A stretch of DNA of 64,000 nucleotides from an uncultured Phycisphaerales bacterium (GCA_963718665.1 OY970359.1:1888001-1952000); one strand, 5' to 3'. Counted from the stretch's first letter, positions 1 to 64,000 are shown. Notes: generated by a model not told the origin, from the sequence alone. Made by a program: numbers and translations.

Positions 1-419
1 AACAGGTCCATACTGGCTTTAGGGGCAGGCCTAATTGAGATAAATCGAAACGATTCGTCGCAAAAATGTCTTACTTCCCGTCTCAGGCAATTCTCAATTT
101 TAAGGGATAACAGCCGGGCAGGATAAGTAAAAGGAAGCTGTATATTGTGGCTCGCCTCGTGAAGCAGTAACAGCAAGCTGAATGCTTCCTCTTTGGACAG
201 AGCAGGTGTTGGAAGAGGTGATTGAAGGTCTAAAGTATAACAGTGGCGCCTTGTGTTGAAACGACAAGGCAAACCCGCCCCTTGTAGCTCTTTCAGGTCT
301 CTATATACAGTGCGACGGCTTTTTCCCAGTATCTCGGTTAATTCCGAAATTGCATAGCCCCTCCGGGATTGCAACGCTGTCAATAACTGCATTATTCTGC
401 TGGTTCTGCTGTTTTTCAT
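1..419 (-). CDS. HTH_11 (YafY/PafB-like) transcriptional regulator, probably WYL-domain; 3' part runs off the window
   Basis: Not in the ORF track. Manual translation from ATG at 419 gives MKNSRTSRIMQLLTALQSRRGYAISELTEILGKSRRTVYRDLKELQGAGLP...LSKEEAFSLLL, open to position 1. SRRTVYRDLxxL and LxxEEAxxL are typical of YafY/PafB-type regulators. The WYL domain itself is not visible. Confidence 0.75.
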   Translation of the reverse strand, partial: MKNSRTSRIMQLLTALQSRRGYAISELTEILGKSRRTVYRDLKELQGAGLPCRFNTRRHCYTLDLQSPLPTPALSKEEAFSLLLLLHEASHNIQLPFTYPARLLSLKIENCLRREVRHFCDESFRFISIRPAPKASMDL

Positions 420-548
420 ACGCCCTTTTGTTTTGATGCTCGGTTTATATGCCATATTAGATGCTTGCTCATCGGTATCACCTTTTTATAAGGCGTTTGG
501 AAACAGCTAAAGGTTGATTGTTTTTTGAGGCCATATCGCGTTTTTTGC

Positions 549-578
549 TTGATTTTAGTAAACAAAATGTGCTATAAT
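549..578 (+). promoter_or_regulatory. Candidate sigma70 promoter for the 694 gene
   Basis: TTGATT-N18-TATAAT with TG extended -10 (TGcTATAAT). Confidence 0.5.
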
Positions 579-693
579 GCCTGACGTTTAGACGGATAGA
601 TGATGACAAGGGAGTAAGCAGACCGTTCACCTTCGGAGGGGAAGGTCGTATCTATTGATGCTGGGTTAAGGTTCTAAAAACTCATTAAAGGGA

Positions 694-1398
694 GTGTGGG
701 CTGTGAAAAGATTGATTTTTTTCATACTGCTTCTGGTTGCAACAGTGCCAGCAGCGCACGCCGAAGTATTCACAAGAGTTTGTATGGCGGATGGCGATAC
801 ACCGCTTGAGCTTGCCGACCCCTGTATTCCATTCGTTTACCGCCCAATTATGGTTGGAACGCACCTTACTATAGTTATTAGTTCTGATACGAGTGATTAC
901 TGGGACGGCGGCGAACTGGCTCTTTGGGATGCAAACCAGAATTACGGTGTTTTGTCCGGAGGTTCACAATTACCGGCTGCCGGCGATATGGCCATAGTAT
1001 GGCCTGTTGTAGAAGCTGAGGAAGTGGACGGGCAGTGGCACGATGCCAATGGTTTTCAGTTTTCCGGGTCCCCGGACTCTACTGCCCTAATCGGCGACTG
1101 GTTTATAGTTGATTATAATGCCATTAGCGTGGGTACCTGTTCTGTTATCTTTTACAACTACGACGTGGATTGGAATAACCCGTTATACGCAATGTCTTTC
1201 ACTCATGTCGTAACACGCGATTTTAATGGTGATGGAATAGTCAACTTTGAGGATTTTGCGGTGCTTGGCTTGAATTGGCGAAGAACCGGCTGTTCTGAAC
1301 CGGATAATTGCTCGGGAACCGACCTTGATGCCGATGGGTATGTAGGTATCAGCGACTTAATGCAATTTGCCGAATACTGGCTGGAAAAGACCAGATAA
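694..1398 (+). CDS. Secreted protein with C-terminal dockerin-like (paired EF-hand-like Ca-binding) repeats
   Basis: Signal peptide ending AAHA; DFNGDGIVNFEDFAVL and DLDADGYVGISDLMQFAEYWL; GGGAG RBS before GTG. Confidence 0.75.
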   Translation: MWAVKRLIFFILLLVATVPAAHAEVFTRVCMADGDTPLELADPCIPFVYRPIMVGTHLTIVISSDTSDYWDGGELALWDANQNYGVLSGGSQLPAAGDMAIVWPVVEAEEVDGQWHDANGFQFSGSPDSTALIGDWFIVDYNAISVGTCSVIFYNYDVDWNNPLYAMSFTHVVTRDFNGDGIVNFEDFAVLGLNWRRTGCSEPDNCSGTDLDADGYVGISDLMQFAEYWLEKTR

Positions 1399-1598
1399 TC
1401 AGCAACCTCGATTTAACCCTTGTGAGACCATTAAACCATAATAATTTTCTCTCAATGGGTCAGGTTATGTCACAGGAGGGCAGAAAATCGTCAACATTTC
1501 CATTTTCACAACGCCTTCAATTTATGGGTGTTGCTGTAAACGCCCGGTGATGATTGGTTAAGGTGGTTTTTGTGATAACGCAGTAGATACGAGAGGAG

Positions 1599-3410
1599 AT
1601 GTGTTATGAACACACGAATATTTTAGGAATTATCGTCATAGTGCTGCTTGGCAGCGGAATCGCAGTTGCAGACAGACCCTTAGAGCGTGCGGAGCTTCTG
1701 CAAATCTTTGAACAATTAACCGCTCAACCCCGCAAGACCTGGATTGCTGCGGGCACAATTGAGGCGTCACATCAGGAATATGGTGCATCAGCCGTTACCG
1801 ACGAAAATGAGATTAACCGGCAAATCGCCGCGGAGATTCAGCGGTATCGGAATGAGTCAAACAAAAGAGAGCTTACCGAAGAGATGCAGAAAATGAAACT
1901 TGACGCGATGCCTTTTAACATTCGCCACAAGTTATCCAACGAATACACAATGAATTCTACGGAACAGGTAAAATTTGACAGTAAGCGGTTCTACTGGGAG
2001 ATTGACGTTGATTCAAGGTCTGATTCGGTAAAACCGGGCAGGGAGTTAGCCGGCAATTTCATGACTCAGCAATTCGACCTCGGCGGAAATCAAAAACGTA
2101 TATTTGCCTGGGATGGCGATAAGTACACCACGTATTTCCTGCCTGCCAACAATGCTATTGTCGATGCAGGGGGAAATAGCCCGCATTCTGTAAACGGGCC
2201 TTTAACCGCAGGGGTGGTGCCGTGGGGATACGGTCGCTACACATACAGTAATCTTTGTGCCGTTGAGTCATCGGGCATTGAATCGACCGCCAACGGTGAG
2301 ACACAAATAGTTTTGACGCTCAAAGAAGCCGACGGCAGCGAAAGTAACTTTACACTGGACTCCGCCAAAAACTATGCCTTAATAAATTGTTTAATAGGAA
2401 AACCGGATGGCTCGACAATTTCAAGACAGTATTCGGATTATGCATTTATCGCAGGCGGCTGGGTCCCTAAAACCATCCTGATTGAACGATTTGAAGCCGA
2501 CTCGAGTCGGCTGAAAGCCCGCGACTTGTGGAATCTGACTACTATAGACGATAATGTTCCAGAGGCAAACGCTTTTGATGTCCCTTATGGGTCGGATGCG
2601 CTGGTTGAGTATTATTCCGATGGGAGCACTAAGCCGGCAATGTACCGGCAATCAAACGCTGCTGATACAAACCAGCTCCTGACGAAACGTTTGGCGATAG
2701 TCAAATCAAATGGAGCGAATACGCGAAATTGCGCAACAATAGCGATAAGATACGTCGCGTCGGAATTCGGTGTTACAATTTCAGATAAAGATCTTGCATC
2801 CCTCGTTAATCAGACCAGTGGCACTACGAGTATGTACGATATGAAATACTTCCTGCAGGGATTTGGACTATATTGTCGAGCGGTTAAGACAAACATCGAT
2901 ACGCTCAAAAATCTAAACGGCTGCAAGGCAATTTTATATTTCCCAGGGAGGAACCATTACGTTGTCGTGGACCGCATTGATGACCAATATGTCTGGATAA
3001 CAGACCTTTCGTCGGCCAAATTCTATTACCGCACGGAAATCAGCTTTTTTGATATGGACTGGACAGACGGGGCGGCTTTACTTGTTTCGAAACAGCCGAT
3101 TCAGGGCGATTTTAATGAAATCGGCAGCGACCAGCAGGCAGGTATAACCGGCGGCGACGGTTACGCCTGCACATATCTAATTCAGCAATACAATGTCATC
3201 TTTTGCAGCTATGTTGCCGGTTTGTGTGGAGGTAATTACTATGTATATTACACACGCTATGGATGCCAAGCTGACGATAGCGGCGGCAGTTGCTCCAGCA
3301 CAAAAATGGTCAGATGTATGTCAACCCCCTGCATTAACGACCCTGATATCCTTGAGGCCTGCAATGTGACCGGCGTGTGGACATGTTATTATATGATGGC
3401 ATGTATGTAA
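1599..3410 (+). CDS. Secreted protein with peptidase C39-like domain and Cys-rich C-terminal tail behind a double-glycine motif
   Basis: Signal peptide; putative triad C378 (RNCAT), H453 (NHYVVV), D469 (WITDLS); then FNEIGSDQQAGITGG followed by 84 aa with 10 Cys; GAGGAG RBS. Confidence 0.7.
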   Translation: MCYEHTNILGIIVIVLLGSGIAVADRPLERAELLQIFEQLTAQPRKTWIAAGTIEASHQEYGASAVTDENEINRQIAAEIQRYRNESNKRELTEEMQKMKLDAMPFNIRHKLSNEYTMNSTEQVKFDSKRFYWEIDVDSRSDSVKPGRELAGNFMTQQFDLGGNQKRIFAWDGDKYTTYFLPANNAIVDAGGNSPHSVNGPLTAGVVPWGYGRYTYSNLCAVESSGIESTANGETQIVLTLKEADGSESNFTLDSAKNYALINCLIGKPDGSTISRQYSDYAFIAGGWVPKTILIERFEADSSRLKARDLWNLTTIDDNVPEANAFDVPYGSDALVEYYSDGSTKPAMYRQSNAADTNQLLTKRLAIVKSNGANTRNCATIAIRYVASEFGVTISDKDLASLVNQTSGTTSMYDMKYFLQGFGLYCRAVKTNIDTLKNLNGCKAILYFPGRNHYVVVDRIDDQYVWITDLSSAKFYYRTEISFFDMDWTDGAALLVSKQPIQGDFNEIGSDQQAGITGGDGYACTYLIQQYNVIFCSYVAGLCGGNYYVYYTRYGCQADDSGGSCSSTKMVRCMSTPCINDPDILEACNVTGVWTCYYMMACM

Positions 3411-3529
3411 TTAGTTGTGACTTTATTGTGGTATTGCCACGTTAAGGTGGTACTGTAGTATACAGGTTATCATACATTGTTGCTCTGACGCACTTGACTT
3501 TCTTTGACGCAGGCCATACAGTGTTGGCT

Positions 3530-4354
3530 ATGCGGCGATTTGGGCTAGTCCTGATTGAATTGATTTTAGTAATAGGAATTATTGCTGTTCTCTTCGCGTT
3601 TTTGGTCCCTTCTCTTCAGAGGTCCCGGCTTCAGGCAAAAGCGGCTGTCTGTATGTCCAATATCAGACAGTTGAATACGGCCTTGTCAATGTACGTTACT
3701 GACACCGGCAAATTCCCTTACGGATTTTATGACCTGCCTCCACCTAATCCACCTATTCCGCCTCCGTCCGGTGGTTATGCTGGTTTATCTCAATATGACA
3801 GAAGGGGGTGGTGGTGGTTTAACTATCTTGAGGACATTTATAAGAAAAATATGGCTGGGAAGACCGTGCTTCAATGCCCTTCCAAACAGCTACAACAGAC
3901 AGCGCTAAAAAATGATATTCTTTGCGGAAACTACGGCGTTAATCTGTTGATTTGCAGAATGTCGAGTGGCGGCGGGGACCAGAATGAAATAGGTAATCCG
4001 ATAGGGATTTCGGAAGTTTTACGGCCGGGGCAGACATTGCTCATAGTCGATAGCGGCTACGCAATCATAAGCTGGCAGCACGCGGCTGATATTCTACCTC
4101 AGGGGATAACGCTTGGCACCATACCATTAGAAAATACTGCTTACGTTCCGGGCCTGTCGATAAATTGCCAAAGACAACTTTTGCCGGAACAGGAAACAGA
4201 TGCTTTATATGGGAGACATCCCCAGATGACGGTTAACGTTGGATTTGTTGATGGTCACGTAGCCCGCATCAAAGCGGAAGATTTGCTCGTCAAAAAAAAG
4301 CCCGACGGCACCTACGAAAATCGGTTTCCGCTATGGGCGCCATGTTCTCAATAG
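3530..4354 (+). CDS. Prepilin-type N-terminal cleavage / H-X9-DG (DUF1559-like) protein
   Basis: MRRFG|LVLIELILVIGIIAVL..LVPSLQRSR..A...C.SNIRQL; C-terminal RHPQMTVNVGFVDGHV. Start moved to ATG 3530 from the track's TTG 3494. Confidence 0.85.
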   Translation: MRRFGLVLIELILVIGIIAVLFAFLVPSLQRSRLQAKAAVCMSNIRQLNTALSMYVTDTGKFPYGFYDLPPPNPPIPPPSGGYAGLSQYDRRGWWWFNYLEDIYKKNMAGKTVLQCPSKQLQQTALKNDILCGNYGVNLLICRMSSGGGDQNEIGNPIGISEVLRPGQTLLIVDSGYAIISWQHAADILPQGITLGTIPLENTAYVPGLSINCQRQLLPEQETDALYGRHPQMTVNVGFVDGHVARIKAEDLLVKKKPDGTYENRFPLWAPCSQ

Positions 4355-4361
4355 CTGCAGA

Positions 4362-6044
4362 TTAGAACGACATAGCTTCTGCTTTTGCAAGTATTTCTTT
4401 GTCGCCGGGGTATTCGATAATCATAATCGATTCGAGGACCGGCTGAAAATCAGATGCTGATTGTTTAAACCACTGAACTTTTTGTGGCAGATTAGTAGAG
4501 TTATCCATAAAAATACGCCAACTCTTTTGCGTCGTTGAACCATCATAGGCCTTCTCGGCCCAACTCAGTTCATATACTTTAGTATTGCTGGTTTTAACGG
4601 TAAGCTCGGAATTCGTTATCTCAGACCACCTTGCGTCCGCGGGGATGTCGGCGGATTTGTCGAATGGCATTATGCCTAATGAACCGTAAATCATATTCCT
4701 TAAAGCGACAAGATTATCACTGCTCAATGAAATCTGCTTAATTGCGCCGGTGCCCAAATCTTTATTCTTTTTCACTCGCTCGAAAGCGCTCCAAAGTGTA
4801 AATTCATTTTTTGTCTTAATAATGTAAATCTCAGAACTTCTGGATACCCAAACCTCCTGCACGGGTTTTTGATTATCGGCAACAAAGCTGGAAATATGGA
4901 TATTCTTAACCACATCGATGGCCCTGTAAATCTGTTCAATGCCAAGACCTTTTGCGGTATGAACGTTAATAAACAGGCCTACTGCCACCATTATCACCGC
5001 TGCAACCGGAATCGCCACTTTCAATAGCGGTCTAATACTCTTTGATGCAGATTTGAGTTTTACGGTTGGTTCAAACTTCTCAGAATGTGGTTGCTCCCGG
5101 CTGTCCAAATTGGCCATTTCCACCCTTACAGGGAAACCAGCGTATATGCTTTCTGTCTCAACCTTGGCAGTTGTGTCTATGTGGAAGACCGTCGCAACGC
5201 CGGATTCGGGCCTGTCGGCAATGTCATAAATCGTCTTGTGCAATTGCTGGATTTTGTCAAGGCACTCGGCGCAGCAGACAATGTGTGTGGTTAAAGATTT
5301 GCGGAATTTGGCATATTCGTCGCTTGTCGGGTCTATGCCGTATGGAATACAATAATCAAAGACATCAATTGCTCCTACGGATGAACATGGGAAGATACTC
5401 TTCTGTGTTTCATTATCGCTATGCAGTATTTTTGTTTGTTCCAGGATTATCTGACGGAATTTGTACAGTTCCTGCCGACATTTAGGACATAAAGATAAAT
5501 GCCTTAAAGTTTTTGCATCTGTTCGGCCAAAGGCCATCGCAACAACAGTTGGGATTGCCTCACGAGCTGTGGTGCAATCTGTTTCGTCGGTATCAAGTTC
5601 ATCTGCAAACAATTCACTGAGGGTTATAAGCTGTTTGTGGCTGAGGCCCAGATTTTGCAGCTTTTTGGAATCCTCTTTACATTGGTCGCAGTTATCGATA
5701 TGGGCCGTTATGGGCGTAGGCATCCTGATTTGCGTCGTCGGAGCCAAAAGATTCGGCAAAAAAGGCCTTACATCAGCGCAATTAACGTGTTTACCCACAA
5801 ACGAAAAGTGCAGCTTGAGTATGGCGGTAGTCGCCATCTGACGTTGTACCATGTGTGTTTGTGGATGCTCTTTGCATTCGGCCAGCATTGCTTCAAGCCG
5901 GCTCATTTGCTCACGACAGTAAAGACATCCCATGATGTGGTCGATGACTTCGCTGGGAACAGACCGTTCGGTCTCATCACGTAAAAAGTCAAAGTAGTGC
6001 CGCTCGGCTTCCGCACAAAATTTGTTATAATTGGGTGCTATCAT
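4362..6044 (-). CDS. Membrane-anchored anti-sigma factor with four tandem zf-HC2-like motifs
   Basis: HIMGCLYC, HIDNCDQC, HLSLCPKC, HIVCCAEC, each with an upstream Cys; TM helix (VAIPVAAVIMVAVGLFI); C-terminal beta-rich domain; overlaps 3' end of an ECF sigma; ATG 6044 has a GAGG RBS. Confidence 0.75.
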   Translation of the reverse strand: MIAPNYNKFCAEAERHYFDFLRDETERSVPSEVIDHIMGCLYCREQMSRLEAMLAECKEHPQTHMVQRQMATTAILKLHFSFVGKHVNCADVRPFLPNLLAPTTQIRMPTPITAHIDNCDQCKEDSKKLQNLGLSHKQLITLSELFADELDTDETDCTTAREAIPTVVAMAFGRTDAKTLRHLSLCPKCRQELYKFRQIILEQTKILHSDNETQKSIFPCSSVGAIDVFDYCIPYGIDPTSDEYAKFRKSLTTHIVCCAECLDKIQQLHKTIYDIADRPESGVATVFHIDTTAKVETESIYAGFPVRVEMANLDSREQPHSEKFEPTVKLKSASKSIRPLLKVAIPVAAVIMVAVGLFINVHTAKGLGIEQIYRAIDVVKNIHISSFVADNQKPVQEVWVSRSSEIYIIKTKNEFTLWSAFERVKKNKDLGTGAIKQISLSSDNLVALRNMIYGSLGIMPFDKSADIPADARWSEITNSELTVKTSNTKVYELSWAEKAYDGSTTQKSWRIFMDNSTNLPQKVQWFKQSASDFQPVLESIMIIEYPGDKEILAKAEAMSF

Positions 6045-6624
6045 CTTCAACCTCTTGTTCAATTGCCAGAAATTTTTTAACCTTCCTAAGCCCGGTGGAA
6101 ATATATCTTACTACAGAACGATCATCAATACTCATTCTGTCAGCCGCTTCTTTTATGGATAAATCATCACAGTATCTTGATGCAATAGCTTTAAATTCAT
6201 TCTTCGTTACCCGATTTCTGATTAATTCTATCATCCGATCTGCCAGCTCTTTCTCTATTAAGGCGTCTTCGGGCAGCCGATTGTTGACGGTTATTTTGTT
6301 ATAATTGGCACATCTGTGTGTCATTTCCTGGTATTTTTTGAGGTGTCGGATATGGTCTGTTGTATCATTGATTATCGCCCTGTAGATATAACCTTTGATG
6401 TCCTGCACTTCCGCCGGGACAGGTCTTGATGCAAGCGAAAGGAAGAAATTATGGAACAAATCTTCGGCCATGCTTTCATCCTTAATTTTGTGGCGAATAA
6501 CAGCGCGGATAAAATCGCCGTGCTCAAAAAAGATTACCGTGGCACGTTGAACGTCGCCTGATACGTCACACCCCTGTTCTATGGTGTTCTTTTCGCTCAC
6601 CTGCGACTCACTCCCAAAAGGCAA
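6025..6624 (-). CDS. ECF sigma-70 family factor
   Basis: Region 2 AEDLFHNFFL...YIYRAIIN; region 4 LSIKEAADRMSI..RSVVRYISTGLRK. The start may be GTG at 6600. Confidence 0.85.
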   Translation of the reverse strand: MPFGSESQVSEKNTIEQGCDVSGDVQRATVIFFEHGDFIRAVIRHKIKDESMAEDLFHNFFLSLASRPVPAEVQDIKGYIYRAIINDTTDHIRHLKKYQEMTHRCANYNKITVNNRLPEDALIEKELADRMIELIRNRVTKNEFKAIASRYCDDLSIKEAADRMSIDDRSVVRYISTGLRKVKKFLAIEQEVEDDSTQL

Positions 6625-7511
6625 AGAATCCGAATATAAACAGCCATATTACCAAATATGCCTTTTCTTATCAAGGGTAAGGTTTTGGCTAAATCATGCT
6701 GAATGGATTGATATTTGGGTGTGGTGATTAGTTCAATACTGAGTGTAGCTCTTAATATGCCTTGCTGGCTTTAAAAAAATCTCCTTTTTCCTTAGCCAGT
6801 GACAGGTTTTGACACTCCAGGTGTAAATTTCCTAAGATTTTCGTGCTTTTAGGCGATGTAGAGAATAGGCCTCCTTAGATTTTTGCTCGCTGGGCTTGGA
6901 ATGGGTGGGCTGGGAAAGAGCTTTGTGGGGATGAAGCTTTTCCCGGCCCACTTGGCCTCGTCCTTGCTGTGCCGTGAGTGGTCGTGATGCTCAAACCTGT
7001 AAAATTCGGATAGATAGTCCGATGGCATAAAATCATAAGCCGTTGAAAACATAGAACTTACAAACTCGCAGCCCCTCTGCTTACAAATAATTTAAGGACG
7101 ACAAGGCGGCTTAGATAGGCATAAATTGCTTCTCTTTTTCATTTTCTTAAACTGCTTGCCATTAGGGATGTGTGGATTACTATCACTTTGGTATCAAAAT
7201 CGAAAATACACCTGGAATCGTAAAAGAACTTTTCATAGCATCACAACCTGAGCAGATGTCTGGTTTTTATTACTGCTTGATGATTTGTTTTCGGTCGGTT
7301 TGCCTTTCGGTTGCTACGATGTTCACTTTCGGGGACATATCTATTGTCAACGCGCAATTTGGGTGGGCTACGGGGATTTCTACCAGCAATAATGAAGGCC
7401 CAGAGAATGATGTGCAAAATGCGGAATCGTGTTGCACGGCTTCGCACACAGGCGGAGAATCTGCGAAATTCAACACAGAACAACACATTACGACACAATG
7501 CGAAGGGGTAG

Positions 7512-7585
7512 TGGGCGATACAGGGTTCGAACCTGTGACCTCACGGGTGTGATCCGTGCGCTCTAACCAGCTGAGCTAATCGCCC
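7512..7585 (-). tRNA. tRNA-Val(CAC)
   Basis: Reverse complement GGGCGAT TA GCTC AGCTGGTTA GAGC G CACGG AT-CAC-AC CCGTG AGGTC ACAGG TTCGAAC CCTGT ATCGCCC A forms a full cloverleaf; CCA not encoded. Confidence 0.95.
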
Positions 7586-7650
7586 TGCACAATCATATTA
7601 GAAACGATTCGGCCTGTTATTGTCAAGTCCAAACGCGGGCATACTTTCGC

Positions 7651-8064
7651 TTACAGACCTTCGTTTGCCAGCAGATTAACGCGTCCAAGCTTGACGCCCT
7701 TAATGCTTATGAGTTTTTCGCCCATTTTGTTTATCTCGCCGACCTTGCCGCGCAGGACTATTACCTCAAGACAATTGTGATGGTCCAGATGAACGTGCAG
7801 AGAAGAAATAGTTTTCAGGACATGCGAATGCTGAAGCTCCGTCAGCCGTTCCATAATCGCGGCTGCGTGATGGTCATACACCAGGACAACCGCGGCGACC
7901 GCCTCGGCCTTGTCATTTCGCAGCCGATTATCGCTTAACTGCTGCCTTATTAAATCGCGTATTGCTTCCGACCGGCTCTGATAACCCTTCTCGGCAATCA
8001 ACTTGTCGAATGCTCCGAGCAATTCTTTCTCAAGCGACACACCAACTCGCTCTATACCCGCCAT
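7651..8064 (-). CDS. nikR: Nickel-responsive transcriptional regulator NikR
   Basis: RHH RVGVSL...FD..I..KGY.SRSEAIRDLIR; YDHH and HVHLDHHNCLEV Ni-binding motifs. Confidence 0.95.
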   Translation of the reverse strand: MAGIERVGVSLEKELLGAFDKLIAEKGYQSRSEAIRDLIRQQLSDNRLRNDKAEAVAAVVLVYDHHAAAIMERLTELQHSHVLKTISSLHVHLDHHNCLEVIVLRGKVGEINKMGEKLISIKGVKLGRVNLLANEGL

Positions 8065-8100
8065 TACATTTCTCCTGCAATACCCGTTGAGGTTCGCAAA

Positions 8101-9900
8101 CTAATCCCTGCTTGTTACATAAACTGCCTGCTCGGCGAAAAGATTCGGCACAAACTTCACCTGGCTGCCCCGCGTTTCGCTCAGCGCTATTTTCTTTTCA
8201 ACCTTTACGCCGAGCTTGTTGCAAAATCTGTCAAAATCCTTAATAGTGAAGAAGTGCACGTTCGGCGAATTATACCATTCGAAAGGCAGGTTGCCCGTTA
8301 CCGGCGCCTTGCCCAGAATCGCCATTTGTAATCTGCACCGCCAGTGCGCGAAATTCGGGAAGCTGACAATCACCTTTTTGCCGACCCGCAGCATTTCGAG
8401 AAGCGCCTTCTCGGGATTTTTCAGCGTCTGCACCGTCTGCGATAATATCACATAATCGAAGCTCTTGTCGGCATAATAATCAAGCCCCTGCTCGACATCC
8501 TGCTGGATAACAGGTAATCCCCGGCAGACACAATCCAGCACAAATTCCTGGCCAAGCTCGACGCCTTCGCCTTTTATGTGTTTGTCCCGGACAAGATTTG
8601 CAAGCAGTTCCCCGCTGCCACAGCCAACGTCAAGCACGCTGCTTCCCGGCTCTATGAGGGATTCAATGAGGTCATAATCGACACGCGCCCTTTGCGGCTG
8701 GTCAAAAACATCCAGCCCTTGTCCTCGCTTCGCGATACAGGAACATGGTTTGCGATTCTGCGGGTCATAGGTCGCTTTCAGAAAACAGCAGATAAGTTGT
8801 CCAAGTGTGTCAATCTCCAGCAAAAACGCGTCGTGACCATAAGGCGAGGCGATATCGCAGTAGCTGACATCCTTGCGATTCGCGGCAATCGCTTCGGCTA
8901 TCGCCCTCGATTGCGCAGGCGTGAAAAGCCAGTCGCTCGACAAGCTCACGACCAGAAATCGGCTTTTCGCGTTAGCGAACGCCTGTTGCAGTGAGCCGTA
9001 GTCCTTTGTAAGGTCGAAATAATCCGACGCCTTGGTAATGTAAAGGTAACTGTTGGCGTCGAAACGCTCGACGAAGCTCTGCCCCTGATAATCAAGATAC
9101 GTCTCGACGGCGAACTCCGAGGCAAAATCATATTTATAGTCGTCGGCAGTCCGAAGTTTTCTGCCGAATTTATCACGCATACTCTCTTCGGACAAATACG
9201 TAATATGCCCTATCATCCTGGCGATGCCAAGCCCCTGTGCGGGCTGGCCGGTTTCGTGGTATTGCCCGTCGGCAAAATTATGGTCCGCCAGTATCGCGTT
9301 TCGCCCCACCGCGTCAAACGCTATCGATTGTGCGCTTAAATGGCTTGTCGTCGCTATCGGTATCGCTGCTTTGACAAAATCCGGATACGAAATCGTCCAC
9401 TGCAAAACCTGCATCCCGCCTATCGAGCCGCCAATCACGGACAATAATTTTTTTACGCCGAGCTTATCGAGCAGGAGCTTTTGAACCTTCACCATATCTG
9501 TTATTGTGATAATCGGGAAATCAAGCCCGTACGGTTTGCCGGTTTTGGGGTTAATCGAAGATGGCCCAGTTGTTCCGGAACACCCGCCTAAAAAATTCGA
9601 GCAAATCACAAAATATTTATTGGTATCGATACCCTTTCCCGGCCCGACCGTATTATCCCACCAGCCGGGTTTGCGGTCATCAGGACTGTTTAATCCCGCA
9701 ACGTGGGCGTTGCCGCTGAGGGCATGGCAAACCAGGACAACATTATCCCCCGTCGCGTCGGGCTTGCCGTATGTTTCGTATGCCACGTCAATAGGCCCAA
9801 GCGTCTTGCCGCACGCGAGTTCCAGCGGATTATTCTCTTCGACAACCCGTATTATCTGCGTTTTAACTATACCAACCGAGTTTTCCTTCGAGTTTGCCAT
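8101..9900 (-). CDS. metX: Homoserine O-acetyltransferase fused to a MetW-like methyltransferase domain
   Basis: CHALSG, GGSIGG nucleophile elbow, SDWLF, YGHDAFL; C-terminal VLDVGCGSG...FDYVILSQT...VSFPNFAHW...WYNSPNVH (MetW). Confidence 0.92.
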   Translation of the reverse strand: MANSKENSVGIVKTQIIRVVEENNPLELACGKTLGPIDVAYETYGKPDATGDNVVLVCHALSGNAHVAGLNSPDDRKPGWWDNTVGPGKGIDTNKYFVICSNFLGGCSGTTGPSSINPKTGKPYGLDFPIITITDMVKVQKLLLDKLGVKKLLSVIGGSIGGMQVLQWTISYPDFVKAAIPIATTSHLSAQSIAFDAVGRNAILADHNFADGQYHETGQPAQGLGIARMIGHITYLSEESMRDKFGRKLRTADDYKYDFASEFAVETYLDYQGQSFVERFDANSYLYITKASDYFDLTKDYGSLQQAFANAKSRFLVVSLSSDWLFTPAQSRAIAEAIAANRKDVSYCDIASPYGHDAFLLEIDTLGQLICCFLKATYDPQNRKPCSCIAKRGQGLDVFDQPQRARVDYDLIESLIEPGSSVLDVGCGSGELLANLVRDKHIKGEGVELGQEFVLDCVCRGLPVIQQDVEQGLDYYADKSFDYVILSQTVQTLKNPEKALLEMLRVGKKVIVSFPNFAHWRCRLQMAILGKAPVTGNLPFEWYNSPNVHFFTIKDFDRFCNKLGVKVEKKIALSETRGSQVKFVPNLFAEQAVYVTSRD

Positions 9901-10005
9901 AATAAGCCCCAGTATACCTCAAATCACCGGCCTGTAAAGGATATGGCTGTCCTTATTCAATGCCTTTGGGGCATAATTTTATATTCCGATTGTCGCCAAA
10001 AACAC

Positions 10006-10034
10006 TTGACACAGCCGCGTCGTATATGTAGATT
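10006..10034 (+). promoter_or_regulatory. Candidate sigma70 promoter for the small basic protein
   Basis: TTGACA-N17-TAGATT. Confidence 0.55.
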
Positions 10035-10103
10035 GTCACGTAATGGTGTCGTCCCTCGATGGGGATATATTATGACACCGAGCTTTTGTGAAAGGGGACA
10101 CAA

Positions 10104-10298
10104 ATGGCAAAGAAAAGAACTCCTAGAGGACAGTGGAGCAAACGGGACCTCAGTATGCTCAAAAAGTTGTTTCCCGTAACCGCCACTTCCAAAATCGCCA
10201 AAAAGGTTGGGCGCAAGACCGACGCCGTAAAAAAGAAGGCGTCCAGAATGGGACTTAAAAAGTCAAAGGCCTATCTGCGTCGCATCGGCAGGGCATAA
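10104..10298 (+). CDS. Small highly basic Myb/SANT-like HTH protein
   Basis: WSKRDLSMLKKLFP....KIAKKVGRK..AVKKKASRMGL; AAGGGG RBS; own promoter. Confidence 0.7.
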   Translation: MAKKRTPRGQWSKRDLSMLKKLFPVTATSKIAKKVGRKTDAVKKKASRMGLKKSKAYLRRIGRA

Positions 10299-10415
10299 CA
10301 TCTCGATAGTAACCGGGAGAAAAGCTCCGGGGAACGTCGAAGGGTTTGATTTCGCCTGCACAATTCAATATACTGAATCGGCGAAGCCGCAAGGTATATA
10401 TAGCAGGTAAAACCT

Positions 10416-11450
10416 ATGACAGCCCAGCGACATCTAAGACAAGCCGTCTTGTGGGAACAGGCACAAGGCAATAAGGTGCAGTGTTTTCTTTGCGCGCACC
10501 GTTGCCTGATTGGCGAGGGCAAAACCGGTATATGCGCCGTCCGCAGGAATATCGGGGGCGTTCTGTATTCGCTCAATTACGACAAGGTTGTCTCGGCGAA
10601 TCCCGACCCGATAGAGAAAAAGCCGTTGTTTCATTTCCAGCCGGGAAGTAAGAGTTTTTCGATTGCGACGATGGGCTGCAACTTCCGCTGCGAATTCTGC
10701 CAGAACTGGCAGATAAGCCAGGCGGTCGTCGAAACCGGCGAATTTGAGGGCGAGGCCATAAGCCCGGAACAAATTGTAAACGCCGCCATTCAGTACGGCT
10801 GCAGAAGCATTTCCTACACATATACCGAACCGACCATTTTTATGGAACTGGCCGCCGACTGCGCCAGATTGGCAAAGCAACACGGTCTGAAAAACGTCTT
10901 CGTCAGCAATGGATATCAGACCAGGGAGGCGATTGATTTCGCAGCCGAGTGGTTGGATGCAATCAATTTGGACCTCAAGGCCTTCAGCGAGGATTATTAT
11001 CACCGGCTGTGCAAGGCAAAGCTCCAGCCCGTCCTTGATACTATTGAATACATCGCCAAACATACCAATATATGGATGGAAACGACAACGCTGCTGCTGC
11101 CCGATGAAAATGATTCCGATGAGGAATTAAAACAGCTTGCCGATTTCCTTGTTACAAAAGCTGGCCCCGATTTCCCCTGGCACGTCAGCAGATTTTACCC
11201 GCAATATAAATATACCAACTCCCAGCCCACATCGCCCAAATCGCTCCAGCGGGCTTATGAAATCGGCAAACAGGCAGGCCTGCACTACGTCTATCTTGGC
11301 AACGTCCCCGGCTCAAAGCAGGAAAATACATATTGTTACAAATGCGGCCACCCGCTCATCGAACGAATCGGCTATAATGTCGCCTCGAACAAAATTAAAA
11401 AATCAACCTGCCCCGATTGCGGCACCCAAATCGCCGGGCGATGGGAATAG
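10416..11450 (+). CDS. amrS: AmmeMemoRadiSam system radical SAM enzyme
   Basis: VQCFLCAHRC...G.C.VR, DPIEKKPLFHF.PG, CNFRCEFCQNWQISQ, YTYTEPT, C-terminal CYKC...CPDC. Confidence 0.9.
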   Translation: MTAQRHLRQAVLWEQAQGNKVQCFLCAHRCLIGEGKTGICAVRRNIGGVLYSLNYDKVVSANPDPIEKKPLFHFQPGSKSFSIATMGCNFRCEFCQNWQISQAVVETGEFEGEAISPEQIVNAAIQYGCRSISYTYTEPTIFMELAADCARLAKQHGLKNVFVSNGYQTREAIDFAAEWLDAINLDLKAFSEDYYHRLCKAKLQPVLDTIEYIAKHTNIWMETTTLLLPDENDSDEELKQLADFLVTKAGPDFPWHVSRFYPQYKYTNSQPTSPKSLQRAYEIGKQAGLHYVYLGNVPGSKQENTYCYKCGHPLIERIGYNVASNKIKKSTCPDCGTQIAGRWE

Positions 11451-11456
11451 TAAACA

Positions 11457-12600
11457 ATGAAAATTATCGCGGATGAAAATATACCGTTTGTCAAAGAATG
11501 CTTCGCATCAATAGGCGACGTTCAAACGCTATCCGGCAGAAAAAATAGCTCCTGATGCGATAGCAGAAGCGGATATTCTGCTTGTCCGCAGCATTACGCC
11601 GGTGAATGAAAAGCTTCTGGCCGGCAGCAAGGTCAAATTCGTTGCCACCGCGACAATCGGTTTCGAGCACGTCGATGTCGATTATCTGAAAAATCGAGGC
11701 ATTAGCTTCGCCTCGGCGCCCGGCTCAAATGCAAACTCGGTCGCTGATTATATTGTAGCAGCATTGCTCTCTGTTGCTCAAAAACACAAAATAACCCTCG
11801 AAGGCAAATCTGTCGGTGTTGTCGGCGTCGGCAACGTCGGCAGCAAAGTCGCAAAAAAGTGTGCCGCCCTTGGTATGAAGGTTAAACTCAACGACCCGCC
11901 ATTATCCCGCCAAACCGGCGATGCAAAATACCGGCCCATCAATGAGCTTTTTGATTGCGACTTCATAACATTGCACGCGCCTTTGACCCGTGAAGGACAG
12001 GACAAAACATACCATTTGGCAGATGAGAAATTTTTAGCGTCTCTCAAAACCGGCTGTGTCTTCATAAATACCTGTCGCGGGGCCGTTCACGATACTGCCG
12101 CACTCAAGGCCGCTATACAAAATAAAAAACTTGGCGCGGTTATTCTCGACGTCTGGGAAAACGAGCCGAATATCGATTGTGAATTGCTTCGGCTTGTTGA
12201 TATTTCCACGCCTCATATCGCCGGCTATTCTCTCGATGGCAAAATAGGGGGGATGATTATGATTTACAATGCCGCCTGCGAACACTTCGGCTTAAAACCA
12301 AAACACAAAATCGAGGATTTCCTTCCGTCGCCGACGGTGCCGCAAATAACAATTGATAAAATCGACACCGACCCGCAAAAGCTTCTTTACGAAATCGTTC
12401 AGCAGGTTTATGTAATCAACCGTGACGATTTCAACACGCGTGAAATTGCTATGGTAGAACAGGAAAAAAGAGGGAAATTCTTCGACGACCTCCGTAAAAA
12501 TTACCCTGTCCGCAGAGAATTTCAAAATACCAAAATCATAATGACTTCAGAAAACGCCTTGAAAACCAAGTTAAGCGGAATAGGGTTTCAAATAAAATAA
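11457..12600 (+). pseudogene. pdxB: 4-phosphoerythronate dehydrogenase with a +1 frameshift near 11540-11545 (probably a sequencing error)
   Basis: MKIIADENIPFV... starts at 11457; removing one A from the A6 run joins it to APDAIAEADILLVRSIT and the 11602 ORF (TATIGFEHVD, GVGNVG, DVWENEP, TPHIAGYS). Confidence 0.85.
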
Positions 12601-13458
12601 ATGGCAGGCAATACCAAAAATACTCTCAAATGGCCGACGGGCAAACTGGACTTTTCCAGTGGTTGCCTTCTGATGGGCGTTCTTAATGTTACGCCCGATT
12701 CATTCAGCGACGGCGGACAATTTATCGACCGCGATAAGGCCATCGAACAGGGTATTAAAATGGTCGAAAACGGGGCGGCGATAATCGACGTCGGCCCCGA
12801 ATCCACAAGACCAGGTGCAGAATCCGTTTCAGCCGACGAGCAAATAAAACGCGCTATTCCCGTCATAAGCACAATTGCAAAAAAAACAAAGACCTGCATA
12901 AGTATCGATACGACAAATTACGAGGTCGCCAGGGCAGCGTTAGACGCCGGGGCAAATATCATAAACGACATCACCGCTTTAGCGGATGAGCGAATGGCGC
13001 AATTGGCCGCCAAACGAAAAGTCCCCGTGATTCTGATGCATATGCGGGGAACACCGCGGACGATGCAGGCCGAGCCGAAATATAAAGACGTGGTCAGCGA
13101 GGTTTTGAAATTTTTGCTCGATAAAGCAAAGCGTGCTGAAAAATCAGGAATACCTAAAGAGCGAATCTTCATCGACCCAGGCATCGGCTTCGGCAAGACC
13201 GTCGAGCATAATCTCAAGCTTTTGGCCAATATCGATAAACTCATAAAGACCGGCTACCGCGTCCTTGTCGGCCCAAGCAGGAAATGGTTTATCGGTAAAT
13301 TAACGGGCAAAGAAAATCCTGCCGACAGGATCTTCGGCACCGCCGCTGCCGTCGCACTTTGTGCCTCCGCGGGCGTATCAATTATACGCGTCCACGATGT
13401 TGCAGAAATGCTTGATGTTGTTAAAATTACAAACGCGATAATAAAAGAAAAGGTGTGA
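12601..13458 (+). CDS. folP: Dihydropteroate synthase
   Basis: MGVLNVTPDSFSDGG, ESTRPGA, IDPGIGFGK, SRK, IIRVHDV. Confidence 0.96.
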   Translation: MAGNTKNTLKWPTGKLDFSSGCLLMGVLNVTPDSFSDGGQFIDRDKAIEQGIKMVENGAAIIDVGPESTRPGAESVSADEQIKRAIPVISTIAKKTKTCISIDTTNYEVARAALDAGANIINDITALADERMAQLAAKRKVPVILMHMRGTPRTMQAEPKYKDVVSEVLKFLLDKAKRAEKSGIPKERIFIDPGIGFGKTVEHNLKLLANIDKLIKTGYRVLVGPSRKWFIGKLTGKENPADRIFGTAAAVALCASAGVSIIRVHDVAEMLDVVKITNAIIKEKV

Positions 13459-13459
13459 T

Positions 13460-13627
13460 ATGGGTATAAGCAGTCATTTAGGTATGGTCCTTCTGGTGAT
13501 AATAGGGATGGCAACAGTCATCGGCGTTATCATCATAGCGACGATTGAAGCGAGACGCGCGGACAGCGGAAAACCTTCGATATTGCCGAACTCGCCGGAA
13601 ACCACGACGGATAAGAAAAAGAATTAA
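13460..13627 (+). CDS. 55-aa single-transmembrane protein
   Basis: Below track cutoff: MGISSHLGMVLLVIIGMATVIGVIIIATIEARRADSGKPSILPNSPETTTDKKKN; starts 1 nt after folP stop with AAAGG RBS. Confidence 0.5.
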   Translation: MGISSHLGMVLLVIIGMATVIGVIIIATIEARRADSGKPSILPNSPETTTDKKKN

Positions 13628-13651
13628 CCGCAAACCTTGCCCGCTGTTTAA

Positions 13652-16105
13652 TTAATTCGCATTAAGGGCGATTTTCAGCACCTCGCTGGTGTTTTTAACG
13701 AACTTGAATTTCATGCCCTTTCTGGCTTCCTTCGGCACTTCCGGCAGGTCTTTTTTGTTGCGGGCGGGCAAAATCACCATCTTTATGCCGGCCTGTTTAG
13801 CGGCCAATATCTTTTCCTTCAATCCGCCTATCGGCAGCACCAAACCCCGTAGCGTAATCTCGCCCGTCATAGCCACATCGGGTCTCACCGGCTTATGCAA
13901 AAGCAAACTGACAAGCGAGCTGAACATCGCTACGCCCGCACTTGGCCCATCTTTTGGAATCGCGCCTGCTGGCACGTGAATATGGTAATCGAATTTGGTG
14001 AACTTACTTGCCTCGATGCCGAGCTTTCCTGCGTTGGATTTCAGGATTGAAAACGCCGCCTGTGCGCTTTCCTTCATCACGTCGCCGATTTGGCCCGTAA
14101 GCTGCAAAGCGCCCTTGCCGGGCATCGACGCCGACTCGATAAACAGTATCTCGCCACCCACGGGCGTAAACGCAAGCGCGGTCGCCACCCCCGGTATCCC
14201 GGCACGCAGGGCAAGCTCCGATTCATATTGTGTGGGCCCCAGTATCTTGGCCAAATCGTCCGCCTTGATGGTCGCCTTCCTCTTTTTGTTTTTCGCGATA
14301 TCAGTCGCCACGGCCCTGCATACCGCCGCGATATTTCTCTCAAGATTGCGTACGCCCGCCTCACGTGTATAACTCTTTATTATTGCAGCGATTGTCTCGC
14401 TTTTGATTTTGAGCCGGTTTTTATTCAGCCCGTGCTCTTTCAATTGCCGCGGCACAAGATATTTCTTCGCGATGTTAAGCTTTTCCGTCTCGGTATAGCC
14501 GGGCAGCTCAATGATTTCCATCCTGTCGTGAAGTGCTGGTGGTATCGGCTCGGTGTAGTTGGCCGTACCAATGAACATCACAGTCGATAAATCAAACGGC
14601 TGGTCTAAGTAATGGTCCGTGAAATTGGCATTCTGTTCCGGGTCAAGCACCTCCAGAAGCGCGCTTGCCGGGTCGCCCCTGAAATCTGCGCCGATTTTAT
14701 CAAGCTCATCCAGCATAAATACCGGGTTTTTGGAGTTCGCCTTTCGCAGTTCCTGCAGGATTCTGCCGGGGAGCGCACCGATATACGTTCGCCTGTGGCC
14801 GCGTATGTCGGCTTCGTCACGTATGCCGCCAAGCGATATACGGATAAATTTCCTGCCCAATGCGGCCGCGATTGATTTACCAAGTGAGGTCTTGCCTACC
14901 CCCGGCGGGCCAACAAAGCAAAGTATCGGGCTTTTGCCTGTCGGATTCAGTTTTCGCACCGCGAGGAATTCGAGAATACGTTTTTTCACCTTTTTAAGGT
15001 CATAGTGGTCGCGGTTAAGGATTCGCTGCGCCTGGTTTATGTCTATGCGGTCTTTTGTCCCCACAGACCACGGCAATTCGCACACAAAATCCAGATACGT
15101 CCTTATTACGCTGTATTCCGGCGAAGCGGACATCATTTTGCTCAGCCGGTCAAGCTCACGCATCGCCTCCGCCTCGACCCGCTCGGGCATCTTCGCCTTC
15201 TTGATATTATCACTGAGCAGCTTAAGCTCCTCGACTCTTGAGTCCTCTTTGCCAAGCTCCGTCTGAATCGCCTTCAACTGTTCCTGAAGAAAATACTCAC
15301 GTTGGCTTTTCTCGACCGAATCGCGAACCCGCCCCTGAATCTTGTGACTAAGCTCAAGGACGTCAAGCTGGTTGGCAAGCTCAACCGAAAGCCGTTCCAG
15401 ACGCCTCGCGGGGTCAAGCTCCTCCAAAAGCTTTTGCCTTTCATCGGTCTTCAAGCTGATATTGGCCGCAAGATAATCCGCCAGGGCGGACGGGTCTTCG
15501 ATTTCTTCGAGCAGGGCAGAAACCTCTTCCGGCACGTTGGGACTAAGCGAGATAACTTTATTAGCCGTCTGCCGGACATTCACCATCAGTGCCTGCAATC
15601 GCTTGGTCATTCTCGCTGTCGAGTCGAGCAGCCGAACCTTCGCCTTGAGGTATGGTTCGGTTGATACTACCCCCGTTACTTCAAAACGGGCTATGCCGTG
15701 AACGAAAATACTAATCGAACCCTGCGGCGCCCTGATAACTTTCAGCACCATTGCGGCTGTGCCCACATCGTAAAGATCCGGGAAATCCGGCTTGTTGGTA
15801 TCGGGCTTACGCTGTGTCAATATCCCGATAACCGTCTCATTCGGCACTACGTCTTTCAAAAGCGCTTTGCTTTTCTCCCTGCCGACCGCCAGCGGCGCGA
15901 CCGTCCCGGGAAAAACAACCGCGTTTCTTATCGCGAGAATTCCAAGCTCTTTGGGCAGCTCGAACTTGTTATTGTTTGCCTGGTTATTTTCCTTGTCGTT
16001 GCTCTGCCCGCCAGATGTAGAACGTTTCCTCGGCGGCTCTGGCGCCAATATCTCATCCGGCCATGTCTCCGCCGTATAAATAAAATCTTTCAAACTACTG
16101 CCCAT
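13652..16105 (-). CDS. lon: Endopeptidase La (Lon)
   Basis: LON N-domain, GPPGVGKTS, RGHRRTYIGA, PKDGPSAG, IGGLKEK; likely start ATG 16105. Confidence 0.96.
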   Translation of the reverse strand: MGSSLKDFIYTAETWPDEILAPEPPRKRSTSGGQSNDKENNQANNNKFELPKELGILAIRNAVVFPGTVAPLAVGREKSKALLKDVVPNETVIGILTQRKPDTNKPDFPDLYDVGTAAMVLKVIRAPQGSISIFVHGIARFEVTGVVSTEPYLKAKVRLLDSTARMTKRLQALMVNVRQTANKVISLSPNVPEEVSALLEEIEDPSALADYLAANISLKTDERQKLLEELDPARRLERLSVELANQLDVLELSHKIQGRVRDSVEKSQREYFLQEQLKAIQTELGKEDSRVEELKLLSDNIKKAKMPERVEAEAMRELDRLSKMMSASPEYSVIRTYLDFVCELPWSVGTKDRIDINQAQRILNRDHYDLKKVKKRILEFLAVRKLNPTGKSPILCFVGPPGVGKTSLGKSIAAALGRKFIRISLGGIRDEADIRGHRRTYIGALPGRILQELRKANSKNPVFMLDELDKIGADFRGDPASALLEVLDPEQNANFTDHYLDQPFDLSTVMFIGTANYTEPIPPALHDRMEIIELPGYTETEKLNIAKKYLVPRQLKEHGLNKNRLKIKSETIAAIIKSYTREAGVRNLERNIAAVCRAVATDIAKNKKRKATIKADDLAKILGPTQYESELALRAGIPGVATALAFTPVGGEILFIESASMPGKGALQLTGQIGDVMKESAQAAFSILKSNAGKLGIEASKFTKFDYHIHVPAGAIPKDGPSAGVAMFSSLVSLLLHKPVRPDVAMTGEITLRGLVLPIGGLKEKILAAKQAGIKMVILPARNKKDLPEVPKEARKGMKFKFVKNTSEVLKIALNAN

Positions 16106-16222
16106 TTTGCCCCTGCACGTCTCTGTTTTCAGTTGTTTCCACAACAGTCGATTGTTATCCGTTCGCACAAACCTAACATACGTCTCGACCTATGCAAAGT
16201 TTAAATTTTAGAAAATTTCAGA

Positions 16223-17353
16223 TTACCCTTCCTCTGCCTGCCCGTTCCAGGCCGACATCCTGCCAAGCTGCTCATTACCCCACTGCGACATTTCTCCCTT
16301 TTCGATTTGTTTTCTTATCTCGCTCATCAGCCGCTGATAAAACCGCAGGTTGTGAATCGTCGCAAGAATAGGCCCCATCATTTCGCCCACATTGAAGAAG
16401 TGGCGGATAGCCGACCGCGGAAAATTCCTGCAGGCGTAACAGTCGCAACCCGGCTCAATAGGTCCCGCGTCGGTTATGTACTCGTTATTTCGCATACGCA
16501 GCGGCCCATTCATTGTGAACGCATACGCGTTTCGCCCGTTACGGGTAGGCAGCACGCAGTCGAACATATCCACGCCCACCATAACCGACGCGATAATATC
16601 CGCTGGATTCCCAACGCCCATCAAATATCTCGGCTTATCATCGGGCAATAGCGGTGCGGTATAGCGAACCGTATTTATCATATTTTCGTGCCCCTCGCCG
16701 ATGGCAAGCCCACCCAGCGCGTAGCCGGCAAAATCCATACTCACCAGCTCCACCGAGCAACGCTGCCTCATCGCCAAATCTATCCCTCCCTGCACTATCC
16801 CGAAAAGCATCTGCTTCGGGTTACTGTGCGCATTTTTGCATCGTTTTGCCCAGCGAATCGTCCTCTCAACCGCCCGTTCTAATTCCGCCTGTTCACAGCC
16901 GAAAGCAGGGCACTGGTCAAAACACATCGCGATATCGCAGCCCAGCCGATTCTGAATCTTAGTCGCGCCCTCCGCGTCGAGATATGCCTTCGCTCCGTCG
17001 ATATGACTGGCAAATTCGACGCCGCCGTCGTCAATCTTGGTCAGCGAGCTAAGCGAGAATACCTGGTAGCCGCCGCTGTCGGTCAATATGGGTCTGTCCC
17101 AGCCCATAAATTTGTGCAGTCCGCCGACGCCTTCTATCACGTCAACGCCTGGGCGGAGCATCAGGTGATATGTATTCGCAAGTATGATTTCCGCGCCAAC
17201 CTCCCGCAGTTGCTCTGGCGTGATACCTTTGACTGTTCCAGCCGTGCCAACGGGCATAAACGCCGGCGTCGAAACATCACCGTGCGCCGTCTTCAAAACA
17301 CCTCGCCTGGCTGCACTATTTTTGTCCCGGTACTTTACCTCAAAGCCATTCAT
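16223..17353 (-). CDS. tgt: tRNA-guanine(34) transglycosylase
   Basis: TPAFMPVGT, NTYHL, TDSGGYQVFSL, DCVLPTRNGRN, CDCYAC...HN. Confidence 0.96.
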   Translation of the reverse strand: MNGFEVKYRDKNSAARRGVLKTAHGDVSTPAFMPVGTAGTVKGITPEQLREVGAEIILANTYHLMLRPGVDVIEGVGGLHKFMGWDRPILTDSGGYQVFSLSSLTKIDDGGVEFASHIDGAKAYLDAEGATKIQNRLGCDIAMCFDQCPAFGCEQAELERAVERTIRWAKRCKNAHSNPKQMLFGIVQGGIDLAMRQRCSVELVSMDFAGYALGGLAIGEGHENMINTVRYTAPLLPDDKPRYLMGVGNPADIIASVMVGVDMFDCVLPTRNGRNAYAFTMNGPLRMRNNEYITDAGPIEPGCDCYACRNFPRSAIRHFFNVGEMMGPILATIHNLRFYQRLMSEIRKQIEKGEMSQWGNEQLGRMSAWNGQAEEG

Positions 17354-18664
17354 TTAATAAGCTCTCACTAATTTTGAGCCGGGATAATAATACTGCAGAA
17401 TCTCGCTTGCGGTCTTACCTTGCATTGCCATACCCTGTGCGCCGCACTGGCACATCCCAACGCCGTGCCCAAACCCTCTGCCTGCCAAAAACGCAACCTT
17501 GCCTTCTATGATGGCAATTTTGCAGGCGGTGCTGCGAATCCTGTTGCCCGCCGGGTCAATCGTAAGCCGGAGGTCCTCCGCCCTCAAAAGTTCACTCCTG
17601 CCGTTTGTGCCGGTAAGTTTCACCATTGTTATACGCGAGAAATCCGGGTAGTCGCTCTGTTTGACCGCCGATATATTCGCGATATCACCAAGCCCTTTTA
17701 ACTGCGGATACTTTTTCTGTACGGCTGTCGTGACCATTTCTTTGTTAAACTGGACCATCGGCCAGAAAAATATATCCGGCCTTGCAACTGCCCTGCAATA
17801 CGGGCACACAACTCCTCCCAGCGGCCCGGCCGAATCCCCGAAAACGTTTTTGGCGTCCTCTGTATGTCCCCCGCAGCTTGAACTGTAATACGCAGGGAAA
17901 AGCTCTTCACCTGATGCCCCCGCGCCAGGCAGCCCTGCCTGCTCGCACATCAGGACTTCTCCCGATGTTTCGTTGACTGCTCTCCACACGCTCGCCGATT
18001 CACCCTTCAATCCTAGGTAAACCTGGCTGGTCTGTGTTCTTGCCATGTCCCAGTCGCGCGTGTAGCCGAATTTCTTCTTGTTATAAAGGCAATAGGTCCT
18101 CGCCGCGATTGCCTGTGCCTTCAATGCCTCCGCCTCCCAGCGGTCGGGCATTTCCGCACCCACAACCCCCGCCAGATACGGCTCAAGAGGCACAATGTTT
18201 ATCGCTTCGAATGTCTGGCCGTCAACGTTGGCTTTCAGCAGCAGTTTGCCGCGAAACTCGTTGCCGTCCATAACAAACGTGAAGGGCTCGTCCGGCAAAA
18301 TCGTTATCTCGCGGGCCGCGAATCTCCTGCCCCCGATAGTAAGCTCACCCCCCAGAACGCCCACGTTCATCAATTGCCCGCGCTCGGTAAATGTCGTCTC
18401 AGGAATCGGGACGCTGCCGTCGCTGTTAAATAAGCTGAATCCCCCTCGCATTTTTATCGTGCAGTGATTGACGTCGTCGGCCAGCAGCACCCGCACCGTA
18501 AACTGCTGCTCGGCGTTCATCTGCGGAGTGCTTTGCACGACCATTTGCTCGTGACAACTGAAAAACACCGCGCCTGCCGCCAGCACTAACCCGGCCAGCA
18601 GGCAATTGCCGATTGTTCGCCACGCCCCGAAATCTTTACGCCACCTGAATTGCCGAAACCGCAT
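17354..18664 (-). CDS. SpoIID/LytB-domain protein (possible lipoprotein)
   Basis: YLAGVVGAEMP..W.AEALKAQAIAARTY, SSCGGHTE, GRGFGHGVGMCQ.GA, ILQYYYPG; start uncertain. Confidence 0.9.
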   Translation of the reverse strand: MRFRQFRWRKDFGAWRTIGNCLLAGLVLAAGAVFFSCHEQMVVQSTPQMNAEQQFTVRVLLADDVNHCTIKMRGGFSLFNSDGSVPIPETTFTERGQLMNVGVLGGELTIGGRRFAAREITILPDEPFTFVMDGNEFRGKLLLKANVDGQTFEAINIVPLEPYLAGVVGAEMPDRWEAEALKAQAIAARTYCLYNKKKFGYTRDWDMARTQTSQVYLGLKGESASVWRAVNETSGEVLMCEQAGLPGAGASGEELFPAYYSSSCGGHTEDAKNVFGDSAGPLGGVVCPYCRAVARPDIFFWPMVQFNKEMVTTAVQKKYPQLKGLGDIANISAVKQSDYPDFSRITMVKLTGTNGRSELLRAEDLRLTIDPAGNRIRSTACKIAIIEGKVAFLAGRGFGHGVGMCQCGAQGMAMQGKTASEILQYYYPGSKLVRAY

Positions 18665-18742
18665 ACTTTTCAGACCGCCTGCCATGCAAAATCTATTTCG
18701 CTGGCGCCCGCGAAACGTCTTCGCCCCCATTTTGTAAAAACT

Positions 18743-20074
18743 TTATTCCAGCGTCCGCAGCGACAAACCGAGATTCGCCAGGACCCTTTTGACTTCGTTC
18801 AAGCTTGTTACGCCGAAATTTTTGCAGCCCAGCAGCTCCGCTTCCGTAATCCGCGTCAGCTCTCCGACCGTGCGCAGGTTGAGCTTCAGCAACGCCTTTT
18901 TCGCCCTGACTGACCACTGCAAATCCACTATCGGCTTGCCGGCCAATCCATGGTCGGCTGCGGGCTCTTCGGCAACACTGGCTGCCGGCACCGGGTCAGT
19001 CGGCCCGAACTGTCTGTCCTCCGGCATCATACCAAGCTGCAGGCCCTTGGAATCCAGGATCACTTTTATCTCACGCAAACTCGTCTCGCCGAAATTCTTA
19101 AACGCAAGCAGCTCCGCTTCGGTTGTCCTCAACAGGTCCCCGAGCGTATTGAGATTCATCTTCTTGAGGCAGTTCCTGCTTCGCACCGAAAGCTCAAAAT
19201 CAGACAACGGCGTTTCGAGAATCTGCATCTTACGGGTCTTCTTCTTCTCTGTCTCCTCGTCGTAAACCATCGTCTTGGAGCTTTGGATATCCTTCAGAAA
19301 CAAATTTGCCCGCTTGTGATTCGGATGACACGCCAGAACCTTCTGCACGCATCGCTCGGCCTTGTCGTAATCCGCCTTGTCCTCGTAAATCACCGCCAGG
19401 TTCAGCAATGCGCTTGTGTAAATCGGCGCCGATGATGTAATCGCCTTGTAGTAGTCAATCGCCGCGTCCTCATCGCCGGAAAGGTCGCAACGGTACGCCA
19501 GATGAAACATCGCTTCCTGATGCTTCGGCGAAAGCTCCAGCGCCGCCTTGTAATTTTCGGCCGCCTCATCATACAGCCCCTGCTTCTCACGCAGCCGGCC
19601 AAGCTGATAATGAAACTCCGCGCTTACGTTCTTAAAATTGGCACAACCTTTAAGCTCTTTTTCCGCTGACTCGAAATTGCCTGCCATGCGGTATGTGGCA
19701 GCTTTCTCCAGCGAAACCGCGAGCGAATCTGCCCCTTGTTTTGCACTGGCGTGGAAGTTCATTATCGCTTCGTCGTAATTGCCAAGCCGACGCAGAGTAG
19801 CCGCAAGGCACATAAACTTCTCTTTGCAGTCGTTGCCCTTCTGCAGTTTCTCGACCGCATCGGCGTCTTTCCCCAGGATAAACAGACCTATGCCCGCGGC
19901 CAGACACCCTTTGCCGCCGGTCTTGCTCATATTCTGCTCGACCTGCTCCGCAAAGGCCAACCGACTTGCCTCGCTCGAATGAACCTGCTCTGACAGCTTC
20001 TTTATTTGTTCTATGCTCAGTGTCTCTTCGCCGAACAAATTAATTCCGCTTTGTGTCTGTGTCGTTGCTTCCAT
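18743..20074 (-). CDS. TPR protein with two RNA polymerase alpha-CTD domains
   Basis: TPR repeats, then ELSVRSRNCLKK...EAELLAFKNFGETSL and WSVRAKKAL...EAELLGCKNFGVTSL; GGAG RBS before ATG 20074. Confidence 0.88.
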   Translation of the reverse strand: MEATTQTQSGINLFGEETLSIEQIKKLSEQVHSSEASRLAFAEQVEQNMSKTGGKGCLAAGIGLFILGKDADAVEKLQKGNDCKEKFMCLAATLRRLGNYDEAIMNFHASAKQGADSLAVSLEKAATYRMAGNFESAEKELKGCANFKNVSAEFHYQLGRLREKQGLYDEAAENYKAALELSPKHQEAMFHLAYRCDLSGDEDAAIDYYKAITSSAPIYTSALLNLAVIYEDKADYDKAERCVQKVLACHPNHKRANLFLKDIQSSKTMVYDEETEKKKTRKMQILETPLSDFELSVRSRNCLKKMNLNTLGDLLRTTEAELLAFKNFGETSLREIKVILDSKGLQLGMMPEDRQFGPTDPVPAASVAEEPAADHGLAGKPIVDLQWSVRAKKALLKLNLRTVGELTRITEAELLGCKNFGVTSLNEVKRVLANLGLSLRTLE

Positions 20075-20220
20075 TAAATCTTCTCCTGAAAAAAAACCGC
20101 CGCCGCTCGGATCCTTGAATTTCGGTTTACCAATAGAAAGCAGCATTATAACCATCCTTACCTTTTTTGCAATACCTTTTTAACTATAGCAGCAATAAGC
20201 ACTTACGCAAAATATCAATC

Positions 20221-20258
20221 TTGCGCATAAAAAAGGCCGGACATTTATACCCGGCCTT
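20221..20258 (-). terminator. Intrinsic terminator, repeat family copy 1
   Basis: Minus strand AAGGCCGG-loop-CCGGCCTTTTTTATGCGCAA after the 20286 gene. Confidence 0.75.
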
Positions 20259-20285
20259 ATGCTTGATTTCTTTCGCCTTATTGAC

Positions 20286-22481
20286 TTAATGCGAACCGCT
20301 GTAAAGTTCGCCAATCTCATTTTCCGACAAGGCGTAATTGTAAATCCGCACGTCGTCGATAAGGCCGTGGAAGCAACGCCCCTTCAGTTCGATGTTCTCG
20401 CCGATACAAACAGGGAAGCCATTTGTTGCGATGGGACCTGTCCGCGGCCTCGAAACATCCAGTTTCCCGTCAACGTATATGCTCATATTTTGTCCGTCAT
20501 AAACGCACATGACGTTATGCCACTGCCCCGAATCGACTGTGGTCTGACCGTTAAGATAATCACGGGCGGAAACGCCGAAGTGAAAGATGTTTTTGGCAAA
20601 AGAGGTTGACAATCGCCAGGCCGAATCGCCCTTGGTAACAATGCCCGTCCATTCCTGCGGGACGTCCGTTATATTTACCCATGCAGATACTGTTATCTGT
20701 TCGTTGATATCAAAATTCGCCTCGTTGCTGATTTCGACGTAATCACCCTTGCCACTGAATTCAAGAGCTCCGCCCGAAACACCGCCCGTCGGCCGCCATA
20801 CAGGATTGCCCTTTAGTGCGCCATTATTGCCGTTGCCGGAGTTGTCGTAGGCGATTGTCCCCGTGCTTTCGTCAAATTTCCACCATCCGACCAGTTTGCC
20901 GGTATTGAAACTCCATACATCGCCGGTCGTTACTTTGCCGTTGGCGTCAGTTCCGTCAACACGCCAGTAATAAGTCGTGTTCCTGTCCAGTTCCTGCACA
21001 ATCATATTACTATCGCCCGAGACATCAGCCAACAGTGATAACCCGTCTGAGGACGTCCCCATATATACCTTGTTTTCAACAGCATACATTCCGGGCATCC
21101 AGCTTAATTCCAAATCCGCAATCTGGCCGCACATAGTCGCATCAGCCGGTTTGGGTTTAATCGCCTTCGGCTGCCTGTTCAGCGGCATCGCCTCAAGTGC
21201 GGCAAGCTCATCGGCGCTTACGGTTTTAACCGTCAGATTGCCGAAGATGACACGGTACTGTTTATCCGAAACCTTCCACCGCATCAGGACGGAATCACCA
21301 AACTCGGCCGTCACTTTATCACCGTGATACACCGGCTCGTTACCTTCCTGAGTCAGCTTTTGGTAGAAAATGAATGGTCCCTGCAATTTCATTGCTTCAT
21401 TGATTAAGTTCTGCTGTAACTGGTCATTCGGCTCAGCACCGCGGGCAACATTTATCTTCTTTGTGAGCCCCTCTTGTGCCTCCAGTACCGCCGCCATGGC
21501 GTTCATTTGGCTTGGATACTTGCCGTCCGTGATTTCAGCAAATAGCTTAAACCCTTCAATCACACCCGTCTCGTCCTGGTTCGGCATTTTCATCTCGCCC
21601 ATCGTCGTGAAATCAGCCGGGATATTGGGTTCGAATAAATCCGGCAAAAGCTCCGTACCCCACTCGAAACCATCCATAACCATTATCATATTAATCTTCT
21701 GCTCGCCGAGTTTCATCTCCCCCTCGGTTTCTATCCTAACGGGATACTCCGTGGCGACATCAACCCACATACGGCCTGTGAAATTGCTGTAAATGCCTTG
21801 AACGGCCGGCGGATTATTAACTTCAATACCCTTGACTTCAACGCCGTTGATTGTATCTTTGCCGAGGTCCTTATATTGCCCCGACCCCCCGGACACAAAT
21901 TGAGTTACTATTGTCCGCGGGTCCTGCATTTGATTTTTTGACTTCGCCAGCTTTTCATCCGTCAGCGCCATACGCATATACTTTTTCTGGGTGGGCATCA
22001 CAATAATCATCGCCTTTTCGCTGGGATTCACATATATCTGCTGCATAGGGATACCATCAAGAGTGGTTTCTAATTTGGTTCCGTAGCTGGATGAGATATA
22101 CATCTTGGACTCGATTTGCTGACTCTTTTGACCGACAGCTCCTCCTGATTGTTGAATATGTATCCTGCAGACACACGTCTTTATCTGTGCCACTTTGTCT
22201 GCGATTTGTGCCCAGGCGCAGCACGTTACCACAGGCGCTTTGCCTGTTATGGCATATATGCCCGTCAAAACCGCGATGATAATTACCGCGGCAACAGCTA
22301 ATTTTGTAATCGGACTTCTCATGATTATCCTCCATGTACTCGGCTTGAACTGGGCCGATTGATTTTTCGTTTTCTCTGCCAGCGCATTATCGACAGCGTT
22401 ATGCACTCTCGCATCCAGCTCGGCGCTGGGGTTAATTTTCAAATCCGCGATTAACTTTTTAATATTGTCATTTGGTCTCAT
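20286..22481 (-). CDS. Putative anti-sigma factor with LolA-like region and C-terminal LamG (ConA-like) domain
   Basis: ATGA overlap with ECF sigma; WRIIMRSPITKLAVAAVII TM; TYYWRVD..GDVWSF; LVGWWKFDE...GLIDDVRIYNYALS. Confidence 0.8.
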   Translation of the reverse strand: MRPNDNIKKLIADLKINPSAELDARVHNAVDNALAEKTKNQSAQFKPSTWRIIMRSPITKLAVAAVIIIAVLTGIYAITGKAPVVTCCAWAQIADKVAQIKTCVCRIHIQQSGGAVGQKSQQIESKMYISSSYGTKLETTLDGIPMQQIYVNPSEKAMIIVMPTQKKYMRMALTDEKLAKSKNQMQDPRTIVTQFVSGGSGQYKDLGKDTINGVEVKGIEVNNPPAVQGIYSNFTGRMWVDVATEYPVRIETEGEMKLGEQKINMIMVMDGFEWGTELLPDLFEPNIPADFTTMGEMKMPNQDETGVIEGFKLFAEITDGKYPSQMNAMAAVLEAQEGLTKKINVARGAEPNDQLQQNLINEAMKLQGPFIFYQKLTQEGNEPVYHGDKVTAEFGDSVLMRWKVSDKQYRVIFGNLTVKTVSADELAALEAMPLNRQPKAIKPKPADATMCGQIADLELSWMPGMYAVENKVYMGTSSDGLSLLADVSGDSNMIVQELDRNTTYYWRVDGTDANGKVTTGDVWSFNTGKLVGWWKFDESTGTIAYDNSGNGNNGALKGNPVWRPTGGVSGGALEFSGKGDYVEISNEANFDINEQITVSAWVNITDVPQEWTGIVTKGDSAWRLSTSFAKNIFHFGVSARDYLNGQTTVDSGQWHNVMCVYDGQNMSIYVDGKLDVSRPRTGPIATNGFPVCIGENIELKGRCFHGLIDDVRIYNYALSENEIGELYSGSH

Positions 22482-23023
22482 TTGTGAACCTCGCCGTTCA
22501 GTGTGGACCGTAATTTTTCCAGGCCGTACCGGTATCGGCCTAATACCGTATTAACCGAAACATCCTGCGATTCGGCTATCGCGGCAAATTTCATTCCGCC
22601 GTGAATATGCAGCAGCACAACCTCTCTTTGCTCGTAGGGCAATTCTAAAATCGCCCGGCTCAAACGCCTGCTTTCCTCGCCGAAAACCGCTTCGCAATCG
22701 GGGCTGTTTGCTTTCGATGTAATCGGCTGCGCATCATCCAGCGAACCCTGGTTATGTCTGGAATTTGCCCTGATTACGTTTCGGGCGGCATTTGCCACGC
22801 AGGTTGCCAGAAAACCCTTCAAACTGCCCGTCAGCCGAAATCGCCTAAGCTGCAAAAACGATACAAACACATCGTGCACGACATCTTCCGCGGCTGCGGT
22901 ATTTTTCAGCAGAGCGACAGCCAGGGCCACGAGCTCGTGTTTATACTTCTCGTATATCCGCCTGACCGCCTCGCAGTCGCCGCGGTTAAATCGCCAGATA
23001 AGTAACTTATCTTCCAGATTCAC
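22478..23023 (-). CDS. ECF sigma-70 family factor
   Basis: AEDVVHDVF; LPYEQREVVLL...MKFAAIA...VNTVLGRYRYG. Confidence 0.92.
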   Translation of the reverse strand: MNLEDKLLIWRFNRGDCEAVRRIYEKYKHELVALAVALLKNTAAAEDVVHDVFVSFLQLRRFRLTGSLKGFLATCVANAARNVIRANSRHNQGSLDDAQPITSKANSPDCEAVFGEESRRLSRAILELPYEQREVVLLHIHGGMKFAAIAESQDVSVNTVLGRYRYGLEKLRSTLNGEVHK

Positions 23024-23096
23024 TCTTCAATTCCCAAGGGTTCGACAATCGACCGTCAATTATACAACACCGAACGAGGATGTTTTAGTATGTTTG

Positions 23097-23130
23097 GGCA
23101 CATAAAAAAGGCCGGACAAGTTGTCCGGCC
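23097..23130 (-). terminator. Intrinsic terminator, repeat family copy 2
   Basis: Minus strand GGCCGGACAA CT TGTCCGGCC TTTTTTATG. Confidence 0.75.
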
Positions 23131-23152
23131 ATGTTAATGAAGTTATTGTCGC

Positions 23153-24472
23153 TTATTGTTTATCAATCGGCCTGGGGAGGTCCGCTTCGGCGGCATCTTT
23201 GACGCTCAGGTCGCCGTAAATAACGTGGTATGTCTGTGAGCCGGCCGGACGATACCAGAAAATCGCGGTATTGGCATCGTCTAACTTGACGCCTTTGCCG
23301 GCATAAACCCATTTGCCTTCGCCCTTGAAGAACCTTATGAACATAACCCCCTTTTGCAGTTTAAGCCCCAGTTGGGTCTTTTCCTCATCCGACACCGTTA
23401 GCTTGTCAAATTTCTCTTTGATAGTCGCCGCATTTTTTACTATGTGCTCAATCGAGATGTCATCGGGGAAAACACCGTCACCAAGGACTTCGGCCTGAAC
23501 GCGCAGCCCCTCGATAAAATCCTCTTCGGTGGAGCTAAAAAGATTCATATCCTGTTTTTCAACTTTGTAACCCTCAGGGGCATTCATATCGAAAAGCGAC
23601 TCATTCATAGGCACGTCGAACCGCATGTTTTTGCAAATCACCTTCACTTGCCCTTCCTGCTGCAGTATTCGCACCGGAAGTCCTGTTTTCGGATCCGCCC
23701 ATATTTCTATCTCAACTTTGGGATGTTTTGCCTTTAAGCCATACAGGGTTTGGCCGTCGATAACCTGGTCACCTATATCTTCGACAGTAAAGCCCGGGAG
23801 TTTTTCAAGCATAGTTATAACGTTGCGAAGCTGGTCCATATAGTTGGGCATCTGCGGCAGGTCCTTAAGCGAGATATACACCGCTTTTTTGTTGGCGGGG
23901 TCGAGATACAGAATTTGCGAGGTGCCCAAATCAATAATACGCACTGCTTCCATACCGCTTAAAGTCCGCCTGATTTTTGACCCCATAATCATATCGTGAA
24001 TCACAGGCGCATTGCCTTCTTCGCCGACGATAATGTCAAATTCCGCGGTATTGGCGTCCAGAATCGAGCGGATGACACAGTCCCAGGCGAGGCACGGTTT
24101 TGTGCCGCTGCCCGCAAAATAGTGAATACCCACAATCACGGCCACGATTATTACCGCGGCCACAGCAAATTTTGTAATCGTACTTCTCATAATGAACCTC
24201 CAGAAGTTCAAGTTTTGTTTATCCTGATTCGCTTTCCGAAGTTTGAGTGCCTGTTCGCGGACGATTCTGTCCATCACTGCATTTTCGAGGTCATCTTTAA
24301 TGCTGCTGGTGCCATTGGCGATAAGACGCTTTTGAAGCGAGGTTATCTGTTCGAGTTCTTTGCGGCACTCGGCACATGTATTCAGATGTGATTTGACCGC
24401 CTGGTTCTGGCCGGCGTCAAGCAGTCCTTCAATGTAACCTACTAAAAGTTCTCTGCATTGGGAGCAATTCAT
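23153..24472 (-). CDS. zf-HC2 anti-sigma factor with extracytoplasmic LolA-like domain
   Basis: MNCSQCRELL...HLNTCAEC; WRFIMRSTITKFAVAAVII TM; IWADPKTGLPVRI; ATGA overlap with sigma. Confidence 0.85.
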   Translation of the reverse strand: MNCSQCRELLVGYIEGLLDAGQNQAVKSHLNTCAECRKELEQITSLQKRLIANGTSSIKDDLENAVMDRIVREQALKLRKANQDKQNLNFWRFIMRSTITKFAVAAVIIVAVIVGIHYFAGSGTKPCLAWDCVIRSILDANTAEFDIIVGEEGNAPVIHDMIMGSKIRRTLSGMEAVRIIDLGTSQILYLDPANKKAVYISLKDLPQMPNYMDQLRNVITMLEKLPGFTVEDIGDQVIDGQTLYGLKAKHPKVEIEIWADPKTGLPVRILQQEGQVKVICKNMRFDVPMNESLFDMNAPEGYKVEKQDMNLFSSTEEDFIEGLRVQAEVLGDGVFPDDISIEHIVKNAATIKEKFDKLTVSDEEKTQLGLKLQKGVMFIRFFKGEGKWVYAGKGVKLDDANTAIFWYRPAGSQTYHVIYGDLSVKDAAEADLPRPIDKQ

Positions 24473-25008
24473 AACTGCACCTCACTTTCCTGTGCTGCTT
24501 CGTCTTTAAGTATCTCTCGCAACCGTGCATAAGCCCTCGAAAGAGACTTGGTCACCGTTCCTATGGGGATATTCATTATGGTCGCGACGTCTTTGCAGGT
24601 GTGCCCGCCATAGTATCGAAGCAAAATCAACTGCCTTGAAAAATCATCGAGCTTGGCAACTGTTTTTGCCAACGGCCAGTCACGTCCGCCTTCGGATTGG
24701 GCGGGCATTTGAGCCAGTTTCTCGGCGGTCTGACGCTCTTTTTGCTCGATTCTTACCTGCTCTTTGGCGACGCGATTGGCAACGCCTAACATCCAGGCGA
24801 AAAACGATTCCGGCTTTTCGAGTGAAGACAAGCCGAAATAGCACCTGACAAATACTTCCTGCAGCGCCTCTTCCGCCAAATCGCTTCTTCCAAGCTGCCC
24901 CGCCAAATACCCCAAAACAGGCCCTTTGTATCGCCGGACGAGGTGTCGAAAATCGTCCGGATGGCCGTCAAGGCAACGCTGAATGTAAAATCCGTCATTT
25001 TCAGGCAT
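24469..25008 (-). CDS. ECF sigma-70 family factor
   Basis: FRHLVRRY, AEEALQEVF, FFAWMLGVA, IPIGTVTKSLSRA; likely start ATG 25008. Confidence 0.92.
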   Translation of the reverse strand: MPENDGFYIQRCLDGHPDDFRHLVRRYKGPVLGYLAGQLGRSDLAEEALQEVFVRCYFGLSSLEKPESFFAWMLGVANRVAKEQVRIEQKERQTAEKLAQMPAQSEGGRDWPLAKTVAKLDDFSRQLILLRYYGGHTCKDVATIMNIPIGTVTKSLSRAYARLREILKDEAAQESEVQL

Positions 25009-25092
25009 TTTCAAGCTCCACATACTAACATATCAAAAAAACCCTGGGTCTTCACTATATAGTGATGCAAACGCCCCTTTTGCGACAAAAAA

Positions 25093-25125
25093 ATAAAAAA
25101 GGCCGGGCAAAACCACCCGGCCTTT
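25093..25125 (-). terminator. Intrinsic terminator, repeat family copy 3
   Basis: Minus strand AAAGGCCGGG-loop-CCCGGCCTTTTTTAT. Confidence 0.75.
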
Positions 25126-25147
25126 ATGTTTGTACACGATATTCAGG

Positions 25148-26773
25148 TCATAATCCGCCGTCAACAACCCATCGTTTTGCGGGATTGTCGTTTCTCACCG
25201 CCAGGTTAAACTTTTTAACACTTGACTCGCGGCACTTCACAAAGTAAGCAGATTGCTCCGCCAACCAGGAGGATTTTCCAACCTCCACGATTGGTAATTG
25301 CTTTTGCACATCCATCCCATACTTTGCTGCCATTTCGCACTCACTCTTGAATTTCTTAGCATAAGAGTCAGGCACGAATTTTCGCATTTCGTTGAAATCC
25401 AACCTTGAAACCGCACCGTAGTATTTCTTCAACACCTCTTGCGGTGACATTTTTGCATAAGTATCGTTATCCGCCAGAACCTCCGGCTCATTCGACCATT
25501 TTATTTCCTCTGTGAGTTGCAGTTTAGAATCATACTCTCCCGTTATTACAAATCGCTTAGCGGAGTTCGCGTTGGAGAGACGCACATTAACTTCTCTCGG
25601 ACGAAGTTTAATTTCATACGGTACAAACCAGCCCGGATACTGACCGGACTTGAATGGTTCTCCCAGAGAGATGACCTGCAATCCGCCAAGATAGCTCTTC
25701 AGATTATCATCCACAGCTGACATAGGCCATAATTTGAGGAATTCACCCCAGTTTTCATCCGCACAGGCCTTAAAAAATGCCTCAGCGGTCTGTTTGGGCG
25801 TCATACTCACATAGGTTTCATTGTCCGGCAGGACCTTGGGCTGCTGTGACCATATAACATCCTGCGGCAACTCAAGCGTGAACAGCCCATCGTCGATTTG
25901 CGGATTGTATTCAATCTCATTGACCTCGAAAATCAGGACATCTCCTTTGTCTGTGTGCACAAATACCTCAAAACCTTTCAGGAGCTTGGTTTCCGCGTCA
26001 AAATAATAGACCTTCTTGTTGTTGGAGTCCGAGATGAACTTGTTCCTGAGGTAATCATTTGTATAGTTGCCGGTTGCTTTACTCTCAATCTCAAGCACTG
26101 ATTTTGGTCTGCTGCTCGATACTTCTCGTCGCAGATGCAATTCACTATCCGGTCGATTTTTAGCTTCCTGTATAGCGCTATCGAGAAGGCCATCAACGTT
26201 CAACAGATGTCCGAACCAGGTATCGAAACAGCCAATAGGATACGGCCTCTCTGCTTTGACGGCGTAATTGGGCCTCATTAACATTATTGTCGAGTTGCCG
26301 TCCGTAACAATCACGCGCTGGGGTTTCTCGATTCGCCATCGCAAAATACCCGCGTCGTCCACTTTCTTCCACATCTCGATTGGCACAAAATCATACTCCA
26401 GGCCGATTAACGCGAAGTTGTCGCCCGGAAGGGTTCGCATCTGCGCCTTGATGTGGATTGACCGCACGTCTTGAATTGCCTTAGTTGCCTCGGTAAGCAC
26501 TTGGACTGCTGCCGAAGCCGTTGGATTTGTCCTGTTCCATATCGTTGCTAAAACCACTACCCCTATTGTTATCACCGCCGCAGCGGCGAATTTGGTTATT
26601 CTGTTGTTCATAATCGTTCTCCATAAACTCATTCCGGCGGCCGGTGCCTTTGCTGCTATGGCCCTGTCAAGGGCGTTCGCGGCGTCGGCAAGAATCCGGT
26701 CTTTGTTAATAACATCCGGTTTGATTCGTATTTCTTTGGCCAGTTTTTCTATCTTTTCGTTATTCATTTTCAC
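25148..26773 (-). CDS. Putative anti-sigma factor with LolA-like region and duplicated C-terminal domain
   Basis: Overlaps ECF sigma; WRTIMNNRITKFAAAAVI TM; repeats WSQQPKVLPDNETYVSMTP / WSNEPEVLADNDTYAKMSP. Confidence 0.75.
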   Translation of the reverse strand: MKMNNEKIEKLAKEIRIKPDVINKDRILADAANALDRAIAAKAPAAGMSLWRTIMNNRITKFAAAAVITIGVVVLATIWNRTNPTASAAVQVLTEATKAIQDVRSIHIKAQMRTLPGDNFALIGLEYDFVPIEMWKKVDDAGILRWRIEKPQRVIVTDGNSTIMLMRPNYAVKAERPYPIGCFDTWFGHLLNVDGLLDSAIQEAKNRPDSELHLRREVSSSRPKSVLEIESKATGNYTNDYLRNKFISDSNNKKVYYFDAETKLLKGFEVFVHTDKGDVLIFEVNEIEYNPQIDDGLFTLELPQDVIWSQQPKVLPDNETYVSMTPKQTAEAFFKACADENWGEFLKLWPMSAVDDNLKSYLGGLQVISLGEPFKSGQYPGWFVPYEIKLRPREVNVRLSNANSAKRFVITGEYDSKLQLTEEIKWSNEPEVLADNDTYAKMSPQEVLKKYYGAVSRLDFNEMRKFVPDSYAKKFKSECEMAAKYGMDVQKQLPIVEVGKSSWLAEQSAYFVKCRESSVKKFNLAVRNDNPAKRWVVDGGL

Positions 26774-27320
26774 ACTCTGTATTCAAAAGGGACCTTACTT
26801 TTTCAATCCCGTAACGATATCTGCTTTGCACCGTGTTGATTGAAGCTCCAACTTGTTCGGCAATCTGCTGAAAGGTCATATCTCCCTGTACGTGCAGGAT
26901 AAATACCTCTCGCTGCTCATAAGGCAGTTGGCCAAGCGCGTCAAACACCTGCTTGGCGCCTTCACTGGTTGTTAGCCGGCTGCTCGGCTCATCGGTATTC
27001 GCCGCAAGCTCAACCAGCCCTACATCCACGTTCGCCGACCTTGTTCTTTTTCGCAGCAGGTCGCGCGCACGGTTTGCGACGCAGCTTATCAGGTAACTCC
27101 GCAGGTTACTGTGAATCCGCAAACCCGGCACAGCCGCCGCAAAATCAATAAACGCGTCGTGAAGGCAATCTTCAGCGGTTTGAACGTCGTGAACAAGCGT
27201 CACGGCAACACTGACTAAAATATCCGTATACTTTTCATAGAGCTGGCGTAAGGCGTCTTTGTCGCCCCTTTGCAGTCGTTTCAATATTTGTTTGTCTTGC
27301 GCCATTCCCAAACTTTCCAA
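26760..27320 (-). CDS. ECF sigma-70 family factor
   Basis: GDKDALRQLYEKY, AEDCLHDAF, LPYEQREVF...INTVQSRYRYG; start may be ATG 27305. Confidence 0.92.
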   Translation of the reverse strand: MESLGMAQDKQILKRLQRGDKDALRQLYEKYTDILVSVAVTLVHDVQTAEDCLHDAFIDFAAAVPGLRIHSNLRSYLISCVANRARDLLRKRTRSANVDVGLVELAANTDEPSSRLTTSEGAKQVFDALGQLPYEQREVFILHVQGDMTFQQIAEQVGASINTVQSRYRYGIEKVRSLLNTECENE

Positions 27321-27433
27321 AGCTATATAGCCGTTGAAGCTTCAACTATTAACCTGACGATTTTAGCGAGTGTTTTAGTTTAAAAAAACCATTTTTTTGG
27401 CCGGATTACTTTTTCGGGGTGGATAAACGTCTT

Positions 27434-27473
27434 TTGCGCATAAAAAAAGCCGGGCATAAATACCCGGCCTTTT
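27434..27473 (-). terminator. Intrinsic terminator, repeat family copy 4
   Basis: Minus strand AAAAGGCCGGG-loop-CCCGGCTTTTTTTATGCGCAA after the DUF1080 gene. Confidence 0.75.
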
Positions 27474-27487
27474 GGTTTTTGCCTGTA

Positions 27488-28342
27488 TTAATCTTTTAAT
27501 TCGCGAATCCAGATATTTCTGAATCTCACCGGGTTGCCATTATGGTCCTGCAAAGATAATGAACCTTTATCGCCATGTGGGAAGTAATCGCTCATAGCGT
27601 GGGGGCCCATCCAGCCGGTCCCGCCCTGAAGCTCGACGTTATCCTGGATGAGAACCCCATTTTGAAATACGGTAAATCTCGCTTTCCTGTCCACCTTGCC
27701 GTCCTTGAAAGTCGGCCTGTGGAATACCACGTCGTATGACTGCCATTCGCCGGGCTTTCGAGACGAATTGACTAACGGCACATTGCGACCATAAAGCGCA
27801 CCGCACTGGCCGTCTGCGTAAGTGGGATTGTTATATGAATCGAGCACCTGAATCTCATAGAACTGTCGGTGGTCATTCGTCTCCATCAAAAACACGCCGC
27901 TGTTGCCGCGTCCTTGGGAACTCCCCATTACCTTCTCCGGCGTGGCGAATTCGACATGAAGCTGACAGGAGCCGAATTTCTCCTTTGTGCGAATGTCGCC
28001 GGCGTCTTTTACGACTTCGATATACCCTTCGCCAACCTTCCAGGGGAATGGCCCCTTGGGGTTCTTTACGCCTTCCCACTTGGAAACATCGTTACCCTCA
28101 AGCAGCACAACCGCATCCGATGGGGCGGTGCCGACCTTGCCATAACAGCTCGCCTCACCAGGCGTAACCACAGGCGCCATGGGCCGATTCACATCGTGAA
28201 CCATCCATTTTTGACCATCAGCTTCCACCCACTGAATTACTTCCGGCTTTTTCGGCGCCGGGGCCGCATTCGGCTCTGCGCAATTCGCAACCGTTGCCAA
28301 CAAAACAATTACCCCCAAACCCAAAATCATGTTCCTGACCAT
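27488..28342 (-). CDS. DUF1080 / 3-keto-disaccharide hydrolase family secreted protein
   Basis: Signal peptide; QGRGNSGVF, YEIQVLDS, GEWQSYDV, LQDH..PVRFRNIWIREL. Confidence 0.88.
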   Translation of the reverse strand: MVRNMILGLGVIVLLATVANCAEPNAAPAPKKPEVIQWVEADGQKWMVHDVNRPMAPVVTPGEASCYGKVGTAPSDAVVLLEGNDVSKWEGVKNPKGPFPWKVGEGYIEVVKDAGDIRTKEKFGSCQLHVEFATPEKVMGSSQGRGNSGVFLMETNDHRQFYEIQVLDSYNNPTYADGQCGALYGRNVPLVNSSRKPGEWQSYDVVFHRPTFKDGKVDRKARFTVFQNGVLIQDNVELQGGTGWMGPHAMSDYFPHGDKGSLSLQDHNGNPVRFRNIWIRELKD

Positions 28343-28455
28343 TTTTGTTATCCTTTCAAACCCGGCTTCGCCTCGCTACGCCGAGGCGAGAACTATTAAT
28401 GTTTCCAAACCCCAGCTTTATACCCCAAACCGCCTCGCTTGCCAAGTGCAAGGTT

Positions 28456-29241
28456 TCACATTGCGTAACTGTGCAGGCCGGGGAAAAGGTGGGAGAGGTT
28501 CACCCATAACAGGGTTATTATAATGACGACAAGGCCGACGACTGCCCAGAGGGAATTTATCTGCGTGAGTCGCCTGCCGAACATATAGCGGAAATGGAAA
28601 TAGCCAATGTAAACCAGCCAGGATGCGAGCGACCATAATTCCTTCGGGTCCCAGCCCCACCAGTCACCCCAGGCGTTCTGCCCCCAGATGCTTCCGAGAA
28701 CAAGACCAAGCGTCAACAGCGGAAAACCCGCACAGACCATTCGATACGTCGCCTCTTCGGGCGAAAGCAAGTTCTCGGATTGCCTGCCCGTCAGTTGTGC
28801 TGCCGCCTGTACGGCCGCCTTTGTCATAAGGATATACGAAAGCATATAAACAAGGACGTGAGGGCCGAAAAGCCAGCTTTGCAAAGCGGGAGGCAATTGC
28901 ATCGGCTCGGCGCTGAAAACGAATCCCGCGGGAAAAAGCACAATCACCCCTATAAGCATATCAGCCGCGACGCCGCCTACCCGCAGAACGCTATTGCAGA
29001 AAATAGAAATAGGATAAGCCAAAACCCCAAGGCACAAAAACACCTCGAAAAGATTCTGCAACGGGATATGCCTGACATCAACCCAGCGATAAGCGAGAGC
29101 CGTGCAGCCGACGAGAAACCCGGCCAAGAATAAAATATGCCCCGTCTTTCGCTGACGCGATAACATAACGACAAACGCGAGGAGATACGCAGACATCGCG
29201 GCGTAAATCAGCAAACCCTGAATGGTATATTTAATCGCCAT
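28456..29241 (-). CDS. ccsA: Cytochrome c biogenesis protein CcsA (system II)
   Basis: Multi-TM; PALQSW...HV, GSIWGQNAWGDWWGWDPKE, GLHSYA. Confidence 0.92.
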   Translation of the reverse strand: MAIKYTIQGLLIYAAMSAYLLAFVVMLSRQRKTGHILFLAGFLVGCTALAYRWVDVRHIPLQNLFEVFLCLGVLAYPISIFCNSVLRVGGVAADMLIGVIVLFPAGFVFSAEPMQLPPALQSWLFGPHVLVYMLSYILMTKAAVQAAAQLTGRQSENLLSPEEATYRMVCAGFPLLTLGLVLGSIWGQNAWGDWWGWDPKELWSLASWLVYIGYFHFRYMFGRRLTQINSLWAVVGLVVIIITLLWVNLSHLFPGLHSYAM

Positions 29242-29244
29242 TAT

Positions 29245-30273
29245 TTAATCTTCCATCTCCCTGTCGCCGAAGAGGTGCCGAAGCCAGAAATGCCAGAAGA
29301 CCCCGGCGCAGAGCAGGATGTAACCGAGAAAAACTACGCCCAGCCCCTTGTCGCATGTCACGCCAAGCACCGTATATCGGCCCGCATCGCTGTCGTAACC
29401 CTGCTGATAAAAAAGATACCCGCCATAATGCAACGGTTTATTGACCTCGATATTTTTCCGTATAACGACCTTATTATCTTTAACGACCTCAACGTCGCTG
29501 AGAAAATCCTTAATCGACCTGCGATAAAAAAGCTGCAGATTGTCATCGGGCCTGGCGTGGCCGGGAAAACGCTCGAATACATATCTTGTCGTCTCGCTGC
29601 CATCGGGCTTTTTAAGCAGCAGTTCAAGTGTCGGATTAGGCCCGCCGTTGGCATCCTCAATCGCGATTTGCTTGTCACCTTCCTGCGTCAGTTTGAAATT
29701 CTCAAATCGCCTGACAATCTCAACACTGCCCAAATCAGCACCAAGTACATACTTTTGTCCCTCCTGGGCGGGAATTTTAAAACCCTCGCCCTTTTGTGTC
29801 CTGATAATTAATTGCCCGGGCTGATAATACTCGATTTTGAAATCCACGAGTTTTACCGCGAAGGGCAGCGTCTTTGTTATGCCATCTTCCAATTCCACCG
29901 CCCGCTCGGTAGTTCCCTTATTGATTATCATTTGGCCAGCGTGAATCGTGTCCGTGCCGAACAATTTATCCTGAATCCTGAACCCCGTCTGTGAGCCGAT
30001 TATGCCGCCCGCGAGGATAATTATGCAGCCCAGATGAATCAGGAAAAGCCCCCGAAAACAAAGCAGCCGGCGAAATATGGCTATTGCCGAGATTAACAGG
30101 ATTGCGAACGCAAGCCAGTAAACAGCTAATGGTATCGAATTGAAAACCCCCTTTGCCGATTCTGCCCCGATAAATGCCCCGTATATCGAAAGCAAAGTCA
30201 AAAGCAGGATAAGCAACAATCCTGCCCACAAGGCAACACGTCTTAAACCGCTTTTTAATCCCGCTGATTGCAT
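29245..30273 (-). CDS. Cytochrome c biogenesis protein ResB/Ccs1-like
   Basis: Upstream of ccsA; IHLG..IILAG, IEVNKPLHYGGYLFYQ, C-terminal TM; start uncertain. Confidence 0.8.
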   Translation of the reverse strand: MQSAGLKSGLRRVALWAGLLLILLLTLLSIYGAFIGAESAKGVFNSIPLAVYWLAFAILLISAIAIFRRLLCFRGLFLIHLGCIIILAGGIIGSQTGFRIQDKLFGTDTIHAGQMIINKGTTERAVELEDGITKTLPFAVKLVDFKIEYYQPGQLIIRTQKGEGFKIPAQEGQKYVLGADLGSVEIVRRFENFKLTQEGDKQIAIEDANGGPNPTLELLLKKPDGSETTRYVFERFPGHARPDDNLQLFYRRSIKDFLSDVEVVKDNKVVIRKNIEVNKPLHYGGYLFYQQGYDSDAGRYTVLGVTCDKGLGVVFLGYILLCAGVFWHFWLRHLFGDREMED

Positions 30274-30403
30274 AATCGCCTTCAAAACCCGACAAAATGA
30301 AAAACGCATTATCACAAAAACAACTGCATTCGCAAGCACAATGCGGTTTTTGGCATCCTAAGATATGGCAGTAGGGGGTAACGGGGGTTATAATAGGCCC
30401 GAT

Positions 30404-31678
30404 ATGGAATTAGTGCTTCAGAGCGTAAATTATCACGATTGCCCGATTGGCCAGCGGGAAAAGGTGTCGCTCGCCAATGGCCAACAACAGGAGATGCTGC
30501 GTGCGCTGCTTGATAAGGATGGCATCGTCGAGGCAGCCATTTTGCAAACCTGCAACCGCACCGAGATTTACCTTTACGCTAAAAAAAATATCGACTGGAT
30601 AAAGCCCGTCAGCGAGCTGATGGGGCAACTCGGTGATGAAGCAGGGCAAACTTGGCAAAAGTACTGCCTGCAAAAACGTGGTATCGACGTCGCGCGACAC
30701 CTTTTTGCTGTTGCCGCGGGCCTTGATTCGCAAATGCTGGGCGAAAACCAGATACTCTCACAGGTAAAGGCCGCTTATATTGAGTCAATCGGATGCCGGG
30801 CGAGCAGGTTTATATTTCATCGGCTATTTCATACTGCGTTTCGCGTAGGCAAGGCAGTGCGAACACAAACCGATATCAACTGTGGTGCCGTCTCAATAAG
30901 TTTGGCAGCCGTCGAGCTGGCAAAAGAAAAAATCAAGTCCGGTAAAGCAGTCGCAATGATAATCGGCGCGGGTGAAAACGCGGAGCTGGCGGCAAGATAT
31001 TTAGTCAAGGCGGGACTTAAGCAACTTATTATCGCCAACAGGAACAAAGCCAACGCCGACGAGCTTTGCGAACGCTTAGGCACAGGTCGTGTAATAGGTC
31101 TCGATGAAATACCTGCCTGCTTAGATGAAGCCGACTTGGTAATTGCCTCAACAGGCGCAACGCAACCCGTAGTCAATTACGAAAACGTTAAAGATGTCCT
31201 GAACAAACGTAAAAAACCGCTGCTGATGATTGATATAGCTGTCCCCAGGGACATCGATGAGCGAATCGCGCAATTCGACTGCGTAACAATCGTCAATATC
31301 GACGACCTCGACAAGCGAATAGCCGTCAACAGGGAAAAACGCTCGACCGAAATCCCCAAAGCCGAAAAAATCATCGATGACTTCACAAAACAATTCGCAA
31401 GCTGGCGCGACTCGTTATCCGTCGTCCCAGTTGTTACCCAGCTCACTCAAAGGGCGATTGAATTGGCGCGTGCCGAGGCCAGACGCTACGCCAAGGACTT
31501 TGGCATCGAAAATGCAGCCAAACTCGAAACCTTCGCCGAATCGCTTGCCAAAAAGCTCCTCCACGGCCCGGTCACTTTCCTCAAAGACGCTGGCGACGAT
31601 GACCCCACCACCCAGCAGCTTCGCGCCCTTGACCTGGTAAATAAAATGTTCCTTCTCGACGAAGAGCAGCCGAAATGA
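30404..31678 (+). CDS. hemA: Glutamyl-tRNA reductase
   Basis: TCNRTEIY, HLFAVAAGLDSQMLGENQILSQVK, IGAGE, DIAVPRDI. Confidence 0.95.
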   Translation: MELVLQSVNYHDCPIGQREKVSLANGQQQEMLRALLDKDGIVEAAILQTCNRTEIYLYAKKNIDWIKPVSELMGQLGDEAGQTWQKYCLQKRGIDVARHLFAVAAGLDSQMLGENQILSQVKAAYIESIGCRASRFIFHRLFHTAFRVGKAVRTQTDINCGAVSISLAAVELAKEKIKSGKAVAMIIGAGENAELAARYLVKAGLKQLIIANRNKANADELCERLGTGRVIGLDEIPACLDEADLVIASTGATQPVVNYENVKDVLNKRKKPLLMIDIAVPRDIDERIAQFDCVTIVNIDDLDKRIAVNREKRSTEIPKAEKIIDDFTKQFASWRDSLSVVPVVTQLTQRAIELARAEARRYAKDFGIENAAKLETFAESLAKKLLHGPVTFLKDAGDDDPTTQQLRALDLVNKMFLLDEEQPK

Positions 31679-32574
31679 AAAAAACGCTCACCATCGCGAC
31701 TCGCACTGGCTCGCTGGCTATTGTCCAAACCAAAATCGTCGTAGCCGCAATACAAAAACTTTTTCCCGCCCTTGATATCCGCATAAAAAAAATTGCAAGC
31801 CAGGGCGACAAAGACCGACGAACAACACTCTGGGAATTGAAAGAGACCGGCTTTTTCACGTCTTTGCTCGAAGACGCATTGCTCGCGGGCCAGGCGGATG
31901 CAGCCGTTCACAGTTTCAAAGACCTCCCGACCGCAATCCGCAAAGGACTCACAATCGAAGCTGTACTTGAACGGAAATTTCCCGAAGATTGTCTCGTAAC
32001 CGCCTCGCTGATTAAATCCCTCGATGAATTGCCCAAAGAAGCAATAATCGGCACATCGAGTTTGAGAAGGACCGTCCAGTTAAAACGATTGCGCAGCGAT
32101 TTGCGGTGTGTTCCCATACGGGGCAACGTTACCACTCGCCTCAAAAAACTCGAACAAGGCGACTTCGATGCAATCGTTTTGGCGCGGGCAGGTCTCGAAC
32201 GACTCGGCTTAGCCGATAAAATCTCAATCATCTTTGACCCGACCAAATTCATCCCATCGCCTGCACAGGGCGCTCTTGCGGTTGAAGTTAGAGCCTATGA
32301 TGCCGAAACAGAGGAAATCGTCTCGAAACTCGATGATAAAGATGCCCGCATAATAACAACCGCTGAACGTCAGGTTTTCTCCGCTCTTGGCTGCGGCTGT
32401 CACGCACCAGCGGGAGTATTCGCACGAATTGACGGTTCTAAAATCACTATCTCCGCCTGCCTTAGCGACCCTGACGGCAGTAATTTCAGAGAATCTTCCC
32501 TCTCTGGCCCAATTAACGATTCCGCCAAATTAGCCCAATCCTTCGCTGATAAACTCAGGCAAAAAAGCAGTTAG
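31675..32574 (+). CDS. hemC: Hydroxymethylbilane synthase
   Basis: IATRTGSLA, AVHSFKDLP, GTSSLRR, RGNV.TRL, LGCGC. Confidence 0.95.
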   Translation: MKKTLTIATRTGSLAIVQTKIVVAAIQKLFPALDIRIKKIASQGDKDRRTTLWELKETGFFTSLLEDALLAGQADAAVHSFKDLPTAIRKGLTIEAVLERKFPEDCLVTASLIKSLDELPKEAIIGTSSLRRTVQLKRLRSDLRCVPIRGNVTTRLKKLEQGDFDAIVLARAGLERLGLADKISIIFDPTKFIPSPAQGALAVEVRAYDAETEEIVSKLDDKDARIITTAERQVFSALGCGCHAPAGVFARIDGSKITISACLSDPDGSNFRESSLSGPINDSAKLAQSFADKLRQKSS

Positions 32575-32578
32575 TAAA

Positions 32579-33229
32579 TTACACCCTGTGCGGCAAACCA
32601 TTCAACGGGCATTCTTCGCATTTAGGCGTCGGCTTACAGAAATCCTTTCCCAAATGAACAAGAAGAGCGTGATACTCATTAAAGAGTTGAATGTCCGAAG
32701 ACAAATTCGATTCAAATGTTTCCTGAATCTGATGATAGTCCGCGCCTTCGTCAATCAAATGATGGCGTGAACATATCCGGGCTGTATAGGCATCGACAAC
32801 AAAGACAGGACGATTGAGGGCGTAAAGCAAAATCGAGTCGGCTGTTTCGGGGCCAATACCTTTTACGCTGAGCAATTGCTGGCGAAGTTCATCGGTCGGC
32901 ACATTTTCGAGATTTTTTAATTCGCCGCAGTATTTTTCAAAAAACCAGTCGAGAAAGTTTTTCAATCGTTTCGCCTTTATATTGAAGTACCCGGCAGGGC
33001 GAATTAACTCAGCAAGTTTTTTGATATCAAGCCGATGCAGCTTATCAGGAGAAAGCACCCCGGCGTTTTTCAGATTGGTGATTGCCTTTTCGACGTTGGT
33101 CCAGTTGGTATTCTGGGTAAGAATCGCCCCAACAATAACCTCAAATGGTGTATCCCCCGGCCACCAGTCCTGCGGCCCAAACCGCTTAAAAAGCAAATCG
33201 TAAATCTCTTTCAGTTGTTCAGATAGCAT
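32579..33229 (-). CDS. Endonuclease III domain (HhH-GPD) protein
   Basis: WWPGDTPFEVIVGAILTQNTNW, GIGPETADSILLY, VVDAYTAR; TATAAT 7 nt upstream of ATG 33229 suggests a leaderless mRNA. Confidence 0.88.
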   Translation of the reverse strand: MLSEQLKEIYDLLFKRFGPQDWWPGDTPFEVIVGAILTQNTNWTNVEKAITNLKNAGVLSPDKLHRLDIKKLAELIRPAGYFNIKAKRLKNFLDWFFEKYCGELKNLENVPTDELRQQLLSVKGIGPETADSILLYALNRPVFVVDAYTARICSRHHLIDEGADYHQIQETFESNLSSDIQLFNEYHALLVHLGKDFCKPTPKCEECPLNGLPHRV

Positions 33230-33393
33230 TGATGCGATTATACAGGTACTCGGGATAAACTGCCAGAATGGCGAGTGACTGGTTAACTCGACTGCCAAAA
33301 GTGGTTTGACAAAGAAGCACAGCTAATCACGAGTTCGATTTTAAGCTCTTATATTAAAAGGAGTTAGGAAAAGGACTGGTATTGCGGGCCGTA

Positions 33394-33410
33394 TTGGTAT
33401 AGTATTTGCA
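33394..33410 (+). promoter_or_regulatory. Candidate sigma54 (-24/-12) promoter of the chaperone operon
   Basis: TTGGTATAGTATTTGCA, GG-N10-GC spacing exact. Confidence 0.6.
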
Positions 33411-33477
33411 GGTTATCACCACCAAGACACTAAGACTCTAAGTAAAAATGTTGATAAATTAGTAAGGAGAGTATGCA

Positions 33478-35147
33478 ATGGCAGTGAAACAATTGGCATT
33501 TGACGTTGAAGCCCGCAAGGGGTTATTGAAGGGCGTTGAGAAGTTGGCAGCGGCGGTCAGGGCGACTTTGGGACCGAGAGGCAGAAATGCGATTATCGAT
33601 AAAGGATGGGGCGGGCCGACCGTCACAAAAGACGGCGTTACGGTAGCCGAAGAAATCGAGCTGTCGGACAAAAACGAAAACATGGCGCCAAGTTGGTCAA
33701 AGAGGCGGCCAGCAAGACCTCGAAAATAGCGGGCGACGGGACTACAACAGCGACCGTCCTGACCGAGGCGATGTTCACCGAGGCATTCAGAAACTTAGCA
33801 GCGGGTGCGGACGCGATGGCGCTTAATCGTGGAATGCAGGAGGCGTCAAAAGCGGTTGTTGAGAAACTAAAAACACTCGCGAAACCCGTTGATATCAGCA
33901 AGAGAACCGATATCGTCAACGTCGCGTCAATCTCAGCAAACAACGACAGCGAAATCGGCAACAAGATGGCGGACGCATTCCAGCGGGTCGGCAAAGACGG
34001 CGTCATTACAATCGAGGACGGCAAAGGGTTCGAGACAACGGTTGATTTCGTCGAAGGTATGCAGTTTGACCGCGGATACCTGTCGCCCCATTTCGTTACC
34101 AATCCCGACAATATGACCTGCGAACTGGAACGGCCATTGATATTAGTTTACGAAGACAAAATCAGCAGCGTGGCAAAGTTAGTGCCCTTACTCGAAAAGT
34201 CAGCAAAAGCGAAAAGGCCTTTACTCATCATCGCCGAAGACATCGAAAGCGAGGCGCTGGCGACCTTAGTGGTCAATAAATTAAAGGGGATTATACAGTG
34301 TGCTGCCGTAAAAGCACCGGGTTATGGCGACAGGCGCAAGGCAATGCTGGAAGATATCGCCGTATTGACCGGCGCAGAGCCGATATTCAAGGATTTGGGA
34401 ATCGAGCTTGAAGGCATCAGCGCAAAGCAATTAGGCCAGGCAAAGAAAATAACCATCGACGGCGACAACACGATTATCGTCGAAGGCGCAGGCGATGAGG
34501 GAGCAATCAAAGGCAGAATCAAACAGATTCAGGATGAAATCTCGAAAACCACCAGCGACTACGATAAAGAAAAATTACAGGAACGTTTGGCGAAACTCAC
34601 CGGCGGCGTTGCCCAGATTAAAGTCGGCGGAGTGAGCGAAGCCGAAATGAAAGAGCGAAAAGCGAGAATTGAAGACGCACTGCACGCGACAAGGGCAGCC
34701 ATTGAAGAAGGCATAGTCCCCGGCGGCGGTGTCGCGCTGATTCGCTGCATCGACTCGATAAAGGCGTTGAAACTGACCGGCGATGAAAAAACCGGCGCAG
34801 ATATCGTAGCAAAATCACTGACGATGCCATGCTACTGGATAGCAGCAAATGCCGGCGCGACAGCGAACCTGGTTGTGAGCAAGGTCGCGGAAGGCAAAGG
34901 CGCATTCGGCTACAACGCGGATAAAGACATCTACGAGGACCTGATTGCTGCCGGCGTCATCGACCCGGTTAAAGTAACAAGAATCGCACTGCAAAACGCA
35001 GTTAGTATTGCGGGATTGCTGCTGACAACGGATTGCGTCATTACGGAAAAGCCGCAGGACAAGAAAGAGGGACATCAGCACCCAGGTATGGGCGGCGGTA
35101 TGGGCGGAATGGGTGGCATGGGCGGTATGGACGATTACGGAATGTAA
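33478..35147 (+). pseudogene. groL: Chaperonin GroEL (copy 1) with a -1 frameshift near 33684 (probably a sequencing error)
   Basis: MAVKQLAFD...[10 protein letters not shown]...ENM then AAC ATG GC GCC AAG, one G short of NMGAK; continues [10 protein letters not shown] to a GGM-rich tail. Confidence 0.9.
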
Positions 35148-35225
35148 ATTTTTGCCACAAAGACACTAAAACACAAAGAAAAAAGTTAGGATTTTGGATA
35201 ACTGAAAATAAAAGGAGATTTAGAT

Positions 35226-35516
35226 ATGAAGTTGGCGCCATTGGATGACAGGGTTGTAATAAAACAATCGGAGGCAGAAGAAAAAAGCTCGGGCGGAATC
35301 ATACTGCCTGATGCGGCAAAGGAAAAACCGCAAAGGGGGAAAATTATCGCCGTCGGGCCGGGCAAGATGCTTGATAACGGCAAACGCGGCGCAATGAACG
35401 TCAAAAAAGGCGACGAGATCATTTACGCCAAATACATAGGCAACGAGATTGAGATTGACGGCGAAAACTACGTCATACTGCACGAAGGCGACATACTCGG
35501 CGTGATTGAGAAATAA
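35226..35516 (+). CDS. groES: Co-chaperonin GroES
   Basis: MKLAPLDDRVVI, GGIILPD.AKEKP, AVGPG. Confidence 0.97.
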   Translation: MKLAPLDDRVVIKQSEAEEKSSGGIILPDAAKEKPQRGKIIAVGPGKMLDNGKRGAMNVKKGDEIIYAKYIGNEIEIDGENYVILHEGDILGVIEK

Positions 35517-35582
35517 AGGAAACCACAGATTACACAGATTGCACTGAAGTAAAGATAAAAGAAAAATTGAGAGGTTGAAGAT

Positions 35583-37208
35583 ATGGCAAAGCAATTGATG
35601 TTTGATGATGCGGCGAGGCAGCAGCTCAAGGAAGGATTGAGTGAGCTGGCAAACGCCGTGAAAGTTACATTAGGACCTACGGGCAAAAACGTGATATTAC
35701 AGAAAAGCTGGGGTTCGCCCAAAATCACAAAGGATGGCGTAAGCGTCAGCAAGGAAATCGAGCTGCAGCAGCCCTTCAAAAATATGGGCGCTAAAATGGT
35801 CAACCAGGCGGCGAGTAAAACAGCCGACGAGGTTGGCGACGGTACAACGACGGCGACGATATTGGCAGAGGCGATATACAACGAGGGCCTCAAATACGTT
35901 ACCGCGGGCGTCAACCCGATGGCGATACAACGAGGTATCAACAAAGCAGTCGCCAAGGCCAGCGAATTCATAAAGTCGATTTCGACGCCGGTAAAAGGCG
36001 ATGACATTGCCAAGGTGGCGACAATCAGCGCTAACAACAACGCATCAGTCGGAAAACTACTCGCCGAAGCGATGGAGAAGGTGGGCAAAGATGGCGTCAT
36101 AGAGATTGAAGAAGGCAAAGGTACGGAAAATGAAGTCAACGTCGTCGAAGGTATGCAATTCGACCGCGGCTACATATCGCCTTACTTCATGACCAACCCG
36201 GAGACGCTGGAGTGCGTGCTTGAAGACGCACATATACTGCTGCACGAAAAGAAACTCTCGAACGTGCGGGAAATGATACCACTGCTCGAAAAAATAGCGC
36301 AGGTCGGCGGCTCATTATTGATTGTGGCAGAAGACGTCGAAGGCGAAGCCCTCGCGGCGCTCGTTATTAACCGCCTGCAGGGAGTCCTCAAAGTTTGCGC
36401 GGTCAAAGCGCCGGGATTTGGCGACAGACGCAAGGCGATGCTCCAGGATATGGCCACATTGATCGGCGGCGAAGTAATCAGCGAAGACCTCGGAATAAAA
36501 CTGGAAAAAATCGAGTTGTCGCAACTGGGTCAGGCCAAGAAAATCGTCATAGACAAGGAAACCACGACGGTAATCGAAGGCGCAGGCAGCAAGAAAAACA
36601 TACAGACAAGATGTGAACAGATACGCAACCAGATGGAAAAAACGACGAGCAGCTACGACAAAGAAAAGCTCCAGGAACGACTTGCGAAACTCACAGGTGG
36701 CGTCGCGGTAATCAAGGCGGGAGCGGCAACCGAAACGGAAATGAAAGAGAAAAAGGACCTGCTCGACGACGCGCTGCACGCGACAAGAGCAGCAACACAG
36801 GAAGGCATCGTCGCAGGCGGCGGTGTGGCGTTCCTGCGGGCGATTGCCGTAGTCGAAAAAGAAAAGAGCAAGGCAAAGGGCGACGAACAAATCGGGTTCG
36901 AGATTATCGCCCAGGCGCTTCGCAAACCCACGATGCAGATTGCGGAAAATTCCGGCGAGCACGGCGACGTTATCGCCGCCAAGCTGCTGGAACGATTAGA
37001 CAGCGAAAAGAACATCGGATACGACGCCAACAAGGGCGAGTTTGTGGATATGCTAAAGGCCGGCATCGTTGACCCGGCCAAGGTCGTCAGGACCGCTCTC
37101 GAAACAGCCGCATCGGTTGCGGGGCTTATGTTGACTACCAGCGTCCTGATTACCGACCTCAAAGACGATGACAAAGACGCTGAGCCGATTGCCGGGTCAG
37201 TAAGGTAA
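35583..37208 (+). CDS. groL: Chaperonin GroEL (copy 2)
   Basis: [41 protein letters not shown]; no GGM tail. Confidence 0.97.
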
Positions 37209-37258
37209 TTTCGAGTTGTGAATTTATGACCCCGCAATAAATTGCGGGACTAAATAAT

Positions 37259-38404
37259 ATGCCGAAACGGGATTACTACGAGGTTTTAGGGGTTGCGAAA
37301 AACGCCTCGCCGGACGATATTAAACGCGCGTACAGGCGCATGGCGATAAAGTACCATCCCGACAAAAACCCCGACAACAAAAAAGAAGCCGAGGTGAAGT
37401 TCAAGGAATGCGCTGAGGCATACGAAGTCCTCAGCGACACAGAAAAACGTCAGCGATACGACCAGTTTGGTCACGACGGTCTTCGCGGCTCGGGCGTTCG
37501 CGATTATTCGCATATGCGATGGCAGGATATCGGCAGCTCCTTCGAGGACATATTCGGTTTCGGAGACCTCAGCGACCTTTTCGGAGGTGCATCACGAGGC
37601 CGCAGAGGCGCCAGGCGCGGCCCCACGAGAGGTTACGACCTCGAAACGATGGTCGAGTTGTCGCTGCAGGAAGTGGCCAAGGGCACGGAAAAAACAATCG
37701 AATTCACACGCCAGGACTTATGCGGCGAATGCAACGGCACCGGCAGCGCGAAAGGTGCGAAACCAAGCGCCTGCCCAATCTGCGGAGGCACAGGACAAGT
37801 CGCAAGAGGGGGCGGATTCTTCCAGATGGTTTCAACCTGCCCGCAATGTCGCGGGACGGGAGAAGTGATAACAAACCCGTGCAGGCAGTGCAGCGGCAGC
37901 GGCCATATGCCCAAACAGCGTGTCGTCAGCGTAAAAATACCCGCCGGAGTCCACGAGGGCCAGGGCGTGCGAGTGAGCGAAGAAGGCGAGCCGGGACGCG
38001 ACGGCGGCCCAAGGGGCGATTTGTACTGCTATGTGAAAATTAAGCCACACGAATTTCTTGAACGCGACGGCAACGACCTTATTGCAGCCGTCCCCATAAG
38101 CTTCACACAGGCCTCTCTCGGCGCGACAATCGAAGTGCCCAGTTTGGACGGTATGAAAGAATTGAAAATACCGCCCGGTACGCAGCACGGTAGCATGTTT
38201 AGAATAAAAGGCCAGGGCCTGCCTGACCTGAGAAGCAGGCGCACCGGCGATGAGCTTGTGCATATAATGGTTGAGATACCGACGAAACTGAACGACAAAC
38301 AGGAAGAATTGCTGCGGGAGTTTGCGAAAACCGAAAACAAGAGCGTCTTCCCAAAAGCGAGCGGCTTTGTTGAGCATTTGAAAAAGTATTTTGGCGGCAA
38401 CTAA
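37259..38404 (+). CDS. dnaJ: Molecular chaperone DnaJ
   Basis: [11 protein letters not shown], four CxxCxGxG repeats. Confidence 0.97.
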
Positions 38405-38406
38405 CA

Positions 38407-39039
38407 ATGTTCCCGAAAAAGAAAGATAACTCGAAAGAAGAACAACAGCAGGCCCCTTCGACAAGCTCAGGGCAGGCAGCACCGCAGGAGCAGCCAAAGG
38501 CCGAACAGATTGCGCAGGATATGCAGGAACTGCAAAAACAACTGGAAGGGCTTCGCAAGGAAAAAGATGACATCTTCGCCAAATTGCAGCGAGTAGCGGC
38601 GGATTACGATAATTACCAGAAACGCTCGACTAAACAGACAACGGAAGCCGTCGCACACGAAACGGAAAAGATAATTAAGACGTTGCTGCCGGTAATGGAT
38701 GACTTCGAACGTGTCCTGGTCAACGCCCAATGCAGCGAAAACGCAGACGCAGTCATAAAGGGAATCGGCATCGTATATGAGCACCTCAAAGGAATCCTGC
38801 GTTTGGAGGGTGTCGAACAAATTGATGCGGCGGGAGAAAAATTTGATCCCGTTCGTCACCAGGCGCTGACGCAGCGAACCGAGCAGGACAAGGAAAACGG
38901 CATTGTTCTGGAAGAATTGCAAAAAGGATATAAGCTCAACGGCAGGGTGATTCGCGCAAGCAGGGTAGTCATAAACAAAACGCCAGCAACACAGATGTCG
39001 CCGCAACCGGAAGAGCCGGAAACAAAGGACACGCAGTAG
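38407..39039 (+). CDS. grpE: Nucleotide exchange factor GrpE
   Basis: ADYDNYQKR, LLPVMDDFER, FDPVRHQA, KGYKLNGRVIR. Confidence 0.94.
   Translation: MFPKKKDNSKEEQQQAPSTSSGQAAPQEQPKAEQIAQDMQELQKQLEGLRKEKDDIFAKLQRVAADYDNYQKRSTKQTTEAVAHETEKIIKTLLPVMDDFERVLVNAQCSENADAVIKGIGIVYEHLKGILRLEGVEQIDAAGEKFDPVRHQALTQRTEQDKENGIVLEELQKGYKLNGRVIRASRVVINKTPATQMSPQPEEPETKDTQ
38454..38477 (+). repeat. REP-like palindromic element in frame inside grpE
   Basis: CCCTTCGACAAGCTCAGGGCAGGC, read as PSTSSGQA in the disordered N-terminus. Confidence 0.65.
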
Positions 39040-39041
39040 TT

Positions 39042-39356
39042 ATGCCTACTTACGAATATAAATGCGATAAATGCGACCACCACTTCGAACAAATGCAAAG
39101 CATCACCTCCAAACCGCTGCGAAAATGCCCGAAGTGCGGCAAATCCGCCCTCAGACGGCTCATCGGCACAGGCGCAGGACTTATCTTCAAAGGCAGCGGC
39201 TTTTACGCCACCGATTACAGAAGCGAAAACTACAAGGAATCGGCAAAAAAAGAAAAGCCAGAAAAAACCAGCGAGAAAAAAGAAACGACTACAACACCGG
39301 CCTCAGGCGAAAGCTCAAAATCGAAACCTAAAAAAATAAAACCATCACCCGCATAG
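39042..39356 (+). CDS. FmdB-family zinc ribbon protein
   Basis: MPTYEYKCDKC...CPKCG...FKGSGFYATDY. Confidence 0.9.
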   Translation: MPTYEYKCDKCDHHFEQMQSITSKPLRKCPKCGKSALRRLIGTGAGLIFKGSGFYATDYRSENYKESAKKEKPEKTSEKKETTTTPASGESSKSKPKKIKPSPA

Positions 39357-40517
39357 CCGACGGTAAACGGCTTCGATAGTATCGACCATTGTATCGGGAC
39401 TGAATTTTTCCCTCACAAATTCTCGGCCGTTAGCACCAAGTTTTTCGCGAAGGGCTTTATCCTGAATTAATTCCGCACAGGCGGCAGTCAGTTGCTCGAC
39501 ATTTTCCGGCGCAATCAGCCGGCCCGTATTCTCATTGACGGCCTCTCTTGCTCCGTCGAGGTCGAAACATATCGCGGGCCTGCCGCAGAGCATTGCCTGC
39601 GGAAGCGTCCGGGCAAGACCTTCTCGCAGCGAGCAGTGAACAAGAATATCGGATGATTGCAAAACTGTCGGCATCATATTCGGCGACAGCAAACCGGTGA
39701 ATCTGAACCTGTGACCAAGACCCAGCCCGTCAACCCGCTTTTTGTATTTGTCTGCCCAAATACCATCGCCGACGAACAGCCAGATTACATTCGGGAATTT
39801 ATCTGCCAACGTCTTCGCGGATTCGATTATGAATTCGTGGCCCTTTAGGTAAAACAGCCGGGCGATAGTTACAAGCACAATAGAATCTTCCGGTATGGCG
39901 TATTCCTGCCTGAACTGGTTTTTATCCTCATCGGAAATCGGCCAAAGAAAATCGTCTTCCTCAATTGCGGAATATGCAGTTGCATACTTGTCGGGCGAAC
40001 CAATACCCACGGCAAGCGATTGATTTGTCATCGCGTCAGCTACGCTTATAAAAAAGTCGGTGCGTTTGGCTGCGGCTTTTTCGACTGCAATATAAAACCT
40101 GTTGAGCATCGCGATTTGATAAGGATGAAAAGCCAAACCATGAACACCGTGAACAACCTTAGGCAAATCAACTCCCCATTTACCCTTAAGCGAATGCGCC
40201 GCGTATCGACCCAGAATGCCCGCCTTGGCGGAATGAGTATGAACAATCTGGGGTTTCAATTCCCGCAGGACGTCTTTGATTTGAAAATATGCCGGTATGT
40301 CGTAATGTGGGTTAATCTGGCGTCGCAGGTCGTTAAGGATGATGAAATTAAATTTTTGATTTTGTGCAAACTCATACAAATCTCCCTCCGGCCCAAGCGC
40401 AGGCCCTGTTACAAGCGTAACATCATGCCCCCGCTCGGCAAGCAGCTTGCAGGTAATCAGCGTATTCTCCTGTGCGCCGCCTAAAATCAACCTGGTTATG
40501 ATATGAACTATCTTCAA
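39345..40517 (-). CDS. Glycosyltransferase family 4
   Basis: HIITRLILGGAQ, HTHSAKAG, EGLARTLPQAM; TTG 40517 overlaps the truA stop. Confidence 0.9.
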   Translation of the reverse strand: MKIVHIITRLILGGAQENTLITCKLLAERGHDVTLVTGPALGPEGDLYEFAQNQKFNFIILNDLRRQINPHYDIPAYFQIKDVLRELKPQIVHTHSAKAGILGRYAAHSLKGKWGVDLPKVVHGVHGLAFHPYQIAMLNRFYIAVEKAAAKRTDFFISVADAMTNQSLAVGIGSPDKYATAYSAIEEDDFLWPISDEDKNQFRQEYAIPEDSIVLVTIARLFYLKGHEFIIESAKTLADKFPNVIWLFVGDGIWADKYKKRVDGLGLGHRFRFTGLLSPNMMPTVLQSSDILVHCSLREGLARTLPQAMLCGRPAICFDLDGAREAVNENTGRLIAPENVEQLTAACAELIQDKALREKLGANGREFVREKFSPDTMVDTIEAVYRRLCG

Positions 40518-41299
40518 TATCGAATCCACATCAAGCAAAGACCTTCGGGCGGGGCGATGGGGCCAGCTGCCCGGCGGTTTTTTGCCTCGATGATTTCCGG
40601 TATTTTCTCCGGCTTCATCCTGCCCACGCCAACTTCGACAAGCGTCCCGACGATATTCCTTACCATATTATAAAGGAAACGGTCGCCTTCGACATCGATA
40701 AATACCCAGTCATCGCCCATAATTGGTTTATCGCTCGGGTCTTGAGGCGGAAACTTCGATGAATATACCTCACAGCGAAAAATCGTGCGGATTGAATCGG
40801 TGCGGTGGTCGTCCGCTGTGGCGAATGACTTGAAATCCTGTTTGCCCAGCAGTAATTTGGCCGCTTGGTTCATAAGGGCAATATCGAGTTTCGCATCAGC
40901 AAGGTGCCAGCAGTGATGAATTTCGAAAACGGGCCTCGCCTGGCCTGTGAAAATGGAATAACGGTAGAGTTTGCGCTTCGGGTCGCCTATGACGTTGAAA
41001 CCCATAGGGATGTCAACCGCCTCAACTACGGCGATATCCGGGGGCAATCGGTCGGTGATTGCCTTGGCAAGATTTTTTGTGGGGATAGGCGAATCGATTT
41101 GAATTAACGCGACCTGGCCTTTTGCGCTTACGCCCGCGTCGGTTCTCGATGCGGCCGTTATCCTCGTCCGCCAGCCGAGCAATTCGCTTACCGCGTTGGC
41201 AAGCTCCGCCTGTATGGTTCTTTTGCCGGGCTGTATTTGCCAGCCGTGATAGCTCGTGCCGTCGTATGATATCGTTAGTTTTACGTTACGCAGTGCCAT
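40514..41299 (-). CDS. truA: tRNA pseudouridine(38-40) synthase
   Basis: YDGTSYHGWQ, SRTDAGVSA, FLYNMVRNIVG, APPEGL. Confidence 0.95.
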   Translation of the reverse strand: MALRNVKLTISYDGTSYHGWQIQPGKRTIQAELANAVSELLGWRTRITAASRTDAGVSAKGQVALIQIDSPIPTKNLAKAITDRLPPDIAVVEAVDIPMGFNVIGDPKRKLYRYSIFTGQARPVFEIHHCWHLADAKLDIALMNQAAKLLLGKQDFKSFATADDHRTDSIRTIFRCEVYSSKFPPQDPSDKPIMGDDWVFIDVEGDRFLYNMVRNIVGTLVEVGVGRMKPEKIPEIIEAKNRRAAGPIAPPEGLCLMWIRY

Positions 41300-41310
41300 A
41301 GTAGGAATAA

Positions 41311-41340
41311 AAAAGCCCCCGGTATTACCCAGGGGCTTTC
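41311..41340. terminator. Terminator hairpin between asd and truA
   Basis: AAAAGCCCC CGGTATTACCCA GGGGCTTT, with a T-run on the minus strand. Confidence 0.6.
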
Positions 41341-41354
41341 GTAAAATCTCCTGA

Positions 41355-42356
41355 TTACAGCAATTTTTCAGCGATTTGAATCGCGTTGAGCGCTGCGCCT
41401 TTGCGAAGCTGGTCGCCCGCCACCCAGATGTTTATGCCGCGATTTTCCGGTATCGAGAAATCCTGCCTTATTCTGCCAACGAATACGTCGTCCTTGCCGG
41501 TTGCGTCGATGGGCATTGGGAAACGATTATGCTCACGGTCGTCCATAAGCGAAACGCCCGGCGCATCTTTGAGGATATCTCTGACCTCATCGGGCGTAAT
41601 CGGGTCGGTGAACTCAAGGTTGATGCTCTCACTGTGCGCCCTGAAAACCGCCACGCGAATACAGGTCGCGGTAACCGCGATATCCTGGCAATCGAATATC
41701 TTCCTGGTCTCGTTGACCATTTTGACTTCTTCCTGGTTATAGCCGGTAGAGTCCAGCGCAGAATTGTGACTGAACACATTGAAGGCAAGCTGATAAGGCA
41801 ACACTTTAATCGTCGGCTTTTTGCCTGCCAGTATCTCGCGTGTCTGCTGCTCAAGCTCCAGCATCGCCGCCTGCCCCGCGCCGCTTGCTGCCTGGTAGGT
41901 GCTGACAACCATACGTTTTACCGGGTTTGCCTTGTGCAAAGGCCATACCGGAACGATGCCGATAATCGTCGAACAGTTCGGATTAGCGATTATGCCCTTA
42001 TGCTCCTTGATTTTCTGCGGGTTAATCTCCGGGATAACCAGAGGAACATCAGGGACCATTCTGAACGCCGAGGAGTTATCAACAACAACCGCGCCCGCCT
42101 TCACCGCCGCCGGTGCGAAGGTCTTGCTTCGGTCGGCTCCTGCGCTGAATAACGCTATATCGACCCGGTCGAAACTCTTGTCTGTCATCTGCTCAACGAC
42201 GTATTCCTTACCCTTGAACTGGATTGTCTTGCCCGCGGACCTGCTGCTCGCCAGCATCTTTATAGAATCAAAGGGAAAATCCCTTTCTTCGATAATACTC
42301 AAAAACTCCTGCCCGACCGCGCCGGTCACGCCTGCTATTGCCACATTACAACCCAT
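41355..42356 (-). CDS. asd: Aspartate-semialdehyde dehydrogenase
   Basis: GVTGAVG, DNSSAFRM, ANPNCST, TYQAASGAG, DQLRKGAALNA. Confidence 0.96.
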   Translation of the reverse strand: MGCNVAIAGVTGAVGQEFLSIIEERDFPFDSIKMLASSRSAGKTIQFKGKEYVVEQMTDKSFDRVDIALFSAGADRSKTFAPAAVKAGAVVVDNSSAFRMVPDVPLVIPEINPQKIKEHKGIIANPNCSTIIGIVPVWPLHKANPVKRMVVSTYQAASGAGQAAMLELEQQTREILAGKKPTIKVLPYQLAFNVFSHNSALDSTGYNQEEVKMVNETRKIFDCQDIAVTATCIRVAVFRAHSESINLEFTDPITPDEVRDILKDAPGVSLMDDREHNRFPMPIDATGKDDVFVGRIRQDFSIPENRGINIWVAGDQLRKGAALNAIQIAEKLL

Positions 42357-42552
42357 ACGAATACTCCTTAAATTCTCACAAAAAAGGCAGCTGAATAAAG
42401 CTGCCTCGCCATTTCATCAAGTCCAGACGAATTCTGTATTTTAATAACGTTATTAGCAAAAAGCAAGAGGTTTTGGCTTCGGATTTTAGCCCCGCCACTC
42501 TCACTGAAGCCCTTATCTAAGGCGAATGGCGGGGTTTGTTACGATGGTGTTT

Positions 42553-43782
42553 TTAACGTCTTCGCCGTACCATATGGCGCCTTTTGCTCATAGTCGAGAA
42601 TCTGCCCCTGTGCAGCCCCGGCTGTACTTTCGGCATCTCTATTTTGATGTGAACATAGGTAAAGCCGGGACATTCAATGGGAGTGATATCCCGCCCGATG
42701 AATCTTTCAATCTGTCGAAGCTGCTTATGTTCCTCACTTGAAACAAAGGTAATCGCGTCGCCCATCGCCTCGGCCCGGCCAGTCCGCCCGATGCGGTGAA
42801 TATAATCCTCCGGCATGCCGGGCACGTCAAAATTAATGACGTGCGATATCCCCGTAACGTCGATGCCGCGTGCCGCGATATCCGTCGCCACCATAACGCG
42901 ATAATCCCCGTTTTTAAAGCCATCCAGCGCACGCTGTCGCTGGCTCTGCGTTCGGCCTGAGTGTATCGCCACCGACTCGACATTCGCCCGCTCAAGCTGC
43001 CGGTTAATCCTGTCCGCGCCGTGCTTGGTGCGCGAAAATATCAGCACGCTCGACATATTCCCATTTTGCAGCAGATGCAAAAGAAGCCCTATTTTCCGGT
43101 CCTTCTCAACCATATAAATATGCTGTTTGATTGTTTCTATGGGGTTGCGGGGCCTGCCGACCTGAATCATTACGGGCGACCTCTGCACGCCCGCCGCAAG
43201 ATTGCTTATCTCAGGCGTTACCGTCGCCGAGAAAAGCATTGTCTGGCGATTTGTGGGCACGGCTGAAATGATTCTCCGTACGTCCCGGATGAAACCCATA
43301 TCGAACATCCGGTCCGCCTCATCCAGAACCAGCACTTCTATTTGCCGCAGGTCAATAGTCCGCCGATTCATATGGTCCAGCAGCCGGCCGGGTGTCGCGA
43401 CAACAATATCAACGCCCTGGCGAAGCGCGCTGAACTGCCCATTGATATTCACGCCGCCATACACCGCTAATGTCCGCAAATGCAAAAAACGCCCGTAATC
43501 GCGTATCGATTGCTCGATTTGCACCGCCAACTCTCGCGTCGGCGTCAAAATCAGCGCGCGAACAACTTTCTTTCTGCCCGCCTGCTCGTGGCTTAGCCGG
43601 TTCAAAATGGGCAAAACAAACGCCGCTGTCTTGCCCGTGCCCGTCTGAGCGCAGCCGATAATGTCTTTGCCCGCAACCGCCGCAGGGATCGCCTTCGTCT
43701 GAATTTCCGTCGGGGCCGTGTAGCCCGTGGCCAGAATACCCTTCACTAAAGGGTCGGCCAGTCCAAATGTCTTAAATGGCAT
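42553..43782 (-). CDS. DEAD-box RNA helicase (RhlE-like)
   Basis: AQTGTGKT, PTRELA, DEAD, SAT, HRIGRTGR. Confidence 0.95.
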   Translation of the reverse strand: MPFKTFGLADPLVKGILATGYTAPTEIQTKAIPAAVAGKDIIGCAQTGTGKTAAFVLPILNRLSHEQAGRKKVVRALILTPTRELAVQIEQSIRDYGRFLHLRTLAVYGGVNINGQFSALRQGVDIVVATPGRLLDHMNRRTIDLRQIEVLVLDEADRMFDMGFIRDVRRIISAVPTNRQTMLFSATVTPEISNLAAGVQRSPVMIQVGRPRNPIETIKQHIYMVEKDRKIGLLLHLLQNGNMSSVLIFSRTKHGADRINRQLERANVESVAIHSGRTQSQRQRALDGFKNGDYRVMVATDIAARGIDVTGISHVINFDVPGMPEDYIHRIGRTGRAEAMGDAITFVSSEEHKQLRQIERFIGRDITPIECPGFTYVHIKIEMPKVQPGLHRGRFSTMSKRRHMVRRRR

Positions 43783-43832
43783 CAGTTAATCCTAAAAAAA
43801 TATTGTTTTCTGCCCGCCATTTCGACCTTAAT

Positions 43833-43921
43833 CCCGATTCATCGGGACACAATTGGTGCACGAAGGGAAATCTATTAGCAAAAAGATTCCTTGACTCGCC
43901 TTTGGCTCGCTCGAAATGACA
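43833..43921. repeat. Cluster of short REP-like palindromes
   Basis: CCCGATTCATCGGG and AGATTCCTTGACTCGCCTTTGGCTCGCTCGAAATGAC. Confidence 0.5.
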
Positions 43922-44040
43922 CCATACGATATGTATCACAACACGTCTGGATTGAGTCATATTTCCGGCATTATACCACATCACCCATAAAACAGAAGAA
44001 CTATATTTAGCATGGCGTTTTAGCCAGGTTGTAAGTAATT

Positions 44041-44108
44041 CGATTATCTGTTGGAAATAGGACAGGTATGTGTAAAATCAGAAAGCAAGATAATCCGCAA
44101 TGTTGCGG
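44041..44108 (+). repeat. 68-bp direct repeat, copy A
   Basis: 59/68 identical by manual alignment to 44526-44593. Confidence 0.85.
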
Positions 44109-44136
44109 ACGAATATATTTTGAATTGGAGGCACTT

Positions 44137-44517
44137 ATGAAAATCCTTAATATATTCAGAATCGTCCTTGTCTTATGTGTCGGTCTGGTCATCTCTTTAT
44201 GTTTAGCCAATGGAGAAGCCCAACAAGCAAAGCCAAATCAAGAGCACACGGTTTGGGTTGAGAAGTGCCTGAGAGATTTTGAGTCCGTTAAGCCGGGCAT
44301 GACGAGAGGTGAGATAGAGAAGAAATTTCCGATGGATGGAGGTCTTCAGGTTGTATCACCAGTCCGATTTACGCATCCAGAGTGCGGTTATTTCAAAGTA
44401 GATGTTGAGTTTGATTTCAAGCATAATGAGAAAGATCAAAACAGGGCCATAATATCGCCAGATGACAAGGCCATGAAAATATCAAGGCCATATATTGAAA
44501 GGCCGATTATGGACTGA
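44137..44517 (+). CDS. Hypothetical secreted protein
   Basis: GGAGG RBS before ATG 44137; signal peptide; VKPGMTRGEIEK resembles the BamE/SmpA-like GMT motif. Confidence 0.7.
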   Translation: MKILNIFRIVLVLCVGLVISLCLANGEAQQAKPNQEHTVWVEKCLRDFESVKPGMTRGEIEKKFPMDGGLQVVSPVRFTHPECGYFKVDVEFDFKHNEKDQNRAIISPDDKAMKISRPYIERPIMD

Positions 44518-44525
44518 AGGCAATG

Positions 44526-44593
44526 CGATTATCTGTTGAAAACAGGACGGGTATGTGTAAAATCAACAAGCAATATAAGCCGCAATCCTGCGG
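44526..44593 (+). repeat. 68-bp direct repeat, copy B
   Basis: See copy A. Confidence 0.85.
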
Positions 44594-44623
44594 CCAAATC
44601 GATATTCAGTATCGGAGAGTCAA

Positions 44624-44839
44624 ATGACTAAAAGGTCTCGGTTTGGCATTTTGTCTATTGGATGCTTATCTATTGGTGTTATCTGGTTTTTTCTTGTCAT
44701 CGGCCTCTTTACCTCTAAAGGTGACCTGCCTCCCCTTATAGACATGATTGGAAAGATTTTATTTTGGGGTTTCCCTGTATGCTTACTGCTTATCGTTCTG
44801 GGAATCATCTTTTTGATTTTAGCAATTAGTAAAAAATAA
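44624..44839 (+). CDS. Hypothetical two-TM small membrane protein
   Basis: GGAG RBS; two hydrophobic segments. Confidence 0.6.
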   Translation: MTKRSRFGILSIGCLSIGVIWFFLVIGLFTSKGDLPPLIDMIGKILFWGFPVCLLLIVLGIIFLILAISKK

Positions 44840-44932
44840 GATGTTTGACGATTTGTTTAAACATACAGGCAAAGGCATCTCCTCATTTTTGCAAAGGGCT
44901 GATATTGTACTTTAGGTTTTCAAGGAGCAGGT

Positions 44933-45601
44933 ATGACAAATACAAGATGTGAAATTGGCCTCATATTTTTTGTGGGCATTTTTGTTCTGCCTGCTGTCAG
45001 TTTGGCGGAGAACCAATGGGAACCTGCCATAAAGGCATTTGAGGCACAGGATGCCAAAAAAAGCCCTCCTAAAGACGCCGTTTTATTTATTGGCAGCTCA
45101 AGCATTCGCTGGTGGCGCACAGACCAGTTATTTTCCGAATTTCCGGTAATTAACAGGGGATTCGGCGGCGCACAGACATCCGATATCAATTACTATTTGA
45201 ATCGCATCGTTATCCCCTATAAGCCGAAAGTTATTGTCTTCTATTGCGGGGGTAATGATTTAGGGCAAAAAACTCCTGAGCAGGTCTTCCAGGATTTCAA
45301 CTCATTTTATGTCTCTGTTCACAGCGCTTTGCCAAAAACACGCATCATTTATATGTCTCTTAAGCCGGGGCCCGCGAATTCGCGTAAACTAGATGATGAA
45401 GTGAATAACAAGGTCAAAACGTTTTGCGAAAAACAGGAGAATCTTTTTTATGTCGATGTCACCACAGGAATGTTGAACTCAAAAAGACTGCCTGATCCCA
45501 ATGACTATCAGAAAGACGGTGTTCATCTGACATATAGAGCGGATATAAAGTGGGCGGCACTGCTCAGGCCGACGCTGAGAAAAATATATAACCTTAAATA
45601 A
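44933..45601 (+). CDS. SGNH/GDSL-family esterase, secreted
   Basis: FIGSSSIRWW, INRGFGG, GGND, DGVH. Confidence 0.9.
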   Translation: MTNTRCEIGLIFFVGIFVLPAVSLAENQWEPAIKAFEAQDAKKSPPKDAVLFIGSSSIRWWRTDQLFSEFPVINRGFGGAQTSDINYYLNRIVIPYKPKVIVFYCGGNDLGQKTPEQVFQDFNSFYVSVHSALPKTRIIYMSLKPGPANSRKLDDEVNNKVKTFCEKQENLFYVDVTTGMLNSKRLPDPNDYQKDGVHLTYRADIKWAALLRPTLRKIYNLK

Positions 45602-45610
45602 GGAATTCTT

Positions 45611-48000
45611 ATGGCAAGGGTAAGATATGAAATCGGTCTTTTGTTTTTTGCAGGCATCTTATTTATTCTGACTGCTGTCGCACAGGCATCGGACGTAAAT
45701 ATAAATCCAGACCTGCTGACGAAACGCTGGCAGGCATCGTGGGTTTCACATCCGACGGCATCGCCGAAGGACTATGGCGTGTATCATTTCCGCAGGACCT
45801 TCGACCTCGAAACGCAACCGGAAAAATCTATCATTCACGTCTCGGCGGATAACCGTTATCGCCTTTTCGTCAACGGCCAAAGCGTCTGCCGCGGGCCTGC
45901 ACGGGGCGACCTTATGCACTGGCGATTCGAAACAGTCGATATCGCCCCTTACCTTGTAAAAGGCAAAAACGCAATCGCCGCTGTCGTCTGGAATTTCGGC
46001 GAATTTATCCCCGGAGCGCAGATGACTCTTCGCACGGCTTTTGTTCTTCAGGCCGACGACCCGAAATTAAACTTTGTCAACACCGACCAAAAATGGAAGG
46101 CCATTCAAGACCTCGCTTATTCACCTGTCGGCCCCTCCCTGAATTCTTTCAATTTTGTCGGCCCGGGCGAAAAAATAGTTGCGGATAAATACCCCTGGGG
46201 CTGGCAGCAGACGGATTTCAATGACAGCACTTGGCCTAAAGTTCGCCTGCTCAATAAAGCCGTGCCCCCCGGTGTCGCTACTGACAATTCATGGATGCTC
46301 GTGCCCCGAACAATCCCGCCGATGGAAGACAAATTGCAGCGAATCGACAAGGTTAGAAGAACAGCCGGCATGGACATCAACGATTTTTCCTTCAACGGCC
46401 AACAGAAACTGACGATTCCCCCCAACACAAAGGCGACAATTCTCTTCGACCAGACCTTTCTCACCACCGCCTATCCTGAACTTGCAGTCAGCGGAGGCAA
46501 GGACTCGCAAATTGTTTTAACCTACAGCGAAGCCCTCTTCGATTCCAAAATGCAAAAAGGCAACAGGGACGGAATAGAAGGCCGAAAAATCAATGGCTTC
46601 ACAGATACCTTCCTGCCCGATGGCGGCAACAATCGCCTCTTTAGCACGTTGTGGTTTCGGACATGGCGTTATCTCCAGATGGATATACGAACCAAAGACG
46701 CCCCCTTAACAATCAACGATTTCTACGGCAGATTCACCGCGTATCCATTCAAGGAAAACGCGTCTTTCAGCAGCAGCGACCCATCCATAAAAAATATCTG
46801 GGACGTCGGCTGGCGAACCGCGCGGCTTTGCGCAACGAAACATACTTCGATTGCCCCTACTACGAACAGCTCCAGTACGTCGGCGACACCCGTATCCAGA
46901 CGCTTATTTCGCTTTACGTCTCCGGCGATGACCGCCTTATGCGAAACGCCATTGCCGCCTATGACGACTCACGCATTCCCGACGGCCTGACGCAAAGCAG
47001 GTACCCATGCTCATCTATGCAGATTATCCCGCCTTATTCGCTGTTCTGGGTCGCTATGGTTCACGATTACTGGATGCACCGCGACGACCCCCAATTCGTC
47101 AAATCATATTTGATAGGCATCGACTCCGTCCTGAACTGGCACGAAAAATATATTGGTGCAAACGGAATGCTCGGCCCGCTCCCATGGTGGAATTTCGTTG
47201 ACTGGTCGTGGAAATGGGACAGCAAAAAAGATATTGGCGGCGTGCCCCCGAGCGACGACCGGGGTTGCTCTTCAATCCTTACGCTTCAATTTGTTTACGC
47301 CCTCAATTACGCCGCCCAATTGAATGATAATCTCGGCAGAAAGTATTTCGCCGACCATTACAGACAACTGGCCGATTCGCTCAAAAAATCCACCTACAAA
47401 CTTTGCTGGGACGACAAGCGAGGTCTATTGGCCGACACACCGGATAAAACCATTTTCAGCCAGCACGCCAATATCCTCGCCGTGCTCGTCGATTTAGTTG
47501 AACCCAACGAGCAGCAAACACTTATGGAAAAAGTGATTTCCGAAAAAGACCTTACCCAGTGCACGTTTTATTTCCGTTATTATCTTGTCCGGGCCATTAA
47601 AAAAGTCGGTCTCGGCGACCGCTATATCGAAATGCTCCAGCCTTGGCGAGATATGCTAAAAATCGGCCTTTCAACTTTCGCGGAAAATCCCGAGCCAACC
47701 CGCTCCGACTGCCACGCCTGGAGCGCAAGCCCCAATTATGATTTGCTGGCGACCGTCTGCGGAATAGAGCCGGCTGAACCGGGTTTCAAATCCGTCAGAA
47801 TCGAACCGCACCTTGGCCCTTTAACCTGGGTCGAGGGCAAAATGCCCCATCCGCTCGGACAAATTTCCGTCCGGTTTGAACGCGATGGAAAAACCGGTAT
47901 TAAAGGCAGCATAACTTTACCCCCGGGCCTGACTGGAAAATTTTTCTGGAACGGCAAATCAGCCGACCTGAAATCCGGCCTGCAAATGATTACTTTGTAA
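45611..48000 (+). pseudogene. Alpha-L-rhamnosidase-like GH78 with a -1 frameshift near 46833 (probably a sequencing error)
   Basis: SADNRYRL...GWRTARLCA then a frame change to ETYFDCPYYEQLQYVGD...RSDCHAWSASP; one base is missing at GC-AAC. Confidence 0.85.
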
Positions 48001-48271
48001 AATCCGGAACAAGGTATTACTCACTACAAAATCAACTGACTCATCCTCGGTTTTGAACTGGGCACAAACATGTTTGTCTGTGGCGAAAAAAAGGTCGGCT
48101 TTTTTGCTTACGTTACTTGTTGAGGAACTCTCAAGAAATGAGATACTACTCCCAAACTGGGGATGAGTCGTTTCAGCCGGGTTGATTTCCACAGGCAGGG
48201 GGGGTATAGTAAAGGGCTTAAAAAGCAGTTGCCGGGTTTAATGTCTTATTTGAGATTCAGAGGAGTCAGCT

Positions 48272-50725
48272 ATGCCGGAAAACAAGCGTTATGGTTACTT
48301 CGATAACAAAGCCAGGGAATTTGTCATCACCAGGCCCGATACCCCCACGCCATGGATAAATTACCTCGGCTGCCAGGATTACCTCGGCATCATATCCAAC
48401 ACCGCGGGCGGCTACAGCTTCTATCGCGACGCCCGGCTGCGACGCCTGCTGCGATACCACTATAACGCAATACCCAAGGATAACCCCGGCAGATACATCT
48501 ATGTCTGCGACGGCAAAAAGACCTGGAGTCCCGGCTTCAAACCCGTGAAGACAAAACTCGACGATTACAAATGCAGGCACGGACTCGGCTACACGGTGAT
48601 TGAAGGCGCACTGGATGGTCTGAGGGTCTCGACAACGTATTTTGTTCCAATCGACACCAACGCTGAAATCTGGTCTGTTGCGATAACCAATGAAAGCCGC
48701 AAATCGAAAGATATTGACCTGTTCAGCTATGCGGAGTTCTGCCTTTACGATGCCCTCGATGATGCCACCAATTTTCAGCGAAACTGGAACATCGCGGAAA
48801 TGGAAATCGAGGGAAGCTCGATATTTCACCGGACAGAGTATCGTGAACGCCGCAATCACTATGTTGGTTTCTGGTGCAGCGAGAAAATAGCCGGTTTTGA
48901 CACAATGCGGGACGCCTTCCTTGGCCGGCTCAATGACTATGGCTGTCCAGATGTCGTAAAACGTCGTCAGGCGACCAACAGCATCGCGCACAGTTGGCAG
49001 CCGGTCGGCTCGCACCAGGTTAAACTGTCCCTCAAGCCGGGCCAAACCAAACGCCTGCATTTTGTCTTGGGTTACGTCGAAAACCCGCAGCAGGAAAAAT
49101 TCTCATCCCCGGGCGTTATAAATAAAAAGAGATTCTACGAAACAATCGCAGGGTTAAAAACCGCCGGCCAGATTGATGCCCAGTTGATGAAACTCAGAAA
49201 CTTCTGGGCGGACGCACTTTCCGGCTATCAGGTTAAAATCGACAACGAGCACGTCGAGCGAATGGCCAATATCTGGAACCAGTATCAGTGTATGGTAACG
49301 TTCAATCTTTCCCGTGCGGCCAGCTCATTCGAGACGGGTGTCAGCAGGGGGCTTGGCTTCCGTGATTCGAACCAGGACATACTCGGGTTTGTTCACATCG
49401 TTCCCGAACGCGCCCGCCAGAGAATAATCGACCTTGCCTCGACGCAAAACCACGACGGCTCGTGCTATCACCAGTATCAGCCGCTGACCAAGAAGGGTAA
49501 CGCCGCCGTGGGCACGGGTTTCAGCGATGACCCGCTCTGGCTGATTGTCTCGACTTCCGCCTATATCAAGGAAACCGGCGACTGGACGATTCTTAACGCT
49601 TCCGCCGGCTATCAGGATGTTCCCGGCAGCGGAAAAAGCACGACGATGATGGACCACCTGCACCTTTCGATGAAACACGTACTTGATCTCCGCGGCCCTC
49701 ACGGGCTGCCCCTGATTCAGCACGCCGACTGGAACGACTGCCTCAACCTCAATTGCTTCAGCAACAACCCCGGCGAGAACTTCCAGACCTCAGGCGATAT
49801 CGAGGGCGGCAAGGCCGAATCTGTAATGGTCGCTCAACTGTTCGTTTACGCGGCAAAAGAATTGACGGGTCTGCTTGAGCATCTTGGTCAAAAAGACAAG
49901 ATTGCTGAATATGCCCGCCAGGCGGATGATATGCGAAAAGTCATTCTAAAGCACGGCTGGGACGGCAAATGGTTTATCCGCGCTTACGACCATTTCGAAA
50001 AGCCCGTTGGCTCCAGTGTCTGTGATGAAGGGAAGATTTTCATCGAAACACAGGGTTGGGGTGTTATGGCCAAAATCGGGCTCGATGACGGCAAAGCGAT
50101 TGCTGCGCTCGACAGCGCATGGCAATATCTCGCGGATGCTAATGGTATGGTTCTTAATCAGCCCGCCTTCACATATTACCAGGATCGCTTAGGCGAGATT
50201 ACCTCTTACCCGCCTGGCTACAAGGAAAACGCCAGTATTTTCTGCCACAATAACACATGGGTCATCATCGGCGAAACAATCGTCGGCAGGGGCGACAAGG
50301 CCTGGGAGCTTTATGCGCGAATATGCCCCAGCACCAAGGAAGACAAAGCCGATGTTTATAAGTGCGAGCCGTATTGCTTCGCGCAAACAATATCGGGCCA
50401 CGACAGCCCGTTACCGGGCGAAGGAAAGAATTCCTGGCTTACCGGAACCGCTTCCTGGAGCTTTACGGCGCTGGCGCAATATATCCTCGGCGTCAGGGCC
50501 GAGCACGACGGGCTTAGGATTGCCCCGTGTATTCCGCCTGACTGGAAAAAATTTACTGTTACTCGCAAGTTCAGAGGGGCGACATATAAGATAAAGGTAT
50601 TGAATCCCGACGGCGCAATGCGAGGCGTAAGGAAAATGTTAGTCAACGGCAAAGAAGCCGCTGGCAATGTCGTCGGCGTATTCAAGGCAGGTAGCATTGT
50701 AGATGTCGAAGTTCGATTAGGATAA
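48272..50725 (+). CDS. GH94 glycoside phosphorylase (cellobiose/chitobiose phosphorylase-like)
   Basis: PDTPTPWINYLG, GFRDSNQD, DWNDC, KENASIFCH, NSWLTGTA. Confidence 0.9.
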   Translation: MPENKRYGYFDNKAREFVITRPDTPTPWINYLGCQDYLGIISNTAGGYSFYRDARLRRLLRYHYNAIPKDNPGRYIYVCDGKKTWSPGFKPVKTKLDDYKCRHGLGYTVIEGALDGLRVSTTYFVPIDTNAEIWSVAITNESRKSKDIDLFSYAEFCLYDALDDATNFQRNWNIAEMEIEGSSIFHRTEYRERRNHYVGFWCSEKIAGFDTMRDAFLGRLNDYGCPDVVKRRQATNSIAHSWQPVGSHQVKLSLKPGQTKRLHFVLGYVENPQQEKFSSPGVINKKRFYETIAGLKTAGQIDAQLMKLRNFWADALSGYQVKIDNEHVERMANIWNQYQCMVTFNLSRAASSFETGVSRGLGFRDSNQDILGFVHIVPERARQRIIDLASTQNHDGSCYHQYQPLTKKGNAAVGTGFSDDPLWLIVSTSAYIKETGDWTILNASAGYQDVPGSGKSTTMMDHLHLSMKHVLDLRGPHGLPLIQHADWNDCLNLNCFSNNPGENFQTSGDIEGGKAESVMVAQLFVYAAKELTGLLEHLGQKDKIAEYARQADDMRKVILKHGWDGKWFIRAYDHFEKPVGSSVCDEGKIFIETQGWGVMAKIGLDDGKAIAALDSAWQYLADANGMVLNQPAFTYYQDRLGEITSYPPGYKENASIFCHNNTWVIIGETIVGRGDKAWELYARICPSTKEDKADVYKCEPYCFAQTISGHDSPLPGEGKNSWLTGTASWSFTALAQYILGVRAEHDGLRIAPCIPPDWKKFTVTRKFRGATYKIKVLNPDGAMRGVRKMLVNGKEAAGNVVGVFKAGSIVDVEVRLG

Positions 50726-50779
50726 CAGTGTGTGAAAATAAAACGCGATTTAATTGCCAGGCGGCGAAGGAAATGTTCG

Positions 50780-52543
50780 ATGAAACTTGACCCGACGAAG
50801 ATGAAAAATTGGGAAATAGCCGAGGCGGCTGAGAACAATATCAAATCGATTTTCCAGTTGGCCGAAGAGATAGGGCTGCAAAAGGACGAATTGCTTCCGG
50901 CAGGGCATACTTTGGGCAAAGTCCACTTTACAAAGGTTCTCGACCGGCTTAAAAACGCCCCGACGGCCAAATATATCGATGTTACCGCCATCACACCGAC
51001 GCCTTTCGGCGAAGGCAAAACTACGACGACCATTGGTCTGATTCAGGGCCTTGCTAAATGCGGCAAGCGACCAACCGGTGCAATTCGCCAGCCAAGCGCA
51101 GGCCCGACCTTCAATGTCAAGGGCGGCGCCGCCGGAGGCGGTCTCTCGCAATGCCTTCCTCTTATCCCGTTTTCAATCCGCCTGACAGGTGATATAGATT
51201 CAGTTACAAATGCTCATAACCTGTGTATGGTTGCGCTGACCGCCCGAATGCAGCATGAAAAAAACTACGATGACGAACGGCTCGCGAAAAGAAACCTGCG
51301 ACGGCTCGATATCGACCCCGATTCCATACAAATCGGCTGGGCGATTGACCTTTGTGCCCAGTCGCTTCGCAATATAAGAATAGGTCTGGGCGGTAAAAAC
51401 AACGGCTTCGAAATGAATTCCGGCTTCCAGGTAACCGTATCCAGCGAAGTTATGGCTATCCTCGCGATTTCGAAAAATCTCGCCGATTTCCGGCAGCGTC
51501 TCGCAAGAATCGTGGTCGCCAGGGACCGCAAAGGCAATGATATAACAGCCGCGGACCTCGAGGTGGATGGGGCAATGACCGCCTGGATGCTCGATGCACT
51601 TAACCCCAACTTGCTTCAGACGATGGAAGGTCAGCCGATATTTGTTCACGCAGGCCCCTTTGCCAATATAGCCATAGGCCAAAGCTCGGTAATCGCCGAC
51701 CTCGTCGCAACAAAGCTGGGTGATTATCACGTAACCGAAAGCGGCTTCGGTACCGACATCGGCTACGAAAAATTCTGGAATCTTAAATGCAGAATTTCCG
51801 GGCTTAAACCCGGCGCCGTGGTCATTGTCGCGACCGTTCGCGCCCTGAAAATGCACGGCGGCGGCCCCCCCGTCAGACCAGGCGCCCCTCTCAGTGAAGA
51901 ATACACAAAAGAGCATCTCGACCTGCTCGAAAAGGGCTGCGAGAACCTGATGGCCCACATTGACATAGTGAAAAAAAGCGGCATCAGGCCGATTGTGTGT
52001 ATAAATAGCTTCAGCGCAGATACTAAGGCCGAGCACAAGCTCATCAAAAAAATCGCTGAGCAGCAGGGTGCAATCGCGGTTGTTTCCGAACACTGGCTCA
52101 AAGGCGGCGAGGGCGCAATTGAGCTGGCACAGGCCGTGATTGATATGTGTGAGCAGAAAAACAACTTCAAATACTTGTATGATTACGAATTGCCCCTGCG
52201 AAAACGGATAGAGCTGATTGCCAAAGAGGTTTATGGCGCCAACGGCGTTTCGTATTCCGAAGTAGCGCTCGAAAAGCTAAAATCGCTGGAGGCAAATCCG
52301 GCGACGCAGAAGTTTGGTTTGTGTATGGCAAAGACGCACCTTAGTTTGTCTTACGACCCGGAATTCAAGGGACGCCCCATCGGCTGGCAATTGCCCATCA
52401 GGGATGTTCTGGTTTACAAAGGCGCGGAATTTATTGTGCCGCTGGCGGGCGAAATCAAGTTGATGCCCGGCACAAGCTCGGACCCGGCCTTCAGAAGAAT
52501 TGACGTTGACGTGAATACCGGTAAGGTAAAAGGATTGTCCTAA
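50780..52543 (+). CDS. fhs: Formate--tetrahydrofolate ligase
   Basis: [45 protein letters not shown]. Confidence 0.95.
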
Positions 52544-52566
52544 TCACCGCTAAGCCGGAGAAAACA

Positions 52567-53457
52567 ATGACCGCAAAGATAATAGACGGAAAACAAATCG
52601 CCGCGGATATGCGGGCAAAACTCAGGGCTGATGTCGCCGCCCTTGCCAAAAAAGGTGTTGTGCCGGGACTCGGCGTTATTCTCGTCGGCGATGACCCCGC
52701 CTCGAAATCCTATGTTACCGCCAAGCAGAAGGCCTGCGAGGAAATAGGCATCTATTCCGATGACAATCGCCTGTCCGCTTCGATTCCTCAAAACCAATTA
52801 ATGGCGCATATCAATCGGCTCAACAACGACCCCCAAATCCACGGCATATTGACACAGTTGCCTCTGCCGAAACACTTCGATGAGTTGGAAGTGTTGATGG
52901 CAATCGACCCCGCCAAAGACGTGGATGGGTTTCACCCGATAAACGTAGGCAAAATGGTAACCGGTCAAAAAGCGTTCCTGCCCTGTACCCCACATGGCGT
53001 CGTTCAGCTCCTCATTAAAAGCGGCGTCACAATCGAAGGCGCAAACATCGTCATTGTCGGCAGAAGCAACATCGTCGGCAAACCGCTGGCAAATATACTC
53101 ATCCAGAAAAACCCCCTCGGTAACGCCACCGTAACTGTATGTCATACGCGGACCAAAAACCTCGCGGAGCATACAAAAAGAGCGGATATTGTTGTTGCCG
53201 CCGCTGGTCATCCAAATACCATTACCGCTGATATGATTAAAGATGGCGCGGTAGTCATCGACGTGGGCGTTAATCGCGTTGAGGACTCAACGAAAAAAGC
53301 CGGCTATCGTCTTGTTGGCGACGTGGATTTTGAGAACGTAAAAGAAAAGGCCTCCCTCATAACCCCCGTTCCAGGCGGCGTAGGCCCTATGACAATTACA
53401 ATGCTCCTCTACAACACCGTCGAATCCGCAAAGCATGCGGCTGGTCTGCTGAAATAA
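52567..53457 (+). CDS. folD: Methylene-THF dehydrogenase/cyclohydrolase
   Basis: [32 protein letters not shown]. Confidence 0.97.
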
Positions 53458-53458
53458 T

Positions 53459-54688
53459 TTACTTCGTAATCCTCAACTGTTCCCTGTCTGGAAGTTTTGG
53501 AAATGGCCCGTGCGGCTCGGTCTGATACCAGAAGGCGACGGAGGAAATATCATCCTGTAATGGCAGATATTTGCCGCCGTCCTGCCAGCCAAGCGCCTGT
53601 ATAGTCACTTTCAGATTTTGCTCGAACCTTATCGGGTCCATAATGTGCCAGCGATATAGCGCAAATCTCGGCTGGTCCTTCGGATTCAAAGTCGTTCTCT
53701 CTTCGATAAATTTGCCGTTTTCGTAAACTTTCGTCTTTCTTACGGGTTTGCCCTTCGGGTTAATTATCTGAGGCATGCCCGCGTATGGGCCGCTGAACGT
53801 CTGATACCCGCCTCCTTTGGGATTGTCAAATCCGTATGAGCCGCAGAAATAATCTTCTGTCCCGGTTCCGCATATTGTTGGGAATTCCGTGTCACCATCC
53901 ATATAGAATTTTATTTCCCCTTCTCCCCACCAGCCGGGGCTGTTTGCTCCCCAGGTCATGTATGTCCCCACGTAATGCCCTTTCCCGACTATGCCGTCAA
54001 CGATGGTGTAAACTTCTTGGAATGGAACGAGATTGACCCTGCGAAACTGTGCGTGAAAATATCCTGCCGTTTCGCCTATGTCGGCAAGGCAATAAGTAAT
54101 CTCATAATATAACGTCATCTGATTTTTATCCAGGTTGGTCACGGTCATTTTGCAGCTTTTCCTGAAGGGCATAGGCCAGTAGCAGTTGAACCCGCTCTTG
54201 GGATTGACGCATATCGTAAGCGAAGTGACCTGTGCATACTCGCCCATGCCGCATGCAAAAAAGTCGCCAAGGGGACACTCCACAGAAGGGGCCTCTTCGC
54301 CGTCCCAGTAGATTCGCAATATATTCAAGCGGTCGTTTCCGGCTGGTGTCATCCAGATATGCTGAATAGAACCGCTGCCGTTTATGTTTGCCAGCAGAAA
54401 CGTCTGGCCTGGTTTGATATTGACATACGGATTTACTTTCCAGCCCTGTCCCAGGTCGCCGGCGGCGTGAGACGCCGACCCCCCGCCTAATTTCGCCATT
54501 CCGCCTTTGCCTTTTTCGCCCGTCGGGTTCTCCGGCCCTATCGACCGCGTCTTTGCGTTAGATAAAAGCGCGAGATTTCCCAGCCCCGTATCGAACCAGC
54601 CGGGATTTGATTCGGCGCCTTTCGCAAGCCACGTTGATGCCAGCAACGCTACAAGAACAAGACCTGTTTTTGCGTTTGAATGTTTCAT
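53459..54688 (-). CDS. DUF2961 / GH172 family protein, secreted
   Basis: ENPTGEKGKGG, WWGEGE.KFY.DGD, GTGTEDYF, YRWHIMDPIRF, SVAFWYQ. Confidence 0.88.
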   Translation of the reverse strand: MKHSNAKTGLVLVALLASTWLAKGAESNPGWFDTGLGNLALLSNAKTRSIGPENPTGEKGKGGMAKLGGGSASHAAGDLGQGWKVNPYVNIKPGQTFLLANINGSGSIQHIWMTPAGNDRLNILRIYWDGEEAPSVECPLGDFFACGMGEYAQVTSLTICVNPKSGFNCYWPMPFRKSCKMTVTNLDKNQMTLYYEITYCLADIGETAGYFHAQFRRVNLVPFQEVYTIVDGIVGKGHYVGTYMTWGANSPGWWGEGEIKFYMDGDTEFPTICGTGTEDYFCGSYGFDNPKGGGYQTFSGPYAGMPQIINPKGKPVRKTKVYENGKFIEERTTLNPKDQPRFALYRWHIMDPIRFEQNLKVTIQALGWQDGGKYLPLQDDISSVAFWYQTEPHGPFPKLPDREQLRITK

Positions 54689-54713
54689 ATACCACCCCTT
54701 TTCCAAAAAAAAT

Positions 54714-55721
54714 TTAATGAGAAGATGCGTAATGTCCAAGCACCTTGATATTTTCTAAAGGCGTATCACGCGTTACTTCGCAGCCGGCCCCGACTATGAA
54801 ATTATCGCCCGCTTCTTTGTGGCAAATCTCAACCGCCTTGTAAATCTCCTCAGGCGATGCGTCTTGTAACACCGATACTGGGTTGATATTTCCGCAGATG
54901 ACTTGCTTCGCCCCCATTTTTTCCCTGGCCAGCGATACGGGGGAGGGATAATCCAGGTCAATCATTTCCGCCCCGAGCCGACCCATCCTTTCCAGAATCT
55001 TCCGCGTGTCCCCGCATATATGCAGCCGGACAGCCGCGCCGAGTTTGTGAATGCCGTCCACCAGTCGCTTCTCGTATGGCCACACAAACTCCTCATATAT
55101 CTTAGGCCCCACCAATGACGCCGCGGCATCCCCTATTCCCATCAAATCCACGCCTGCCTCTATCTGTGCTTTGGCAAATCTCAACCCAAGTTCCGTCGCG
55201 AACTCAAACAGCTCTCTCACAAACTCGGCATCCTCGAAAAAATCCGTCATTATCGTATTGATGCCCCGTAAATCCGCTCCCTCTGCGCAAGGGCCTTCAA
55301 TCCATCCCTCGATAATCTTGTCTTTACCGGCTTTTTCTTTGAATAGAGCTGCTGCTTTTACCCTGTCGTGCATCCGCCCGCCTCCCAGCGGGTCCGGCAT
55401 CTTCAGTTTTGCCAATCTGCTTTTATCGGCAAGCAGGGCGTTACTTTCATCGATATCAGGGGGTGTTTCCTCGTGAAAAATAATCGCCGCGTTGCAATCC
55501 GCTGCCTCGCGTGTCGGGTCCGAAATGCACCCGACGTGGTCAAAGCCGAATTCCTCCGCTACCCGCAACTGCCCCTTTACCAGCACACGGTAATCCGTTG
55601 CATAATCGTAGTATTTCCTCCCAATGCGGCCCGCCGCGAATTGCATCGTAATCGGCATACAAGGCAAGTGGTCTGGCCGTCTGTGTCCCAAAACCGCAGC
55701 CACCCTTTCCCGACTCGTCAT
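54714..55721 (-). CDS. Uroporphyrinogen decarboxylase family protein (MtaA/CmuA-like methyltransferase)
   Basis: MTSRERV, EGP, LHICG, GNINP, GAGCE (Zn ligands HxC...C). Confidence 0.85.
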   Translation of the reverse strand: MTSRERVAAVLGHRRPDHLPCMPITMQFAAGRIGRKYYDYATDYRVLVKGQLRVAEEFGFDHVGCISDPTREAADCNAAIIFHEETPPDIDESNALLADKSRLAKLKMPDPLGGGRMHDRVKAAALFKEKAGKDKIIEGWIEGPCAEGADLRGINTIMTDFFEDAEFVRELFEFATELGLRFAKAQIEAGVDLMGIGDAAASLVGPKIYEEFVWPYEKRLVDGIHKLGAAVRLHICGDTRKILERMGRLGAEMIDLDYPSPVSLAREKMGAKQVICGNINPVSVLQDASPEEIYKAVEICHKEAGDNFIVGAGCEVTRDTPLENIKVLGHYASSH

Positions 55722-55748
55722 TTTTATTTCCTTGCCGGCGAACAGTTC

Positions 55749-57464
55749 TTATTGCCCTTTTACATTCATTTGTATTGAGTAAAAGGAATCTCTGGCGGTA
55801 ACAAACAGCGTTTTGCCGTCTTTTCCGCCGAAGCAGAGATTTGAAGTCGAATTGGGGACGCTGATATAACCGATTTTTTTGCCTTCCGGGCTGACGATGT
55901 TGATGCCTTTGCCTGACAGGTCCGTAAGATACAAATTGCCCATCTCATCGAGTTCTATGCCGTCGGCGCCGATGGGGACAAACAGTTTTTTATCATATAA
56001 TGTGCCGTCATCTTTGACTTTAAATACAAATGTTTTGCGTCCTGAATAATCGGCGACGTACAGCAGTTTGCCGTCTTTTGTACCGACGATGCCGTTGGGG
56101 CCTGTCATATCCCCCACGACAATAATGGGTTCCTTCGAATCAGGGGGTAAATAGAAAACGTAACTGCCGTCCAGTTCCGATTCGCCTTTCTTATAGCCGG
56201 GGTCTGTGAAGTATATGCCGCCTTTTTTGTCCCGCCAGAGGTCGTTAGGGCTGTTGAGCTTTTTGCCTTTGTAGTTATCGCAAAGAACGGTTGCATTGCC
56301 GTTTGTGTCAATGCGGGTGATTCTCCGGCTGCCGCCCTCGCAGGCGTAGAGGTTGCCCTTATCGTCGATATCAAGGCCGCTTGTGCCGCCTGAATTTTCT
56401 CGGAAAGTTGATAACTTCTCATCGACAGACCATTTATGAATTCTATTATTCGGTATGTCGGCGAAATAAACATTTCCCTGTGCATCAGCTATTGGCCCTT
56501 CGGTAAAATTGAAATCGCCCGCAAGTTTCTTAACTTTTGCATCTGGTGCGACGACGGATTTTGTCTCTGCTGCGGCGGGCCAGACAACACCCTTGGTTCG
56601 CATTTTTACCGCGTAAAGCGATTTTGACGCGGTGATGAAAAGGGTATCCATGTCTTTGCCGCCGAAACATAAGTTGCCGGTCCACGGCTCGCGTATGTTG
56701 ATATGCTCGATTTTTTCTCCCGCGGGATTGAAAACAGTTACGCCATTACCGGTAAGATACACATTGCCCTCGTTGTCGATTGTCATTCCGTCGGAACCCA
56801 TTTCGCAGAACAGTTTTTTATTTGAAAGTGTGCCGTCGGGGTTGATTGTATAGACGTATGTCTTGCTTGCGCCGATGTCGCCCACGTAAAGCAGCTTGCC
56901 GTCGGGCGTACCGACTATGCCGTTGGGCGCAACGAGGTCATCCGTAACGCGAATCAGCGTTTTGCGGTCGGGGGTGAGGTAATAGACGTGCTGGCCATCC
57001 ATTTCCATATTGGGATCTGTCCACCAGCTTCTTCTATAGTATGGGTCTGTTATGTATAGGCCGCCATTGGGATGCCGCCAGAGGTCGTTTGGGCCGTTGA
57101 GCTTCTTGCCCTTGTATTTTTCGACAAGAACGGTCATTTTACCATTGGGGTCGAAGGAAACGAGCCGGTTATGCAGGTCGGCACAGGCAAGCAGCGATAC
57201 TCCGTCGGCGTCGAAACGCATCCCGTTTGAGCGTTCACCTCCGGTCAAAAAGACCGACAACTTCCCTTCAGTTGACCAGATATAGATTTTGTCGTTTGGC
57301 TGGTCGGTAAAATATACATTGCCCTTGGGGTCGGCGGCAGGGCCTTCGGTGAAGGCAAAAACATTGCTGAGTTTTTCTACATTCGCGTCGGGGGCAACTA
57401 CCCCGGCCATAGCAACAGAGCTCAAAGACAACAGTATAATCGTGGTTATGGAAATGGCTTTCAT
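55749..57464 (-). CDS. Secreted SMP-30/gluconolactonase protein with two tandem domains
   Basis: FTEGP...LNGPNDLW...PNGI...SDG appears twice (second copy FTEGP...LNSPNDLW...PNGI...ADG). Confidence 0.88.
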   Translation of the reverse strand: MKAISITTIILLSLSSVAMAGVVAPDANVEKLSNVFAFTEGPAADPKGNVYFTDQPNDKIYIWSTEGKLSVFLTGGERSNGMRFDADGVSLLACADLHNRLVSFDPNGKMTVLVEKYKGKKLNGPNDLWRHPNGGLYITDPYYRRSWWTDPNMEMDGQHVYYLTPDRKTLIRVTDDLVAPNGIVGTPDGKLLYVGDIGASKTYVYTINPDGTLSNKKLFCEMGSDGMTIDNEGNVYLTGNGVTVFNPAGEKIEHINIREPWTGNLCFGGKDMDTLFITASKSLYAVKMRTKGVVWPAAAETKSVVAPDAKVKKLAGDFNFTEGPIADAQGNVYFADIPNNRIHKWSVDEKLSTFRENSGGTSGLDIDDKGNLYACEGGSRRITRIDTNGNATVLCDNYKGKKLNSPNDLWRDKKGGIYFTDPGYKKGESELDGSYVFYLPPDSKEPIIVVGDMTGPNGIVGTKDGKLLYVADYSGRKTFVFKVKDDGTLYDKKLFVPIGADGIELDEMGNLYLTDLSGKGINIVSPEGKKIGYISVPNSTSNLCFGGKDGKTLFVTARDSFYSIQMNVKGQ

Positions 57465-57638
57465 CGTATAATCCTTTCAGATAGTTCTAAAAACGGCATT
57501 CAAAAATACCATCACTTTGGGTTACAGTAAAGGCATATTATTTCGGGGATTTTCAGGGATAAGTTTGACAATGGCCGCATTATAACCAAACATGTTGGAT
57601 TAGGCGGTGTTGTTATCCCGAACCATTCAAACGGCGGG

Positions 57639-58760
57639 CTATTCCTGCTGCGGCTGGGGGGTGACATCCATCAGTTCTTTATCTTCCGGCTGGGGCTGGG
57701 CTGGTTTAGGGGTTGCAAACAGTTCAGCGGAGGACTTTGTGAGGTCTTCGGCGCGATAAGCAGGTATCTGATATACCCACCCTTTGTGTTTTTCAGAGAA
57801 TTCCTCGGCTGCGTCGCGTGCGACCAGCTTCGCTTCTTTTATCTTCAACTGCTCATCCGATTCGACCTCGCCCTGTGTTTTTGTTACAGGGGTTTTGTCG
57901 GCAAACTGGGCGTCGCATTTGGCAAACCAGGTGTTGCCGTCTTTGGCGAGCCAGACAGTGTAAACGGTGGAGTCCTTCAGCCGACAAAGGTATCTTCGGT
58001 CAAACTGCAAACCCTGCCTTGATGATTCGGCGTTGACGTCTTCAAAGCTCAGGCCAGCCAAAACGGTGAAAACCTTGTTGGCAAAATCATTGTTGAGCTT
58101 TTTATCTTCGGCCATATTTTCAAATATAACGGTTTTGTCGTCGGGACCGGGCCTCAGGATGTATGTTTCATTGGGGCAGCTTACAGTTATCGAGTTGATG
58201 TCCTCTCTTTTTACGTTGATAAGCTCCGGCGAGACATAATCACCCGCCTGCTGTCTGATGGCCGGTATCTGTGTCGCGGATACATATACCTTGTTGTCCC
58301 CGACCCGCCTGACATAGCCGATGCCCTGTCCCTCTACTTTTTGTTTGCCAATAATAATGCCGGTAAGCAGTGACGAGTCGGCTTTATAGAATTTCACCAG
58401 GATATGCGATTTATCTTCGGTGACGCCGAGGTCTTTATGGTTTTCGGGATTGTCCGTGTAAAGCTCGGATGTTTGAATATCCAGGCAGGTGGTGATGAGC
58501 TTGTTAATTTCGCTGGTCAGGGCCGGGTAGTTATCAAGATTGGCAATAACGAAATTGGCTCCTCGCCGATTGAAAATCACTTCCTGGCCCGGCTTTCCTA
58601 TTGTGATTCTGGCGACCTGGTCAGGGTCGAGACCCTGTATAAGATAGGCGATTTGATTTTTCCTGGTGTATGGCTTGTCGGCGATTCCGGCAACAATGAC
58701 CGCCAGGGCTACCACGGCAGCCGCCGCCAAACCAAGTATCGACAGATTACGATTACTCAT
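57639..58760 (-). CDS. DUF4340-domain protein
   Basis: N-terminal TM, last gene of a GldA/F/G-like operon, YVRR..D..VY motif. Confidence 0.75.
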   Translation of the reverse strand: MSNRNLSILGLAAAAVVALAVIVAGIADKPYTRKNQIAYLIQGLDPDQVARITIGKPGQEVIFNRRGANFVIANLDNYPALTSEINKLITTCLDIQTSELYTDNPENHKDLGVTEDKSHILVKFYKADSSLLTGIIIGKQKVEGQGIGYVRRVGDNKVYVSATQIPAIRQQAGDYVSPELINVKREDINSITVSCPNETYILRPGPDDKTVIFENMAEDKKLNNDFANKVFTVLAGLSFEDVNAESSRQGLQFDRRYLCRLKDSTVYTVWLAKDGNTWFAKCDAQFADKTPVTKTQGEVESDEQLKIKEAKLVARDAAEEFSEKHKGWVYQIPAYRAEDLTKSSAELFATPKPAQPQPEDKELMDVTPQPQQE

Positions 58761-58813
58761 ATAACTAACTCCTGTTTATTTGCCACGTATTGACTCGACC
58801 GACTCTGTCAAAA

Positions 58814-60784
58814 TTACGCGTCACTTGCGTGGCTTATGTAATGTCTTTTCATTACGCTTCGCCTGATGCCGAGCGCCACCGCGATAAGCAATATGACGGC
58901 CGGTGCCGCCAGCATATTGAACGCCCGCAGGTTGTTGCCAAGCTTTTCGATTTGTTGGCGTTTCTGCATTTTAACTTCGCGCAGTTGTTGGCGGGCCTTT
59001 AGTTTTTTTAATTCGAGGTCTTTTGTTTTTTGGGCAATCGAGCTGCCAATGACCTGTTTTTCTTTTTCGTTGGCAGAAGTAATAAGCGTTTTTAACTCGT
59101 CCTCAAAGCCGGTAATTTCAGCGTTGAGCTTGGCGACCTCATCAGCGGTCGCGGCCTCGGCTTTTTTCTCTATCTGGTCAACAACCGTAAAAGGTCTTTG
59201 GAAATTACCACGGGACCTGATTGAGATGAGGTCGGTTGAGCCGGAAAGGTCGTCGATTGCGTTCATCAATAGCGCGCTGTTATCACCGACAACGATGTTG
59301 CCGAAAAGCTGGTTGCGATAATAGGCAAGCGAGTTGGATATGAAATCGACATCCGAAAACACAACCACGGCGCAGTTTTCCGAGGCCTGTGTAAGGCCGG
59401 TGATGTGCGTTTTTGTTTTTGGCGCATTCGCATCGTTGCTCTGCGGCTCGGACTCACGCACAATACCATTGGGAAAATTGCTTTTGAATTTGCCCGTGAT
59501 AAGATAACCCATAATCACCGGCTTTGTGCCCTCTGAAAATTTCTTCATCAGTTCCGACGGGTCGAGCATCTGCAAATCCAGGGGACTGTCAACTTTGAAG
59601 GTATTGCCTTTGGCGGTCGTCATAATCAGCGGCGTCCGTTCGATATACCCCTCGCCCGCAACGTCATTTGGCGATGCGATTACATTTAACGCCCCGGCAA
59701 ACCATACCCTGACGCTGTTAAGCTGGGCGGTAATTACATTGTCGCGATTAAAGCACGCGGGAGACGTCAGATTGAGGAAGCCGATAATTTTTTCCAAGCC
59801 CTGGCCGGAAGCCATTGATGTTTCTGGCGCCAGCTGTTTATCGCCCGCGAACGTCATCTCCGGCATATCAAGTCCCCAGTTATTCAGGAATTGCTTTAGA
59901 TTCGAGCTTTTCGAAACCTTGTCGGACTGCATCATTGTCTGACCCGGCTCCTGGTCGGCATAACAGTATGGGTCGATAAAGATAATGGTCCTGCCGCCCT
60001 TCAAAATAAACTGGTCTATGGCGAAAAGCGTCTGCACGGGGAGTTTCTTGGGATGAATCACAAGAAGAACGTCGATATCGTTAATATCATTGGTGTCGTA
60101 GGGGATGCCTTTGACCTCATATTTTTGCTTGAGGTGCTCGATAATGGTCCATGCCATTTTGGGCTGCTGGCCCTGCATTATCATCATCTGTGCCATATAA
60201 TCGCCGACCTCGCCCATAATGGGAAGCGAGCTGAGGACGCCGATATTTTTTTTCTGACGCGTGATGGCCGTATCGATGAGAGAGCTTATGTCGTATTCGA
60301 CGAAATTCTGGCGGTCAGGTGTGAAAAACGGAATCGATTTTTCTGCGCCGAACTGTGTCCGGACGACTAATCCGAAGACAAAATTCTCTTCATCCGTTAT
60401 GGGAAATTTTTTGAGTCCGCTGCGGGCGGCCTCGACTTCGTCGTCGGAGTAAGGCCGTGGGTCGATAATTTCGAGATTAACCATTCCCTTTGAGGCGGCG
60501 ACGTATTCTTCCAGCAGCGATTTCACGAATTCGTAATAATTATTGAAATACTTAATCTGGTCCGGGCCTTTCATTGAGGCGGTTTTGGCATAGTAAAGCT
60601 TGAGTTTCAGTGGCTGATTCAGTTTGGCGAGAATCGATTTTGTGCCGGCGGACAACGTATAAAGTTTCTTGTCGGTGACATCGACTTTCAGGCGTTTACC
60701 GAGGTTCTGGCAGATACTTATAGCGCCGAAGGTTATCAGGAGAACAAAAATAATAGCGAGTATCACTCGTATAGTTCTGCTCAT
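58814..60784 (-). CDS. GldG-like ABC transporter auxiliary component
   Basis: DVT..KLYTLS.GT, EYDISSLI, IDQFILKGG...IDP, C-terminal coiled coil and TM. Confidence 0.85.
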   Translation of the reverse strand: MSRTIRVILAIIFVLLITFGAISICQNLGKRLKVDVTDKKLYTLSAGTKSILAKLNQPLKLKLYYAKTASMKGPDQIKYFNNYYEFVKSLLEEYVAASKGMVNLEIIDPRPYSDDEVEAARSGLKKFPITDEENFVFGLVVRTQFGAEKSIPFFTPDRQNFVEYDISSLIDTAITRQKKNIGVLSSLPIMGEVGDYMAQMMIMQGQQPKMAWTIIEHLKQKYEVKGIPYDTNDINDIDVLLVIHPKKLPVQTLFAIDQFILKGGRTIIFIDPYCYADQEPGQTMMQSDKVSKSSNLKQFLNNWGLDMPEMTFAGDKQLAPETSMASGQGLEKIIGFLNLTSPACFNRDNVITAQLNSVRVWFAGALNVIASPNDVAGEGYIERTPLIMTTAKGNTFKVDSPLDLQMLDPSELMKKFSEGTKPVIMGYLITGKFKSNFPNGIVRESEPQSNDANAPKTKTHITGLTQASENCAVVVFSDVDFISNSLAYYRNQLFGNIVVGDNSALLMNAIDDLSGSTDLISIRSRGNFQRPFTVVDQIEKKAEAATADEVAKLNAEITGFEDELKTLITSANEKEKQVIGSSIAQKTKDLELKKLKARQQLREVKMQKRQQIEKLGNNLRAFNMLAAPAVILLIAVALGIRRSVMKRHYISHASDA

Positions 60785-61515
60785 TAGCCCGCCTTCCTTT
60801 CTTCGAGCACAACCGTGCAGGCAGCCACCCAGCCGATAATGAGGATGATAAAATAAGAGACGTCCTTGAATTCAAGAACGCCCTTCTGAATCGACTCGAA
60901 ATGCGATTCTAAACTCATTGTCTCGACCGCCGAAACCAGGCCTGCCGGAAGAAACGTCGAAAGATAATTCATAGTCGTCGGAACTCCCGCGAAAACCAGC
61001 ACCGCGCAGGCGACAACCGACAGTACAAAGCTGATGACCTGGTTTTTGCTCAGTGCGGAGAAAAAGCACCCCAATGCAAGGAACCCGCCCGCCATAAGTA
61101 TAGTGCCTAAGTAGCCGGTGATTATCAAGCCCGCATCCGGATTCCCCAGGAAAAATACCGTTATGACCATCGGGAAGGTCAACGCGAGCGCGATAATAAG
61201 AAAGACCCACGCAGCGAGAAACTTGCCGAGCACGGCCTGTGTTACTGTTATGGGAAGCGTAAACAGAAGCTCTATTGAGCCGGTTTTGCGTTCCTCTGCC
61301 CACAGCCGCATAGTTGTCGCAGGCACCATAAACGCGAACAGCAAAGGCATATTGATGAAGAACGCCGTCATATCCGCCTGGCGAATCTCGAAGAAGCCGT
61401 TTTTGAAAGTGAGATAGCCGGAGAAAAAGAGAAACACCACGAGGAATACATAAGCAATCGGCGTCGTGAAATACGACCTCAATTCTCTTTTGAATACCGC
61501 CTTAAAACCGCTCAT
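60784..61515 (-). CDS. GldF-like ABC-2 permease
   Basis: RELRSYF.TPIAYV, MRLWAEERKTGSIELL.TLP, GKFLA. Confidence 0.9.
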   Translation of the reverse strand: MSGFKAVFKRELRSYFTTPIAYVFLVVFLFFSGYLTFKNGFFEIRQADMTAFFINMPLLFAFMVPATTMRLWAEERKTGSIELLFTLPITVTQAVLGKFLAAWVFLIIALALTFPMVITVFFLGNPDAGLIITGYLGTILMAGGFLALGCFFSALSKNQVISFVLSVVACAVLVFAGVPTTMNYLSTFLPAGLVSAVETMSLESHFESIQKGVLEFKDVSYFIILIIGWVAACTVVLEERKAG

Positions 61516-61553
61516 TTTTTACTCCAGTAAAAAGCTTTTTATCGCCGAAAAGT

Positions 61554-62273
61554 TCAGGCAACTTTGCTTCTGGTAATTTTTCGGAATACCTCTTCGAGCG
61601 AGCAGCCGTATTTTTGCCGTAATTGTTCCGGCGTGGAATCGACGATGATTTTGCCTTTAGCTATGATTATCGTTCTGCTACATACGGCTTCGACTTCTTC
61701 GAGGATATGAGTCGAGACGATGATACACTTTTCCTTTGCCATTTTACTGATGAGCTGACGAACCTCGTGTTTCTGGTTAGGGTCAAGGCCGTCTGTCGGC
61801 TCGTCGAGGATTAGCACCTGCGGGTCGTGAATCAATGCCTGCGCAAGGCCGACTCGCCTGCGATAGCCCTTCGAGAGAGTATCAATCGCCTGATGATAAA
61901 CCGATTCGATTGCGCACATCGGGACAATGCGGTCGAGTGCCTTTTTGCGTTCGCTTCCGGGAATCTGCCTGGCATCGCAGACAAAATTCAGCAGCCCGCC
62001 TACCGTCATTTCGTTGTAGGCGGGAACATTTTCGGCCAGATAGCCGATTGATTTTCTGACTTCGAGGGGGTTCTTGAGGATGTCGTAGCCGCAGACCGTC
62101 GCTGTGCCGCTGTCGGGCCGCAGATAACAGGCAAGCATTCGCATTACGGTGCTTTTGCCCGCGCCGTTTGGTCCCAAAAAGCCCAGTACTTCGCCTTTTC
62201 GGACGTCGAACGAAACGCCGTCGACCGCGACAATCGGCCCGAAACTCCGCCTCAATTCCTTTATGCTTATCAT
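61554..62273 (-). CDS. ABC transporter ATP-binding protein (GldA-like)
   Basis: GPNGAGKST, LSKGYRRRVGLAQA, DEPT, STHIL. Confidence 0.93.
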   Translation of the reverse strand: MISIKELRRSFGPIVAVDGVSFDVRKGEVLGFLGPNGAGKSTVMRMLACYLRPDSGTATVCGYDILKNPLEVRKSIGYLAENVPAYNEMTVGGLLNFVCDARQIPGSERKKALDRIVPMCAIESVYHQAIDTLSKGYRRRVGLAQALIHDPQVLILDEPTDGLDPNQKHEVRQLISKMAKEKCIIVSTHILEEVEAVCSRTIIIAKGKIIVDSTPEQLRQKYGCSLEEVFRKITRSKVA

Positions 62274-62556
62274 TCTTTTCTCCTTAGAACACATTCCATA
62301 GCGCCGAAAACCCGCGATTTCAATACTGATAATGCGGCTGCTGGCTGGTTATGAAATGACTTCTAACGCACAAACATATATCGTCAAAACAGCCAAAATT
62401 TATGTAGCAGTTCGCTTCACAAAATAAGCTATTGTTTAGCTTTGTGACTATACGGAGACGTTACAGAATGGTTCTGAGAAGATGCGGCTGACATCGTAAT
62501 TGATTAGTGATGATTGTGGCGGTCATTAGCAAATAATAAATTTCAATAAATAAGGG

Positions 62557-62634
62557 CTTCGTTCGCCAAATAGCGGCGAACGAAGAATGGCCTGCCACGA
62601 GTAAGGCCTTCAAAACCGAATGGTTTTGAAGGCC
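62557..62634. repeat. Two perfect hairpins just downstream of the tmRNA fragment
   Basis: CTTCGTTCGCC/GGCGAACGAAG (11 bp) and GGCCTTCAAAACC/GGTTTTGAAGGCC (13 bp). Confidence 0.7.
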
Positions 62635-62641
62635 GCATCGA

Positions 62642-62670
62642 GTGGAGGCGGGGGGATTCGAACCCCCGTC
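62642..62670 (-). other. ssrA: 3' fragment of tmRNA (ssrA); probable att site of an integrated element
   Basis: Reverse complement GACGGGGGTTCGAATCCCCCCGCCTCCAC = T-arm plus Ala-type acceptor 3' strand; no complementary GGGGGCG 5' end at tRNA or tmRNA distance. Confidence 0.7.
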
Positions 62671-63140
62671 AGGCCATTTTCATAAGTCCTTGTTAATCAA
62701 GGAGATAGAACTTAAGTGCTTTGTTAACAAGGGCTTGAATCATTCTCAGATTTTATCACGTTTTATCAGAATTTATCAGAATTTGGCTTTCAAATACTCC
62801 CGTATTACTCCCGCGAATTACACACTTGAAATGACCTGTAAATGTACGATCTTTAGTTTGGCTAAAATGACGGTGATTCTGGTAACCCCACGCCACTGAC
62901 GATCACAGACGAGTCATGGGCAAGTTTAATCTCAAAAAACAACTATGCCAAGAATCAAAAAGCCAGTTATATCGGATGAGTTTTTTTATAGTACAGGAAC
63001 TGCTGCCCAGAATCGCAATCGAGCAGTTCGTCCTGCAATTGGCAATGTAGTAACAGCTTCGCTACCCTGCTGTGATTAATGGCAATTACATTGATGGTAG
63101 GTAAAAGTCGCCTACTGCAAAAACCATTAGATTACAATTC

Positions 63141-63655
63141 GGCGTAACTTGGCAGAGATGTCAGTGTCATCTGCAGCGAAACGTCGCAAGCTATGTTCCG
63201 AAGTCTTCTATGAGGGGGCAGGTCGCCGAAGACATCAAGGACATTTTTAATGCGAAGGATAGAGCATCTGCCGAAGACCGGCTTGACAAGTGTGTTGAAA
63301 AATACAAACAAGTCGCGCAGAAACTTGCTGAGTGGATGCAGGATAATACCCAGGACGGCTTGAACGTCTTTGCATTGCCTAAGGAACATCGAAGGCGATT
63401 ACGAACCACCAATACGCTTGAACGATTGCATCAGGAAATCAATCGAAGATCGCGTGTCGCAAGGATATTCGCCAACGAAGAATCGCTTTTGCGTCTGGTA
63501 AGTGCGATTGAAATGGAAATCAGTGATGATTGGCTTTCAGAGAAAAAATACTTAACGTTTGCCCGTCATTCGTGTGGCGGATTGGAATTGGAGAACGAGA
63601 ACGAAACCGCTTATTTAAACGAAAACAAAATTTACAGGAAAAAGGTTGCTTAATC
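63141..63655 (+). mobile_element. 5'-truncated IS256-family transposase remnant with probable right end
   Basis: In frame with the 63210 ORF: GVTWQRCQCHLQRN...RRRLRTTNTLERLHQEINRRSRVARIFANEESLLRL; ends TTTACAGGAAAAAGGTTGCTTAATC. Confidence 0.85.
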
Positions 63656-63827
63656 GGCGATTTGGTTATAGTTCTTTTGGTTTTCATATGCCATATATCA
63701 ATTCATTTGTTCGAAATTATTTAAGGTTTCCAATAGATCAAGCGGATAACTAAAGCGGTTTGTTTCAAGCACCTGGCTGGGAAAAATCCGACTCTATTTT
63801 AGCATTAAAAACCATAAATATCAATTT

Positions 63828-64000
63828 GCTCTGTAGAAAAGATTGAAGCATAAGGTTTAGTCATGGCGATAAGTGTTAATAATAACAATAACTTAGGTTT
63901 CAGCCATAAACCGCGTTGGAAAGGATTCCACGATGGCCAAACACGGAGTTATGACCAAATCACCTGTTATGCTGGCAAAGCAGGCACTTCAGACAGCCAC
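63828..64000 (+). mobile_element. Possible left end of an IS5-like element, ORF from 63933 running off the window
   Basis: GCTCTGTAGAAAA end-like sequence; MAKHGVMTKSPVMLAKQALQTA recalls planctomycete transposase N-termini; only 22 codons visible. Confidence 0.35.

Follow-up and report, generated by a model that had tools for sequence, protein, structure and literature searches.

The membrane partners of three tandem ECF sigma genes in a 64,000-nucleotide stretch of DNA from an uncultured Phycisphaerales bacterium (the window) each contain, just before the membrane helix, an internal Shine-Dalgarno (SD) sequence followed by an in-frame ATG. Such a ribosome-binding site and start codon are conserved just before the helix in hundreds of related genes from a group of sediment planctomycetes as well. 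What is conserved is an RNA-level signal, coupled to the ATG and lying in unusually open mRNA, and it goes with a large periplasmic domain of the LolA/RseB fold. Judged from sequence, each gene is likely to yield both a full-length anti-sigma factor in the membrane and a shorter, probably exported sensor-only protein that would be unable to bind sigma.

All three frames begin at or overlap the stop codon of an ECF sigma gene (Pfam Sigma70_r2 and r4_2), those of genes 1 and 2 through an ATGA overlap (Table 1). Across the family a sigma gene lies upstream in 147 of 148 cases, with a -4 overlap with its stop in 64 of 117. Two further paralogues in genome G000, next to sigma stops at C1:2355170 and 2357475, also read TGG AGA nnn ATT ATG. 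We infer from context that these anti-sigmas bind and inhibit their sigma factors. The head encoded by gene 2 matches Pfam zf-HC2 (E 6e-9), and HxxxCxxC is found in 35 of 256 heads; the short heads of genes 1 and 3 (about 50 aa in gene 3) matched no Pfam family, and that of gene 1 falls in unnamed ESM Atlas clusters (best score 0.87), a lead only. Gene 1 ends in a LamG domain (Pfam Laminin_G_3, E 7e-31), and its LolA-like region is homologous to gene 2, whose family profile it matches at E 4e-95. Homologues of gene 3 carry the source name "outer membrane lipoprotein-sorting protein". Since close homologues begin there, gene 3 probably starts at ATG 26767 rather than at the GTG 26773 of the ORF call; its internal Met, numbered 55 in the initial annotation, is then Met53, and the site itself stands. 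The terminator-like hairpins that close the three cassettes are near-identical.

Table 1. Features of the three sigma/anti-sigma cassettes, in positions of the window
Feature	Position	Strand	Remarks
ECF sigma factor, pair 3	26760..27320	-	Pfam Sigma70_r2 E 3e-11, r4_2 E 2e-12
Anti-sigma-like membrane protein 3	25148..26767	-	head about 50 aa, TM helix, large periplasmic part
Internal start 3, TGG AGA ACG ATT ATG	26609..26623	-	SD GGAGA 26622-26618, ATG 26611-26609; predicted 487-aa form
Signal-peptide-like segment, short form 3	26510..26611	-	basic n-region, hydrophobic core, A-S-A at 32-34; read from sequence
Predicted hairpin GCCGC-UGCG-GCGGU, Ala4-Val codons	26574..26587	-	25-38 nt past internal AUG; weakly supported
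Terminator-like hairpin closing pair 3	25098..25125	-	
ECF sigma factor, pair 2	24469..25023	-	Pfam sigma domains
Anti-sigma 2, 439 aa	23153..24472	-	zf-HC2 (ZAS) head, TM helix, LolA/RseB-fold domain and second domain
Internal start 2, TGG AGG TTC ATT ATG	24188..24202	-	SD GGAGGT 24201-24196; predicted 345-aa form
LolA/RseB-like domain of gene 2	23591..24085	-	about residues 36-200 of short form; boundaries from model
Terminator-like hairpin closing pair 2	23110..23130	-	
ECF sigma factor, pair 1	22478..23023	-	Pfam sigma domains
Anti-sigma-like membrane protein 1, 731 aa	20286..22481	-	short head, TM, LolA-like region, C-terminal LamG domain
Internal start 1, TGG AGG ATA ATC ATG	22320..22334	-	SD GGAGG 22333-22329; predicted 678-aa form
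Terminator-like hairpin closing pair 1	20233..20258	-	

The three 15-mers lie exactly where the initial annotation had placed them, with the A of the internal ATG at 22322, 24190 and 26611 on the minus strand, and GGAGG or GGAGA does end 6 nt ahead of it. The 16S tail of G000 contains CCUCCU, and GGAG at real starts in that genome peaks 6-9 nt before the ATG; on that measure the motif spacing is 7 nt in 170 of 211 ATG copies. Computed anti-SD duplex and opening energies are -9.3 and 4.3 kcal/mol at internal start 1, -6.4 and 4.6 at start 3, and -10.5 and 9.0 at start 2, gene 2 being less open. The internal site is less structured than ordinary starts: the computed opening energy at family sites is 4.3, against 7.3-8.0 in the null, 8.1 in start-less copies and 7.7 at real G000 starts. 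No sigma-70 promoter was called near 22322, 24190 or 26611 in a search confined to the sigma-70 type, as opposed to ECF-type promoters, which gave 12 in the region against 9.9 expected.

Evidence for selection comes from a family set of 234 dereplicated junctions, whose sequences are related, so that counts and p-values overstate independence. Within it, the Arg codon at the site is AGA or AGG (AGR) in 169 of 169 start-keeping copies and in 2 of 8 start-less ones; the corresponding figures are 190/190 and 7/15 in the pooled set, and 149/149 and 3/7 in scans without a fixed Trp. Conserved Arg residues in sensor-domain motifs of the same genes are AGR in 6 of 73 cases, those in sigma genes in 23 of 51 and 24 of 40, and across this genome AGR encodes only 57 of the 359 Arg residues that follow Trp. 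Of the two sequence comparisons suggested in the initial annotation, the first thus puts AGR use at the site far above background. In the second, the Met proves not to be freely replaced: the ATG is present in 211 of the 234 junctions (no better conserved than the adjacent Ile columns), and the SD tends to go where the ATG goes.

The SD core precedes 198 of the 211 ATGs, against a synonymous null with a mean of 64 and a maximum of 81, and it is found in 82 of 95 non-WR copies (null 21) and ahead of 9% of 1601 other internal ATGs. Register shifts and non-synonymous changes retain it, as in AGG AGA, GGG AGA, TTG GAG, GGA GAG and AGA GGT. Most members keep the SD in 15 of 18 ATG lineages, but in only 1 of 8 lineages without a plausible start codon. 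Other families of the class retain SD plus ATG with different peptides; the pair lies at most 13 codons from the helix in 19 of 30 (null mean 7, maximum 13; background windows 31 of 353), and in 14 of the 25 that have no WRxxM. The AGR bias, the SD-preserving changes, the coupling to the ATG and the distant families together argue that selection acts on the internal start, which is no decayed relic of fusion. The fossil of a fusion between an anti-sigma domain and a secreted-protein gene, the other origin suggested at the outset, is disfavoured as sole cause, though fusion may have given rise to the site.

The start is dispensable, being absent in 11 of 30 distant and 23 of 234 close homologues. 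It is lost mainly where a short tail replaces the large LolA/RseB-fold sensor domain; all 14 short-tail copies are without the ATG (one has GTG, and no SD). The whole block around the site is synonymously conserved (ACA 188/213, AAA 203/213, GCG 171/213). Stops in its +1 frame are in excess (4.6 versus about 3.0) and were treated as a by-product of A-rich codons. The predicted downstream hairpin is the commonest fold in the family, with a C:G free pair in 144 of 234 copies as compared with 8 of 144 A[AV]AA runs in G000. Its covariation is weak (12/64 versus 5.4 expected) and copies with and without the start show the same stability (-7.6), and for these reasons it was dropped as part of the mechanism.

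Could the conservation have another source? Trp and Arg are common beside membrane helices and third positions in the region are AT-rich, so the conserved W-R-x-I-M motif of the initial annotation might be a protein motif, a juxtamembrane amphipathic helix whose AGA reflects local AT-rich codon bias. This explanation is largely refuted and hardly tenable. Among 205 copies collected without assuming Trp, position 1 is Trp in 120, Arg in 39, Gly in 28 and Leu in 8, and the change to Arg or Gly (67 copies) runs almost only through AGG, GGG and GGA, with the SD kept: the Arg codons are AGG 34, CGG 3 and AGA 2, and the Gly codons GGG 20, GGA 7 and GGC 0, though GGC makes up 35-50% of Gly codons elsewhere. 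Moreover, AGR makes up 36-41% of the Arg codons that these genes use, the AT-richer head included, and a null built from head codon usage gives 67 SD cores where 198 are observed. W-R-x-I-M is better understood as the trace that an RNA signal leaves in the translated protein.

An improbable alternative holds that the block of about 60 nt is a homogenised recombination junction for swapping heads and sensors, with the SD and ATG an unused relic start of a former secreted-protein gene carried along by gene conversion. Heads and sensors are indeed shuffled at this point (both ZAS and short heads occur in 7 of 17 sensor clusters), exported free-standing homologues exist, and the synonymous conservation of the whole block and the likeness of the terminators fit as well. 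Synonymous identity is slightly higher within genomes than between them (0.70 versus 0.65, p 0.008), so recombination contributes; the two values are nearly equal, however, and the junction does not account for an SD that survives non-synonymous changes and register shifts, decays after ATG loss in several lineages, and is held with its ATG by distant families in unrelated nucleotides and peptides. Very improbable is selection of the SD-like word for an elongation pause, mRNA structure or stability, or standby loading, with negligible initiation. Internal SD-like sites have been discussed as elongation modulators, a contested role (PMC5100845), and the downstream hairpin is enriched; yet a pause needs no in-frame ATG, let alone one at the fixed spacing described above, and the SD is lost together with the ATG. 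Near-cognate replacements (CTG, ACG, GTG, ATT, ATA) mostly retain the SD (7 of 11), and pausing ahead of helix synthesis would presumably not aid targeting.

The part of the protein that the internal start would set free is best described in gene 2. Its structure model (pLDDT 89) matches LolA at E 7e-9 and RseB at E 2e-6 in Foldseek, LolA proteins outscoring RseB, and the sequence match of the domain to RseB is weak (E 0.22). Among 39 family members DUF2092 is found in 6 and Pfam MucB_RseB in none, the LolA-like domain being fused to the anti-sigma with no separate gene. As to export, the n-region carries a charge of +2 or +3 in 229 of 237 family members, and an A-x-A-like site ([AVTS]-[WFYL]-[AG] at 31-46, a loose pattern taken without a chance control or predictor) accompanies 185 of 208 start-keeping copies and 7 of 21 start-less ones. 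The aligned site of gene 2 is an imperfect A-W-D, and a structural role could explain the conserved aromatic. A lipobox occurs in only 3 of 269 short forms, which are therefore not lipoproteins. Two homologues (L338 and L340), one with a lipobox, are free-standing, lack a sigma gene and look exported; within the order, none of 267 anchored matches was a free-standing gene beginning at this Met, the anchor favouring conservative members.

An SD and an AUG do not guarantee initiation (PMC13515050), but ribosomes likely initiate at the internal site as well as at the upstream start, the full form presumably being made by coupling to the stop of the sigma gene. The same helix would serve the short form as its Sec signal, and cleavage would probably follow at the A-x-A-like site 33-37 residues on, an outcome slightly favoured over the protein's staying anchored. 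The short form may then be an effector supplied by the two-gene operon itself: a pool of the receptor's own hydrophobic-ligand-binding domain would soak up inducer, and such a sink could thereby determine the full receptor's threshold and provide negative feedback once sigma is on. Next in likelihood comes a role like that of RseB, with the short form as a partner binding to the full form and shielding it. The initial proposal of two isoforms is thus partly supported, its selected internal start holding firm and the release of the short product and its role as a decoy staying conjectural.

Sharing the internal start with this explanation, and differing in the location and role of the product, is the unlikely but serious alternative that the short form remains membrane-bound, an uncleaved signal-anchor protein like the short PBP1b, and serves as a head-less partner or dominant-negative subunit instead of a free ligand sink. 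The hydrophobic core is long and strong (scores 2-3), the c-region before the cut site at 33-37 is long, gene 2 has its imperfect A-x-A, and RseB and MucB bind and shield the periplasmic part of their anti-sigmas (PMC7400510). The association of the A-x-A-like site with the start speaks against it, as do the free-standing homologues, which appear secreted or lipidated. The A-x-A site would be equally expected if signal peptidase cut the full form as it cuts RsiV (PMC4183432).

In-frame internal starts are an already known class. IF2 alpha/beta, CheA-L/S, ClpB, the long and short SpaO/Spa33 and the short PBP1b (mrcB) likewise arise from an internal in-frame start that leaves out an N-terminal module, 46 residues in the case of PBP1b (PMC13515050). 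No anti-sigma factor is named among these examples. The start predicted here differs in that it would make a TM helix an export signal and remove a sigma-binding head, and in being kept throughout a family of paralogues that spans a class. The cassettes resemble RseA-RseB of E. coli and MucA-MucB of P. aeruginosa, where an ECF sigma and its single-pass anti-sigma are accompanied by a LolA-like sensor that is exported to the periplasm and binds lipid (PMC7400510); the sensor here would likewise be exported and may bind lipid. Its domain, as modelled, has the RseB-NTD/LolA fold (PDB 3m4w, 2p4b). RseB and MucB are separate genes, whereas here the domain lies within the anti-sigma, whose gene would also supply the free copy; its second domain and sequence also differ from RseB. 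In RsiV of B. subtilis and in RsiP, anti-sigma factors whose site-1 cut is made by signal peptidase, a signal-peptidase-like site follows the TM helix, to which the A-x-A-like pattern here may correspond, and the outer domain is the receptor (PMC4183432; PMC8844934). As described there, that domain is freed by regulated cleavage and no internal start is involved; such cleavage would account for the A-x-A site here, but not for the SD and ATG. Gene 2, with its zf-HC2 head, ECF coupling and single TM helix, is like the class I anti-sigmas with ZAS heads (RsiW, ChrR, RskA type), while the heads of genes 1 and 3, at about 50 aa, are too short for the four-helix ASDI described for that class (PMC7406223). 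Literature searches found no anti-sigma gene with such an internal start.

ECF signalling is modelled as one sigma factor and one anti-sigma factor. We tentatively suggest, as a possible wider reading, a class-wide planctomycete ECF family in which one gene encodes a receptor of RseA type together with an exported effector resembling RseB/LolA. A selected internal ribosome-binding site would turn the membrane helix into a signal peptide, so that translation sets the ratio of receptor to free sensor, the start being kept through head and sensor shuffling and dropped with the short-tail sensor. Signal-peptide cleavage would erase the N-terminal trace of such starts, a known blind spot of N-terminomics (PMC13515050). 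If the explanation is true, a large family with a head-less sensor copy per gene would form an unannotated layer missed by gene callers, one that could buffer the signal, give feedback or replace RseB. An apparent protein motif can be a disguised ribosome-binding site, and this can be screened for in any family.

The three in-frame Shine-Dalgarno (SD) plus ATG words reported in the initial annotation were found where it placed them when the window sequence was re-read on the minus strand. They fall in three tandem cassettes, each composed of an ECF sigma gene and a membrane partner gene (genes 1 to 3) and each ending in a terminator-like hairpin; the four like hairpins around the cassettes are arranged as in a duplicated modular array. 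The head of gene 2, the part N-terminal to its membrane helix, is a zf-HC2 domain. There is no Pfam match for the ~50-aa heads of genes 1 and 3, so the anti-sigma label for both rests on context, a sigma gene lying upstream, as it does in 147 of 148 family loci having enough flank. Records of homologues carry the label Sedimentisphaerales or Phycisphaerae, which points to that lineage for the window as well. Directly downstream of the array is a gene for a TPR-rich protein, whose end we take to be two RNA polymerase alpha-CTD-like repeats.

Features of the ECF array and related loci (window coordinates unless a genome and contig are named)
Feature	Location	Remark
Internal ATGs, genes 1, 2, 3	22322, 24190, 26611 (-)	before membrane helix
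Terminator-like hairpins, four alike	27449-27468, 25098-25125, 23110-23130, 20233-20258	GGCCGG...CCGGCC; bracket the three cassettes
Cysteines at putative cut site, genes 1 and 2	22209-22225, 24070-24095	TCCAWA; PCLAWDC
Second domain of gene 2	23156-23570	helix-rich; ends YxVIYGDL
Possible hairpin after internal ATG	26574-26587	GCC GCN GCG GCG GTG
TPR-rich protein	18743-20155 (-)
Two further tandem ECF pairs, outside window	same genome (G000:C1), sigma stops 2355170, 2357475	partners carry TGG AGA nnn ATT ATG
Short-tail lineage of ECF partners, internal start lost	G000:C1:716344; homologue loci L012, L024, L125, L131 and others	outer part ~75 aa, helical, 'KSPAEM...AYRRGG'

Homologues were gathered with an order-wide pattern (Trp fixed, Arg and Met free) that had matches in 93 of 251 genomes, the best 150 of 153 rows being used, and with two scans of the collection whose only anchor lay 3' of the site, so that W, R and M could vary. 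The latter gave at least 132 loci (29 of 64 parts) and at least 123 loci (7 of 64 parts), with a bias toward conservative members. The 285 loci among the matches listed yielded 267 distinct junctions, as we call the region of the site in homologues. Filtering that ignored the W, R and M codons removed 11 of these (by eye, 6 chance matches and 5 family members, all five with the ATG), and dereplication at 80% flank identity reduced the remaining 256 to 234; 40 extra regions of multi-copy genomes added 35 junctions to the pooled counts only. Since all of the sequences are related, the p-values overstate significance.

Comparison among these sequences indicates that the conserved signal resides in the RNA. 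The site Arg is encoded by AGA or AGG (AGR) in 169 of 169 copies that keep the start codon vs 2 of 8 start-less copies (190/190 vs 7/15 in the pooled set), and the codon preference first noticed in three genes stands well clear of its background, AGR making up 36-41% of Arg codons in these same genes and 6 of 73 at conserved Arg residues of their sensor-domain motifs. At conserved Arg columns of the adjoining sigma genes AGR use is mixed (23/51 and 24/40) and the mean top-codon share is 0.39, so there has been enough time for silent sites to randomise. The peptide motif W-R-x-I-M, originally described as conserved, fared less well, since Trp is dispensable; what is kept is the SD. Among 205 copies from scans leaving Trp free, it is replaced by Arg in 39 (AGG 34, CGG 3, AGA 2) and by Gly in 28 (GGG 20, GGA 7, GGT 1, GGC 0). 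In the next codon Ser is AGT or AGC only and Glu mostly GAG, and register shifts (TTG GAG, GGA GAG, AGA GGT) also retain the SD.

Of the 211 ATGs, 198 have an SD core in front of them, where a synonymous null gives 64 (maximum 81). The core is present in 82 of 95 non-WR copies (21 under the null), in 7 of 21 start-less copies and upstream of 9% of 1601 other internal ATGs. The computed opening energy at the site is 4.3 kcal/mol, vs 7.3-8.0 for recoded nulls and 8.1 for start-less copies; real starts of the genome give 7.7 and the genes' own upstream starts 8.3 kcal/mol. The A-rich codons 3' of the internal ATG resemble the ramp at real starts. Codons 9-13 after this ATG could fold into a hairpin of 5 bp closed by the loop UGCG, for which covariation is weak, and also hold GGCGGTGAT, one mismatch off a perfect anti-SD complement.

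The pattern extends beyond the order. A profile of the short form, the predicted product from the internal ATG, has matches in 24 of the 121 genomes that were sampled from the class as a whole. In other families (f9-f25), 19 of 30 sigma-linked homologues have SD+ATG within 13 codons before the helix and 11 do not, where the synonymous null gives 7 (maximum 13) and 31 of 353 background windows have it; 14 of the 25 without any WRxxM have it, with peptides such as KGRFNKM, RRFWM, TGDFVM and LGGTKM. Within the order, ATG loss is concentrated: the short-tail lineage, a natural negative control, lacks the ATG in 14 of 14 members, and it is likewise missing from single lineages that carry a different C-terminal domain. 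Among the 8 lineages that have no plausible start codon, the SD survives in most members of 1, vs 15 of 18 ATG lineages, and it is mostly kept where CTG, ACG, GTG, ATT or ATA occupies the start position. Sequence comparison establishes both selection on SD+ATG and its coupling to sensor type.

Recombination contributes to conservation of the block at the junction, as argued by synonymous conservation across the whole block, head shuffling (both head types in 7 of 17 sensor clusters) and an identity slightly higher within genomes than between them (0.70 vs 0.65). It leaves unexplained, however, the amino-acid changes that preserve the SD and the decay of the SD after ATG loss. The genome uses SD initiation: its 16S tail contains CCUCCU, and GGAG is most frequent 6-9 nt upstream of first ATGs. 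All five of its ECF partners with a membrane helix and a long periplasmic part have SD+ATG at the site. Of its three short partners, one offers a weak TTG and nothing else, a second has a GTG lying 12 nt beyond GAGGTG, and the third has no candidate start among those listed.

The predicted short form begins with a basic n-region (charge +2/+3 in 229 of 237) followed by a hydrophobic helix. By a loose pattern, an A-x-A-like word, mostly at 33-37, is found in 185 of 208 start-keeping vs 7 of 21 start-less copies. Alternatively, by analogy with RsiV (PMC4183432), this word may serve cleavage of the full form. Cysteines adjoin the putative cut site in genes 1 and 2 and could mean a disulfide or altered cleavage.

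A structure model of the 345-aa gene 2 short form (pLDDT 89) has a LolA/RseB-like first domain, matching LolA (E 7e-9) and RseB (E 2e-6). Its second domain, common to many family members, may be comparable to the H-X9-DG motif at the C-terminus of planctomycete DUF1559 proteins; the periplasmic part of one family member, L241 (member 38 of alignment A1), includes a PDZ domain. According to PMC7400510, RseB and MucB sense lipids in the periplasm, contain a LolA-like domain and shield their anti-sigma. Two homologues from other families are free-standing, without a sigma gene: L338 (G325:C88) has a signal-like start and L340 (G270:C63) a lipobox (LAVGGC). The sensor domain can therefore serve as an exported protein, and fusion is a plausible origin of the internal start site.

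In-frame proteoforms are an established class (PMC13515050), so the internal start would be a variation on it; no internal start in an anti-sigma gene was found in titles and abstracts of a literature search mostly outside subscription journals. The site is real and strongly selected, and ribosomes would initiate at the internal ATG, which we consider likely. The upstream start is coupled and computed to be more structured than the open internal site next to it, which suggests that the short form could be more abundant than the full form. It would pass via Sec and be released by signal peptidase, a fate slightly favoured over staying anchored. As a ligand sink and effector of the two-gene operon, a role we place ahead of an RseB-like partner role, it would provide a threshold and negative feedback. 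This is probably an anti-sigma family with two proteoforms per gene.
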